Origin: Catajapyx aquilonaris
Taxonomy: Eukaryota
DNA: 64,000 nt
Assembly: GCA_000934665.2 (NCBI GenBank)
Contig: KZ538177.1
Coordinates: 1-64,000, forward strand
Direction: 5' to 3'
In this document: in pieces, positions 1-64,000 of the stretch
Position numbering within the stretch: position 1 is the stretch's first letter
Layout of the letters: every line of letters begins with the position of its first letter
Position numbers and translations under genes: made by a program
Notes under the pieces: generated by a model
What the model was told of the DNA's origin: nothing
Databases searched by the model: none
What the model saw: only the letters and a program-made list of their open reading frames with translations

Positions 1-1629
1 GCGGGAGGTTGTCTGTCTTTTGCGGTTGAGGGGCGGTTGTGGGGTCTGAGAGGGTTCTCGTTTCTTTATTTTCCATGATTAGTCATAAGATTGTTTGCGG
101 TTTTTATTGGGCTGTTGGTGTGTGTGGGTAGGAGGTTTGGTCCCCCTGGGCGCTGGCCCAGGGGGGCTTGGGCTAATGCTGGTTCCGGGGGCCTGGGGCT
201 TCGGCTCCGGTTCTTCCTTGGGACAATATTGACTTGGAACGTTTCGTATGCCCCGGCCCCAGACTGTATGGATCTGGGAGCCGGACATTGTTGGTTTGTT
301 GCCCACAGGTGGTAAGGCCTCTTTGGCTAATTACACCTGCAATTCCTTTTATCTAAGCAGGAGGAGGCTTCGGCGGCGAGCATGTGGGCGCTAGAGAGGG
401 TCGGCCTCGACCCGTCAACGACAATGTCGGCGGACGCGCTGTTGGTGGCCCTGCGCCAGCGGGACAGGGCACCATTGTAGAGGATGGCCACGGATGAGGG
501 GACTGGTGACGACGCTGCCGATGGAGATGCTGCGGAGGCTGGAGGTGGCGGCACCTTTGGTGACGAGTGAGGTGTACGTGTCCGGTTGACGATAACGACG
601 GTGGTGGCATCTGTGGGTGGCTTATGGCAATAACGGCGGTGGAGGTGTTGGTGGACGTTCGACGATGCACGTGACGTGCAGGAGGAGGTTGAACTCATGG
701 GCAGGATAATTTTCCTTGATTTTTTTTTGTTTGAGGGGGGGGGGGGGGCCNGGGGGGGGCACTGTCACAGGCCGTGACATGGCAACAGTGTATAGTCCCC
801 CAGCCCGCTTGGGCTGGGGGTGGTGAAGGGAAGTGGAATAAAACACTTGGAGTTACAACCTTGTTCTGGTCACTTGTGGTTTCGGGGGGCTCTCCCCCTT
901 TGCATTGCAGGCCGTAGGTGAGTACTCCAGGTCAGGAGGGCTTGTAGCCCGACATCCAGGGACGTCAATGACGTCGGGATGTGACAAGTTACTTATTAAT
1001 CCAGTGTCTTTTTCTTGTATCCATTGACCTCAACTTCCAGAAGGTACAGTAAAACGGAGGGAATCCTAGACCAAGAAAACAGGAAAGGTGTTACGAGAGG
1101 CTTGACTGTGACACCTGATCTCTTGAATCCTACCAACGCACATTGTAGTATTTGGCCTCAAAAGCTGGTCAAAATGTGATTTTTTTAAAAATGTTACTGA
1201 TTCAAAAAAATTTCGTTTCCTGAAACAGATGAATGAAGAGGCTATTATGACATGCAGTTGTACTTCTCATAGGTGTAACCCTTCGTCCGCACCAGCAGTT
1301 GAAAGTTGATGACAGTTCGCGTAGTATTTAGCTAATTTTAAGCGCAATTTACGGCGCGACACATTCATTAGTGTTGTTTTCAGTTATGCAAAATATTTGT
1401 GAACTGTTCCAATATTGAAGCTTCAGAAGAAGGTACTGTATATGTACTTCATTTTAAAAAGTTTCGTACAATAACATGACTCGTCTATAAATAATTATTA
1501 GTCCTCGAAATTATGCAATAATTTGTCGACTTTTTTCGCCAAATGTGAAATATTCAAACATGATTAAGTTATACTTCCGAAGCCTTCCGAGCTGTGTTAT
1601 TAATGACATTTTGAAGAGTCAGCCTTCTA

Positions 1630-2289
1630 CAGGGTGATTCTCTCGAATGGAAACCCAAACATTCCTCAATAACTTTTTAACTATGGTATGGTTCCCGATG
1701 AAAATTGATACTTACCTTGTACAATGCCAAACAAGGTCCGACTAAAGAATATACCAAAAGTGTTCCCCTCCAGCATCCAAGCATTTTTAAATGCGAGTCT
1801 GCATATAGCCGAAGACTCCTGCCTACTGGTGGCGGGCATTGCCTCCATCTTCCGCCAGCCCAGCGCCGTAGGGGGGTTCACACCTAGCTGACGGTAGCAT
1901 ACGAACCGAACGAAACGAAATAGTGGACCAATCAGAGCCCACTTGAGGATGACTAAAAGTGACTTTCACTTTTGGGCTCTGATTGGTCCACTATTTGGTT
2001 TCGTTCGTTTCGTATGCTACCGTCAGCTTGTTGTGAACCCCCCTACGGCGCTTGGCTTGCGGGAGATGGAGGCAATGCCCGCCGCCAGATCAGCAGGAGT
2101 CTTCGGCTATATGCAGACTCGCATTTAAAAATTCTTGGATGCTGGAGGGTACCACTTTTGGTATATTCTTTAGTCGGACCTTGTTTGGCATTGTACAAGG
2201 TAAGTACAAGTCAATTTTCATCGGGAACCATGCCATAGTTAAAAAGTTATTGAGGAATGTTTGGGTTTCCATTCGAGAGAATCACCCTG
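1630..2289. mobile_element. Foldback MITE, Tc1/mariner-type (TA TSD)
   Basis: Termini are TA|CAGGGTGATTCTCTCGAATGG ... CCATTCGAGAGAATCACCCTG|TA. The ~310-bp arms (1630-1941 and 1972-2289) are near-perfect reverse complements around a ~30-bp spacer. Confidence 0.9.
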
Positions 2290-2513
2290 TATTTCATAGC
2301 TATAAAAGAATATGGCGCGCCTTTTCGCGCCATTTCATTCCCCACCCCCATTTTTCTCCTGTGCTGTTAACGTAAATTTTTGCACCTCTTTTTCCCGATT
2401 TTTTTTTTTTTCCTCTTTCAACTAGTGTCATCAGGTGTCAAAGTCATGGTATGGAGACAATTATACTACTTGATACAACAGTAACAAGGCCTAGATGTCA
2501 ACAAAAAGCTTGA

Positions 2514-2517
<4 letters not shown>

Positions 2518-2568
<51 letters not shown>

Positions 2569-2846
2569 TCATACCCCGTTATCAGCCTATCGGCTCTTTA
2601 GGGGGGAAGTTTTTTTTTGTTTTGCCTGGAACTCTTTGCTTTCATTATACTGCGCTTTTTGGGATAGGATAGGGACGGAAGAAGCGGCTGTGGCCTATTA
2701 ATTACGAAAGCAACTCCGTAATTTTCCTGGAAGGACCGTGGGAAACCACAGAAAACCACGGTCAGAGTTGCCGGCCCCGGGATTTGATCCCAGGACCTCC
2801 CGATTAGCAGTCGGACGCCTTATCCACTATGCCAACCTGCTTCGGT
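2518..2846 (-). mobile_element. tRNA-derived SINE (Talua-like core) with (TTA)n tail
   Basis: Minus strand has A-box TGGCATAGTGG and B-box-like GGATCAAATCC. The core GAAGAAGCGGCTGTGGCCTA..CCTGGAAGGACCGTGGGAAACCAC resembles termite/cockroach SINEs as recalled. The (AAT)n at 2518-2567 is the tail. TSD AAAAGCTTGA(A/G)TAT at 2504-2517 and 2847-2860. Confidence 0.88.
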
Positions 2847-5800
2847 AAAAGCTTGAGTATCTAGAAAACGATTGCTATAATCACTGGGCAACAAATTTTG
2901 ACAAAAGTCAAACTTCTAAGATTAAAGCAGACATTTATTAAAGATTTCAATGTGCTGATCATGAATATGACAATGAAAATCCAAAATTGGCTACGATTCC
3001 TGAGAAATCCGCAATAGTTTCTCATAAAATGGAGTAATTCGTACATATGGCTTGTACTAGTAAAGGTCCGCTTATACTGCCTGCGTTTTTGTCACCAAAA
3101 ACTACTTTACTTCCCCTATTACTTCGTAAATTAATGAATCAGAGCATTTTAGAAGCGAAAACCTACAGAAATAGTTTTGGCCAACATTTCGACCCAAATA
3201 CCCCACTGTGCAACGACCAAAAGATGAGTTTTTGTATGGATATGTTATAGCCCTTTTACATCGCCTCGCTGGGGTACCCCCAAAATGACCGGGAAGTCCT
3301 TGCAGGAGCCAACAAAGGATTCTTTTATGTGTATGACAGGCCATCAAACACTGTTGGTGAGTTCAACAAACATGCCGTAAGATTTGCCATGTTTAAAAAT
3401 AACTGAGTGATAAATATCCAGAAATGTCGGATGTATTTTCCATGTTAATCAAACTGAAGCCTCTGGCCACATGATATCTCGTATATTTTGATACAGATTT
3501 CAAAGGCGAAAAGTAATTAATTCTTGCAACTGAGATGGAAACAATTTCGGAAAGCCTATTAAACCAACCTGTTGGTGTCACTTCATTCGTGATGTTGACA
3601 ATTATTATATTAAGACTAGTTCCTTCCCAAGGTTGATAACATGCCACTTGTTGCAGTCACTCATGGAAGGGATGCCAGTCTGATGCTGCCAGAGCTCAGG
3701 AGGCCAGCAACTGTGTCAGAGGACCAGGTAAACCGAAGCACAACAACTGACAGCTCCTGTCGCCGCCGAGCTGCAAGACTCTGCAATCATTGCACTCTCT
3801 GGAGAGATTCTCAATGATACTCTTCCGGTCACAGAATCAGACGAACAAAGTCTGTTGGTGACGTCAAGACCTTACAGAAAGACACATTATTGTAGTACAG
3901 TAATTATGTTCATTCATTATTATTACATTTTAACACTTCCAGCACAGAATAACCCTGCTGAAAATGTAGAAGCTCTCCATACCATTCAATCCCTGCTGCC
4001 TCTAATGCTCTTCACCCTGTTAATAATTTCATTGCGACTTTGACTGCCGGAGCAAGTAATTGATTAATAGTGAATGAACTGAATAACTGGTGCACCAGGT
4101 GGACTTTCACGACTTCCCTTCCTTCTTGTACTATCAGGAAGCATTTAGTTGAACAGCAGCAACACATCGTCAGATTAAATAACATCACAGCAGAAAATAA
4201 TGGAAACTAAGCAACATGGGGTGGGGTGACCATGTAATTCCCATCGAAACGTTCGTCAGGATATACCGGTATCGATTCAGCAGAGAGGTATCGAAAGGAG
4301 GATCCTGACTTTGAATGACAGAGTCGCATCTATGGAGACCCGATTTCACACCCTCGAAGGTGCTGTGTCCCACTTGCGGGCAGGAGGCCATCAGATGGTG
4401 GATCATGGCACGCAGACAATTCCGGATGGCGCCTGAAGCAAGGAGCTGGTGGGCCAGAAGAACAGTCGAATGCTGCATTATTTTTATGCCCACGAAATAC
4501 ACTATTATATGTAAGACTATGTCAGATTCTCTAATGAGTTCAAATACGACCCCAATATGCAGTAGGAATACTGCGCTACTGATCACATAATGTAGTAGTC
4601 TCTCATGTATTAGCCATACACAACTCTCTTCTGAAGACTTCACATAAGTAGATGCATAATATCGAAATATATTCCCAAAGAAGCAGTTCCTAAGTAATAA
4701 TACGACGAAAACCACAATATCAATCTCATTGGTAGCTCAGAAACCAAATGAGATATGTAAAATATACGAGTAAAAATTATTATTAGCAATCCGTAACAAT
4801 CCTTGTTGAAGTCTCGGATGAGTGCAGATAATGGCTCACTGCGACACGCAGATCGAACGATAGAAATACTAGTATGTTTGTTGAAGGAGGAATCGCAAAG
4901 GAATAGCAAAGGAAAGCAGGTCCTGACGCGGTCGGCTCCGGCGAGTCCAAACCACTTTGCCAACAGGACGTATTGCGAGCAAGCAGCCTTAAGCTGGTTG
5001 AGTCATGATGGCAGGGGAACCAGAATGTATTCCATGGAACAGTAAATAGTAAAGGCTTTTGCATAACTACAGCACATTTCACACCGAATGAGACTTTAAC
5101 TAAAGTGTGACTGTTTTCCATTTCATATCTTTATACTGGTGCATTACACAATATTCACAAACCACAGGTTGGCACAGCAAACCACTGCTTCTTCAATGAT
5201 TAGTAATTAATTAATTTCACCGACATCTGACACCTCCTAGCAATCTAACCTCTACTAGTCACGCGCAATTCAGAGCAACATTCGTGTGATGTACAAACAG
5301 AGACACGTCGCGACGTGCCTTGTAACGTTCTGTGAAAAAAAGAAATCCCGGTAAATGGATGTGAAATACACTGCAGCATGCCATTCAAAGTGATGACTTG
5401 TCCACTCATCAAACTAATTTATTGTGTGCCTTCTTTTTAAAGGGCAGGATGGCCGTATAATTATCGTGGCTCTGTCGCTGACGGTTCTGTTCCCAAGTGA
5501 ATGACAACACACTGAGGTCACCCTGCTAGGTGAGTATACACTATCCGTGAATGTGAATTATGACTGAGTTACGCACTGGCGTACAGTGCCTCTGTAATGA
5601 TATGTATCGCATGGTGGCTTGGGGACATCCGGCAGCAGCTGCCACCATCCGGAGGGAGGCCACAAAATGGCAAGATGAATAAGCCTAGTTAAAAGAATTA
5701 GGGGATCGGAGGTTGTAAATATTAAAAATTGGTCAAAAACAACATTCTACATATAATAATAGCCTTGTCCCTCTGGAACGCACAGGAAGTAGGCCATTGC

Positions 5801-5880
5801 TAGGAGACACCCAAATCAACACAGGGAGTAGGCCAGTAATGCCTCTCATTATTTACGTGTATCCGTGGATTATTACGTGT

Positions 5881-6170
5881 ATCGGAGGCGATTTCAGACA
5901 GACACTACCAGTCATTCCTAGAGGTAGTCGAGCGGATGTCATCGAAAGTTGCATCAAATACAGCCCACTCTGGAAAGTCTTCGCTCACATCGCCCTTACC
6001 AACAACATGCCTGAAACGCCTCCAGTTCCCCATCATGCCAGCATATGCCATGACAATTAGCAAATCACAGGGCCAGACATTTGAGCACGTGGGAATTTAC
6101 CTGCAAGAACCTGTGTTCTCACATGGACAGCTGCATGTTTCACTATCCAGATCAAAAAACCCAAAACACC
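5881..6170 (+). pseudogene. Helitron Pif1-like helicase relic (internally deleted)
   Basis: [35 protein letters not shown] (motif III/IV) is joined out of frame to [45 protein letters not shown] (motifs V/VI) of the Helitron RepHel helicase. Confidence 0.92.
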
Positions 6171-6186
6171 ATTCATGCTGAGTACA

Positions 6187-6481
6187 CAAAGAGTTCTGCT
6201 ATTATATAATATAATACCTAGAGGAGGTACTCCCTATCCTTTTCCATTAGACAGGCTGAGGCAGCCGCCATCTTGTTGGAGGTCATATTGTTGTTCTAAC
6301 AGTTGTCTAGCAACTGGGACAACAACCAATAATGACAACTGGGCGACAATTAAGTAGTTCAAATAATGTCAGGCGTCCGCCATCTTGTTGGAGGTCATAT
6401 TGTTGCCTGCATTGTTGCCTGCCTCACATTTCAGGCCGAGTACCTCCTCTAGGTGTATATATAATATAGCAGAACTCTTTG
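6187..6481. mobile_element. MITE with ~45-bp TIRs, probably P-element superfamily
   Basis: CAAAGAGTTCTGCTA..CCTAGAGGAGGTACTC / GAGTACCTCCTCTAGG..TAGCAGAACTCTTTG. Flanked by (C/G)TGAGTACA direct repeats (8-9 bp). Internal 29-bp direct repeat CCGCCATCTTGTTGGAGGTCATATTGTTG. Confidence 0.75.
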
Positions 6482-6992
6482 GTGAGTACATCATCGTCCA
6501 AGTGGAAACCTTGGATATGTCATAACACTGTGTATTTATATTGTTTGAAATTCTTTGCAAACAAAAAGAACTACATTCCCTCCACCTCATCATTAATCTT
6601 TTTAACACCTCAACTTTTCATCAAAACCAAGAAAATTTATGTGAGTATTTCTTCCGCCTTTCTAATATATAAAATTTTCACTCATGTAAATAAAATATTC
6701 TATCTATATACAATAATAAATAGCCCATCACATGAGAATCCAAAACACCACGTATGCTGTGTGCATGGACACAGTCGAAACTTTGTAAACGTGACAACAC
6801 TGAGGATTTACATTGTTTGACGTTCTTTGCACACCTAGAAAACTAGACTTCCTCCTTCATGTCATCAGAAATCCTGACACATCAATCCCTCATCATCAAA
6901 TACAATAAACTTTTATGTGAGTATTCTTTCTACATCTACAAACATATTCTAATTTAAATCATTCCACAGATCATGCCAAGAATTAAGCAGCC

Positions 6993-8034
6993 GGCTTATG
7001 TCAAGTATACGGGACATTCCCCGAATCAATTTGGAAACAGTACCTGCGGCTTGCTGACCCTTTGAATCGTGGTTTTGCTTCTGGGGTTGAAGTCCGAGAA
7101 GTGACCAGGGACCCCGCAATTAATTCCTCAAGTTGGACCAGAATACAGATGGAATCATTGTTTCTCTCAGTTCGAATCGTAAGTTGCTGGGTTACGGAGA
7201 AACACTCCAGCTCAAGAAAGCGTTAGGCAACAATGAAAATCTGGAGAGTTTATCGTTTATCCGCATCTAGAGACGCGGCGCGGCGGGGTCGGGAGTGCTG
7301 GGCAGGAGGTGGCAAATTTAAATGCTACGATGGTTGCTGCAGAACGACATGAGGTCACACCAGCCGTGTTTTCTGAGCATGAGCAGTAGTATGTCTGCAG
7401 AGTGAGTCGTGGACATGATTGGAGGGGAGAGTAGGGTGGATGCGGGCGGATTGTGACGTCGCTTGTCATTAGTTGGTTTAACAAACTCTGTGGAGGTAAA
7501 TTTCGCGCTTGACAAAGCCACAATAACGTGCGTTGGCCTGCGGCGCACAATAACGTTCGTTGGCCTGCGGCGCACAATGAGGACCGCATATTGCAGGCGG
7601 ATACAGAAACCCACAATAAGCGCCCAGCTCCGCTATCGCTCCGCAAAAACTAAAAATATCACGCACAGGCGACGTACCGTGCCTGGCAGGGCCACAACAA
7701 TGTACAGTACTGTTGCGGTTACAAAAAGCCATACAGCATCACCCAGACAAAGGGCTATTCCATGCTATAATCACCACAAAATCTGTACCGATCTGTATTA
7801 ATTTAGAAGAGGCTATTCGTAACCCAGCAACTTACGATTCGAACTGAGACATAACAATTAGAATGACAATGACACCATCTGTATTCTGGTCCAACTTGAG
7901 GAATTAATTGCGGGGTCCCTGGTCACTTCCCGGACTTCAACCCCAGAAGCAAAACAACGATTCAAAGGGTCAGCAAGCCGCAGGTACTGTTTCCTAATTG
8001 ATTCGGGGAATGTCCCGTATACTTGACTTCAGCC
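6993..8034. mobile_element. Non-autonomous DNA element with ~205-220-bp terminal inverted arms
   Basis: Arms 6993-7197 and ~7816-8034 are reverse complements (GGC..GTCAAGTATACGGGACATTCCCCGAATC...). Internal 27-bp tandem repeat at ~7519-7580. No clear TSD, so the superfamily is unassigned. Confidence 0.8.
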
Positions 8035-8817
8035 AGAGGTTATCTTAAGAGAGAAAGAGAGCTATCCCAGTACATCGCTAGGATCCCAATTACAATAGCA
8101 AATGAATATGTGGCAGAGATTTGGAGGATACTGTGTGCACGGTTGGAGGAATGTTTCAACATAAGCTGTGCATTACATCCCAATTGCACTGAGATTGTGA
8201 GAAAATGATATATTCATCTCTCAGCTAACTGGTACAGTCAATTTATATACAGTCTACACGTCATGAGGGACTTGGAAGTTCTTGAAGATATCAGCGACAG
8301 AGTGACACATGAAGGAAGTCTCATAAGTCCCTATTCTATCCCACCACTTGGAAAGCTAAGATCAATGGAAATCTCCCCTTTCATTGCCCAAGACATCCGT
8401 TTCCCTATATCCCGCAATATCCCAATTGTTTTAACATTGTTGCTTGCATTGTTGTTTGAAATAAAATGAGTATTTGCCACATGTTTTCATTCCCATTGTC
8501 ATCCTGATAGTATTATGTTTTGCCAAATTTTGGCTACGGGTCCACTAGTAGTAAACATAGTAGTCGAATTTCCATGGGACCTAAAAACTTCGAGTTATCG
8601 AAGATTTGAGTTAGAGAAGTTCGCATTTCATAAAGCACAGAACTCTATATCTGGCGACGAAAGGTGTTCAAAATTTAAAAATAGTTGTCACTATATCACA
8701 CTTACAATGTTCGTCGTTGTTTTGCTGTAAAAAAAAACACCTGAAATGATACTGAACCATGTGGCAAAAACTAAATAACAAGTCAATTCCATTGGGGGGG
8801 GGGAGGGGGGCGAACTA

Positions 8818-9188
8818 CACTGATGTTGGGCAAGTATTGTATTAGGGCATCATTTTGTTACTTATCCTACGCATCGCCATGCTGAATTCCAGCCATTACG
8901 TTTCCAATTTGATTGTTGAACTGACTCAGCGATACTGTTTGCTCGAACAGTATGCCGTATTCATCTCAGGCTGAAAGGGGGATGATAGCCGCTTACCATG
9001 AGGAAGGGTTGAGTCCTGCACAGATAGCGCAGCGACCAGGCATATCTCTCAGCATCCGATCCATTCAAAGATGGATTAAGAGGTATGAGGAGGAGAAGGC
9101 CATGGAGGGATTGAAAACACGTGACATCCCTGGGCGACCCCGTGTAAGCACGGAAGATCAAGACGATCAGTCTCGTAAGGGCAAGTGA
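8818..9188 (+). mobile_element. Tc1-like transposon 5' fragment (paired-like HTH)
   Basis: ORF 8952-9188 ERGMIAAYHEEGLSPAQIAQR..SIRSIQRWIKRYEE..GRPRVST is a Tc1 HTH plus the GRPR motif. Putative TA|CACTG terminus at 8816-8822. The DDE domain is missing. Confidence 0.8.
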
Positions 9189-10031
9189 AAGAGGCGTCAC
9201 AAGCAATTAGACCCAGGTGCTGTAATTTTGTCTCTTTGCATGGCATTGTTGCAGAAATTTCGCATCAGCAGCAGGATCATCTTTGACATACCAGAAGTTT
9301 GATAACTAAATTAATACCTATCACATATGACGGAACAACATGGATTGTTTGATTCCTCAGATATAAATTGTAAACCGCCATGATGTCACAACACTGTCCA
9401 AGGGGATCGAGAGAGGAATAATATAATTCCAGAGGAACAGGTGGAACCTACCATAGACTGCGACCTGCCACGCTTTACCGCCACAAGAACAGATGACATT
9501 GGGTACGACAATCGGATGAATCTCGTCAGCATCACTCTTTGAAATAAATGTGATATCGTTACACCTATATACTGCAGAATCCCTCAGTTCAGGGTACTTA
9601 TTACTATATTATGTACTGTACTGCAAAAGGTGTCAAATAAACGGGCTGAACAAAAATATATAGCAGACGGTGCAGGACTGGTACAACATATTTAGTAATT
9701 CGCCAATAGTTCATTACAACCAGGACACATGCCCAGAAAATACTATCCTCATGCCAACTGTGGAGCACACCTTGGCGCAGCTTCATTGGAGGCTAACTGG
9801 TAGCTAAGGTTCTGTCATGCATGTGACACCCAAGATAGTAATGGATTGATTGATTGATTGCCAAGCCGAGTATAACGTGAATAACATTAGCGTCATTATA
9901 TGATTGTTTCACAGTCAGTACGATGACATAAACCATAAGTAATCATTTGGACGACTTTTAAAAATGCTAGTCTCTCAGAGCCGGAAGAGGCCGGGCCTGT
10001 GTATCATGTAAAAGCGTAATGTCAGACAAGG

Positions 10032-10098
10032 TTTTTATTTATTTATTTTTATTTAAGTTACCCAGTGATAGGACCTTAGGTCCTTTTAGGGGGGGTGG
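10032..10098 (-). mobile_element. Non-LTR retroposon 3' tail (stem-loop plus A-rich tail)
   Basis: Minus strand reads CCCCCCC-TAAA-AGGACC-TAA-GGTCCT-ATCAC-TGGG-TAAC then (TAAA)n. Same architecture as the SINE tails at 2570-2606 and 50080-50147. Confidence 0.55.
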
Positions 10099-11516
10099 AA
10101 CACCACCATTCCTTCAATTTTCTATGGGTTTATCTTCATTCACCGTGCAGGGATACAGGGCAGCAAAAAGGAGGAGGGAGACACTACCAGCCATCGCCAA
10201 TACGGATTCGGACATAATCGAAATAATGGCCGACTTCGACAGGGTATGGATGGACATTCACATACCCGACCCCCCAGTGTCCCCTCTCCCCCGCACTCCA
10301 CCTCGTGAACAGTGAATAATTATAGTGAACGGACCCATTTCCAGTGTTTGTGTCGTGTTAAAAGGAGCAAAAACCCGTTCGGGGTCATTGCTCTTTCTAG
10401 TAAAAGGGGAGCAATGTAAAGACTTAAACCCCCCCCCCCCCCCTTTCCATTTTTGTATTGTAGTTAAGATATTTCACCCGTCTCATTACTTCTTTGTTTG
10501 AATCCACCGCCCCACTCCACTTTGTGTTTGAACCCACCGCCCCGCTTCATCTGGCAACCCCACATCACAACTCCCCCCTCTTTACTCCCCCATACATCAA
10601 AACCCCTAAGGGTGGGGATTTTTGAGGAGGGAACATGGGTGCAGGTGCAATGACTGAAAGGGGGTCATGTGCAATGCCAGACAAAGTTGTGAAAGTGACA
10701 TCAAATCAAGAAATGGCAGACATTGACACTCTTTCGCACACTGAAACCGATGGCAAAGATCAAGATCAATGCAATGTCAAAGAATGACCAATGTAACACA
10801 ATAATCCTGAGTGCAGTTTGCCTTCATGTGATATTACACACCGCTCACTGGGCATATTCTTCTCAAAGTTAATTAGAGGAATTAAAAGTCTAACCTCCGC
10901 CAAGGAGATGTTAAAACCATATCCATCAATCACACCTTGTGGAACTTTTATCATGCTGTCGTCAACTCTATATCTTGAGGACAATAAATTACTGTCAGTA
11001 GCCTACTCTAAACGCACTCATTACTTATGAATGCATCTGTGTTTGGATAAGGAGTCATAATGCTGCCTTTCATCATAAAATGCACAAAAGGCAATGCAAA
11101 AGAAAAAAAATACTTTCAGCCACTATCTGTTATAGGAATGTAATTAGGAACTGCCTCTATTAACAACATGTATATTTATCTGATACTTAGACATTGTCAC
11201 ACAATACATCATTTTAGCCAGCAGTTAAAACCAGCAGGAAGTCTCTCATCCATAGGGTCAAAACAGAAGTTTCGTAAGAATAATCCCTGGATTCCTTTTC
11301 AGATTCCAAAGTGCAAAGGTATTAAAATTCAGCTAAATTACCTTACCACATCAGTACAACGGCAGACTGTGTGTGAAAAGATGCAATTTCACTGAAGCAG
11401 TACTGCTGGCATTCACCAAGACTTAAGAGCATGATATCCTGGAGTGTAAAATGTGACGCAATCCCTGAAACTTACAAATAATTGTTGATACACATCAGGG
11501 AAAGTTACCCCAGTAA

Positions 11517-11683
11517 GCATCTTGATGCTGGAAGGCGTAGCACATTTCCAGATAGAGGGTCATCCACATGAGTACGATTATAGTCGCATAGTAAACTCTA
11601 TTTGTTTACTATGCGACTATAATCGTACTCATGTGGATGACCCTCTATCTGGAAATGTGCTACGCCTTCCAGCATCAAGATGC
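11517..11683. repeat. Perfect palindrome, 80-bp arms, 7-nt loop
   Basis: 11517-11596 is the exact reverse complement of 11604-11683. Confidence 0.95.
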
Positions 11684-13013
11684 AGCAATTGGTTCATCGG
11701 ATAACTCTAGTTCTGTATCCCCAAAATAAGTTGGATTTCAAGAGCGGGAATAAAATATTTTGTATCCGACAAACACATGCTGTAAGTGACGGGCACTGGA
11801 CAACTACGGCTTCTGACATTTTGTGACCAGGTAGAAATATTGCCAATAATCCTAATCGCAATTGCGTGTCATTTATCGGCAACTTGATGGAAATTGTGGC
11901 ATAAATTCGTTTTCTCACAGACTTAAAAGACGATAGACAAAATCGATGTGACAGTACAGTATAATAAGTGAAAACGACGACATATGCGCGAGTACATGTG
12001 CAGTATAGTGTACATTTATGATAATTTTATGTTCAATAAGCTTTAACTATATACATTGTGAATGTGTGCCCATTAGTACTTATGAATGCACATCGTGCCA
12101 ATATATTGCTGGAACCAATAATTGTTTCGGAGATGTCGACTCAGTATTCTACTGAGTTCGTTTTACACATTTTTGTGCCAGGATGTTACATTGAACTGAA
12201 CTGATTCAGGAACACTAACTTTCGGAAGCCTATGAAGAACAGCAGCCAGCAATCGAACTTTAATAATTAGTATTAATTAAACATTACATTTGTAGCAACT
12301 AGAGCTCCTTAGTGACTAATTTTCGTCATGAATATGCATTATGTACTTACAGCAGATTAAGTAATTACAGAGTAAATAAAATTGACATTCGCATACGTTT
12401 GTTGCATGAATAGCTTCATTATCTAAAATTTATCAAGTTGCCATAATAGATAATGTATAATTTTCCGAAACACAGATGGCAATTGAATGTGGAATATGAT
12501 TTTCCCATAAAGCGTGGGTGGGGAAGTTTCTGTTCTAATATAAAATTATGTTCCCATTTCAGGAAAAATGGCGGGAGCATCTGTGACAGTATTCGACTGA
12601 TCAATCTATGCCGAATCCATTGAACTGTTTTCATCTTATAACCGGTATCCATATAACTGTCTGTATTTTACCTGTACTGTTTACCTGGCCTTGTTACTTC
12701 CATTGCCTTGAGTAAGATTCTTGTTCCCACCAGTGAACCCCACCAGTACAACGAAGGGCAACAACCCGTGTGTTTGACGGACCTCGTTTGTCGGCGTGAT
12801 GTGACACAGAAGCAGACAGCTTAAAGTGAGTGAAACCATTTACACCATGGAGAGTGCAATTATCCGTAAGTGTAATAGAGGCCCTTTTGAACGACTCAAT
12901 TGGACTGTCGTGTGAGGAATGGCCTTCCCCAGTCTCATAACCTCAACGTGAGAAGAATCGACTGATAACATAATGTTTTCCCCAGGCAGAAGACATGAAC
13001 AGCCGACGCCATT

Positions 13014-13312
13014 GTAGTGACCCACGTTGGACGAGTGTTATTGGCGATCTTCAATTGCCTGCATTGGTGGATAGCGGCGCGGTGTCATCTACCATCACTC
13101 TCGCTGTATGGGAGGCCCTTCCGGGAACCCTCCAACCCCCGTTGGAGGTGGAACACCAGGTGACGCTCCGACTGGCGGACAGGGGCAAAGTACAACCGTA
13201 CGGCCGGGTTACTTTACCCGTCATCATCGGCAACGAAACCTTCCAGAAGTCCTTCCTAGTGGTTTCATCATCCGTACTATACCAGTGGTACTTGGAGAAG
13301 ACCTAATTGCTG
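13014..13312 (+). pseudogene. Ty3/Gypsy-type aspartic protease relic
   Basis: ALVDSGAVSS (catalytic DSG) ... LRLADRGKVQPYGRVTLPVIIG ... then a frameshift to PVVLGEDLI (the ILGxD motif). No RT or integrase adjacent. Confidence 0.85.
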
Positions 13313-16300
13313 AACTACTTTGCAACTTCGACTGGAATTTGATGCTGTTCGTCGGTACCATATATTCGGAGGAACATCATCTCCCCAGCCTGCAGTCATT
13401 CCAGGTCCCGTTCCAGATATTTACTCCAATTGGCGAATTGCCTTCCAGTTTGTTGGTCGTCCCTTTGGGAGGCCATTGGATCCTGATAAAACTCTATATG
13501 CATCTGGTATACATACAAGGGCATGCATTACCTACCATATACTAGGTGGCAGCCGATATGGCAGTGGCAGCCACAATGGAAAGATTACATAGGGACCACC
13601 TCACCTTATGGACATGGGCTGTCAAATGTAATGTAGAGTAGGGTTGGTGTCCCAAATAAAAATATTATTAAAATAACTTACTACATAATCATTGTGAAGG
13701 GCAGTAAAATGCAATCGCGTGTGCTGCGACGTATGTTTCAAGCCCATTGAAGCAGTTGGCAACTGAGAGAGACACAGGCTGACGATATTGTACAGCATGG
13801 AGGGGATGTGAAATCATTTCATATGCAGACATGTGGTTACTAAACTCATGGTTTCAACTTGATTTCATCCGAATGCGGCTCTTTCTCATGTAACAATATT
13901 ACGTCGCATTTTTTTCTATTAATATCAAGGCAGAACAAAGAAACGGCAGTACAAAAGTGACTACACATAACTAGGAAACACTGCCAATAGTGCAATGTCG
14001 CATTATGAGTCTGTACTGCACATTTCTGTAATGATTAATGAAAAATAATGATTATAGATACTACTGTCCAATATTATTCTAAGAGGTGTTGGCGGATGCT
14101 ATGGATGATGCTATGGATGTCCCAGGCTGCCTTTTGCACTGGGTCTCCCAACAAATCGGCGGCCACACCAAAGACATGTCCAGTCAGAGAAACATTCCGG
14201 AGGATTGTTCCAACTATAGCGCAGAGAACTGGTTAGAAGACAGTGAAGGATCATCCCAAAAGACCAGCAGACGACGTCAAAAGAAAATAATAAGACAGCT
14301 TTTTTTTTCCAGATTACCACTGTTTTCAGGTAAAGCAACAGCAGTTGATGTAGTCAGTTGATGCTTGTTAGCCAGCGCAGCCATGGCCCATATCACCTCG
14401 CATAATTTCGTATTTCACCGAGTGAGACTGACACTGTTATTAAAGAGTAGAGAAGCTATGTTTCAAGCCCTCAGACTATATTCTGGTTACAACCAGTACC
14501 TGGATGTCGTAGTCTGTGCAACGCCGCTTGTTGTGTTGGGTCTTCAGACGTGGCCTCACTCATCTATTGTCCATCATCAACAAAGCCTTCAACAAAGCCA
14601 ACTTCCAAATAATCATCATCGAGACTAGCACACAAGGCAATTAATTATTCTCAGGCAGGGTTATGCTCTGGGTAATCTTTGATTTGACTAAATCATTGTA
14701 CTTTAAATATTCCAAACGGAAAGGGGGACGAGAGACATGCTCTCAAAAATTGCACCACCACATGTATTCCAGCAAATGCATATAGTATATGAAGGTCCTA
14801 CAGTAAGACTTTCCAGGCTTTTATAATATAAAAATGTACTAGGTACAACAAAGTTGTTGCATTTGAATGGCTTACCATTACTTTTTGCTCCATAAAAAGA
14901 AGGAAAAGCAGGCAAATAAGCAGACATATTATATTACCTCAACTACACGTATGGGAGTGCAGGAATATATCATGTGAGATATGAGGGAAAAAGTGTACGG
15001 GGGAAGAAGAAAGCGCAGGGCTACCCCAAAAAATAAAGACATTTACATTTATGACCACTTTATGAGAAGAAAATTCGCCTGTTGTGATGCCTTTTTCATA
15101 TGACATGACTGCAATAGTGATTCTTAAGGGAAATTGTGGATTATGAGATGGGCTTAGGACCTTCATGAACTCTGACACAGTATAATTTGGGTGGCTAATT
15201 GGAATCTCCTCTCTGACTTTTCAAAATGTTAATACCAGCAGGCCCATTTTAAGAACACCCCCCTTTCATCATGTTTCACACTAAACACCCTTCCAAACTT
15301 TCCTTAAAAAGCTAACAAAATTGAAGAAATATTGCAAATAAAAAAGCAATGCTGTGGCACCTCTGAATTCACACACAGCGTAGCCTGGGCTTCTTTAGTT
15401 TTTGTGTGGTGCATTGTGTAAAGGTCTACAAATACATACGTGTTATATCTCACTTGATGTCAGATATTATGTTCTCTATGAAATATTACTGCAATATTAA
15501 ATTCTCATTTTCTTCACAAACTCATTATGACATAACATACACTAAACAGCCATGCAAAGAAGTTCATGCCTCCTTGGAACATCAAACATTGACATTATTA
15601 AGAAAAAGCCAAAGCGACTCTGGCTATCTGGCTCTAAAAAAAACTCAGTTGATTTACCTTGTGACATACCTTTACCAACCCTTGTAAACAACCCACGAAA
15701 AGACTTCAGTTGCCACAATAGCTGACCAATCAACAGAGACAAAATTAGCAACCTCTGCACAACCCTACATCAACCAAAGTGTTTACCACCAGTCTTTGTA
15801 ATGTACAAGTGATTATGATTACACAGTAAGCATAATTTGAAAACTATACATGCAAGCCAGATATAGGCCTACTATTCTGGCCATCAGGCTCATCTATATT
15901 CATCAATGTCCAACAACGTCGCTGGACGTGTTCTTGTGTGGAACATTCCATTAGGCCTGTTTTTACCACAACAACAGCAGCACTTAGGCTCCCTCCGACA
16001 ATTACGAGCAGGGCATTGATAAACACGACCACCACAGGCACCATTATTAAACAGTCGACTCAACCGTCATTGCAAAACTTATATATTACATGTCACGTCG
16101 TATTACCTTTTTGGCTCACGGACCTTACCTATTTTTTTGTAGTGAACTCTTCCCTTCTAGCCTTGGGATTATTTTCTTGTAAAGTGCTTTTATCACGAGC
16201 TGGTTAATCGGTTGGCAGCTAGGAGCAGGAAGCGTGGGCTCATTTTGGGCAACCGGTGTTAAATTATATCGTACTTGTTACACCTTGGTTTAGGCGCTCG

Positions 16301-17779
16301 TACATCTGACCTGTTTGTATTTGGGTCATTCTCCCTCTGCCACCTTCCCGGATCCAGATGATCCTTAGGAAACGGAGATAAGGCCGGATTCCTTGGATGG
16401 AACATAAAATGCGAAACGAATCGAAGCAAAGAAAGCAACATCGATACGTTGACTGTGACGTCACATTTTCGAACCTGAACTTGATCTGCAACCTACGGAA
16501 GATGCAGACGATGTTGACGAAGAGGTGAGGTCAACTTCTCGAAACTATATGCACCAGACGCATTCCAGTTCGACAACATTGCTCGTGTCATGAGGAAAGA
16601 CATCTTGAGCCAAGAGAAAAAGGTTCAAGCCATTGTGATAGGTAGATTATTATTGAATTTCAACAATGTAGCCTACATATTTTAAAATTGCAATCTTCAC
16701 TTGATCTTTTTCTCGTGTAGATACCGTCAACAGCAAGTAGTACGCCCTCATTCTATGTTGCAAGAAGTATTTACAATTGCTGCTGTTTGACAATTTCATC
16801 ATTCACTGCTAAGACTTCTTTCCACGGGACTGCTATTTCCCTAATGCAATTTCTTGAGGAAAGCACACCTGGTATATGAGGCAGATTCTGTGGTTGAATA
16901 GTCTGGGTGACTTTACTGCTAATTAACTCACTTGATTCTAGGTCTGCCGCAGAAGGAAGTAACTGAGTATGCAGTTAACTTCTCATGCACTATGCAGTTG
17001 TAAAACCCAGCTTCTTGACTGGAAAATCTTGGGAATATTTTTGCAACAGAGAAATGCACAGTGACAACTTTGTTGACTTCTTATCATTGCAATGCCAAGA
17101 ATCATAATGGCTAATGCAATGCAGCAGCACAAGTAGGCAACACTCGAACCCTAACCGATCAGGAGCACAGCGCCTCCTGACATGGAAGCCTCAGATGAAC
17201 CCTTACTCCTTGTTCAGGCTGCAGTTCAGCCAAAGAGGAAAAGGATACACAAGGCTACGTAGAGGAAGTAATGAATAGTGAGTCTAAGACCAAACCATCA
17301 CAAACCCTTTATGACTCCGTCGCGTAGGTGACATTCACTAAGAATTTTCCCAAGACGTGGCGAGGAGAATCTTCACAGAAGAATGGAATTGGAGGAGGAA
17401 GTTAGCCCACAAATCGGGTGACGCAGCAGAGGTCTCTACTTCTGAAGGTAAAAGAGGCCAGGAAACGGACACAGACTCGACGTAGATCAGCCTGAGCCGG
17501 ATATAACTGAACTTATGCGAGAGTTTGACACCGTTTGGATCCACCTGGACAAGGACGGCGAAGAGGCATACGACATCGATACTCTGATGAACCAAGTTTA
17601 CTTCACTGACCGCCTGATGTCCCCAATCCCCCCTACCCCACCCCGACACAGTATTTTCTCCCCTCCAGAAGCCATATGTGCGATAATAAAAGGATTTTTA
17701 TCGTAAGAAATAATAATTCAGCAGGAAAGGTTACTGTAACGACAAAGACGTGCCACAAAAGCCAGAAATAATGACGACA

Positions 17780-17915
17780 AGCGACAAACTATCTTGAAAA
17801 GGGGTATGACTATTTTGAGCCAAAGTTGGCGCAAGAGAGTCACATAACACCTGAAAAACACAAGGGTGTGCTTAAATTGTTGGAAAAGCAGTTTGGAGAG
17901 AAATGGTGCGAAAGG
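17780..17915 (+). pseudogene. Possible DNA-transposase C-terminal relic (Sola-like)
   Basis: Frameshifted QTILKRG..FEPKLAQESHITPEKHKGVLKLLEKQFGEKW resembles the K..DV.KLL..HFG..W C-terminus I recall from insect Sola-like transposases. Short match. Confidence 0.3.
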
Positions 17916-18708
17916 GAGGTATTTGCAGCTATACAGATGGGAAGTTGTTAGCGCTCCCTAACTTTGTGATTGCAATGAGGAGGCACGGGGGTCAACGTTT
18001 AATCATCAGAATGTCAGCCATGAAAATAATAAACATGATAATGTACTGCTCTGCTCTCCAAACTAAAAAGGATGACGCCACTGGCCCCATTTTAAAGCTC
18101 ATTTTGAACTTGTTCGAACATTTGATGAAATTGCTCGGACTTGAAATGTGCTACCTGTAGAGATACCATAATAATACACTTCCGTGAGGGATAAGTTACA
18201 CATATGACGTTCGCCATTAATTCCATACCGGTAACTGCAGGTCCTGTAGCATTTAAGCTTACATCCGATGAAAAAGTAGCCTGCTGACAGGGCATCACAA
18301 ATCTACAAGTCATACAGTCTAGCGCCCAGAATAAGAGTGTCCCAGAGAGAGGAGATAACAACTCCTCCATTTAGTGTACACCTCATTAGGTTTGTTGAAG
18401 ATTGCATCGTAGATGAATGTGGAAGATTTAATATTCCTTTCTACCCCTTGCGCTGTCAGGTACATGTAATATGAGGGCGCCCCTAAATTTGATCTCAGTA
18501 CAATATTATTAGCGCCTGTAGATAGGCAACCACGCATCAGCGGAGCAAATCCTTATGGGAAAGGGCCTAACTTGACCTGGAATAAAACATATCCCACACT
18601 CACCGACGCCACTCACCGACGCAATTTTTTTCGTGCAGAAGGTGATTAACTTCACGCGGCATTATATCCTCGATTGTTGTTTAACACCACAAGGAGACAT
18701 CATGATTG

Positions 18709-19050
18709 TTCTAAAGGATTGTAAGGTCATGGATGGAGAGAGACTGGTATGGGTTCAGAGCGTGGAAAGAGTTAAAGATATAAAGGAGATGTATTCGAAG
18801 TTACTAGATGTTAGGAAAAGAGGGGGGCTGTGTCGGTATCTTCATGCGCTTGTCAATAAACGAAGAGATAAAGTGGTTCGTAGTCAGGGTTCATGTGTGA
18901 GATGAAGTTAAATTTATTATTATTATTATTATTTTATTGAAATTTTGTTATGATGATGTTTTTGATGTGTTGATGTTTTGATGTGCTAGGTCGGCAAAGT
19001 GGCAGTTGCTGCAGCCGACCTAATGAAATAAATAAAGCTGATGAATGAAT
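18709..19050 (+). mobile_element. 5'-truncated LINE (ORF2 C-terminus, 3'UTR, (GAAT)n tail)
   Basis: 13-bp TSD GACATCATGATTG at 18696-18708 and 19051-19063. Reading frame (V)LKDC... fits the end of a CCHC knuckle, with a stop at 18905. 3' stem-loop TAGGTCGGC..GCCGACCTA, then AATAAA and a GAATGAAT tail. Confidence 0.85.
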
Positions 19051-19493
19051 GACATCATGATTGGCTAATTGCCTCCGATGCATGACGAGAGCTTGTCATG
19101 AAATGACTACTTCCGGTTAATGAGGAATATTTCTACTCATATAGTAAATCATGTACCGTTAGGTAACATTAATGAACTGTTAATAACACAGGCAGAGCGA
19201 CACACTGATCCGTCAGGTGGGAAAGTGACGACAGCGAATCCTACACCATGGTCAGTATTCAATAGCATAATACACAAACCGTGTCATCTGTAATTAATAT
19301 GACTTTGTGCCTTTTACAACATGCAGCATGGATTAAATTAATTTAGTCATTCATCTCCTGGGGTGAAGTAGCTGACAGAGGCAACAGACTTAAGTTTGGC
19401 GACTTTGTTCAGCCAGTGAAACGAGTGAGGATTACTTCATAAGTGAACATGTGGTGACTATTAAGGAGTTTATTGGACTTTCCCAGCCATTAA

Positions 19494-20257
19494 AGGAAGG
19501 GTTCAGTGATTTTGCATGTTGAGCTTCAAAAATCGAGCAGTACTCTCTGATTCTGAATATCCGGTCCGTTTTGGTAGCAAAATGCACCATAAGCGTAAAA
19601 TTTCAAGTCAAAGTTGATTTTTTTGAAAATCAGCGCCGAACACGGGTTCCCTCTAGCGGCAGCGATGGAAGATCCCACATACAACCAAGATGTCCGCCCC
19701 CATAGCGACAAACCATGTGCAAGCCAGGTTTTTGTGTTTTCGACCCGAGCGGAACCCGCCCCGGGTGCCAAGGGCCATGGGAATGCAGGGGAGGATGAGA
19801 AGGGGAGGCAGAGTGGGAGAGAGAGGTGCCAGTGGTCGGACCATGTGACAGAGTGATGGCCACGACGGGATACTTCCGTATCAGCTCGAGACTTACCAAG
19901 GCGGGTAGTGTCGCGAGGTATAATCCGGAGATAGAGAGGAGGAACACATTGCCCACATCTTGGCTGCATGTGACGGCGTCGAAGGAAGGGCCAAGTGATT
20001 CATCCACGACTAGTTCAAAAATTGACTTCGCGGGTAAGCCAACGTCAGCCCTGGCATGTTACTGGGATCTCCGCGGGTGGCGCTAGCTGTACGCTTACCG
20101 TATCGAATACAGTAGCGGAGATTGACTTTCACCTAACAGCATTTGCTTATGCGGCGTCATATTTAAAAACTGACCACATTTTTGGAATCAGGGAGTCTAC
20201 CTTGATCTTTGAAGCCCAACATGCAAAATCACTGAACCTTACACTCAGCCCTTACAC
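19494..20257. mobile_element. Non-autonomous DNA transposon, Kolobok-like
   Basis: Left end TTAA|AGGAAGGGTTCAGTGATTTTGCATGTTGAGCTTCAAA is matched by TTTGAAGCCCAACATGCAAAATCACTGAACC near 20208-20238. Imperfect inverted similarity over ~100 bp and TTAA at 20258. The right terminus is degenerate. Confidence 0.6.
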
Positions 20258-20819
20258 TTAAAAAAATACACAAAATCAACTGCAACAATCAAAAACCTCA
20301 GTATACAGAGGTATTCAGAGTACAGAGGTGGTCCAGAGCGCACCACCCGGGAGGCATTACGACCAGTTTGCCATATTGTAGGGAATGCGAGTCCTAGGAA
20401 AAGGAGGAAGGTCAAACCAATCTGAGGCAGTCAAAGACGTGGCCTACAAAACATATAGGGGCATGGGCCTAGGGCAAAAGGTTCGCTTGAAAGGGGTGTA
20501 CAAGTGGTATATCCTGTCGGCTGACGTCCTTTACGAGTTAACAACAAAAGGTGTAAAAGTACTTCGTACACTGGTAAACGCCAATTATCACATCCTGGTG
20601 ACCCAAGTATATCCCAGCCTGATCGCATGTGGTTACTGAGCACGTACTTTCAACATGGTTATATACGAATCCAAATTAATAATATATCATATAATATTAA
20701 TATTAATATTTATATTAATAACAAGGGAGATCATTGAATCTACAGTAGTGAATTAACGAGGCTCTTCTTGCCTCACTGCAAGGAGAAAAATAAACCTCTT
20801 CTTCCGCGTGGAGCGTAGA

Positions 20820-20945
20820 GTATTGAACCACTCCGTGAGACTTCTCGGATTACACATCGACGCCAAACTCTCCTGGTTCCCCCACATCAAGAAGACGGCT
20901 GCGAAGGTACACGGCATATCATCCCGGCTGCCAGTCCTTCTCTCC
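20820..20945 (+). pseudogene. LINE reverse-transcriptase fragment
   Basis: SVRLLGLHIDAKLSWFPHIKKTAAK matches the (K/R)YLG..D.KL.W..HI motif of non-LTR RT domain 7/thumb. Confidence 0.8.
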
Positions 20946-22433
20946 GAACAGGGAGTGATCGACGGGTCAATCGCCCGAAAAAAAAAAAAATTATGATCGA
21001 GTTTCTACCAAAGAAGTCCATTCGGCCTCAGGTTCGTACTTGATATATGACTATGACATAGAGGCCATTGTACGTGTTGTGCGACGTAAGGCATGTGAGC
21101 CACACCAAGGAACAGCTGCTAGAAGACATGCATGGCGCACTTGAGCGGGGCCTGGGGAACAAATTTACAATCAACAATCGGCAGCATGAAATAATATGAG
21201 GAGGACACAGTGGCAGAACGGGACATCACTGCGTCACAAGAGAGTGCAACATGGGGTGTGACCAAAACATGCCGTAACTACCCATCCCAGTTGAAGTTAT
21301 GAAGATGTAACATATTTTACATTTCTATAGTAAATTTATTTATTCCATTAATTTATATTTGTTGCCACACTATTAATATTGCAATTACGAAGACATCAAG
21401 AACGACATGAGCTGGTCTACAGCATATTGTACGAAATAAATGTACGACCATGAATGACACTCCCTGTTATGATAGGGCCCTCGACGCCCTTTTGCGGCCC
21501 TCGAGCATGCTCTCTGAGTAAGACACGTTTACTGAATGTCAACAATAGCTGCCAGTTGACAACCTGATAGTCATGCCAATTGGCCAACAATAATTATTAT
21601 ACAGCTCCCCCTTTCAGCGGGGAATTACACGGTTATCAACTGTTATCATACAGGATTTCACCCTTATGTATCATTTTTAATGGGCTCTATTACCGTGCCT
21701 CAAATACTCCAAACTAAAAGTAGGAAGTGGGAGATGATCTCAAATATTAGAGTAGTGCATACATTCGTAAAGGACATGTAGTAGGCCTACCTTATCAGAG
21801 CAATACATTCGAGTGTGCTGCTTCATAACTTTCCAAATATGATAGGCTACTAATTATTTCAAACATTAGATACAGTTGCATCGTAAATAATCCAAATGCT
21901 GTCCGGCTTGGGTGGCCCTGCCAATAGATGAAGTTACTGCTAAAGTTCAAGCAAGATAGAACAAGCTGATAGAACAAGCTAGTATTTTATAACACAACAA
22001 CTACAGTACGCTGCTGCCATGCTTTTTGGTATGTAGGGTTATTTAATAAACACATGACGCCTGGAAAATGAACTGAATCCAAAACTGTATCCAAAAATTT
22101 ATGACAAAATGACGCGACGTAAACAATAAGTTCGCACCTGGATGCGACATGTGAAAACACTTATCTCCTAAAATAACTTGACAGTACAGCACACTTGCAA
22201 CTTATTTTTGCTTTCCCAAACTGTTAAAATTTTCACTGAACAGTATATCCTCAGAAACTGGATCATCTCCCAACAATTGCAACTGCATGAACCCCTGACA
22301 GATATTCCTTTACAAACATTGTGTCGACACAGTGTTCCTTCTTCACTCTTATCTGATCCTACTTGCAGTGGCAGTAACACGGCCTCTGACCATATACGAT
22401 ATTTTGCTGAAAAGACACCATTGAGGCTCTTAA

Positions 22434-23016
22434 CTCTTAGTTAGTGCGGTGGAAAAATTCACTTAACTAGTGCGGTGGGGGGCAAATGACCCCCAGACTA
22501 AAATTATTTATTTCTAACTTTGCATTCCAGGATAATAAATTTTTAAAAATAGCATCAGATGCAACACTTCATTAGAAATGTCATTATCTACTCTCCCACA
22601 TTGTATCTCATGTTTTTATGTAGTTAAAAAATCCAGAAAAACATGCTGCATATTCCTTCAAAAGCAGTCCTCATGTCCACTCTGGTAACACTGTAAATTG
22701 TAATAATCCGAAAAAAGGTTCCCTAAGTACCCTCCATGCCCTTATCAGTTGCTACTGATAGGACGCCAGTTCCCCCACGACCTCTCTTTCTAGCCTGTAG
22801 CCGCGTTGCCGAATTTTCGGAAAATTCATCTTCTTGGGTTTTTTATTATTACAATTTTACTAACATAGATTAAAATAAGTGAAAAATACTATAGTTGCAG
22901 AAATATTTTATTGACAATTAGAAAAATTCCTAAGGAGATCGGACTGTTTTAAATGCCTTTTATATGCAAAAATGAGGCCTTGGGGGTCAGTTGCCCCCCA
23001 CCGCACTAACTAAGAG
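22434..23016. mobile_element. piggyBac-like MITE (TTAA TSD)
   Basis: TTAA|CTCTTAGTTAGTGCGGTGG ... CCACCGCACTAACTAAGAG|TTAA. Subterminal inverted repeat TAGTGCGGTGGGGGGCAA.TGACCCC with an asymmetric spacer. Confidence 0.9.
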
Positions 23017-24349
23017 TTAACAGATGCGTTCCCGCACACCCAAGACGGCAGAAGTCACAAGCGAAACTGCAACGGCGAAGCCATCAAACTGCTGATGATA
23101 TGCCATGATATGACTGCTTTCGGTTCACTGATTTCGAGAGAAAAATATATCCCTGCATGACCACGTAAAACCAGCCACTCAAAAGGCGAGGCGAAGAGAA
23201 TTTTGTCGCTCTTTCCAGTGCAGACAGGTTATTCTGAACCATTTAACATGGGTCCTTCCTACACGTAGGATCCTCACTGTCGCAACATGAAGTGAAACTA
23301 CATCTATTTCTCCTAAGAACATGAGCAATATAACATAGTTTGACTCTTGATTTCGTTGCAGTTACGAACATGTAGTATACTTACATTTCTTATGTCATTT
23401 TTATTTAATCAGGTTATTAATTTTTCTCGTGACGTAATGGCGAACTACCGTATGATACAGACGAGGCCATCGGCGCCCATCAGCGTGGAGACGTCCGCAT
23501 CAGTCTTGACGAGCCAGCAGGTGAGCTAAGCGGCCAGAGTACAGGAAGCCATCGCAAGCCAGAAGAGTGGCAAGAAAGTATGGGATGATGAAGTATGTTT
23601 CAAGCCCAGCGAAGAAGTTGGCAAAGAGGATAGACATACAGTACGTTGGCGACATTGTTCTGAATGAAGGTTGGGAAAATGATGGCATTTCATATGCAGA
23701 CATGTAGTTACTGAGCACATAGTTTCAGCTTGATTCTATCCGAATGCATGAAAAACGGCTCTTTCTCACATAATAATATCAAGGTGGAACGGAAAAAAAT
23801 CCAGTAGGGAAGCCCATAGAAGAGCATTTTCCACCGGATGCATTAGCTGAAGAGCCCCTTTTTCCAAATAACTTTGCGGACTATTTTTCTATCACCATAT
23901 TACCGTAGATCTCACTTTTTCGGACACACTACTTAACAATATGCACGCTGGCCTAAAAAGAACTTTCTTTTCTGAAGGTCCACTAAGCAAAGTAAAACAT
24001 CCAAAGAAGAAAAACCAGTCCCTCATCCTTGACCCCACGAAAAGAAAAAAAAAAAAAAACAAAACCCGACCAACAACCATACGGGCTGGACCTCCAAAAA
24101 CCAAGAAAGAAGGGTCAAAGCTAGAACCAAAACAACTTATCAACCCAATTTAGTTTGAATCTTGTTGACCGGTTGACCATCACGCATTTCCTTACCCACT
24201 TGACCAGAGTGGAGCACTAAATGAAGGAAAATACTATCAATCGGGATCAAAATATGAACCCAGATCTATAATAGGTCAATCTATAAGCAAAGAAATATGC
24301 ATAGGGTGATACTGAGCAATGTGCAGTAATTCTAGAAAACAAGGTATAA

Positions 24350-24836
24350 GGTACCTGCACCAAATAAGGCCCACCTAACAGATAACAATTTTTCACACCA
24401 GTCCCAGTAAATGTTGATCATTTATTTGACTGTATGGACAGATACATCATGTAAGGCCCACCACGATGTTAACTGGGCCTTATTACGAACGCAGGAGCCA
24501 TTCAGCAGGTGACCTGAATTACCTAAAGGGAACTGTTTTAATCCTCTGTGCCACTACGACAGCTATCCTCAGTCGCTCAGGTTTCTGTACGGCGTAGCAC
24601 GTCGCACTTGTGTTATATCCAGGCTTTTCTCAGGGCGCAAAATTACAACGCAGCTGTTTCTGTGGCCTCTCGACAATGACTGGCTAAATTCATGGACCAA
24701 TGTGTACTGCACGAGCGTGCCCTTTACCGAACTGTACTCACTTTTTTATGCATAATCGACCTCTGGATATCATCTTGCGTTACGAGCTCAAATTAACAGA
24801 GATATCAATACTGGGCCTTATTTGGTAACCCTATGC
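24350..24836. mobile_element. Degenerate MITE with repeated inverted AATAAGGCCCA motifs
   Basis: ACCAAATAAGGCCCA (24359) versus TGGGCCTTATTTGGT (24812). TAAGGCCCACC occurs twice and CTGGGCCTTAT twice. Ends are uncertain. Confidence 0.5.
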
Positions 24837-25921
24837 GTTTTTTCATAAGAAAATGGATGCCGATATTATAATTCTGACTTCATATTCACAATCAGCGCCT
24901 ACTAATACATGAGAGAGACCAAAAATGGCGTCTGACACAAAACCCAATGTTGCCCAATAAATTAATGATATTTATTGAGCTATGTAATGAGGCCTACTCT
25001 CGGGAAAGTAAGGCCAGTTACAAGAAAATGGATGCCGATATTGAAATGTCGACTTCAACTTCGGTGTCACTCCATACCAATTACACAATAAGACGTGAAA
25101 ATGGCGCAATTAACAAAACCATCGCTGACCATATATTAGTCATATTGAGCAATGTGCAGTGTACTTTCCGCAAAATAAATGTCTGTGATGGACGCTATCT
25201 AATTTCATATTCGGAATCAGCTCAAAATGAGCTAAAACAATAGTTAATGTGCCAAAATCATTGTTGACTAGTGATTCTTATTTCCTGTCCACAACTTGCC
25301 TCATAGTAAATAGCTGCAAATCGCAACAAACGTCTCAGGAGTTATGAAAATCGCTCTTGCGTGTACTGTACGTGTCGGAGTCAAGGCTACCGCGGCCAGG
25401 TTGGTCACCGTGTGCATCACACCGAATATGACAAAAATTTTGACTAAAGTGTGACTCAGTTTTGTATTTAATATCATTACACTCGTGCATTACACAAATC
25501 AGAAATCACTGCTGGCACAATAAGTCACTGTTTCCTCAAAGCAGAGTAATTAATTTCACCGTCATCGCAATCTAATTTCTACGAGCCACTTCCGAGCAAC
25601 TATCTCATGATATCCAAAGACACACATTTTACTTCTTGAATAATTAACAGAGCTAACGGATGCTGTCTTCGCACCAAACAGTGCACCTGATGTATCTCAA
25701 TACATTTCCCCGCCTACCGATGACTTAACATTAATCCTGCTGACTCAAGAAACCGGGAGAACCTGATGTCGTCAAGGTAATGCAGTTGCAACATATGCAT
25801 TAACTCGCCACCAATAATAATTGTGAAATTAAACCGCAACATTTTAACAGAGGGTGGATTTTAAAAACACCGAGCCTGAAGTAGGAGTAAGCTGAAGAGG
25901 AACATGTAGTACACTGTACGG

Positions 25922-26068
25922 TTTGGTTTGGTTTATTAGGAAGAAGCCAAAGCAACTGTGGCTATCTGGCTGTAAGAAGAAGCAAAGGTGGGACAGATGG
26001 AGAGAGAAACAAAGAGGAAAAGGAAGAGAGGAAAGACTGGTATCTCTCTTAGTCTGTCTCCTATCCCA
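25922..26068 (-). mobile_element. 5'-truncated copy of the structured-head SINE
   Basis: Near-identical to 42235-42382. TSD AGTACACTGTACGG at 25908-25921 and 26069-26082. (CCAAA)n tail on the minus strand. Confidence 0.92.
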
Positions 26069-29000
26069 AGTACACTGTACGGCATATGACGCAGTATCAC
26101 GTTGTACGTCATTGGAGTATCGTAAATCTCATTTTGGACTTGTTAGATTTTTTTTTTTTTTTGAAAGTGTTAGGGCTTGAAATGTGCTACCTAGTGATAC
26201 AATAATCATACACTTATTGAAGGGATAAGGTACACATTTGACGTTTGCAATAATTAATGAGAAAAGGCACCCTTCTTTCAACATTTTTCACTTATTCTTG
26301 AAAGGGTTATTGCAAAGATTGAAGATAACAGCAATAATGCTTCAGAGTTTCCGTTGGCGGAACTCTTAACGCTGCGGAGGTCCATCAGCCGATTGAAGGA
26401 CGTGTGTAGGTTGCCTTCGTCAGCCAGAAGCAGGAAGAATTGTAACTGGTGACGATGGAGGTCAGATGTGCGGGGTTGGAAGTTGAAAATGTACTGTACT
26501 AAAGGCGGAGAACTTCTGAGCTGGCTGTGAGGTTGCCACACCATTCCATCGCTCGTCTTCACACTGTTAATGAATGTTCATTCTCAATGGGCAGAACTGG
26601 TGCACCAGGTGGACTTTGACGACATCTTTTGCTAATTATTGTGAGGAAGCATTCAGCTGAACAGCAGCAGCACAACAACAGATACAAATAACACCATATA
26701 AGAAATCTGTAAGAAATTTAAACTACGTCGCAAGACAGGTCTTGGCAGCCATCAACAGCAAGAAGAATGTGTGACAAGTGCCAGCATAGAATAGCAACCA
26801 GAAGTCTGGCTGGAACAACTTTCTTTCTTTCTTTCTTAAGCAGTATGATGCAACAAACTTGCATCTGTTGCCTCATTTACAAATGTGCGGTAACATTCTT
26901 CGAAACAATTGTTACGACTTGAAATGTGATAACAATTGATACCATAATAATGCCCATGTGAGGGAAAAGTTACACACACTACGTTTGCAATACATATTAA
27001 TTCGATACCTGTAATTGCACACTCGACTCATCACTGTGTCAGAGTTACGGCGACCCAACCATAAAGGTCCCGCGCAAATGTATCTCATCAGGGAGGGGGT
27101 GGTTAATAAATGTGGTTGTCTGGCATGGTGGTCTGGCGGCATATGGTATATATCAATATCTATTTCAATAATGAAGCACTGTGGCGCTGGGTTTGTCAAA
27201 ATTGTCAAACAGAAAGAAAAAATTGTCAAGAGATGGCGTAGGTCGTCGGCCGTAATAACTCGACTCATCACTAATACATTGTTACCAACAACATACAACA
27301 CATTCCAACGGATCAGACGCACTTCAGAGTCTGCTTCTTCATGACCTACAATTTACAAATATGATAATTATTTCAACCGGTAGGTATATTTGCACCATAA
27401 ACAATCCCATTGCTAGTATACCACAAGATATCCATACACTGGATGTAAATGTAGCATGCGATAGAGTATAATAGTGAGCGCCCTAGGTCAGCCAAGAATG
27501 GAAGACGATGCCACCGGAAGCCCATCATATGATTCTCTGGCGATGGTTCAACATCAGTACAGCATATTATCCTTATGCACCGGCCCTATTTGTGTTAGAT
27601 CAAACCTCTAGCCGAGATGCCTTTCCAGCATTGCATCTTCCATGTCTTCTTTCTTCACTCTCATCTGGTCAGGTACGTTCGTCTCACCAGTGACAAGGCC
27701 TCTTGCCATCTCTTTTGATGAAAAAGACAACATTGAGGCTCCTAATAAACGCGTTCTCGCACACCCAAACGGCAAACGCAAAGCCTCAAGTCACCAGCGA
27801 AACTGCAAGGATATGTCTAACTACTCTAACCCATCTAACTGAGACAATATGCCATGATATGACTGCTTTCGGTCATGCGCAGCATTCTACTGAATTCGAG
27901 ATAAAACGATGTCTATCCAGGAACTGATACAACAAGAGGCAAGACGACAGAGACTTCTGTCACGTTTTCCCGAGAATAGAGGCTCATCTGAAGCATGTAA
28001 CATTGTAATTACTGTACCTTTCTATTTTGAATTAAGTATTACCACAAATGCTTCCAATGGTTTGGTTTATTCGGAAGAAGCCATAACACACATCTATATG
28101 GCTTCCAATATGTACTACTACATTCGACGTTAGACCAAGGATACTGAAACACTATACTTTTTGGGAAACAGTGCACATAATAATATTACTAGTTTAAATG
28201 TGATCAGAAGGTTCTCGGCTGGATTTGTAACGCACCTATGGCCATTTGGCTATTTGAAAATACAGAGATGTGCATTCGAGCCAAAAAAAAAAAAAAAAAG
28301 CCATGCTCCATACACTTACTGCTTCAAATAGCTGTCACACTAACATTTATTTACTTACAAAGTTAGTGGCAATCTTGACTTGCCTAACATCCGTTAACAT
28401 CACATTATGAAATGGAACGAAGATTCAGTAATGCACCTGGAAGAGTAATGTCTGGTCCACTCATCATTCGGACTGCCACACAAACTTATTGTGTACCTTC
28501 TGTGTACTTTTACATGGCGGTATGGCCGTATATCATGTCTCTGTCGGCGACGAAGTTTTTACCCAAATTGGCAAGATGAGTTAAAAGAACAATGGGGGGT
28601 GGTACTTAATACAATTATCTTCATAATGTCACAGATGGTGCTGGGTATCATAATATAAATTCAAATAACACTAACTATAATAATAAGAGGGCGCTGGGTG
28701 TAATAAAGATGCTGTCGGATAGATCTCAACTATAGAATATAAATAACAGCCTTTAATAATATATGGCGCTGGAGTGTCCAGTAGGAAGAACGGTGGTTCT
28801 CCGTAACTATACTATACTATCAAACAATATAATAGATGGCGTTGTCCAGAGTGATGGTCGTAGATGGACATCTTGTTCTCTTTCAATTGTTAACTACGAT
28901 CATATATATTTTGCTCCTTTAATAGAAGGGGGAGCAGGTAAATAAGCAGTGACATATTACATTACCTCAACTACACGTATGGATGTGCAATAATTTTCAT

Positions 29001-30343
29001 GTTGTGGTATATGAGGGGAAAAGTAGAGGGGGTAGGTGGGAGCGCATGGCTCCCAAAAAAAAAGGACATCCGCATCTTGTACAGTGTATGAAGAAGAAAA
29101 AACTCGCCAGAAGAGTTCTGTTGCGACTAGAAGAACAGATAGTACAAGCTACGCTTGGCATGGAACATTGCGACTCCCTGAGATTCCTCGCCGTTGCTAC
29201 ACCCTCGTTAATTCCTTGGGTCACCCAATGTATACAGTATACCGATTAATCTGCCATCATAATTTCATATGGACACAACTGGACTTGCTTAATTTAGTAC
29301 ATGGTGTATTCTCCGTTGTTAAACTCAAGGAATTACCGAGTTCATTAAATAGAAGATTATTAATTAACACAATCAACAAATGTGCAGACAACTGCTACAG
29401 TAAGATATTCTTCGGGTGTGTATGTAATATTATAAAAATATTTATTCCTCTAAGCTTGACGAGTTTTTCCTTTCCACGTCAATGGTTCGGCGCGACTCGC
29501 AGATCGAACAAACTAAATTCGTGGTTTGTTGAGGGAGGATGAATACGGGGAAGTTTTTCATCTTGGAAACTAATTGGGTAATCGTAATCCACCGGTTATA
29601 TATCCGAACCAAGAGCCATGCTTCATATAGTATCTGCTGTGGAAATAGATTCCACACGAACAGTTATTTAGTTAGTGACATTCTTGATGAGGAACATCGA
29701 CAACAGCCCCTATCGCTGAACTGCGACAACGACTTCCCTATGATGCTTTTCGTCCCAAGTAAGTGATGTAGGAAGACGTCAAGGTTTTCCATCACACCAA
29801 TGAGGTCGAACTAGTTCCTGCGACTTTAATACAAAATATTAAATGATGTCACAGTGCAGTTACAACATATGTAGTAATTCGCAGGTAGTTCAGTAACGAT
29901 CCAGAACCAGGATACACGGGCAATAATGTAATATCTTTCTATCATGACAAACAAGAACATGTAACTTAATTACGAGTCAGACGCACTTCCGATCCATTCA
30001 AGATTGCCGCTTCATGAACCTACACATTACTCACTACACATTATTTCACACAAGAACAGTTGCATCATAAATAATCCCACAGCTAATATACCACCAGATA
30101 TGCACATACAGTACGAAAATGTATAACAGAAATAGACGTAATAATTTAATAACATAATGTTTCGGGCCAGGACTCGGAAGACAGCCACTCAACCAGCTCT
30201 GGGAACAAGGAGTACACGACAGCAGTTTCCTCCCTTCTCATACGTAACTTTATTGTCCGGAAATTGGCGTTTTCCCTGTTGTACGCAGAAAGAGGTGAAA
30301 ATGAAACCTCCTCCCCCCCCCCCCCCCAAAACACACCACAAAA

Positions 30344-30411
30344 NNNNNNNNNNNNNNNNNNNNNNNNNNNNNNNNNNNNNNNNNNNNNNNNNNNNNNNNN
30401 NNNNNNNNNNN
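30344..30411. other. Assembly gap (68 N)
   Basis: Run of N preceded by poly-C. Confidence 0.99.
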
Positions 30412-31559
30412 CATCATCCACAATTATTCAAAGGCTAATCAAGAACAAGAATTTACATTTACTGTCCTCACAAAAGGAACTCCAATCAAACGATTAATAG
30501 AATTTACGTTAGAGAAATTACATTTATATTTTAAAATGAAGCTGAGCCAAATAAGATCTGAAAAGCTGATAGTTCACAACAGTTTAATTTTAATGTACAT
30601 TTAATGCAAGTTTTCGGTAAATTTATGCAAATTTTAAGATTTTCTAAAAGCAAAAAACAAGTATGGAAGGGAAAATGGGGGGAGGGGGAAGCAATGCCCT
30701 GAATGCTCAAGGACCCAACTCTACAGCAGCACTCCCATACGCATCCCCCAGGCCCTAGCCCAGTGTCCCGCCCCGAAGCTAGGCATTTATGTCCGACAGC
30801 ACTGCGTCCGCCCGTAGACAAAAGGTGTTGAACACCTCCCAGACGTGATTACATGTGTAGTAGGAGGCTCCCGTCATGGCAGTGGCAGCTACAATGGGAG
30901 GACCACCCCACCTTATGAAGGGAGGCCGTCAACTGTAATGTAGAGCAGGGTTGGTGTCTGAAACAAAAATATTATTATAATACTACGATAATACTACTCG
31001 TATATAATAATTGCTTGAAATCTTGGCATATGGCAGGGCAGCTCTATGACTATATAATACACACTATCAAGATACTATATATGCTATACAGGTGCATGGG
31101 AAGTTATAATTATCAATAATAGGCGGCGGATAAGTCTTCCGAAGTTTAACCGAAGTTAAGAATATGAATAATACTTATACGTGGTTGTCGTTCTGAGAAA
31201 TAGCATGAAGTAGACTCGGTCCTAAGGTGGCGCGCCCTGTAAAACTGTGTCCTTCTGAGGAAGTTTATCAAGTATATATAATAATATGAATAATAGATGG
31301 CACGCAAGTTGCAGGTTGATGGTTAAAACTGTGTCCTTCTTAGGAAGTTTATGCAATCGCGTGTGCTGTGACGTATGTTTCACGCCCAGTGAAGAAGCCA
31401 CTCCTGGGTGACTGGTGTCAGTGGGTCATCAAAGACGATAAGCTTCAAACCCAACCACTTGCCTGCAGTCCTGAACCTCGGAGCACCATAGAAAATGCAT
31501 ATGATTTTGCACCAAAATATGTGCACTGAAAGGGGAACTGATACGAACTTATACGATGA

Positions 31560-31900
31560 CCAGTAGGTGGAGAGCTTCAGGAGGTCAGGAAGAAACACAA
31601 ATTGAGGGCCATCACATTTCCCGGCATGATGCACAGGTTTGGTAGAATTCCACACTGGCTGAAACACTGGCAAAACTCCATATGATTCCGGACTGGGCGA
31701 CACCCATTGGCAATGCATCTCTTGGTATATTACAAAGAAAATGAAACGACAAAGAGCGAGTGTACAACCAAATCTTTAGCGCTTCTGTCGATTTAGGAGA
31801 CTGAACCATCTTCTGATGTTCAGGATGGACCGGATTCCAGTGATGATTATGGCTGACTGCATCCTACGCAACTTCTGTGTAATGGAGAAGTATGACCCTC
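31560..31900 (+). pseudogene. PIF/Harbinger transposase relic (copy 1)
   Basis: FCRFRRLNHLLMFRMDRIPVMIMADCILRNFCV matches the HARBI1-type C-terminus (RFRRL..IP.II.AC.LHN.C). Homologous to 37640-37910. Confidence 0.75.
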
Positions 31901-32015
31901 CGATAGCTGAGCCATTTCTCTGTCAAACACAATCCCAATCATTCCACTAAACATATTGATCAAATTATTTAGAATATAACACATTGTATTTATCTCATAC
32001 TATAATACAGCTGCA

Positions 32016-32935
32016 TTACATAGATGCAATATTTTTTTGTAATGCATTCCGAAGAATTTGAAAGACTGCAGCGCCATCATTGGAACACGAAGCGTCTGGA
32101 AGTTACAAAGGGCCGCGATGTTTTCGAACTTGGGAGATCTCACTTGTATTCATAATTATATAAGGACAAATTGTAAGTTCCATGCTGGACGTGAGACATA
32201 ATATGAAACGACAAATATGCTGTAGGACTGACCAGCTTGCAATTTCCTATTAATAGAACAATCGTAGAGTATAGTAGTTGTATTGCAGCAGTTGAGAATG
32301 ATTAACCAGATGGGGCATGCTGTCCAGGATATTCCTCACTTCCTGTGCGTCCTCTCCCCAATAGGTGACCTTGACTAGATTGGGACACCCGTCCAGCGTC
32401 TGGTTGGCCGACATGCCCTATCTGACAAGTTCCTGCAATTTCGGACAATGTCGGGACAGGAGCGAAAGCAGTTGGTGCTGGTCCGTGACAGTGGCGTACA
32501 GCATGACTAAAGTTCGAAGCCTGCCTAGATATAGGGTAAGCTGTCCATAAACTTGTTCAGGAAAGTCAGGTCCAGATGGATATAGTTCAGGTTCATATGG
32601 ATCACGTTCATGTCCCGCATGATTGGGAGGTGTCCTATGGCTTCGGACACAAGGGAGGTGGGCATCTCTTGAGGGATCTTGAGACACGTGCAGGCTCGGT
32701 GGTAGGCCCCGCACTTCTTCAGGGTTCTGGTGCTGAAGGTGTCGAAGGCGTGGTCCATCATGGCTTCGGTGTATGCGTCGGCCATGTTACGAGGTGTGGC
32801 CTGCACGTAGTCGTGAATGGCCCTCACGCCTCTATACACTACCTTGCAGAGGTTCCAGGTGTGGCCGATGAGGACCGTGAAAGACTTTTGAGAGACAAGA
32901 AGAGGACAGTGACACAGGGAGTGATCGGCAGTCAA
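32016..32935 (-). pseudogene. Leucine-rich-repeat (F-box/LRR, AMN1-like) pseudogene
   Basis: Broken frames give RLRTLVMLYATVTDQHQLLSLLSRHCPKLQEL and TLDGCPNLVKV (cysteine-containing LRR signatures), ending ..DGAAVFQILRNALQKNIASM*. Contains stops and frameshifts. Confidence 0.55.
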
Positions 32936-35472
32936 AAATGTTCATTGAACAAAGTAGAACTATCTCTTAGACCAAAAAAGAAGCGAAGGTGGGAAGGCAG
33001 TGGCCTCTTTCACTTTCTTGATGTCGATAAGGTCTTGAGAAGCTACATTCAGAAGTTACATTAACTCCTAAAACAATTTCCTTACATGATGTGTAGCCCC
33101 GGTAATATGGACCTAAGCTTGGACCTGAATCTACCAACACTCAGGCCACTTCCAGAAAAATCATCAGCCATGGCGGGGCTGCCCATTTGAACAACAAATT
33201 GTTGCTAATTTCATTCTGCAGTGAACTGCGGTCAGAGTGCTACTCACAGTCAGTAACAAAGTCCCTGTCATTACAAGGCCATAAATCTAGGAACAAGGTC
33301 ATTCAGTTTGAACCGTTTTCTGACACACTACAAAGGCGTGTAATTTACTTACATTGGTCTAAAAAGAGTTTTCTTCTAGGAAGGTCACATTTAGTTTGAA
33401 TCTTGATAACCGGTTGACCATCACACATTTCCATACCCACCTGACCAGAGTGGAGCACTATATATGAAGGAAAATGCTATCAATAAGTCGTCAGAATATG
33501 AACTTGGGGCTAGGGAGAGCGAATCCAGTTACGTCATGTATTAATAATAATAATTTGTTGCACGCATGGGATACACATCAGGGGCTTTTAGTTCCCTGAC
33601 CACCAATATTGGTTGCAGGACCAATGCATATGCCCTTATTTTCATATATTTTTTTAAATATCTCGCAGGTCATAAAATTGGCAATCATACCATTACATCC
33701 TAATTACATCATTATAGAAGGGGGGGGGGGTGTACCTTTAGTAATATTCAGTTAGAATTAAGTTCATGGAATGACTGGGTATGACGCCCTTAACCGGGTC
33801 ATGCCATGGCTAATAATAATAATACACAATGGCGGAGGTGGGATATCAAACAAACATGGCGCAGTGGTCCATTCAGTTTGTGCAGGTGTGTCAGAAGATG
33901 CTGATGCTGGTTGCTCCGTAGGCAGCACATCCCGCGCCGGGGCAGTAGCTCATCACCATGAATCATAATGGCGCGGCCAGACACAGGTATCTGCGGACCA
34001 TCTGAATGTCCCGACCTGGTTGCAATATTGCCCCCTCTCTCAGAAATTTTTTAAAGCATCTTATATCCGATGTATGACAGCAGTACCACAGTACATGACG
34101 TGCACAACATGCATTGTTTGATCCCTCACCCAAAGCTGAGGGTTACTACAAGTTGAAAAAGATGGCTTATACTCGTACCTACTAAGCTGTGGTCTGGAGA
34201 GTTGCTCTCCGACGGAGTCACTTTGCTGACTGATTCAAGACAGTTAGAGAGAGAAAACCAGTAGACATGATCCAGGCCAAGACACCAACAGCCAGTCCTT
34301 CTTCTCTCTGAACAAGGAGTGGTCAACGGGTGAATCCCCCGAAGACATTGGATATGTAGTGCATTTTCATGTATAATTTGATCTCCCGTCAAAAAAATAA
34401 GTTGGAGGTGCGATGTATAAATATGATACAAATTGGGAGCGAGACACCAGAAAATTGTACGTGTATAAGGTAGTCATGCCGAAGACTCGAAGAAGATACA
34501 ATAATGTGACCACAATATATTATTAACAACCTATCACCAAAGAGAGGTATTATTTAACGAAGTAACAGATTAGGAGGAAACTAAAGTAGCCACTCTTTAG
34601 GCGACTTTCCATCGCAATTCGTTTCGAAGTCACATACCTGAGTTGTTTCCTGGCTGGTTCCATTTCAATCCAGACGGTGGGTGCCCAGTCATGGTCTTCG
34701 ATTTTTTTTAAAAAAATATATGTGAAACCCACATCCAATTGAACCCTTATGGAGCAATCAGTTTTACGAGATTAAATTTAGTTATCGATATATTAATATT
34801 TCTTTCAAGGGGTACCAAAATAACCTTCACGGGAAGTGCACTTTTTCCTTTGCTTTCAATGAGTATATCTCGGGAACTGTTCGGAAAACCAACATGAAAT
34901 TTTAAACTCATGCTTTTGGAAGAACACGCTGTCATGTAATGCATAAATTTACCTTATTTAATGGTACGGTCACCTGCAAAAAAATCTCCAACATTGCATA
35001 TTTTGGTCAAAATTCGCANAAACTCTGATACAAACGAAGCTGATAAAGCACGAAGATAAGAACGCCTAGCGCACACTATGGCTTTCAAAATGGACCTCTT
35101 ACATTTAGCACTTCATAAAATAGTGCTTTACACAATATATGTGTCACAATGCACAATTCTTCGACTGTAATAATTGCACAAAACTTACACAGGGCACCTT
35201 TCAAGGGTAATGCGAGACATGAGCAAGAACAACCCTTTGTGTGTAACATGTGAACAAACATAACCAGTTAAAAGGCAAGTTTGCTAACAGTGCAATAATC
35301 GTAATAATATATCGTAATGTTAATAACGTGACACAATAACTTGAGAAAAATAATACTCTCGTCAATAACGACAGGCATTTTGCCATCTGAATATTGCTAT
35401 CCTTGGATGTCTAAGCAGTCCCAACGATTAGACGCATCCGGTTCAGAGTAGCGATGCAATGTAACCTAGTGG

Positions 35473-35534
35473 TTGATTGATTGATTGATTGAAGGTTTAA
35501 TGGCGCAACAGCAGCAATGGCTATACTGCGCCAA
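35473..35534 (-). mobile_element. Short I/Nimb-type retroposon 3' tail with (TCAA)n
   Basis: Minus strand TTGGCGCAGTATAGCCATTGCTGCTGTTGCGCCATTAAACCTT(CAAT)n: a GGCGC/GCGCC stem-loop followed by TAAAC and a microsatellite tail. Confidence 0.65.
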
Positions 35535-37159
35535 GCACCTGTGACGTTGTAGGGCAGGGCAGGCAATACCACCCCGACCCCAACGTTAACTGAACCAAAG
35601 GTTTTATTTTATTTTTTGTTTATATATTTTTTATACTTTTTTTAAAAAAAGTGGACATCTTCATTGTTCACAAGTGACTTGGGCTCTTCGAATGTCTCCT
35701 CACCGCCCCACACACCATGAGGGCCATGAGACTCAGAAGGAGCGGCGAACACATCAGATGCAGAGTCATCAAACCGCAGCAAATGGCGCCAGCAGCACGG
35801 TCACGTTTATCTTCAAAATTCTTATGGCAGTCAAAGGTAATATGAATAAAACTTTCAAGGAGAGTAACAGCTGTTGATCCATTTAGTGGATGCTTCTTAC
35901 CCATCTATATCCCCGATATCCTCAATATCCTCAATATCACCTCAAGACTGTATTTAGCAATTCACCGAGTGGGACTGACACTCTTACCATAATAAGTAGA
36001 GAACCTATGTTTCAAGCTCTCAAATTATTCTTATCACCATCAGTGACTGGCTGTCGTATTCTGTGCAACGCCGCCTGTTGTGGTGGGTCTTCCAACTTGT
36101 CGTGGCCGCACTCATCCAGTGGCCATCATCAACAAAGGACCATACTTCCAAATTAACATCGACATTACCACATGAATTAAATTGCACTAATTTACTACTG
36201 GGGTAAAAAAAATAAGTGACAGGGCAACAGATGTAACTTCAAATGCCGACTTTGTTCAGCCAGTGAGACGAGTGAGGATTACTTCATAAGTGAACATGAT
36301 TGTGGTTACTGAGCACATGCTTTCAGCTTGGTTCGATACGAATGTAACTAAGTCATATTCATTTTTTTTTAAAGACTCTATATATCATATTATAACATTG
36401 ATATTAATAACAAGGCAGAGGAGTGAAGTGTAGAGAGGCAATAAAAGGAGTGTAGGAGATTATTACCACGGTACGTGTTATTTGAACCCAATGAGAAGAT
36501 GGACCGGGCCTTGCCTTGAAGGTGAGTACCTAGGGGCATGACACTGGAGGAAGTAAACACCCAGGAATCACGAAGAAAGACACCATACTGCAATATGACA
36601 AACTTGTCATGCGCAGATTGCGCCAATAGCCACAAGTCAGTCGGGAACAGAATCTGATACAGTAGCGACCACCAAACACGCCGCCAGTCATGAGTAACTG
36701 TTTCTCATATGACCATGCTTCAGAATATTGTTGACTCTCTTTAGTGACTCTGTTCAATCCTCATGTACTCTATACGCATTCGTCATCAGATAAGCCAGTT
36801 TTTATTTAACCCAGATGAAGACCCATTCAAGATGAAGACCGTTATTCAATAAACCGACCATTATTATGAATTAATTATTAATTCTGATTATTTTCGGCTC
36901 TTGCGATTGCGACAAATGCTCACATCAGCTGGGTCCGAGATGCATTGATCTCATGACCAGATGAACACGTACTTAATGGCTCCTTACAGAGGCACCGAAT
37001 AATCAATCGGTATGTATACACGAGAATTTTGGTGCCTCCAGTAGGGCTTATTCAGACAATATACGGACGTCACATTTTACATTGTGGGCTTTAGAAAAAT
37101 TCCACAATTAGACAATGGAACTCTCACGTTCGCAGCCAGATAGTACGAAATTGGAAGAA

Positions 37160-37910
37160 TTGGAAATTGACCAAGTTGGTCCGCAAAAGGCATTTCCAGG
37201 ACAAAGCCCAGATCATCGCTGCGGAGAAAATATTCCAGAAGTTTCTTCAATGTTTCGCCCCTGAAGTATTCTCAAACACCGACCAGTGCTTTCAACTACC
37301 AGCTGAACTCATCGTGAACGCTATCGTTCAAAGGAGAAAAACATACCTTTGGATATGCACAGTCAACCAAGAACCTGGTAACCCACAGTTACACTGTGGA
37401 ATATACGATTGTCGGGTGATGTTGTATGAAACGTGTTCATCTGCTTGATGGAGAGGACGGGGAACTTCAGTCAGGTATCCTCGTACAACAAGTGGAACCA
37501 ATATTGCTCGACAACCCCCTGAATGAAGATCCCCCATCAACATCTGGACAGCGACTTACGAAACGACGCACGTCCGATTACCGACCTCCTCCGTGGCTTG
37601 GCATTTCCTTGCAGATTATCGTGCACAAGGATGAAGCAATTATGCAAAACACTCACATGATTCCGAACTGGACGAGACAGTACCCACTGGGAATTCATCT
37701 CATGGTGCTCTACAAAGACAATGGCCATCTTACACGTGAAGAGCGACGGAATATGACACGATACTTTCACTTCTCACCGTGCCACAATATATGCAGACAT
37801 TACAGCAGCTTTTCTGTCGATTTAGAAGATTGAAGCATCTTCTGATGTTCAGGATGGACCGGATTCCAGTGGCGATTGTGAATGGCTGCAACATCTGTGT
37901 AATGGGAAAT
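37160..37910 (+). pseudogene. PIF/Harbinger transposase relic (copy 2)
   Basis: YPLGIHLMVLYKDNGHLTREERR and FCRFRRLKHLLMFRMDRIPVAIVNGCNICV correspond to the HARBI1 DDE motifs YPL..LM.PY...LT..E..YN and RFRRL..HN.C. Many lesions; the upstream boundary is approximate. Confidence 0.8.
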
Positions 37911-39180
37911 AATGACCTCCACCAGCTGACCCAGGAGACCGCGATGAAGACAATGAGAAAATCACATTTCTCTGTCACACATAATCCAAACATTCCACTA
38001 AACATATTAATCAAATTATACATAAAATACAGTATAATTATAACACATCGTATTTATCTCATACTATAAACAGCAGTGTTAAGTAGATTATGTATTTTTT
38101 GTAATGAATTCCGAAGAATTCGAAAGACTGCAGCGCCATCAATGAACATGAAGGGCAATTCCACGGTATCCGAGACATGATAGAAAATGAAGTCGCGTAT
38201 TGTGGAGTAGTGATGGCTTATTGAAAGCTGATCATTATGTCATTATGTCAGATAAAGTAGGTGTAGTAACGTTCTCTGCTACCAGATAACAGCAGAGCCA
38301 TGGAATAGTCAAGATGTAACTGGCGCAACTTCACAAGGTTTGTTGCGTCAGTTACGTTAATCCTTACTTTCTCCTGAAAACATGAACATGAACAGGCGTG
38401 ATCTAAAATAATCACAAAATTTCTCCTGAGGAGTACCAAATCTAGAAATACATACACAGCCCTGCGACGATTCGATATTCCTGATGACCTAGACATCTAA
38501 TAATCCGCCTGGTTTAGTATCACTCTTGCATAAAAGACATTGCATGAGTTTTCAAACGTAACGGTATTCGTAAAAATGCGGTAGGCGCCTTTTTGAGGAA
38601 ATTTTATTCTTTTGTGGCGAAACGCACCGTTAATCGGAAAAATCACGACGAAGGTGCCCTGCGCAAAGGTTTGGCCTTTACTATGATACCATACTCGACA
38701 TGATTGCATTAAACTTGTGGACATACGGGCGCAGAAGCGTTCCCGACTTTGTCGCGTTTCCTGCCGCCATGTTATTCAAATGGGCTTCTCGGGAACGCCA
38801 TTTTCCTTTCACTTCAACTCGATGAAAAAGTCTCTTCTAGGCCGAAAATGGTAAAATGACGACGAAGGTGCCCTGCGTCAGATCATGTCCTATTTTTTGG
38901 TGTAATTTTTTGTGTCCATTGCTCCATTTTTGCGGCCGTACGCCCGCAGAAGCGTAGACATGTCGAATCCCCATATGCTGTCCATGCATACGCGAGTTTG
39001 TTTACGTGGTCGCCAAGGGCTCGCATTGTTACAGATTGTTACCGTATTTTTTTGCTAATGCGCCCCCTTAAATACAGGGCTAGGACCCAATTGTCAGACA
39101 AGGAGCCACATTTATTGCGAATAAAATTAAACATGCCTATAGCAAAGGGTGGCTAAAAAGACACGCTGCAAAAGATCAAT

Positions 39181-39706
39181 ATGCCACAAAAAGCCGCAAC
39201 CAACAGTAAAAGGAAGGCTCGTTATAACGCTCGGCACAGTGAGGATATCCGCAAGAGGCGGCAGGTGAAGACAGATGCCATCCATAGTGAGGACATCAGA
39301 AAGAAGCAGGCAAGGTATGACGACAGCCACCGTGAGGAAACCCGTCAAAGGCGGGCAAAGCGGTATCAGTGGAACCGCTCCAAGGTGTTGCAGCGGAAGG
39401 CGGTACATGTGTAAGCATCTGCCCCAGTATATGAGGGGACATCAGATCGTGGTGAAGCACAAAAAGAGTGGTATGATTGCCAGGCTGCAGAAGGCTCTTC
39501 TCAAAAGGCATCCGAAGAGAGCGACAGCGCAGATGAAGGCCATGTCATACAGAAGATCGGAACATCGAAGGCCCTCCACAAGAGGCTCATCTACTCACTG
39601 CGCAAGAGGCCCTGCAGGTAAACCTGCCAAGTCGCAACCAGGGAGCTGTAACGGCTGCAAGAGATGCACTCCCTCTTCCTGGGAGATCAGGGGGCCGACA
39701 GAATAA
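39181..39706 (+). pseudogene. Arg/Lys-rich repeat ORF relic, possibly the N-terminus of a Helitron-like protein
   Basis: The charged unit (K/Q)ARY(N/D)..H(S/R)E(D/E) repeats three times, followed by a frameshifted continuation. Not diagnostic. Confidence 0.3.
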
Positions 39707-41257
39707 TTGTTCAAGTACGACAATGTTCAAGTAACTGCAGCCTGGAAAAACTCCCAGGAAGAAAGGGTCACTCCCTAGCCTGCATCGCCTTGCCCTGGCA
39801 ACTGATCTGACAACTGACAACCCTGAGTTGCTCGTAGCTGCAGTACGGATATAAGAGGTAACTGCAGACAAGATAACGGACTGGGGTTGAATTGGCAGTA
39901 TGTTGACTATATCGTCAAGTAATAATAATACAGTAATATATAAAATTCACATAGAACACAGGATGGGGCGGGCAGAGGGGAGGGCTTGCTAAAATATCTT
40001 AACCACAAGGATGCTGTAGTTGTCCTTGTTACTATGTGCAGATACAGTGTAGGCTCAAATTGCGCCAAGAACAATGTAAGAACAAAACCATACCGCAAAT
40101 CATCTGACCTGTTATAACATGTAAATGATCTGGACAACAGAAAAATTCTCCAACCAGCGCAGTAATACTTGTCTATCTGGCCGTCAAAAAAAAATCATGA
40201 TGGGGCTAGAGTGTAAATCCTGCTAAGACGCACATTTAAAAAAATATTCTTGGGCTGTGGTTGGCCCAATAATAATTGTATTTAAAGATCATTTCAGTAT
40301 ATTATGGAAATTGGCAGGAGACTGCAATTACATAAAAAAAGTACCTGTACTACAAGGTAACTAAAGGCAATGTCATGGAAAAACTATCCCAGGTTACGAT
40401 GTCATATACTTTCCAGGTGAAATTAATACAAACTGGCAGTTCTTTCCGACTTTTCTTACAGTTTTTTTTGTAAGTAAAATCTTGTCGCATTTTAAACCAA
40501 AACATACTGTGCTACCAAAATCCAGAAGCACACAACCTGCGAAGCTCGGATATTTTCGTCCCACGAGCCACGACCACTGTAGCACTCATAACAACATGCC
40601 ATACACTTATGACGACCTGGACACTTAACGAATTATCCGCTTGGTCGAGTATTACTCTTGCATAAAAGACATTGCCTGAGTTTTTAAACGTAATGGTATT
40701 CATGCAAAGTTGCTGCCAATTGAGCTCCTTATGCATTATTGAAATAGCTATTTGAGGCCCATAATTATCTGCTTGAACATGAATAGCGATTAGTCAATCC
40801 TGCCAAAATTAGAAGTAAGTACAAGGAAAAGAAACGTGGCTCAAAATGACCAGCCACCACAAACCCGTCGTATGTATTCAAAATGTATTTGCCCTGAAGA
40901 CATACGACATATGGCGCCACTGACTCCAAAAACGTCACCCAGAAACATGGCGCCAAGGCGGTGCTTATTTGTTGCTCGACCATAAATTGTTTGGAAGGAT
41001 CATATCAGGAAGCCTACCACGGCCATCCATACTCTTATTTCATTCGTTAATATGTTAGGCACTATTTTTTATATAAAAAAATACCATAACTGTACATTTT
41101 ACCCCAACTTATTAACACAACTAACAGTATAGGGTTGTCTAATGCTCTTATCTGTACTTTTACCATCTTTCAGCTTCCAGTGATCGAAATACAAGGCTCG
41201 TTTAGGACTTATTCTTCACATAACACTGAGGAAATAGGAAGACGACTTCACTCTACT

Positions 41258-41342
41258 TTTTTTATTATATATAATTGACATTAAGGAGCATTGCCTTTCA
41301 AAATCCAAGGATAGGGAAGGAAGGAAGCGGCTGTGGCCTATT
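41258..41342 (-). mobile_element. 5'-truncated SINE sharing the Talua-like core, A-rich tail
   Basis: 13-bp TSD ACTTCACTCTACT at 41245-41257 and 41343-41355. AGGATAGGGA.GGAA(G)GAAGCGGCTGTGGCCTATT is shared with 2666-2700. Confidence 0.8.
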
Positions 41343-42234
41343 ACTTCACTCTACTGTGCTTTTTACTGCACAGCGACGTATAGTCTACCATCTGAAGGCG
41401 TAATCTATGGTCACACTTGAACTATTTCTGCCTATAAGACCTATAAGGATTCCATCAATAATTGCAGAGTGCATGGGACGGACGTTATGTGGCACACCTT
41501 TTTCAAGCACAACTTGCGATTCGCGGATGCATGCTCAATCAGAGCTCATTACACCTGCAAGAAACAGGCTTTTGCATAAGATTTCACACCAAATAAGGTA
41601 TTTCACTAAAGTGTGACTCTGTTTTGTATTTCATATCATTATACTGGTATACATTACCAAATCCAAGACAAAATCACAAACCAATAAATCATTGTTTCTT
41701 CAAAGCTTAGTAATAAATTTCACCGACCTCTTAGCATCGAGACTAGCACATACAGCAATTAACTATTCTCAGGCAGGATTTCTTCCCTTCGTAATCTTTG
41801 ATTGACAGCATTATTTTGCCTCAAATATTCCTAACATAAAAGGGGACGATAGACATCCTCTCAAATAATGGAGCAACGCATGCTTTCCTGCAAATACATT
41901 ATGAAGGTCCTTCAGTCGAACCAGTTCCTGATCCTATTAATGCAAAATGTTAAAACTGGAAAAGCTTGAAGTCAAAAAGGTATTATTTAAAGCATGCTGA
42001 ATGAATTTGGTCTTGAAACTCCTGGGGTAAAGTACAAGTAGGTGACGGAGACGACAGATTTATTCAGCCAGTGAGACGAGTGCACAAGTAACATGTGGTT
42101 ACTGCGCACATGCTGTCAGCTTGGCTCTAAACGAATGCAAATAAATCATATTCGCCAAAAAAGACCTTTATCATATTTATATCATGTACCATTGAAATTG
42201 ATAACAAGGCAGAACATTGACACTGCATTAGTGA

Positions 42235-42500
42235 TTGGTTTGGTTTATTTGGAAGAAGCCAAAGCAACTGTGGCTATCTGGCTGTAAGAAGAAGCAAAGG
42301 TGGGACAGATGGAGGGAGAAACGAAGAGGAAAAAGAAGAGAGGAAAGACTGGCATCTCTCTTAGTCTGTCTCCTATCCCAAAGACCTGTCCGGCTTGGGT
42401 GGCCCTACCAGTAGACGAAGCTACCGCCGGCATAGCTCTTGGGGTCATGGGAGAAACGCAAACCCCACCACCACGATAAGGTGGAGATACCATCGGGGGG
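42235..42500 (-). mobile_element. Full-length non-tRNA SINE with structured RTE-like head (copy A)
   Basis: 266 bp. 12-bp TSD CTGCATTAGTGA at 42223-42234 and 42501-42512. 3' tail TAAACCAAACCAA. One substitution from the copy at 46504. Confidence 0.93.
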
Positions 42501-42902
42501 CTGCATTAGTGAAGTAAAGACACAAAACCTTACTACAACACCTGACTACAATGCAACAAACATGCATGGTAAGTTTTCAAAATAGACATGCACATATTGC
42601 GCAATAACCTTAGCCACAAATCAGTCAGGAAATGATGTCAGTGTACAGCGCCAGATTTCCCATTAACCACAGTAGGCACTTGCCTAAGGGCCGCTTAGGG
42701 GGGATCCGATCCAATGACCACATATCAAACACGGCGCCAGTCTGAGTAAGTCATAATTGTACATGGTTCAAAATATTGTTGTCTGTCTTCATGAAGCGGA
42801 AGCATGGGAGGGCCACAACTTCTCCAATCCCCATGTATAAGCATTTTTCACCAGATAAGCCAGTTAATTTTTTTACTCCTTAAGTTATTCAATAGACCAA
42901 CT

Positions 42903-43243
42903 TTTATATTAGATATGTATATAAGGGGGCTTACCCGGCATAGCCATTTTTATCAGAATAAACATGGATAGCCAAAGTTGGCTAATAAGCTGAATACTGT
43001 GTGGCAGGTGTGGCAACACTAATATATCTAATATGTATCAATGTGTCAATAGTAAGGTAATGGCTATAATAGCGCTAGCCGCTGGGTGATTTCAACAACA
43101 TGCAAAATATCATATGGCCAATAGATGGCGCAGGTGGTCGTGTGGTCGTAGGTGGTCCTCCGTTGTCATTCTCCCTCCCCCTCCAGGGCGCACAGGTGCA
43201 CAGGGGCTGCTCTAGCGCATCGGTTAGCGCGCTGGCCTGTAGA
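42903..43243. mobile_element. Unclassified 341-bp insertion ending in a tRNA-like 5' half
   Basis: Flanked by the 14-bp direct repeat TCAATAGACCAACT (42889-42902 and 43244-43257). The paralogous site near 36845 is empty. GGGGCTGCTCTAGCGCATCGGTTAGCGCGCTGG at 43203-43235. Confidence 0.65.
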
Positions 43244-46200
43244 TCAATAGACCAACTATTATTATCAATTAATTGATGAAAACTTCATAATCGAAACATA
43301 CATTTTTGGTCTCATCATTACCTTTTCCCTTTAAAAAAAAAAAAAAAAAAACTGGGGACATTCTTATGCCTCTCTTGTATCAGTTACATAGCATTATCGC
43401 AATTACATATCCAGTAGAGTAATACTGAAGCTTTTATACAAACCAATATAGCCGTGCTTCATATTATACCGGGACGAACTGCTTGAAATCGTTTCTATAC
43501 TTAAGAGTTATTTAGTTAGTGGCATCCTTTTGCTGCCCACTATAGATAACTTTTCAACGACACCCTGCTAGGCGAGTATAATTTATTATACTACGCATGA
43601 GTATGTATGATGCCGGCGGTATATTCACGAACGTGCCATACCTGCATTGTGTAATTAGATGTACAATATACTGTATTCAAAACTAGGAGGCATCCAGCAG
43701 TACCACCTACAAATGGAGAACGAACCTCATCTTCCGGAGGAAGGCCTCCCAAGTGGCACAGTGTATGACAAAGTCACTGGCTTATAATTAGACAAAAATG
43801 TAACTTGCAGTACATGAAAGTTGTTGTATTTCAATGGCTCACCATGTTAGTTTGTGGTCCATAAATAGGAAGACCAGGTAAATAAGCAGTGACATATTAC
43901 ATTACCTCAACTATACACATTTATGGATGTGCAAGAATTATCATGTGAGATATAAGGGAAAAAGTGTAGGAGGGATGGAGAGAGTGCAGGGCTCCCCCAA
44001 ATATAAGGACATCCGTATCTGTACAGTATGTGACAAGAAATTCGCCTGATGACATTCTGAAAAGTCCAGAATCATCTTGTGTCGAGGTGCACTGTTGATG
44101 AGAGAGTCTGTAGTCAGGAACCAATATTTTCTGAAGCATAATAATAATGATTATCACGAGAGATGATTCGGATACCCATCAGCCGCGGAGGAAGAGTTCA
44201 TGACCACAGAAGACCCAGTTCCTCTTCAAATACCAGCCGATTATAAACAAGTAACCAACTTCCAAGTATGATAAGACTAAAATCTCCGTAAAATAAAGTA
44301 ATCACTCGCTTCCGACAATTCTGAACAGTAGGAAAATGGCCAAAAGTATTCTAAAAGCATGAATGCATTTCTTATTCGTTTCTTTATTCAAATTATATTG
44401 AATTGTGTTTAGTGATCGGGTGTTACGTCTCATCGTTTTGAGAGGAAAACAGTCATTGTTTAAAGACTCATGTGGATCATATTGGCTCGCAAATTCGATT
44501 TCATAAACAGCAACATATGTGATGAACCCCATAAATCCTATAGTCTACTCACTCATTTAAATACTGTGTCAAAAAAGGTTTTTCTCTCCTTGGAGGTAGA
44601 ACATCTAAACGTGGCATTATGTAAGAAACCCTTAAAGAAACTCCGTTAAAGAGTGCATACCTAATTGCACTGAAAGCTTGGCTGGTATGTAAGGCAACTT
44701 AGGTTACCGGACGAAAGTATGAAATCTGACAACCATACCCAGTGATAACCTGCACAGCGTAGCCAGAAATTAAAGCCTTATTGTACAGTACATTATATCT
44801 GACTTGTGTACTATTTTTTTTTCAGACAGCTGTAGGGTTTAAACCTGTACTTCCCATTACTTGCAATGACAGTATACAGGTATTCCTAGCCAATAGCTCC
44901 AGTATATATTCTAGCTATTGGCTTATTGTAAGTAATGAGGAACCTGGCTAAATTTCTGCGCAAAATATCTTACTCATAAAGAAGGTAAATATTTTAATAC
45001 TGTGAACACCATAACCACCATCATAATACAAAGGGAGAATGAAGTTAAGACCTATTGTTGTGCCTGTAGAAACATGTTTTCGCTTTTGGTCTTCTGTTGT
45101 GGCACGTCGGACATGGGACGTCGGACTTGAAGGTACTGCAACACTTGGAAATTGTACATAAAACATGGTCAGAAGGAGATATCAGAATTGGGTCTGAGTT
45201 TGAAATCTAGTCATTATAATGACTTCCATAAGTGTTCACAAATATATTTCAAGACACTACTCTGTAGTTACTTTCGGCTGCATGTACAGAGTGATTCAAT
45301 AGCTATACAGTAATTAATGGAGCATGAAATAATTATGATTAGCATTCGTGAGTAGCAGATGGTAACACCAGAAGGACACTACTTCTACAATTCAAAAATA
45401 TTGGTCACACTTCAATCATTTCTAGACAGGACGTGAGGGTTCAGAGTGTGATGATTCCATGGTGCAAATAGGCCAAATAGGCCCATGTACCAAACCAGGT
45501 GCATAGGCAAATATTTTTCAAGCATACAATTTGACTGCTGTGGCTGCTCCATCAGAGAGTTAATTAAACCCAAACAAATAAGTTTATCCATAACACTATG
45601 TTTTGCAATGAATAAGACAATTTCCACTAAAACTTATCTCTCTGTTGCATTTCAGATCACTTCACAAATCACATTCCACTAATCACAAACAACAACAAGC
45701 ACAATATTATTTATCGCTTTATTTTCATATCAGAGTAAATTGTTCCATTCTGTATGCTAAATTGTTGGTTGCCAGTTTTCTCCACTAGCAGGTTGGATGA
45801 AGTTGCAATAGATGCGATTAATGCAGCATGATTATGTTCAAAGTAAAATATAAATGCCTCACCGTGTACTGCGCAGCTCACCCCAGTCTGCTTGCAACTG
45901 CCTCTCCTCTCAGGCAAAGAAAATCGCCTTTGTGACACAGCCTAAGACGGATATCTTCTCATAGCTATTACAGATGTTGTGTACAAGCTGGTAATTTGAA
46001 ATTGCCTATGACGATGGGAAAGTCACACATTTTTCAAGGACCAGATCACCATCAGGAGTGCTTCAGTACATGATGGCGTATCTGTGAACCAACTGGGTAT
46101 CAAGGTAGTGGGAGTGTACCATCTTTTGGCAATGGATGATGACCAGGAAGCCTCCACAAGATGTATCTGATAATTAGCTATTATTTACAAAGCCCTAACA

Positions 46201-46503
46201 GGACTAACAGCAAGTCACCAATGATGGTATATAATCAGGCTACGTTATATGCCCTAGGACATCGCTGGCTATACCCCATTTAATATGGGACAACGCCGTG
46301 ATGTACAATCAATCAATCAGTCTATCTGTGCTCATTGCACTGTGGATATAAGTAGATGCAGACATGATTGTGGCCCATGCAAATTGACAACTATTCATCA
46401 TTCATTATGGGCGACATCAAGGCGACATCAATTTTTACAGCTGAGAAGACAGCATGGTGTCCATCATGCAGAGCACCTCTAGACATCATTCTGGACCTCC
46501 AGT

Positions 46504-46769
46504 TTGGTTTGGTTTATTTGGAAGAAGCCAAAGCAACTGTGGCTATCTGGCTGTAAGAAGAAGCAAAGGTGGGACAGATGGAGGGAGAAACGAAGAGGAA
46601 AAAGAAGAGAGGAAAGACTGGCATCCCTCTTAGTCTGTCTCCTATCCCAAAGACCTGTCCGGCTTGGGTGGCCCTACCAGTAGACGAAGCTACCGCCGGC
46701 ATAGCTCTTGGGGTCATGGGAGAAACGCAAACCCCACCACCACGATAAGGTGGAGATACCATCGGGGGG
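46504..46769 (-). mobile_element. Full-length non-tRNA SINE with structured RTE-like head (copy B)
   Basis: 266 bp. 12-bp TSD TGGACCTCCAGT at 46492-46503 and 46770-46781. Same 5' end (CCCCCCGATGG) as copy A. Confidence 0.93.
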
Positions 46770-49724
46770 TGGACCTCCAGTCACTGTCATCAGTTTGAAT
46801 TTCTTGCTTCAATGGGTTGAGCTGCAGTGGACGAACAGCTGAACTTGGCCAAGTCTTATAGTCATGCAGCTAGAAGTGAGTCGAAGAGTCTGCCGATCCC
46901 AAGCACATTCATATTAAACCATATCCCATTTAAAATGTCAGCAGCTCCAGGAATTTTCCAAACATGTATTAACTCTCTTTTGGAAGCATTGAAAAGCATT
47001 GCATAACCAGGTTAATAAGATTGCTTCAATGACTACAGTCTGCAGGTTTGCATCTGAAGGAGGAGGAATGTGGACCCTATGAATCCACTGTAGAGCAATA
47101 CTTAGGTTTCCAGGTGGACTCCGATGAAATTCATGCAAATTAGAAGACCGCAAAACGGCACAAACCCCAAGTGCCTACAAACCAGGAAGAAACTGAGCTA
47201 CAGTTCTCCGTAAACCACAAACGAGTATTCTTGGAGTTATCCTTGTCTGCTACAGTGATAAACTGCAAAGACGAAGGGAAAAACCATTTTCATATGACAG
47301 GAAAGGGACTATGGGTCCTTTGCCTGGACCACATAATATACAGATCAATTTACTTCCAGTTTGCTAAGGACTTTCTTACATTGAACAATGGTCTTGGCCC
47401 ACAGTTATCTGATAAAGCTGGTCAGAATGAATACACTTTGTAGGCTAAACTGACATGGTACCATCCTATATTGCCGAGTAAATATCACACAATATTGCTG
47501 TTGCTTTGGATTATTTTGAATAACAGTTCCAGGAACTGTCGATAAAACGTTGATGGCACAAAAGTACCCTGATTGTGAGCAATACTGAGACAACCATCAG
47601 GGAGCAACACACCAAAATGAGTTCAGGTGATATGTTATACTTGCAATAATTAATTGTAACGTACACAGGTATATCATCTAGTCAAGCTCTACCTTTGTCA
47701 AGCCTCATACTTATATATCATATTTTGTGTAATAATGGTACAATAGTCAAATCACCATTGATGACTTCATTTCCCAATAAATTTATTTGTCATTACAGAG
47801 TTTCCATAGGTAGACGTTTGTTTGGATGGGACGGAGCCAAAACTACAAGTACCTGGCTATGAGAAGGTTGAAAGATTATGGAAAACATCCAGACAAACTA
47901 AGAGAATAAAGAAGAGAGGAAAGTCTTCTGTCCCACCTCGTCTCCCTCAACACACAGCTTTGCTGCTTTTTCAAAGATTGCTGCAAGGCAGTTTCTCTGT
48001 CGTCTCGTTTAGTCATTTAATTTTAATTTGGTTAAAAAAAACGTGCTAAGGTTTTCCTCCTGAAGAAGGTTTTTAGTCAATTCTTTGGTTGTGTAAAGAG
48101 AAAAAGAGTCGGAATCCGACATTATTTATGTCTTTCATTAGGTTGAGTATAAAAGTCGTAATACGACATTGTTGATGTCCATCATCAGATTATTGTGAAA
48201 GTCGCAAGACTTTTGAATAATATTATGAACAATTTGTCAAGCTTTGTCGCGCGTCGGAGCAATTCGGTGTAAATTTTGAATTTCAAGCGTCGCGCGATCT
48301 AGGTGGCGTTGACCAATCTCAGCTTTATTTTGCACTTAGGGTGTTTTTTCTTCTTCTTTCTTTTCTCTTAAGGCAAGTTCACTCCAAGTCTCTCGTCTTA
48401 GTTATGCAGTTTTCAGAAAATGTTAAGTATAAGTTAAGTAATAAGTGAGCACATGTTGTTAGTGATAAGGAAACAATTTTTGGAAATAGTGTAACAATGG
48501 ACAAATCTTGGACCGGTGTGTGAAGTGAAGTGAAAGTGACAATCTCACTTTGAACAACAACAACAAAACAAAGCCTGTGATGGCGGTGCTGCCAGTGACA
48601 TTTTGCAGCATTTGCTGGAAAGGGGGTGAACTCTCTTGTGGGGGGAACTCAAAAGTGTGGAGTCTGTTCCAATGGGTACCTTAGTATGATTTTAGGCTCC
48701 TTTGCCCAGTGTATCCGGAGGTTGATTGGCGGGGCTTGGTTGGTGCCGAGGTGGTGGCCTTTGACCGGTGGGGTTGAGATCCTCAAAGCTGTGGGGATTC
48801 TCTGGTTGTTTTTGGAACCTAATTGATTCTATGGGATTGGTTACATTTACACCTACTCTTGTTGCAATGTATAATTGAGCGATTGTTGGGAGTAATGTAA
48901 TTTGGCTGTCTCAGGTTATGAGTACATTGAATCCTCTGTGAACTGCGCACTGATGTAATCTGAGATTTAGCTGATGACACACTCTTTCACTACAGGCTTT
49001 GCTAATTGGTAATGGTTGCACTGTGAAGCAACAAGAGGTTTTGTAATTGTTGGTTCTCCAGCACAGTGGAGAACCATAGTTGAAATTTTTTGGATATCTT
49101 GCCTGAGATGGCAGGCTCATCAGCTGACATTCCATAAACTCCTGTAATCACGGCAGGTATGGATTACGCGAGGGTCTGGAGTGTGGGAAAAATTTAATGA
49201 TGAATGGAGTATTGGTTGATGAATTAATTGGTACTCGTTCTACCATGGGTTATTCGGAACTAAGCTGGTGAGTCACAACGGGTGGTTTATTTTTGTGGAT
49301 TTTTTTTTTAAATGCTTGCACACTGGGGATGGGTTGGTTTACTACTGTAGCGTGCTGCAGTGGATAACCATGTAAGAATTTTGGCTCGGGAGAATAATAA
49401 TTTGATTTTAAAGAAATCTGTCTCGACTACATTTTTTTCCGGGTTTGCTCACTTCATCCCACTTTGGGGGACACGCCCCTTCGGATTGTTTTCGCAGTCC
49501 GGAGGCCCTCACACTTGGCTGACCTTGCCAGTATACCAGCTACCACCATAATTTTACCTCTCGGGATTTGCATAGCACAGAGACCCTCACCAACACAATA
49601 TGGAAAGATCAGTGATCATGGAGAGGGCCATTTGGCATTTGATGTCATTAACAGACGATCATAAATATTTTTGTTTATTATAAACTGCCTTTGACATGTA
49701 TTATTAAATAGAATACCAAAAATA

Positions 49725-50147
49725 AGGGAGACGGAGTGGCGCCGCAGTAACGCGTGCGCCCACGGAAGTTAAGGTCCCGGGTTCAATCCCCACCCGGGGT
49801 TCCCACCTTCTTTCGTGCAGAGTTGGGCCATCTCTGGCTTCGTTTCGGGTGGGAATTTCCGCTAGACTAACCCACCCGGGGGAGTTCACAAAATGACCAT
49901 ATAACGAATTGGAGGCCTTTATGCACAAAGGAACCAGGTGTAATGTGACTCACATTACACCTGGTTCCTTTGTGCATAAAGGCCTCCAATTGCACTTGCA
50001 CTTTGCACATCCCCTCCTAATTACCCTTGGAGCAATTAAAATACGTGTATATATATATATATGTATCGCTCCCAAAACCTCCCATAGAAATGGCCTCTCG
50101 GCCAGATAATGGGGTACAACTAAAATAAAAATAAATAAAATAAAAAA
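49725..50147 (+). mobile_element. tRNA-derived SINE with embedded palindrome and A-rich tail
   Basis: A-box-like TGGCGCCGCAG and B-box GGTTCAATCCC. 3' stem-loop TGGCC-TCTC-GGCCA and a (TAAAA)n tail. TSD ACCAAAAATA at 49715-49724 and 50148-50157. Confidence 0.88.
49907..49991. repeat. Perfect palindrome, 42-bp arms, 1-nt centre
   Basis: AATTGGAGGCCTTTATGCACAAAGGAACCAGGTGTAATGTGA-C-reverse complement. Confidence 0.95.
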
Positions 50148-51768
50148 ACCAAAAATATTCCTTCTGCGGGCATTACAGAGCGTGCATTTCATGGAAGCCA
50201 AATATGTGTGCGTACAGCCCATTCTTGGCGCTGACTATAGGTTAGCTTATTATTATGTATTGCAGGTGTATTAATCAAGTGCTGCAGATGATGCTGTACA
50301 GTCACATGATATCTTATCTGCATGGACCAGTGCTTGATGGTATTCCTAGTAAAAACCTGCTGCTAACTTTATATGTTCTTAACTAATGACTCATATCAAA
50401 GTAATCAAGACAATTAACAAAGCATTCCAACAACACCCACTTCAGGATTATGTGAACTAACCAAGATAGAATCATATGTAAAAGCCAATGTATTATGCAT
50501 ATTGCTCAATTGCACAATGACTAACTGAGACTGTAAGCGACCATTCATAGAATTCTAGTCAACCAAAAAATGGACCAGATAATGAAGGCATATTTAGGTC
50601 TGTTTAACGTCAGTGTCCCTGAGAATGGGAGTAATTTTGGCAGTGGAAGCTGCCCAAGATGTGCACAAAAGAAAGGGGATGGAGTGGCCTTCAAGGAGAA
50701 TGGCAATTCATTTTTCAGGAATTATTTGTCTTAAGTCTGTAGTGTCATGCTATCACTTTTCCAAGTAGTATCTTGCCAGCAACTGCTGAACTGTGGCCTT
50801 CCTTATGGATAAATATTGCAATTCCAATCTGGATAATCATGTCTTATTGATAGCAACATGCATCACCAAAAAACAAATTGAAACATAGCACGTTTCTCGG
50901 TAATTGCAGATTATGATTTACAGATGGACTGCTCTTTAGTCTTGTTTTTATTCCCATTGATTGATATTTTGAGCAAGTTCAAAATATTTTAGCAAACCAA
51001 TGAAGCTTTGAGATAGCACCATGATTGCAGTATAATTTGTGTGACTAATATTGGAAACTCCTCTCTGACTCTTCAAAATGTTAATACAAGTATGCCCGCT
51101 CTAAGAAGATTCATTTTCATCATGTTTCACACTAAACACCCTTTCAAACTCACCTTTAAAAATGAACAAAATGGAACTAATATTCCCAAATAATAAAGGC
51201 AATGCTGTGACATCTCTGAGTTCAAACACACCATAGTCTGGGCTTTTTTGGTTTTTTGTGGTTTATAGTGTAAACTGCAATGGTCTACAAATAAGTACAG
51301 TCGCACTCATGGGCCAGTTGATTTAACAAGCAGCGAGTACACCGACCATGTACGTGGACATCTGCCTTGGCCGTTGAGCAATGACGACCTAGCAGAGTTA
51401 GAAGAAGCAGCGAACCAGACAGCAGTGGAAGAAGCAGCAGCTAATTAGACGGCAGAAAAAAAATGCAGCGGAAGAAGAAGCTGGACTGGTAGCAGAAAAA
51501 AGAAGCTGCTAAAAGAAGCTGTTGACCCGTTTGGGGTCAACACTCTTTTGTGTATCAGATTCACCTTGGTTATCGTTGCCGAGACCCCTGTGTTACCCAC
51601 GTTACAGTACACAAACCGAGGTATAAATAAATAAGGAGACCGTGCCTTGCGCCAGTCAGTCAGTGGCCAGGAGTCAAAGAGGAAGGTTCTCTGAACAGGG
51701 AGCTCTCCCCCGAGACTTGACGGCTACTGATCCACTTGCCACTCCGTATTGAAACAGAACACAAATTT

Positions 51769-51929
51769 GAGAGGAAAGACTGGTATCTCTCTTAGTCTGT
51801 CTCCTATCCCAAAGACCTGTCCGGCATGGGTGACCCTGCCAGTAAACGAAGCTACCGCCGGCATAGCTCTTGGGGTCATTGGAGAAACGCAAGCCCACCA
51901 CCACGGCAAGGTGGAGATACATAGGGGGG
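51769..51929 (-). mobile_element. Diverged copy of the structured head joined to a different downstream sequence
   Basis: Aligns to 42338-42500 with about a dozen differences. It continues (51768->~51640) into sequence unrelated to the SINE tail. Confidence 0.85.
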
Positions 51930-53259
51930 AGGGGGATTTTAAAAAAATTGGGATAAAAAAAATGGGGAGAAGTGCAAAATTTTGAACAATTTATAGGCCT
52001 TTTTGAGCATATGACAGCGAACGAAAACCACCAAGATTCTCTACAGCTGAAACTGCAGGGAGAATAAATCACAAAGTCAGTGTGCAAAATAAAGGACAAC
52101 TTCAAAAATTTGAGATGCAAAGGACACCATACCTTTGCAACAATTTCTGTACAGGTAAATCTGTACACGTGTACAAAAAAAATTCAAGCAAATACCAGAC
52201 CAGAGAATACAAAAAGACATCACATCTTCCTTCTAAAGCACGACCACTGTCAGCGAGGGAACACACACAGGCCACGTAAACATTTTGAATAGGGAAGTGA
52301 TGAACGTAAAAAGGACTCAATTACCTGAGTGCCTCTTTGTACACAATGTTTCGTGTCTTACTCGTGGTAGGTGTGAGAATGTAGAGGTTGTTTCTAGAGC
52401 TGACTCTGGAGCACGCTACGTAAAACTGGCCATGTGCGAAGACGAAGACAAAAAAAGGGAGAAAAAGACCAAGAGAAAAAATGCAGCACACATTCACCAA
52501 CTTTATGAACTGCAAAAACAGTCATTGGAATCCAGACTTCAATATATTTATTCCTGAACTGGTATAACAAATCACGCCGGCAGCTAAGCCCAGTTTCGCA
52601 CCGCTCGCCCTGCTGCTTAGTATAAATTAATTATCATACTATTTTTATCTAGAGGGTTCAAAACACCCCCTGTATTATTATTATTATTATTATTATTAGT
52701 TATGTTTTTATTATTATTAGTATTAATTAGTAGTACGGTGGTGGTAGTGGTAGTAGTGTTTTAATTATTATTAATTACCATACTCGGTGTGGGGGAGAAC
52801 AAATTGCTTGTTGCTACATGAAAATTGGAACAATAAAATAAGGGTGTAGCCGCTGTATAAAGAAATGTAATAATTAGTGCTCTTGGCTTCCCCCTCCCTC
52901 AGCTTCGACTCCCCCGGCCTTCACCAACCTGTCCCCTTTCCCTCTGCCACCTTCCCGGCTCCAGATGATCCCTAGGAGGCGGAAATATGGCCGGATTCTT
53001 TGACTCGAACAAAAATTGCGAAACGAACGGAAGCCATCTTTGGAACGAAAGAGAGAGAGGAAAGTATCGATACGATGAGGGTGACGTCACGTATCGATAT
53101 TTTTTTTTGAATTCTTTGTAACGATCCGCTCCAATGGCATGGCGGTAAAATATAAAAAAATAATAATTTGTAAAATGCGATATTAAATATTTTACATTAC
53201 ATTTATTTACACATTTTAACAAACAATATGTTTGCTCTTTGTTACGGTCCATACATCAC

Positions 53260-53532
53260 TTACTTTGTGGAGGTACCGTTATGCCTGCACAAACAGTACA
53301 GCCTGAGCACAGCGTGACGGATGCAGACCGACTGATCTCCGTACATGTTGATCCGGTTCACATCACCATGCACGTAATAAGTCTTGTTGTTTGAGTTTTC
53401 CTTGTGAAGAAGGGCTTCCAGCAGGGCACCATTGGGCGCTGTCTCTACCACCACTCGCAGACTGCTGTCATCTGAGCTGGGCTCTTCGGAGACTGATCTG
53501 TTTGGCAACACAACAGCAGCACTGACCACTCT
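53260..53532 (-). CDS. DUF229 gene coding exon 4
   Basis: 121-bp intron; acceptor TTTCAG|AGA. Ends YCLCRHNGTSTK*. Confidence 0.88.
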   Translation of the reverse strand, partial: RVVSAAVVLPNRSVSEEPSSDDSSLRVVVETAPNGALLEALLHKENSNNKTYYVHGDVNRINMYGDQSVCIRHAVLRLYCLCRHNGTSTK

Positions 53533-56394
53533 CTGAAACGTATCAGCAACGTTGGGTTATTAACATGTGGGTTCACACGTTGCCTTAGGTCGTTGTTGTT
53601 GTGATAGACCAATCAGTGGATCTCAACCGGAACGACCAACCAGCAATCCTCACCGTCAGTCGCAGCATGTGACACATGTTGAAGACCGGCTTCAGCAGTC
53701 CATTCACATGTTGAACCAGTGCTTGAGCAGCTACCAGCACATCTGCGTTCCCCCCTTCATTGACCGGTCGTTCATCTACGCACACACAATACTCCGGAAG
53801 CACACCGGCCTGGTAGCAGGTCCGGTCCTCAGGCACCAGCTGCCTCCAAAGAGACATACCATGGCGTGGAGGCCTGCCCAGAAACCCGTCCTCCCACATG
53901 TCCAGGTTCACATCCAGTAACATCTCGTGTACGTCGAACCAGCTGGTCAGTCTGTAGGAATTGTCTCGGAGATTGCGGTACAGGTATGGGTATTTGGCGT
54001 CTAACCATGCCGGAAGAACCATGGAAAAGAATGGCATGCGCTCTTCCAGGCGGCCGTACATAGTGGACCTGATGCTGTCGAACCTGTAAATTCAATATGG
54101 TGTACATGCTACAAATCATTACACAACTTTTGTGCGGTACCTGTTTCCGTGGTCGCCCATGACAATCACAATGGTATTATTCAGCACACCTCCTTCCACA
54201 TGTTCCTTCAGAAACTGGAACACATCGTTATCAATCAGTTGCGCACTGTTTATGTCCCCGTGCGTAATCTCCGAAATGAAGGAGAATGCAAAGTACGGGA
54301 TGTCCACATGCGTTTTAAGAAACTGTCTAGAGTATCGTAAAATCATATTGTGCATGGCCTCACTTCCGAAGCAATAGTCTCTGCTCTTCTTGAACAACTG
54401 GGTCTCTTCCATCGCCAACCAAAACGGTCGCATGTAATAGTCCACTGGGGTGTGGATGAACCCTTTTGTTGGGTAATTGAAAAGTGCGTATTTGGGCATA
54501 TCCTCCGCGTACAGTGTGAGGTATCCGACCTTCCTGAACGAGTACCAGAGAAGTGGCATGCCGTCCATGGTCATCGTCTCAAACTTACTCCTGGGCCATG
54601 GAAACTCGTGGAACATGTCGTGGTCCGACACCCGGAGTCCGGTCAGAAGTGGAATTATGTTGGGGAATGTGTTGTCCCCAACTTTGGTCAATCCTTTCAT
54701 CACCACGGCTCCTAAATCATGCGTTAGGTACCTGTAAGTCTGGTTCATCTGACGGATAAAGTTTTGCTGGGACATGGAGTCTATGGACAGTACGAATATG
54801 CTTGGTTGTGTTGCAGGCAATCGTGAAGTCCGGCTGCGATTGGAGTTCATTTTGGGGTAAATATGTACGTTTTCATACACCAGCTTTTTCTTGCGCTTGC
54901 ATTTCACGAGGCAAGTGTCAGTGGACAGGTACTGAGAGTTGCTCAGCTCCTGTAAAGTGTAATTTGACATGACAGGTCTGAGCAAAGGATAGTGAGAAAA
55001 GAAAGCGAGCCCCCAAGTCCACCTGGTATTAATCAAGTCCCTCGCTCCGGGGGTCAAGTTGGGGGTAGATAGGGTTGGAAGCGGGTTGGCAGGAGGACGC
55101 GGGGTCATTGCCATATGTACTGAAGCAATAATAATTACAATCCCATAAATATATTAATTTACAACTTGTTATAATTCAATCTTCATTTCTAACTATATTA
55201 AAATTTAAATTACTGTATATACTGTAATATTAGTTGTGATTCCGATCATGCAGGTCTTCATGCTCTGATGATAATTCTCACAATGTTACTATTGCTGTGT
55301 TCAAGGCTGTCAACTTTATTCATATCCTTCACACTTCGTCGCCTCCTTTATCATTCAGCAAGTGGTTTTGTATTGCGCACATGCAAATCCACGCATTCAT
55401 GTTATGCTGATAAAAGTACTGTACATGAAAAACACTTCATTACCGGTATACGTATATTGGGTTACATGCTATATTAGTAGAGAGAGCACACTCTTAGTAG
55501 TATCAATGATTCCTAATGTATTACCCTCATTAGTGCAAATATGAAGTCTGTTAACACTATAGCCTAACAGCAGCATTAGGCCTACTCATAAAATTTTTAC
55601 ACCGCAACAACAATGAAGTTTCACTTGCAATAAACGAACAACATCCGCGACTGTAAATAGATGTTGGTAGAAACGCTGCAATGGACACCGTTGTGCTCAT
55701 TGTAATCCTTGCGGATGAAGATTGACATCCGCATCCGTCTTTCGCATTGCATCATTTGAATGACATAATATGATTTCATACATCCACGTCTTTAAACACG
55801 GATGATGACGCTGAGTAATGAGCACGGCATCATGTATATTAGTGCATGTATTTTTTTTTTTGCTCATACTCATTACACCTTCAGATCTACGTCACTATTG
55901 TTGTTATCATAAGAAGTCCACACATGGCAACAATTGGGAGGCAACTTTGAACCTACCTTAGGCGACCCGTAGGCCAACTTGTTGTCATTTTCCAACCAAA
56001 CATCGTAGTACACACACTTGACTCCTGGATACTTCTTTTTCAATATTCTAAACGCCGTTTTGTCCACTCTCAGGACACCATCTTCATCCAGAAGAGTGAG
56101 CTCAAGGTGGTTCCCACTACATCGAAGGGGACGAGCTTTATGTACATACTCCTGGATACTTTTGTCAAACGGGTCCAGATGAGGAAGGACACATCCCAAT
56201 TTTTCCGATGTGGCTGAAATGTTGGCCAAGTGACGAAGGTCGACATGCCCGACCCTGGATACCATGTGCACCAATTTATCATAGGATGTCGTATGCATCC
56301 AGTAGCATGAATAGAGCAAGATAGCAGATACTACTAGGAGTAAGAGGCGTAGCTTGCCTTGCGGTTTTCCAATCAGTCTGTCTGGTTTTAACAT
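53260..56394 (-). CDS. DUF229-family protein (alkaline phosphatase/sulfatase superfamily, predicted type II membrane protein), 649 aa, 4 coding exons
   Basis: Exons 56394-55957, 54949-54141, 54083-53654 and 53532-53260 join in frame (1950 nt) at GT-AG junctions. N-terminal hydrophobic anchor LLLLVVSAILLY. Motifs C.LP.LDPFD, SIDSMS, KVGDNTFPN, YAED, P.DYY.RP, GDHG.RF, LEER.P, RTC..AG...YC.C, RIN.YG.QS.C..YC.C. Confidence 0.93.
53654..54083 (-). CDS. DUF229 gene coding exon 3
   Basis: 57-bp intron; acceptor TTACAG|G restores GDHGNRFDSIR. Donor ACG|GTGAGG. Confidence 0.9.
54141..54949 (-). CDS. DUF229 gene coding exon 2
   Basis: Acceptor TTACAG|GAG. Donor AG|GTACCG, phase 2. Confidence 0.9.
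55957..56394 (-). CDS. DUF229 gene coding exon 1
   Basis: ATG at 56394, downstream of an acceptor near 56425 (suggests an upstream non-coding exon). Donor AAG|GTAGGT, phase 0. Confidence 0.85.
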
Positions 56395-56803
56395 CTTGGG
56401 AGTGCGGTCAGACAACTGGCGAGTCTAATACACAAGGAAAATGACGGAGGAAAAAATCTGCAATAATGCAATGAAGTCAGCCGCCATATCTGTTGGCAAC
56501 AGACGAAAACTCACACCTCCGCAGCTTCCACCATAATTCCGCATACAACACTTGAAGTTAATCCATACTCCAACATGTCACCCACATTTTTTTAAAAATA
56601 ATTAAAGAATATAGCTGGCTATAGTGTTACCTCTCGTCCGGAGCTTGCCTTACTGTGTGTGTCACTCGGCCGACTCACACTGACCAGAATCGGATAGCGT
56701 GATGTCGCTTGGTACGATAGTGGACCTACCATGGAACAAAATCCGCATTCTTCCTGCTACTAACCTAGATAACTTTTAATGAGCAGGTCTGGATGTAATT
56801 AAC

Positions 56804-56890
<87 letters not shown>

Positions 56891-56927
56891 AATAATAATA
56901 ATGATGATAATGATAATAATAATAATG

Positions 56928-56997
<70 letters not shown>
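56804..56997. repeat. (AAT)n microsatellite, ~195 bp with a few GAT variants
   Basis: Direct reading of the sequence. Confidence 0.97.
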
Positions 56998-56998
<1 letters not shown>

Positions 56999-57876
56999 TA
57001 GGTTTAGGTGAAATATGCCTATTACCAGTTGTCCCCTATATGATTGATGTTTCATACCGGAAGATAAGAGTCTTCATATAAATATTCAGAGTCATGACCA
57101 AGATCATTGCATGATACTACTGATGTAGTAAGCTAAATTTTTCTTCCATAAAGCAATTAATATTCGCGATGTCAATAAATCATGCATTCATTGTGGAATG
57201 TATCCTACTCTTGTTCCTTGCAAAGATTGAATGACATAATATGATTGTTGTCGACATTATTATACAAGGTGAGCTGAGTTGAATTATTACCAGCCTGAAT
57301 TATTATTAAGTTCCGAGTTTAGATCACCGGATCATGCAGTCAGAACTAGTACAAAAACATGCACTCAGCAATTAAAGCCCAAACCACAGAAGTTATTATC
57401 CTGCTAGATAATATCTGCATCATGTACCGGCACTTCCTAAATACATGCAGCGTGATTACAGTTTTTTTTTTAATGGGATGGGTGCATGTTGACAGATGAA
57501 AGGGAGTGAAATGACAAGGCCATCAAACAAACGGGTCTACCTGGTTGAATATGACAGGACTGCTTCTCAAAAAGTTGCAACCTAATTTAGGCATACAATG
57601 CTCAGTGCCTCGCATGGGAAATGTCATGCGTTCCAGATGCAGAATACCATGGCATATAGATGAGACTTTGCATAGTGAGTAGAATATATAATTACTACGG
57701 TATTGTCATTAATATATTGAGGATGTCTCGGCATAGTAAGTACTTCCATAATAATAATGGCCTGTGTATTCGGCTAAAACAGACCATGGTTATAACAGAC
57801 TGATATCCTCAGTGCATTGAAGTATGTTGTATCCGGATACAGTTGTAAATAAAATTACTAGAAATAATAATAAATA

Positions 57877-58039
57877 GAATTACTGAAAATATTACTGAAA
57901 ATAGAAATATTGAAAATATTACTGAAAATAAAAATAAAAATATTACTGAAAATATTACTGAAAATTAAAATTTAAAAAATATTACTGATATATTACTCGA
58001 AAAATTACTGATAATATAACTGGAAAAAATACTGATAAT
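57877..58039. repeat. Degenerate ~12-bp minisatellite (AAAATATTACTG)
   Basis: Repeated AAAATATTACTG variants. The repeat resumes at 60213-60235 after the P-type insertion. Confidence 0.8.
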
Positions 58040-60212
58040 CAAGGTGTATAAATGGGTTAGGTGGCGCCGGTAACAAATTTTTGACCTACTGCGCAGATCG
58101 GCCTCCTCCTCCTTCGTTGAAGTAGTAGTTATGACTTATCACTACACTCTTCTTGAGATGCTTTCTTACAGTTGTGAATGATTCAAGGTTAAACTGGTTT
58201 CCATTCTTGTGTAGGTTCGACAACTTGTCAGTGGCAGGGTGCACAGGGGTGCGATTATGATGCAAGGTGAGCCACAGAGGGAACCTACAGTGGGAACAAC
58301 GCCCACTTACTAACACTGGGTCACCATGGGGTTTACAAAGTAAGATTCGAAGTATTGAACCCTGCTTTTTCTGCTGCAGCCGTTGGCCAGGTACCAGCCA
58401 ACACTGGTCCAGCAGTTGTATGCACTGTGGATCCACTAGTGCACTAGTGCAGGGCAGGGCAGGGCAGACTTCTGTATGTTCAAAACATTTCTGCTGAAGT
58501 GACTGAGGTAAAAGTATGCTGACAAAATAATAGAAATGGAATGAGCCTGGCATAGGCCTATGATAATTTTTTAAAAAAATTAGTACGAGGTGTTGGAGTT
58601 CTTCAACCAGCAGATGCACCATTCAGGCGTAGCCACTCAATCCACTGCAACAGACAATAATTTATGTTTTGAACATACAGTACCGAAGTCTGCCCTGCCC
58701 TGCATTAGTAGATCCCACAGTGCATACAACTGCTGGACCAGTGTTGGCTGATACCTGGCCAACGGCTGCAGCAGAAAAAGCAGGGTTCAATACTTCGAAT
58801 CTTACTTTGTAAACCCCATGGTGACCCAGTGTTAGTAAGTGGGACTTGTTCCCACTCTAGGTTCCCTCTGTGGCTCACCTTGCATAATCGCACCCCTGTG
58901 CACCCTGCCACTCACAAGTTGTCGAACCTACACAAGAATGGAAACCAGTTTAAGCTCTTGGTTGAACCTTGAATCATTCACTACTGTAAGAAAGCATCTC
59001 AAGAAGAGTGTAATGATAAGTCATAACTACTACTTCAACAAAGGAGGAGGTGGAAGAAGAAATCTAAACCCTCCAATTTCAAATTAATAGTAAAGGATAG
59101 TAAAAAGGGTGTTGGAAGCAGCCCAAATCCTATAGTTATTATTGGGCTCACAATACAGGGGTCGAAATATTTGGATGCAAAGGTGCTATTTGCACTCCAA
59201 AATATTATTATTGTTATTGTTACTTTGAAGTCTGCACTCCAAACTGAGCCTTGGAATGCAAAGTATGCACTCGAGTTGGTCCTGCTTTTTAACATTCCTC
59301 TCAACCCCTCTCAGTCTCAACCCAAACACTTGAGCAGCGCGCCTTGCGGGGTCCCTTATTTGGCCTCCAGCGCCGCCAGGCGGAAGAAAAGTTAACTTCA
59401 CGGCTGTCGACAGAAAGGATACCGGCCGATCGGCAATAGGCTTGTATGAATTCTACGGTGCAGACTCAATACTAAGAGGTATGAAAATTACTTTCGGCAT
59501 ATTTCACATGCCAATGTCTTCTCACCTGTGTCAAGTATCCTCTGTGTCAATGGTGGGTCAATGATCTGGAGACAGTCGTCACAAAGGTAAGCCATGGTAA
59601 AAATGTTCAAACTTATAATGATAGGCCTACACTAATGTCAGTCGATATATGAACTGCTTTTCGCAAGCTAAGCACTGAAATTTCAGGAGACTAAATCGTC
59701 TTGCCGAAAGTTCCCTCATTTCCTCGTCTGGAACATGAATGGACGGTGTTTGATGTTCGGTTGGAGTTTTTTGCTTACCTAAGAATATAGGCATATTATA
59801 AGAATGTTATATGTTAGTTGTGTTATATAAGAATGTTATAAGTTAGGAAAATTATTCCATAGACAGTTTAAAGAGGGTATATTTCATATAGGACAATCCA
59901 TTTTTATACATCTGCAATACGTTAAAAAAGTGTAATTTTAGGACGACACAATAATGTGGTCATATCAGGCAGTTCGAGAGTAGAGAGTAGCAATAATTAC
60001 TTTCAACTATACTTAGAGCTATGCAATACCTTCGAATTATTAGGAAACAAATGCGAATAAACAGACAATGCCATAGGAACATTGTTGTAAACCATGCCAT
60101 GAAAATAGTCTAAAAAAAACCATGCTCAAAGCTACCCCTATTTCCCCAACACTTATAATGTCGACAGAAAGGATACCGGCCTACCGGAGCCACCTAACCT
60201 CTATACACCTTG
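58040..60212. mobile_element. Non-autonomous P-element-superfamily transposon (2173 bp)
   Basis: TIRs CAAGGTGTATA..GGTTAGGTGGC.CCGGTA / TACCGGAGCCACCTAACCTCTATACACCTTG. 8-bp TSD CTGATAAT at 58032-58039 and 60213-60220. Confidence 0.88.
58102..59053. repeat. Long internal inverted repeat (~390-bp arms, 175-bp spacer)
   Basis: 58102-58488 is a highly similar reverse complement of 58664-59053, with a few substitutions and small indels. Confidence 0.93.
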
Positions 60213-61259
60213 CTGATAATATTACTGAAAATAAAAATAATAAATTAAAATGAAACTGTAAGAAATAAAATAAAGGGTAACTAATGAATAAAAATATATG
60301 CATAGCAAGGAGTAAGAATAACTAACAATAACTTCTTAAAAACAAGCCAAGTTTCAAACTTGGCGCTCCTTATTATGTTGGCACCACTGTCTGTTTTCCA
60401 GGGCGGGGCACATCCGGGGTTCGCCCGCCGCGTGTGTTGGCACCCCTGCTCTTTTTTTTCCCTTCTCTCTCCCAAAATGGCTTCCGTTCTTTGTTTGTCT
60501 CTCCGCCGGGTGTGGTCCTCACAAATCCGGTCTTTTCGAGGGGAAAGAGGGACCATCTGGTCCGGGGAGTGGGACGGACGGACGGAGGAGGTGCAGGGGA
60601 GGCAGGAACCGGTCGAAGATGAGGGGGGATACCCGCGGACTGGGCTGCCCGGGATTGCTCCCAAGGTGTAATGGAAGAGGATTCGAACGTTCGTTGATGG
60701 TACAAGGGCTTGTGGGTACAAAAGGTCGGGTCATGAGCAGCTCAATGTAGAATTTTATTGCAGGGTGTTTTCTTCACATACTAATGAGGTTGGATTTGCT
60801 TTACAAGATATGTGCTTATTCCATTAATTTTTACTATGCACATGAGCAGTAATGTTCAAATTATTATTATTATTTTTTTCACCACATCAAGTGAAGAACG
60901 AAGCTTACAGTCTTGTAGGTTTTCCTGAAATTTCATCTGCCACTTCTTGAAATCTTGGTGACTAGTTCAACGGGATGTGTCGCTATACGTATTTTAAAAG
61001 ACTCATCATATGAAAATATTGGTTGTTCATAAGGGATCGACATGACAACATTGATATATTTATTGAAAATGGTATCAGAAATTGTATTGAATAATTAACA
61101 GCAGTAATTTAAAATGTTAACAATAATATTTAAACGAAACGTTTAAACAGTTCAGACCTCATAGGCAAGTTGAAGCATGAAATAACAAAGGAAATTCATG
61201 GAACTTACATTGCTCCCATCACCTCGAGAAGAAAGCACAGGCATTGGTAGCCTATATCT

Positions 61260-63062
61260 TATGTTCTGCAAGATGGCTGATGTGCTCAGAGCTGCACTTA
61301 CAATATAGCCTCCGTCAACTAGAAGTTCTGCAAGTACTAGAAGTTCTGCAAGTACAGTTCAACGATAGTTTAGGTCTCGCGCTTCTTTCTGTGGTGTCGT
61401 TCATATATTCTTCTTCTTCTTCAAGACTTGGTTCTTCCACACACGACTGTTCTTGTTCACGGGTGCACTTGTCGTGGGTGGTGTTCCTGTCAATGTTGAC
61501 GTGCCGTAGCATGTGCCTATGTTGGTGAATCGCTTACGGCAGGTTACTGCTGCAAGTGTGTCTAGGGCATCAAGGACACATTCCTTATAAGCAAAATAGA
61601 CTGTGTTGACTTCATCCTCCATAGAAACCAATGGTGCGAATTTTCATATAGATACACAGTATTCCTCCTGGAGATGATTACCCATCGAAATATTTTCAGA
61701 AAGTAAAAAATGGAAATTGAGACCATGTGATAGGTACGACACCTGATACTGACGACAAAAAATTCTCACAGCATGTTCTTCCATATTGTACATGTGCTGC
61801 ATTCGAGACGCTTTCAACAAATATATTAGTTCATGATAATATGTGAAGAGTCGGCCAAATCTAACAGCTACATTATAAAAAAAGACAATGCGGAGATTAT
61901 GTCTCACATTTACAGGTATAAAAGGTCATGAAGTATAACATTTAATTGCTTGATATTGATTCGGTATGATAGGCCTTTTTCATCCTACAGGACAACTTGA
62001 TGGTCAGAAAAAGCCATAACGAACATCGGCATTCGACTTTAGCAGTTGTTTCAACAGTTTTAAGTGTTAATGATGTACTTAAGTGCGCTCCATTAGAGAG
62101 GATAGTGGGTGACGCGGAACCCCCTCTCATCAGCAGGGTGCAGGGAGGCCCATCTGCATTGACGTCTTACTATCTGGTTTTGTTATGTGTAGTGGATTTT
62201 TTTCCTACATGCCACGTACATGCCTTGTAAATTGGCTGTTTGACAGAGCAATATTGCCTCATATACAGTAGCCTCATCCTGGATATGCTTACCACGTCGA
62301 AATATTTCCAGAAAGTTTTTTTAAAAAAAACGGAAATTTAGGGACCGTGTGACAGGTATGACTCCTTCAACTGACATTTAAAATACTTACCCATTCTTCC
62401 TAATCTGACGATTCTCCGACCTTTCTGTGGGGCTTTTGTTCCCTATCCTATAGTATAGATACAGAGATATATGTTGGTAGTAGCGCTATCAAAATTTTTG
62501 ATTTTGCTATCAATGTCTATGTTATCACACATACGGTATAAAAATAACTAATGGAATGGTACCATTCTGGAAGGGTCATTGTGTTTTACAATACATAATA
62601 TGAAATAATTTTACACCAGGAATGCTTGTAACCTTCATGCATTACCTAAAACAGGTTCTTTCTTTTTTCCTTATAGGTCATGTCGCGTGGAAGCTGTTTA
62701 GTACAATTGAAAGATAGTGTTCAATGATCGTTCATAGACAGCCTAGTATTGTTACTTCATGAATGGTGCGCTATTTGTATCTGAATCAGTCATTATAGAG
62801 GTTAGAGTGTATACCAGCCGTCATATCCTCCACATGCGCTGTATTTGAGACACTTTCAACAACTAACTACGTATATAAGTTTATGATCTGCGAAGAGTGA
62901 GCCAAATCTAGCTGCTTCATTGTGAAGTAAATAGCCTTGCGTTGCTCCCATCACTATCAGAAAAGGTCTAGTCATTGGTACACATCATGTGTTGTGCAAG
63001 CTGCTTGATGTGCTCGTATATGGCCTTACAATATAGCCTCCTTCGACTGGCAGTTCTACAGG
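61260..63062. repeat. Degenerate tandem duplication of two blocks
   Basis: 61260-61335 matches 62987-63062. 61688-61745 matches 62300-62366. 61791-61875 matches 62832-62922. Confidence 0.7.
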
Positions 63063-64000
63063 CACAGCAATAGGGCTTAAGGTTTGGCTTGTCTCTCCTA
63101 TTCTCCCTTCTTATTATGGTGTTACCAGCTGTAGTAATATTATTTCAATAAGACATTCTTCAAGTCTGCTCCTCTCCATATAGGTGCACTATCCTTGCAT
63201 GGTGGTCAAAGCTTCTTCCAGGTCTGCAAACGTCAGGGACTGTGGCCGATGATGTGGTTCTTGATTAAGTAGCCTATGGCTGAAGGTTCCTAGTAGGACC
63301 AGTAGTTAGAGTGGTGTGGTCAAGGAACCATTGGGTCCCTCTGTGTGCTCTAGTCCGGTCTTCATGGCGGGAATGTACCAGGTGTGAGGACTGGCCAGTC
63401 TGTGTCAGGCTCCTCTTCTTCCGGGTAGGCTCCGGGTGTAAGGTCTTGTTGTGTTTCACCGAATGTGGAGTCGGCGAAAAAGGAAGGTAGTATGGCGATA
63501 ATATGTTGCCAACATCGTCCGCCAGATCACACTTACCTGAGACACCACTCGTCCCATTTTTTAAAGGAGTTTCCTACTCAACTCCGGTGGACAATACGGT
63601 TTGTGTACAAGTTGATTGCTTTACAATTTATCACATATTTTTTGAAGAAGAATATTGCTCTATGGGCATGGTACAGTACATATTTATGCTACATATAGTA
63701 CAATTCTGTCACAAGTTGTGTGACGTTATATGTATGTCCATTGGTGGTCGATCCTGTGATCTGACTGGATCTGACAGGGCAGGATGCTCACTTTCCCCGT
63801 AGAATTCCTGGTGGTGCAGCTGAATTTATTTGTTTAACTCTCGCAAGATATTGCAGTGGTACAATACAATGATTCTTACCAGGGAATTTTGTGGCACGTG
63901 GCCAGGATTGATTAGGTCTTTATTGGTCTTCCTTTGATACCTTTAGTATGAGGAGTTTGATCGTCTCCCAGTTAATCCATGTCATTTTTTTCCCATTCCT

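Follow-up and report, generated by a model that had tools for sequence, protein, structure and literature searches.

Copies of a short retroposon in the window

The window analysed here is a 64,000-nucleotide stretch of the Catajapyx aquilonaris assembly GCA_000934665.2 (contig KZ538177.1, positions 1 to 64,000 of the forward strand). Two adjacent open frames of 344 aa and 168 aa (53585-55153, minus strand) match Pfam DUF229, the first at E = 4e-76 over profile positions 82-346 and the second at E = 1e-29 over positions 343-492. From these adjoining profile ranges they look like a single animal-type gene, either with two exons or in a copy that has been split. A tRNA-Ser (GCT) at 2769-2840 (minus strand) gave the window's only match at the Rfam gathering level and its only ARAGORN match. 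None of the 28 window ORFs of at least 120 aa is a reverse-transcriptase ORF.

The minus strand also carries two full-length, 266-bp copies of a non-autonomous retroposon. Copy A (42235..42500) is flanked by a 12-bp target-site duplication (TSD), CTGCATTAGTGA, at 42223-42234 and 42501-42512; we number the element so that position p corresponds to window coordinate 42501-p. Copy B (46504..46769) has its own 12-bp TSD, TGGACCTCCAGT, at 46492-46503 and 46770-46781. Both copies begin with CCCCCCGAUGG and they mismatch at 1/266 positions (99.624% identity by blastn), the sole change in copy B being A144 to G, after which U16 still pairs, as U.G. Alignment and inspection of the TSDs thus confirmed the first-pass annotation of this DNA, which had described two 266-bp copies one nucleotide apart, with separate 12-bp TSDs and a common start. 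Behind a structured head, the element continues into a pyrimidine-rich body and a 3' end reading ...CCAAAUAAACCAAACCAA (42235..42349, minus strand), with a T5 run at element positions 167-171 (window 42330-42334). Loose ends of sequencing-run contigs at 42235, 42238 and 42242 mark the 3' boundary.

Further copies in the window are partial. A 5'-truncated copy at 25921..26069 (minus strand) starts at about element position 120, continues to the 3' end and lies within its own 12-bp TSD, CGTACAGTGTAC. Copy C (51769..51929, minus strand) consists of the head only, matching element positions 1-163 at 92.6% identity, and is followed by different sequence. As the first-pass annotation had also noted, its similarity to the element ends just past the stem that closes the head, about 12 nt beyond it. 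We searched for a TSD at the copy C junction and found none. Because the copies have their own TSDs, share a 5' start and include a 5'-truncated example, we infer that they arose by target-primed reverse transcription by a LINE enzyme.

Two observations concern sequence at the margins of these copies. Beyond position ~165, copy C continues into ~140 nt of unrelated sequence (51769 to about 51620, minus strand) that ends in TTATTTATTTATA, and this tail may represent a second family that reuses the element head. At 28058-28083 (minus strand), a 26-nt stretch matches the extreme 3' end of the element at 96%, with ATTGGAAGC on both sides some distance off; one possible source is a very short, 5'-truncated insertion that carries additional bases at the 5' junction.

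The element family is clearly very abundant. Across three sequencing runs of one sample, word depth, which is not equivalent to copy number, was about 40,000-120,000 within the element compared to about 27-41 in its flanks. In the same three runs the variant G148A (window 42353 C>T), which converts a U.G pair to U-A, accounted for 54-65% of word depth, and among the run-contig variants listed none fell in positions 42453-42500, the core of the head. Around 12-13 contigs per run depart from the reference behind 42444 (42444-42456), keeping ...GCAAG and then continuing as CCCCAACCCC (30 nt shown), which suggests a head subfamily with another sequence in the strands labelled P3' and P1' below.

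Relatives of the head and a connection to LINEs

One exact-pattern scan of metagenome contigs yielded four related loci, L001-L004, at 81-85% identity. L002 and L004 are homologous over all 822 bp and contain one short element, which measures about 266 nt in L002 and about 248 nt in L004. A 14-nt direct repeat, with one mismatch, bounds this element. L003, whose source organism differs from that of the window, matches head positions 48-137 at 84% identity, about 150 nt upstream of the start of an APE-type ORF (...VVALQEIRWKRQG...). This ORF start seems frameshifted by eye; 59 aa of the ORF are available, and their database relatives carry the endonuclease family PF03372. Behind the shared domain, the segment CC.UGGUCCUCCAGGUUGGGG is common to L002, L004 and L003. 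Because the L003 domain precedes an APE-type ORF and this segment recurs in L002 and L004, we interpret the head as a LINE 5'-UTR module, and from their sequence the short elements look like internally deleted LINEs. The shared LINE 5' end by which a SIDE-type element is recognized is thus found over positions 48-137 in L003. The head is also modular, with the same head occurring on different bodies.

The automatic label on relatives of the L003 ORF is 'craniofacial development protein 2-like', which usually marks RTE/BovB-type elements. The RTE/BovB link is a lead rather than a clade assignment. The first-pass annotation had likened the head to 5' UTRs of RTE-clade LINEs: the relation to LINEs is upheld by L003 and its APE-type ORF, and the clade stays at the level of that lead.

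Other collections were searched with parts of the head. The head pattern had 0 matches in a viral contig collection, and its sole match among genome contigs (L005) was set aside as a chance match inside a bacterial coding region. A full-text literature search with a 20-nt stretch of the head returned no paper. Within the window, a covariance model (R1) built from seven sequences found no further heads, its remaining matches being the truncated copy and, at E = 0.085, a 45-nt fragment at 21899-21943; copy C scored 165.7 bits, by construction, because it is among the seven source sequences.

Covariation in the inner helices of the head

The innermost part of the head (42365..42460, minus strand), which we label P4 in the fit described below, comprises a basal 3-bp helix, the helices UCUCC/GGAGA and CCCAAG/UUUGGG, and a three-way junction with CCGGC/GCCGG that bears the hairpins GGUAG..CUACU and GGG-CCA-CCC. 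The minimum-free-energy fold of the first 156 nt contained this inner domain together with the closing stem and a CACC/GGUGG hairpin, and the 166-nt head showed no excess of folding energy over shuffled sequences (z = -0.09). We therefore turned to covariation, using copies A and C and the metagenome loci L002, L003 and L004 (n=5). Since MAFFT and model alignments wrongly placed a gap in two P4 helices for L002-L004, we used an RNAalifold alignment of the inner domain, in which 96.4% of cells across 28 predicted pairs were paired. Compensatory double changes were found at 8/28 pairs, compared to 0-3 when partners were slid by 1-3 columns, and the covariation score of 0.400 was matched by 0/500 shuffles. 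This covariation in relatives shows that UCUCC/GGAGA, CCCAAG/UUUGGG, CCGGC/GCCGG and the two hairpins are real helices.

The nested helices that the first-pass annotation had drawn in the minus-strand head are thus all present and real, exceeding chance by covariation with relatives and not by folding energy, and its view of the head as a conserved RNA domain is borne out by the covarying P4. Its reading of the differences among window copies also held. In copy C, U12.G148 becomes U-A and G80-C87 becomes G.U, so that pairing is kept, as it is at U16-A144 in copy B, and the remaining differences it listed fall in loops (UUAUCGU/UUGCCGU and CCA/UCA).

Placement of a proposed HDV-like ribozyme core

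HDV-family ribozymes have a nested double-pseudoknot architecture (PMC4908430, PMC13635239) in which P1 stacks on P1.1 and P4, P2 stacks on P3, and the cut falls at the first nucleotide of P1 (PMC4908430). According to the account in PMC3774820, HDV-like ribozymes are cut at a site determined by ~7 nt that pair with the ~7 nt directly downstream of L3/P3.

A nested double pseudoknot of this kind can be placed on the element head. The proposed 5' strand of P1 consists of C1-C6 and G7 (42494..42500, minus strand as for all parts that follow), paired at 5/7 positions here, with the predicted cleavage site directly 5' of C1, at the boundary between element and TSD. After a J1/2 of 1-2 nt comes the proposed 5' strand of P2, U9-C17 (42484..42492), which is the closing stem of the first-pass annotation and pairs at 9/9 positions in copies A and B with its 3' strand, G143-A151 (42350..42358). 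The P3 hairpin, (C18)ACC / GGU(G32), at 42469..42483 carries a 7-nt L3, UUAUCGU, at positions 22-28, and P3 is paired at 3/3 positions in five of seven sequences. Next follow the 3' strand of P1, G33-G38, with G32 set against G7, and then U39 and U40 (42461..42468); A24 of L3 would be the P1.1 partner of U39, and U23 faces U40. In this fit P4 spans element positions about 40-135, ~95 nt with the three-way junction included. The proposed J4/2 is A136 C137 U138 A139 A140 G141 A142 (42359..42365), with C137 (window 42364) as the candidate catalytic cytosine. As secondary structure, all five HDV helices can be placed in canonical order in the three window copies and in L002 and L004.

L001 and L003 fit this core poorly. 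L003 shares only the P4 domain, and its upstream sequence scored 2/7 for P1 and 1/9 for P2 in the model alignment; a core fitted to it by hand was not counted, because it required a 2-nt linker and, between P2 and P3, an insert of 14 nt. L001 (54-222) has a 12-nt duplication within the L3/P3 region, and in place of P4 it has other sequence with a repeated GGTCCAAATCCGC motif that appears again some 400 nt further along. L001 may thus be a chimera, or a copy that has decayed.

Covariation, position and motifs of the core

We examined the core helices across the window copies and their relatives, with an alignment that was model-fitted to P2 and P3 and not to P1 or P1.1. In copies A and B, the first nucleotide as defined by the TSD is also the start of P1; in the L002/L004 element, P1 starts no more than 1 nt from the start given by the direct repeat. 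P1 is paired at 7/7 positions in L004, 6/7 in L001 and 5/7 in L002 and each of the three window copies, and at its pair 2-37 three sequences have C-G and three have U-A. The window copies have a mismatch, C5.U34, and because 12% of random window 6-mers pair equally well with the G-rich P1' (at least 5/6), their P1 is weak evidence when taken alone. Most of the weight is borne by L004, with whose P1' just 0.5% of window 7-mers pair at a perfect 7/7.

For P1.1, the third position of L3 and the base after P1' form A-U in two sequences, copies A and B, and G-C in four, copy C, L001, L002 and L004, next to a U.U apposition (U23.U40). Two solved HDV-family ribozymes likewise have a P1.1 of one Watson-Crick pair (U:A) with U:U or C:U (PMC13635239), and a P1.1 of a single pair is described for L1TcRz (PMC3185411). 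P2 shows changes on both sides in 4/9 pairs. Over the whole core, double changes occurred at 7/20 pairs compared to 2-4 in slid controls, with a covariation score of 0.276 against 0.07-0.14, and the 16 cells with double changes, a count that takes in the poorly fitting L001 and L003, were equalled by 0/500 shuffles. P1, P1.1 and P2 thus covary, over only about four independent lineages.

In HDV the catalytic cytosine is C75 and the cleavage site carries a G.U wobble, and the L3 of the HDV/CPEB3 consensus measures ~7 nt, its first base being a conserved U and its sixth a conserved G. The element's L3 is UUAUCGU in copies A and B; copy C has UUGCCGU, and L001, L002 and L004 share UUGCUGU; U1 and G6 are retained in 6/6 sequences, and C5 is replaced by U in the three metagenome sequences. 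J4/2 is long, at 7-10 nt, and reads C-N-A-A in 5/5 sequences that align there (C-U-A-A in the window copies, C-A-A-A in L002 and L004). It offers two candidate cytosines, C137 and C133 (C133-A-G-A). Among seven sequences the first P1 pair is C-G in four, U-G in one and unpaired in two, and it is not the G.U of HDV type. Published accounts report that the L3 G is important in HDV-like ribozymes (PMC3774820), that a catalytic C57 has A60 three bases on (PMC13635239), and that P4 is highly variable among R2 ribozymes (PMC3774820).

A strict HDV-type descriptor, composed after the sequence had been inspected, accepted each of the three heads and, elsewhere in the window, a single poly-T site; dinucleotide shuffles gave a background of 0.575 sites per 64 kb on both strands. 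It was substituted for a first, looser descriptor that was too permissive and accepted several unrelated window sites. The poly-T tract, in the region of 24043 (minus strand), looks like a low-complexity artefact.

These results revise the first-pass annotation, which could fit no HDV core and proposed an uncharacterised ribozyme. An HDV-like double pseudoknot does fit, with P1 starting at the TSD-defined first base and with P1, P1.1 and P2 covarying, and the proposal of an uncharacterised ribozyme is not supported.

Searches of RNA-family models and Pol III signals

Rfam includes hammerhead, twister, hatchet, pistol and HDV-type families. At E<=10, searches of window 42150-42600, of the 46-nt core alone (42458-42503) and of the relatives L001-L004 returned no Rfam family, whether HDV-like or of another type, and no HDV-type family reached its gathering score anywhere in the window. 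The Rfam scan that the first-pass annotation had proposed thus found no known family for the element, its core or its relatives. The Rfam HDV models would be penalised by a P4 of 95 nt.

We also considered whether the element could be a classical Pol III SINE whose head derives from an unrecognised small RNA and retains degenerate A and B boxes. The sites that speak for this are an A-box-like match, TATCGTGGTGG, at position 23 with two mismatches and a B-like match, GCTTCGTCTAC, at position 80 with three, at tRNA-like spacing. These are the best matches in the element, in line with the absence of A and B boxes stated in the first-pass annotation. The B-like site, however, is the loop and stem of a hairpin that changes with compensation among relatives, and the T5 run at positions 167-171 would halt Pol III ~95 nt short of the 3' end, which a LINE reverse transcriptase has to recognize. 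Across window 42150-42600, models of tRNA, 5S, 7SL and snRNA gave no match at E<=10, and ARAGORN predicted no tRNA at the element. The domain is also located in a LINE 5' UTR, and on this evidence a Pol III origin appears highly improbable. We also considered whether the junction resembles the 7SL Alu domain and dropped the idea because the Rfam search gave no SRP match.

Interpretation of the head

Together, our results suggest that the head is an HDV-like 5'-processing ribozyme on a LINE-derived short retroposon, a reading to which we assign a probability of roughly 0.6. If active, it would be a further member of the known HDV-like kind, and it may coincide with an RTE ribozyme that has already been listed; ribozymes of RTE and baggins elements and ribozyme-bearing SINEs have been reviewed (PMC6765202).

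We propose that the element is a short, internally deleted LINE derivative, probably of RTE type, that would behave as a SIDE- or SINE-like parasite joining a LINE 5'-UTR head to a short 3' end. Its promoterless copies would be transcribed by read-through from upstream host transcription. The first ~151 nt of such a transcript would fold into an HDV-like self-cleaving ribozyme with an unusually large and conserved P4, in a double pseudoknot composed of P1 (C1-C6/G33-G38), P1.1 (A24-U39 and U23.U40), P2 (U9-C17/G143-A151), P3 and P4. A cytosine in J4/2, for which C137 is the candidate, would serve as general acid for a cut directly 5' of C1, and the product would be an RNA with a 5'-OH that starts at the element's first base. 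The reverse transcriptase of a partner LINE may then copy this product by target-primed reverse transcription, which would give rise to 12-bp TSDs, identical full-length 5' starts and 5'-truncated copies. On the present model, self-cleavage is the best-supported mechanism by which the 5' end could be defined.

The head could alternatively be a structured LINE 5'-UTR module that does not cleave and acts as an internal Pol II promoter, a platform for LINE protein or a stabilising cap-proximal fold, the pairing of the 5' end with the G-run then being just one more helix. Conservation and covariation are indeed best in the P4 three-way junction and not in the core, the LINE 5' UTR in L003 shares the P4 part alone, no Rfam ribozyme matches, and the P1 of the window copies adds little by itself. 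There are also precedents, in which the first 77 nt of L1Tc act as promoter plus ribozyme (PMC3185411, PMC3383444) and the R2 protein binds its own 5' RNA (PMC6765202). A module without cleavage would, however, leave unexplained why sequence after P3 is complementary to the first bases in two different TSD-bounded elements and why the third position of L3 covaries with the base after P1'. The 7-nt U...CG. loop and the C-N-A-A motif stand at the places where an HDV fold requires them, and a promoter would need to start transcription exactly at C1. We therefore consider a purely non-cleaving head somewhat unlikely; by analogy with L1Tc, a promoter or handle function may coexist with cleavage.

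The absence of a match to any Rfam ribozyme family, the three-way junction as the most conserved part of the head and the lack of a G.U at the proposed cut site would also be expected of a self-cleaving or 5'-processing RNA of a new class, with its catalytic centre in the junction and a merely coincidental HDV-like drawing. Five HDV helices can nevertheless be placed in canonical order, three of them covarying, and we found no feature that demands a new fold, which makes a new class very unlikely. Rather doubtful, in our estimation, is a related proposal in which the ~95-nt junction, instead of passively extending P4, forms a second functional module fused into the ribozyme, a handle for the LINE protein or a signal for translation or packaging, that the SINE keeps for its own mobilisation; in its extreme form, this module would be the catalytic centre of a new ribozyme class. 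If such a module existed, the head would unite a ribozyme with a recruitment device, and the LINE and its parasites would share it across species.

Comparison with known systems

As an HDV-like ribozyme, the head would agree with described examples in its location at the extreme 5' end and in the order P1, P2, P3-L3, P1', P1.1, P4, J4/2 and P2' (PMC3774820, PMC3185411, PMC4908430, PMC6765202). P1' directly after P3, a P1.1 with one Watson-Crick pair and a variable P4 are likewise shared with the ribozymes treated there, as is the proposed role, release of the element from a co-transcript. It differs from them in having no Rfam match and a C-G rather than a G.U pair at the cut site. Its P4, a conserved ~95-nt three-way junction, shows covariation between species, its J4/2 is long, and its activity is predicted.

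Among short retroposons, the closest parallels are R2 SIDEs, which combine a 5' ribozyme with a 3' end (PMC3414825), and NARTc. Like the element, these are described as ~250-270 nt long, with a LINE 5'-UTR head and a short 3' end (PMC3414825, PMC3185411, PMC3383444), and as having the TSDs and 5'-truncated copies typical of target-primed reverse transcription. The element is not site-specific, unlike these, and they join a LINE 5' ribozyme to a LINE 3' end, which for the element is a prediction. R2 SIDEs are described as rare, whereas the word depth of the element is roughly at least 1000 times that of its flanks. In schistosomes, SINE-like elements with a hammerhead (Sm-alpha) or twister variants provide further cases in which a self-cleaving RNA in a short retroposon or LINE sets RNA ends (PMC6765202, PMC8501958). 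Those ribozymes belong to other classes, and no hammerhead or twister model matched the element, which in addition is not tandemly arrayed in the window. Against these systems, the element stands out by its conserved and covarying 95-nt P4 junction, its invisibility to current models and its very high abundance.

If cleavage is confirmed, the element would be a very abundant, recently active, promoterless short retroposon that owes its 5' end to an HDV-like ribozyme. It would represent a lineage missed by current Rfam models and would show how far P4 can be elaborated and conserved. A LINE and short parasites with one head would also provide a natural system for studying whether the ribozyme domain also recruits reverse transcriptase. 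For genome annotation, our results serve as a warning that heads recorded as 'non-tRNA SINE heads' may be ribozymes masked from model scans by large insertions.
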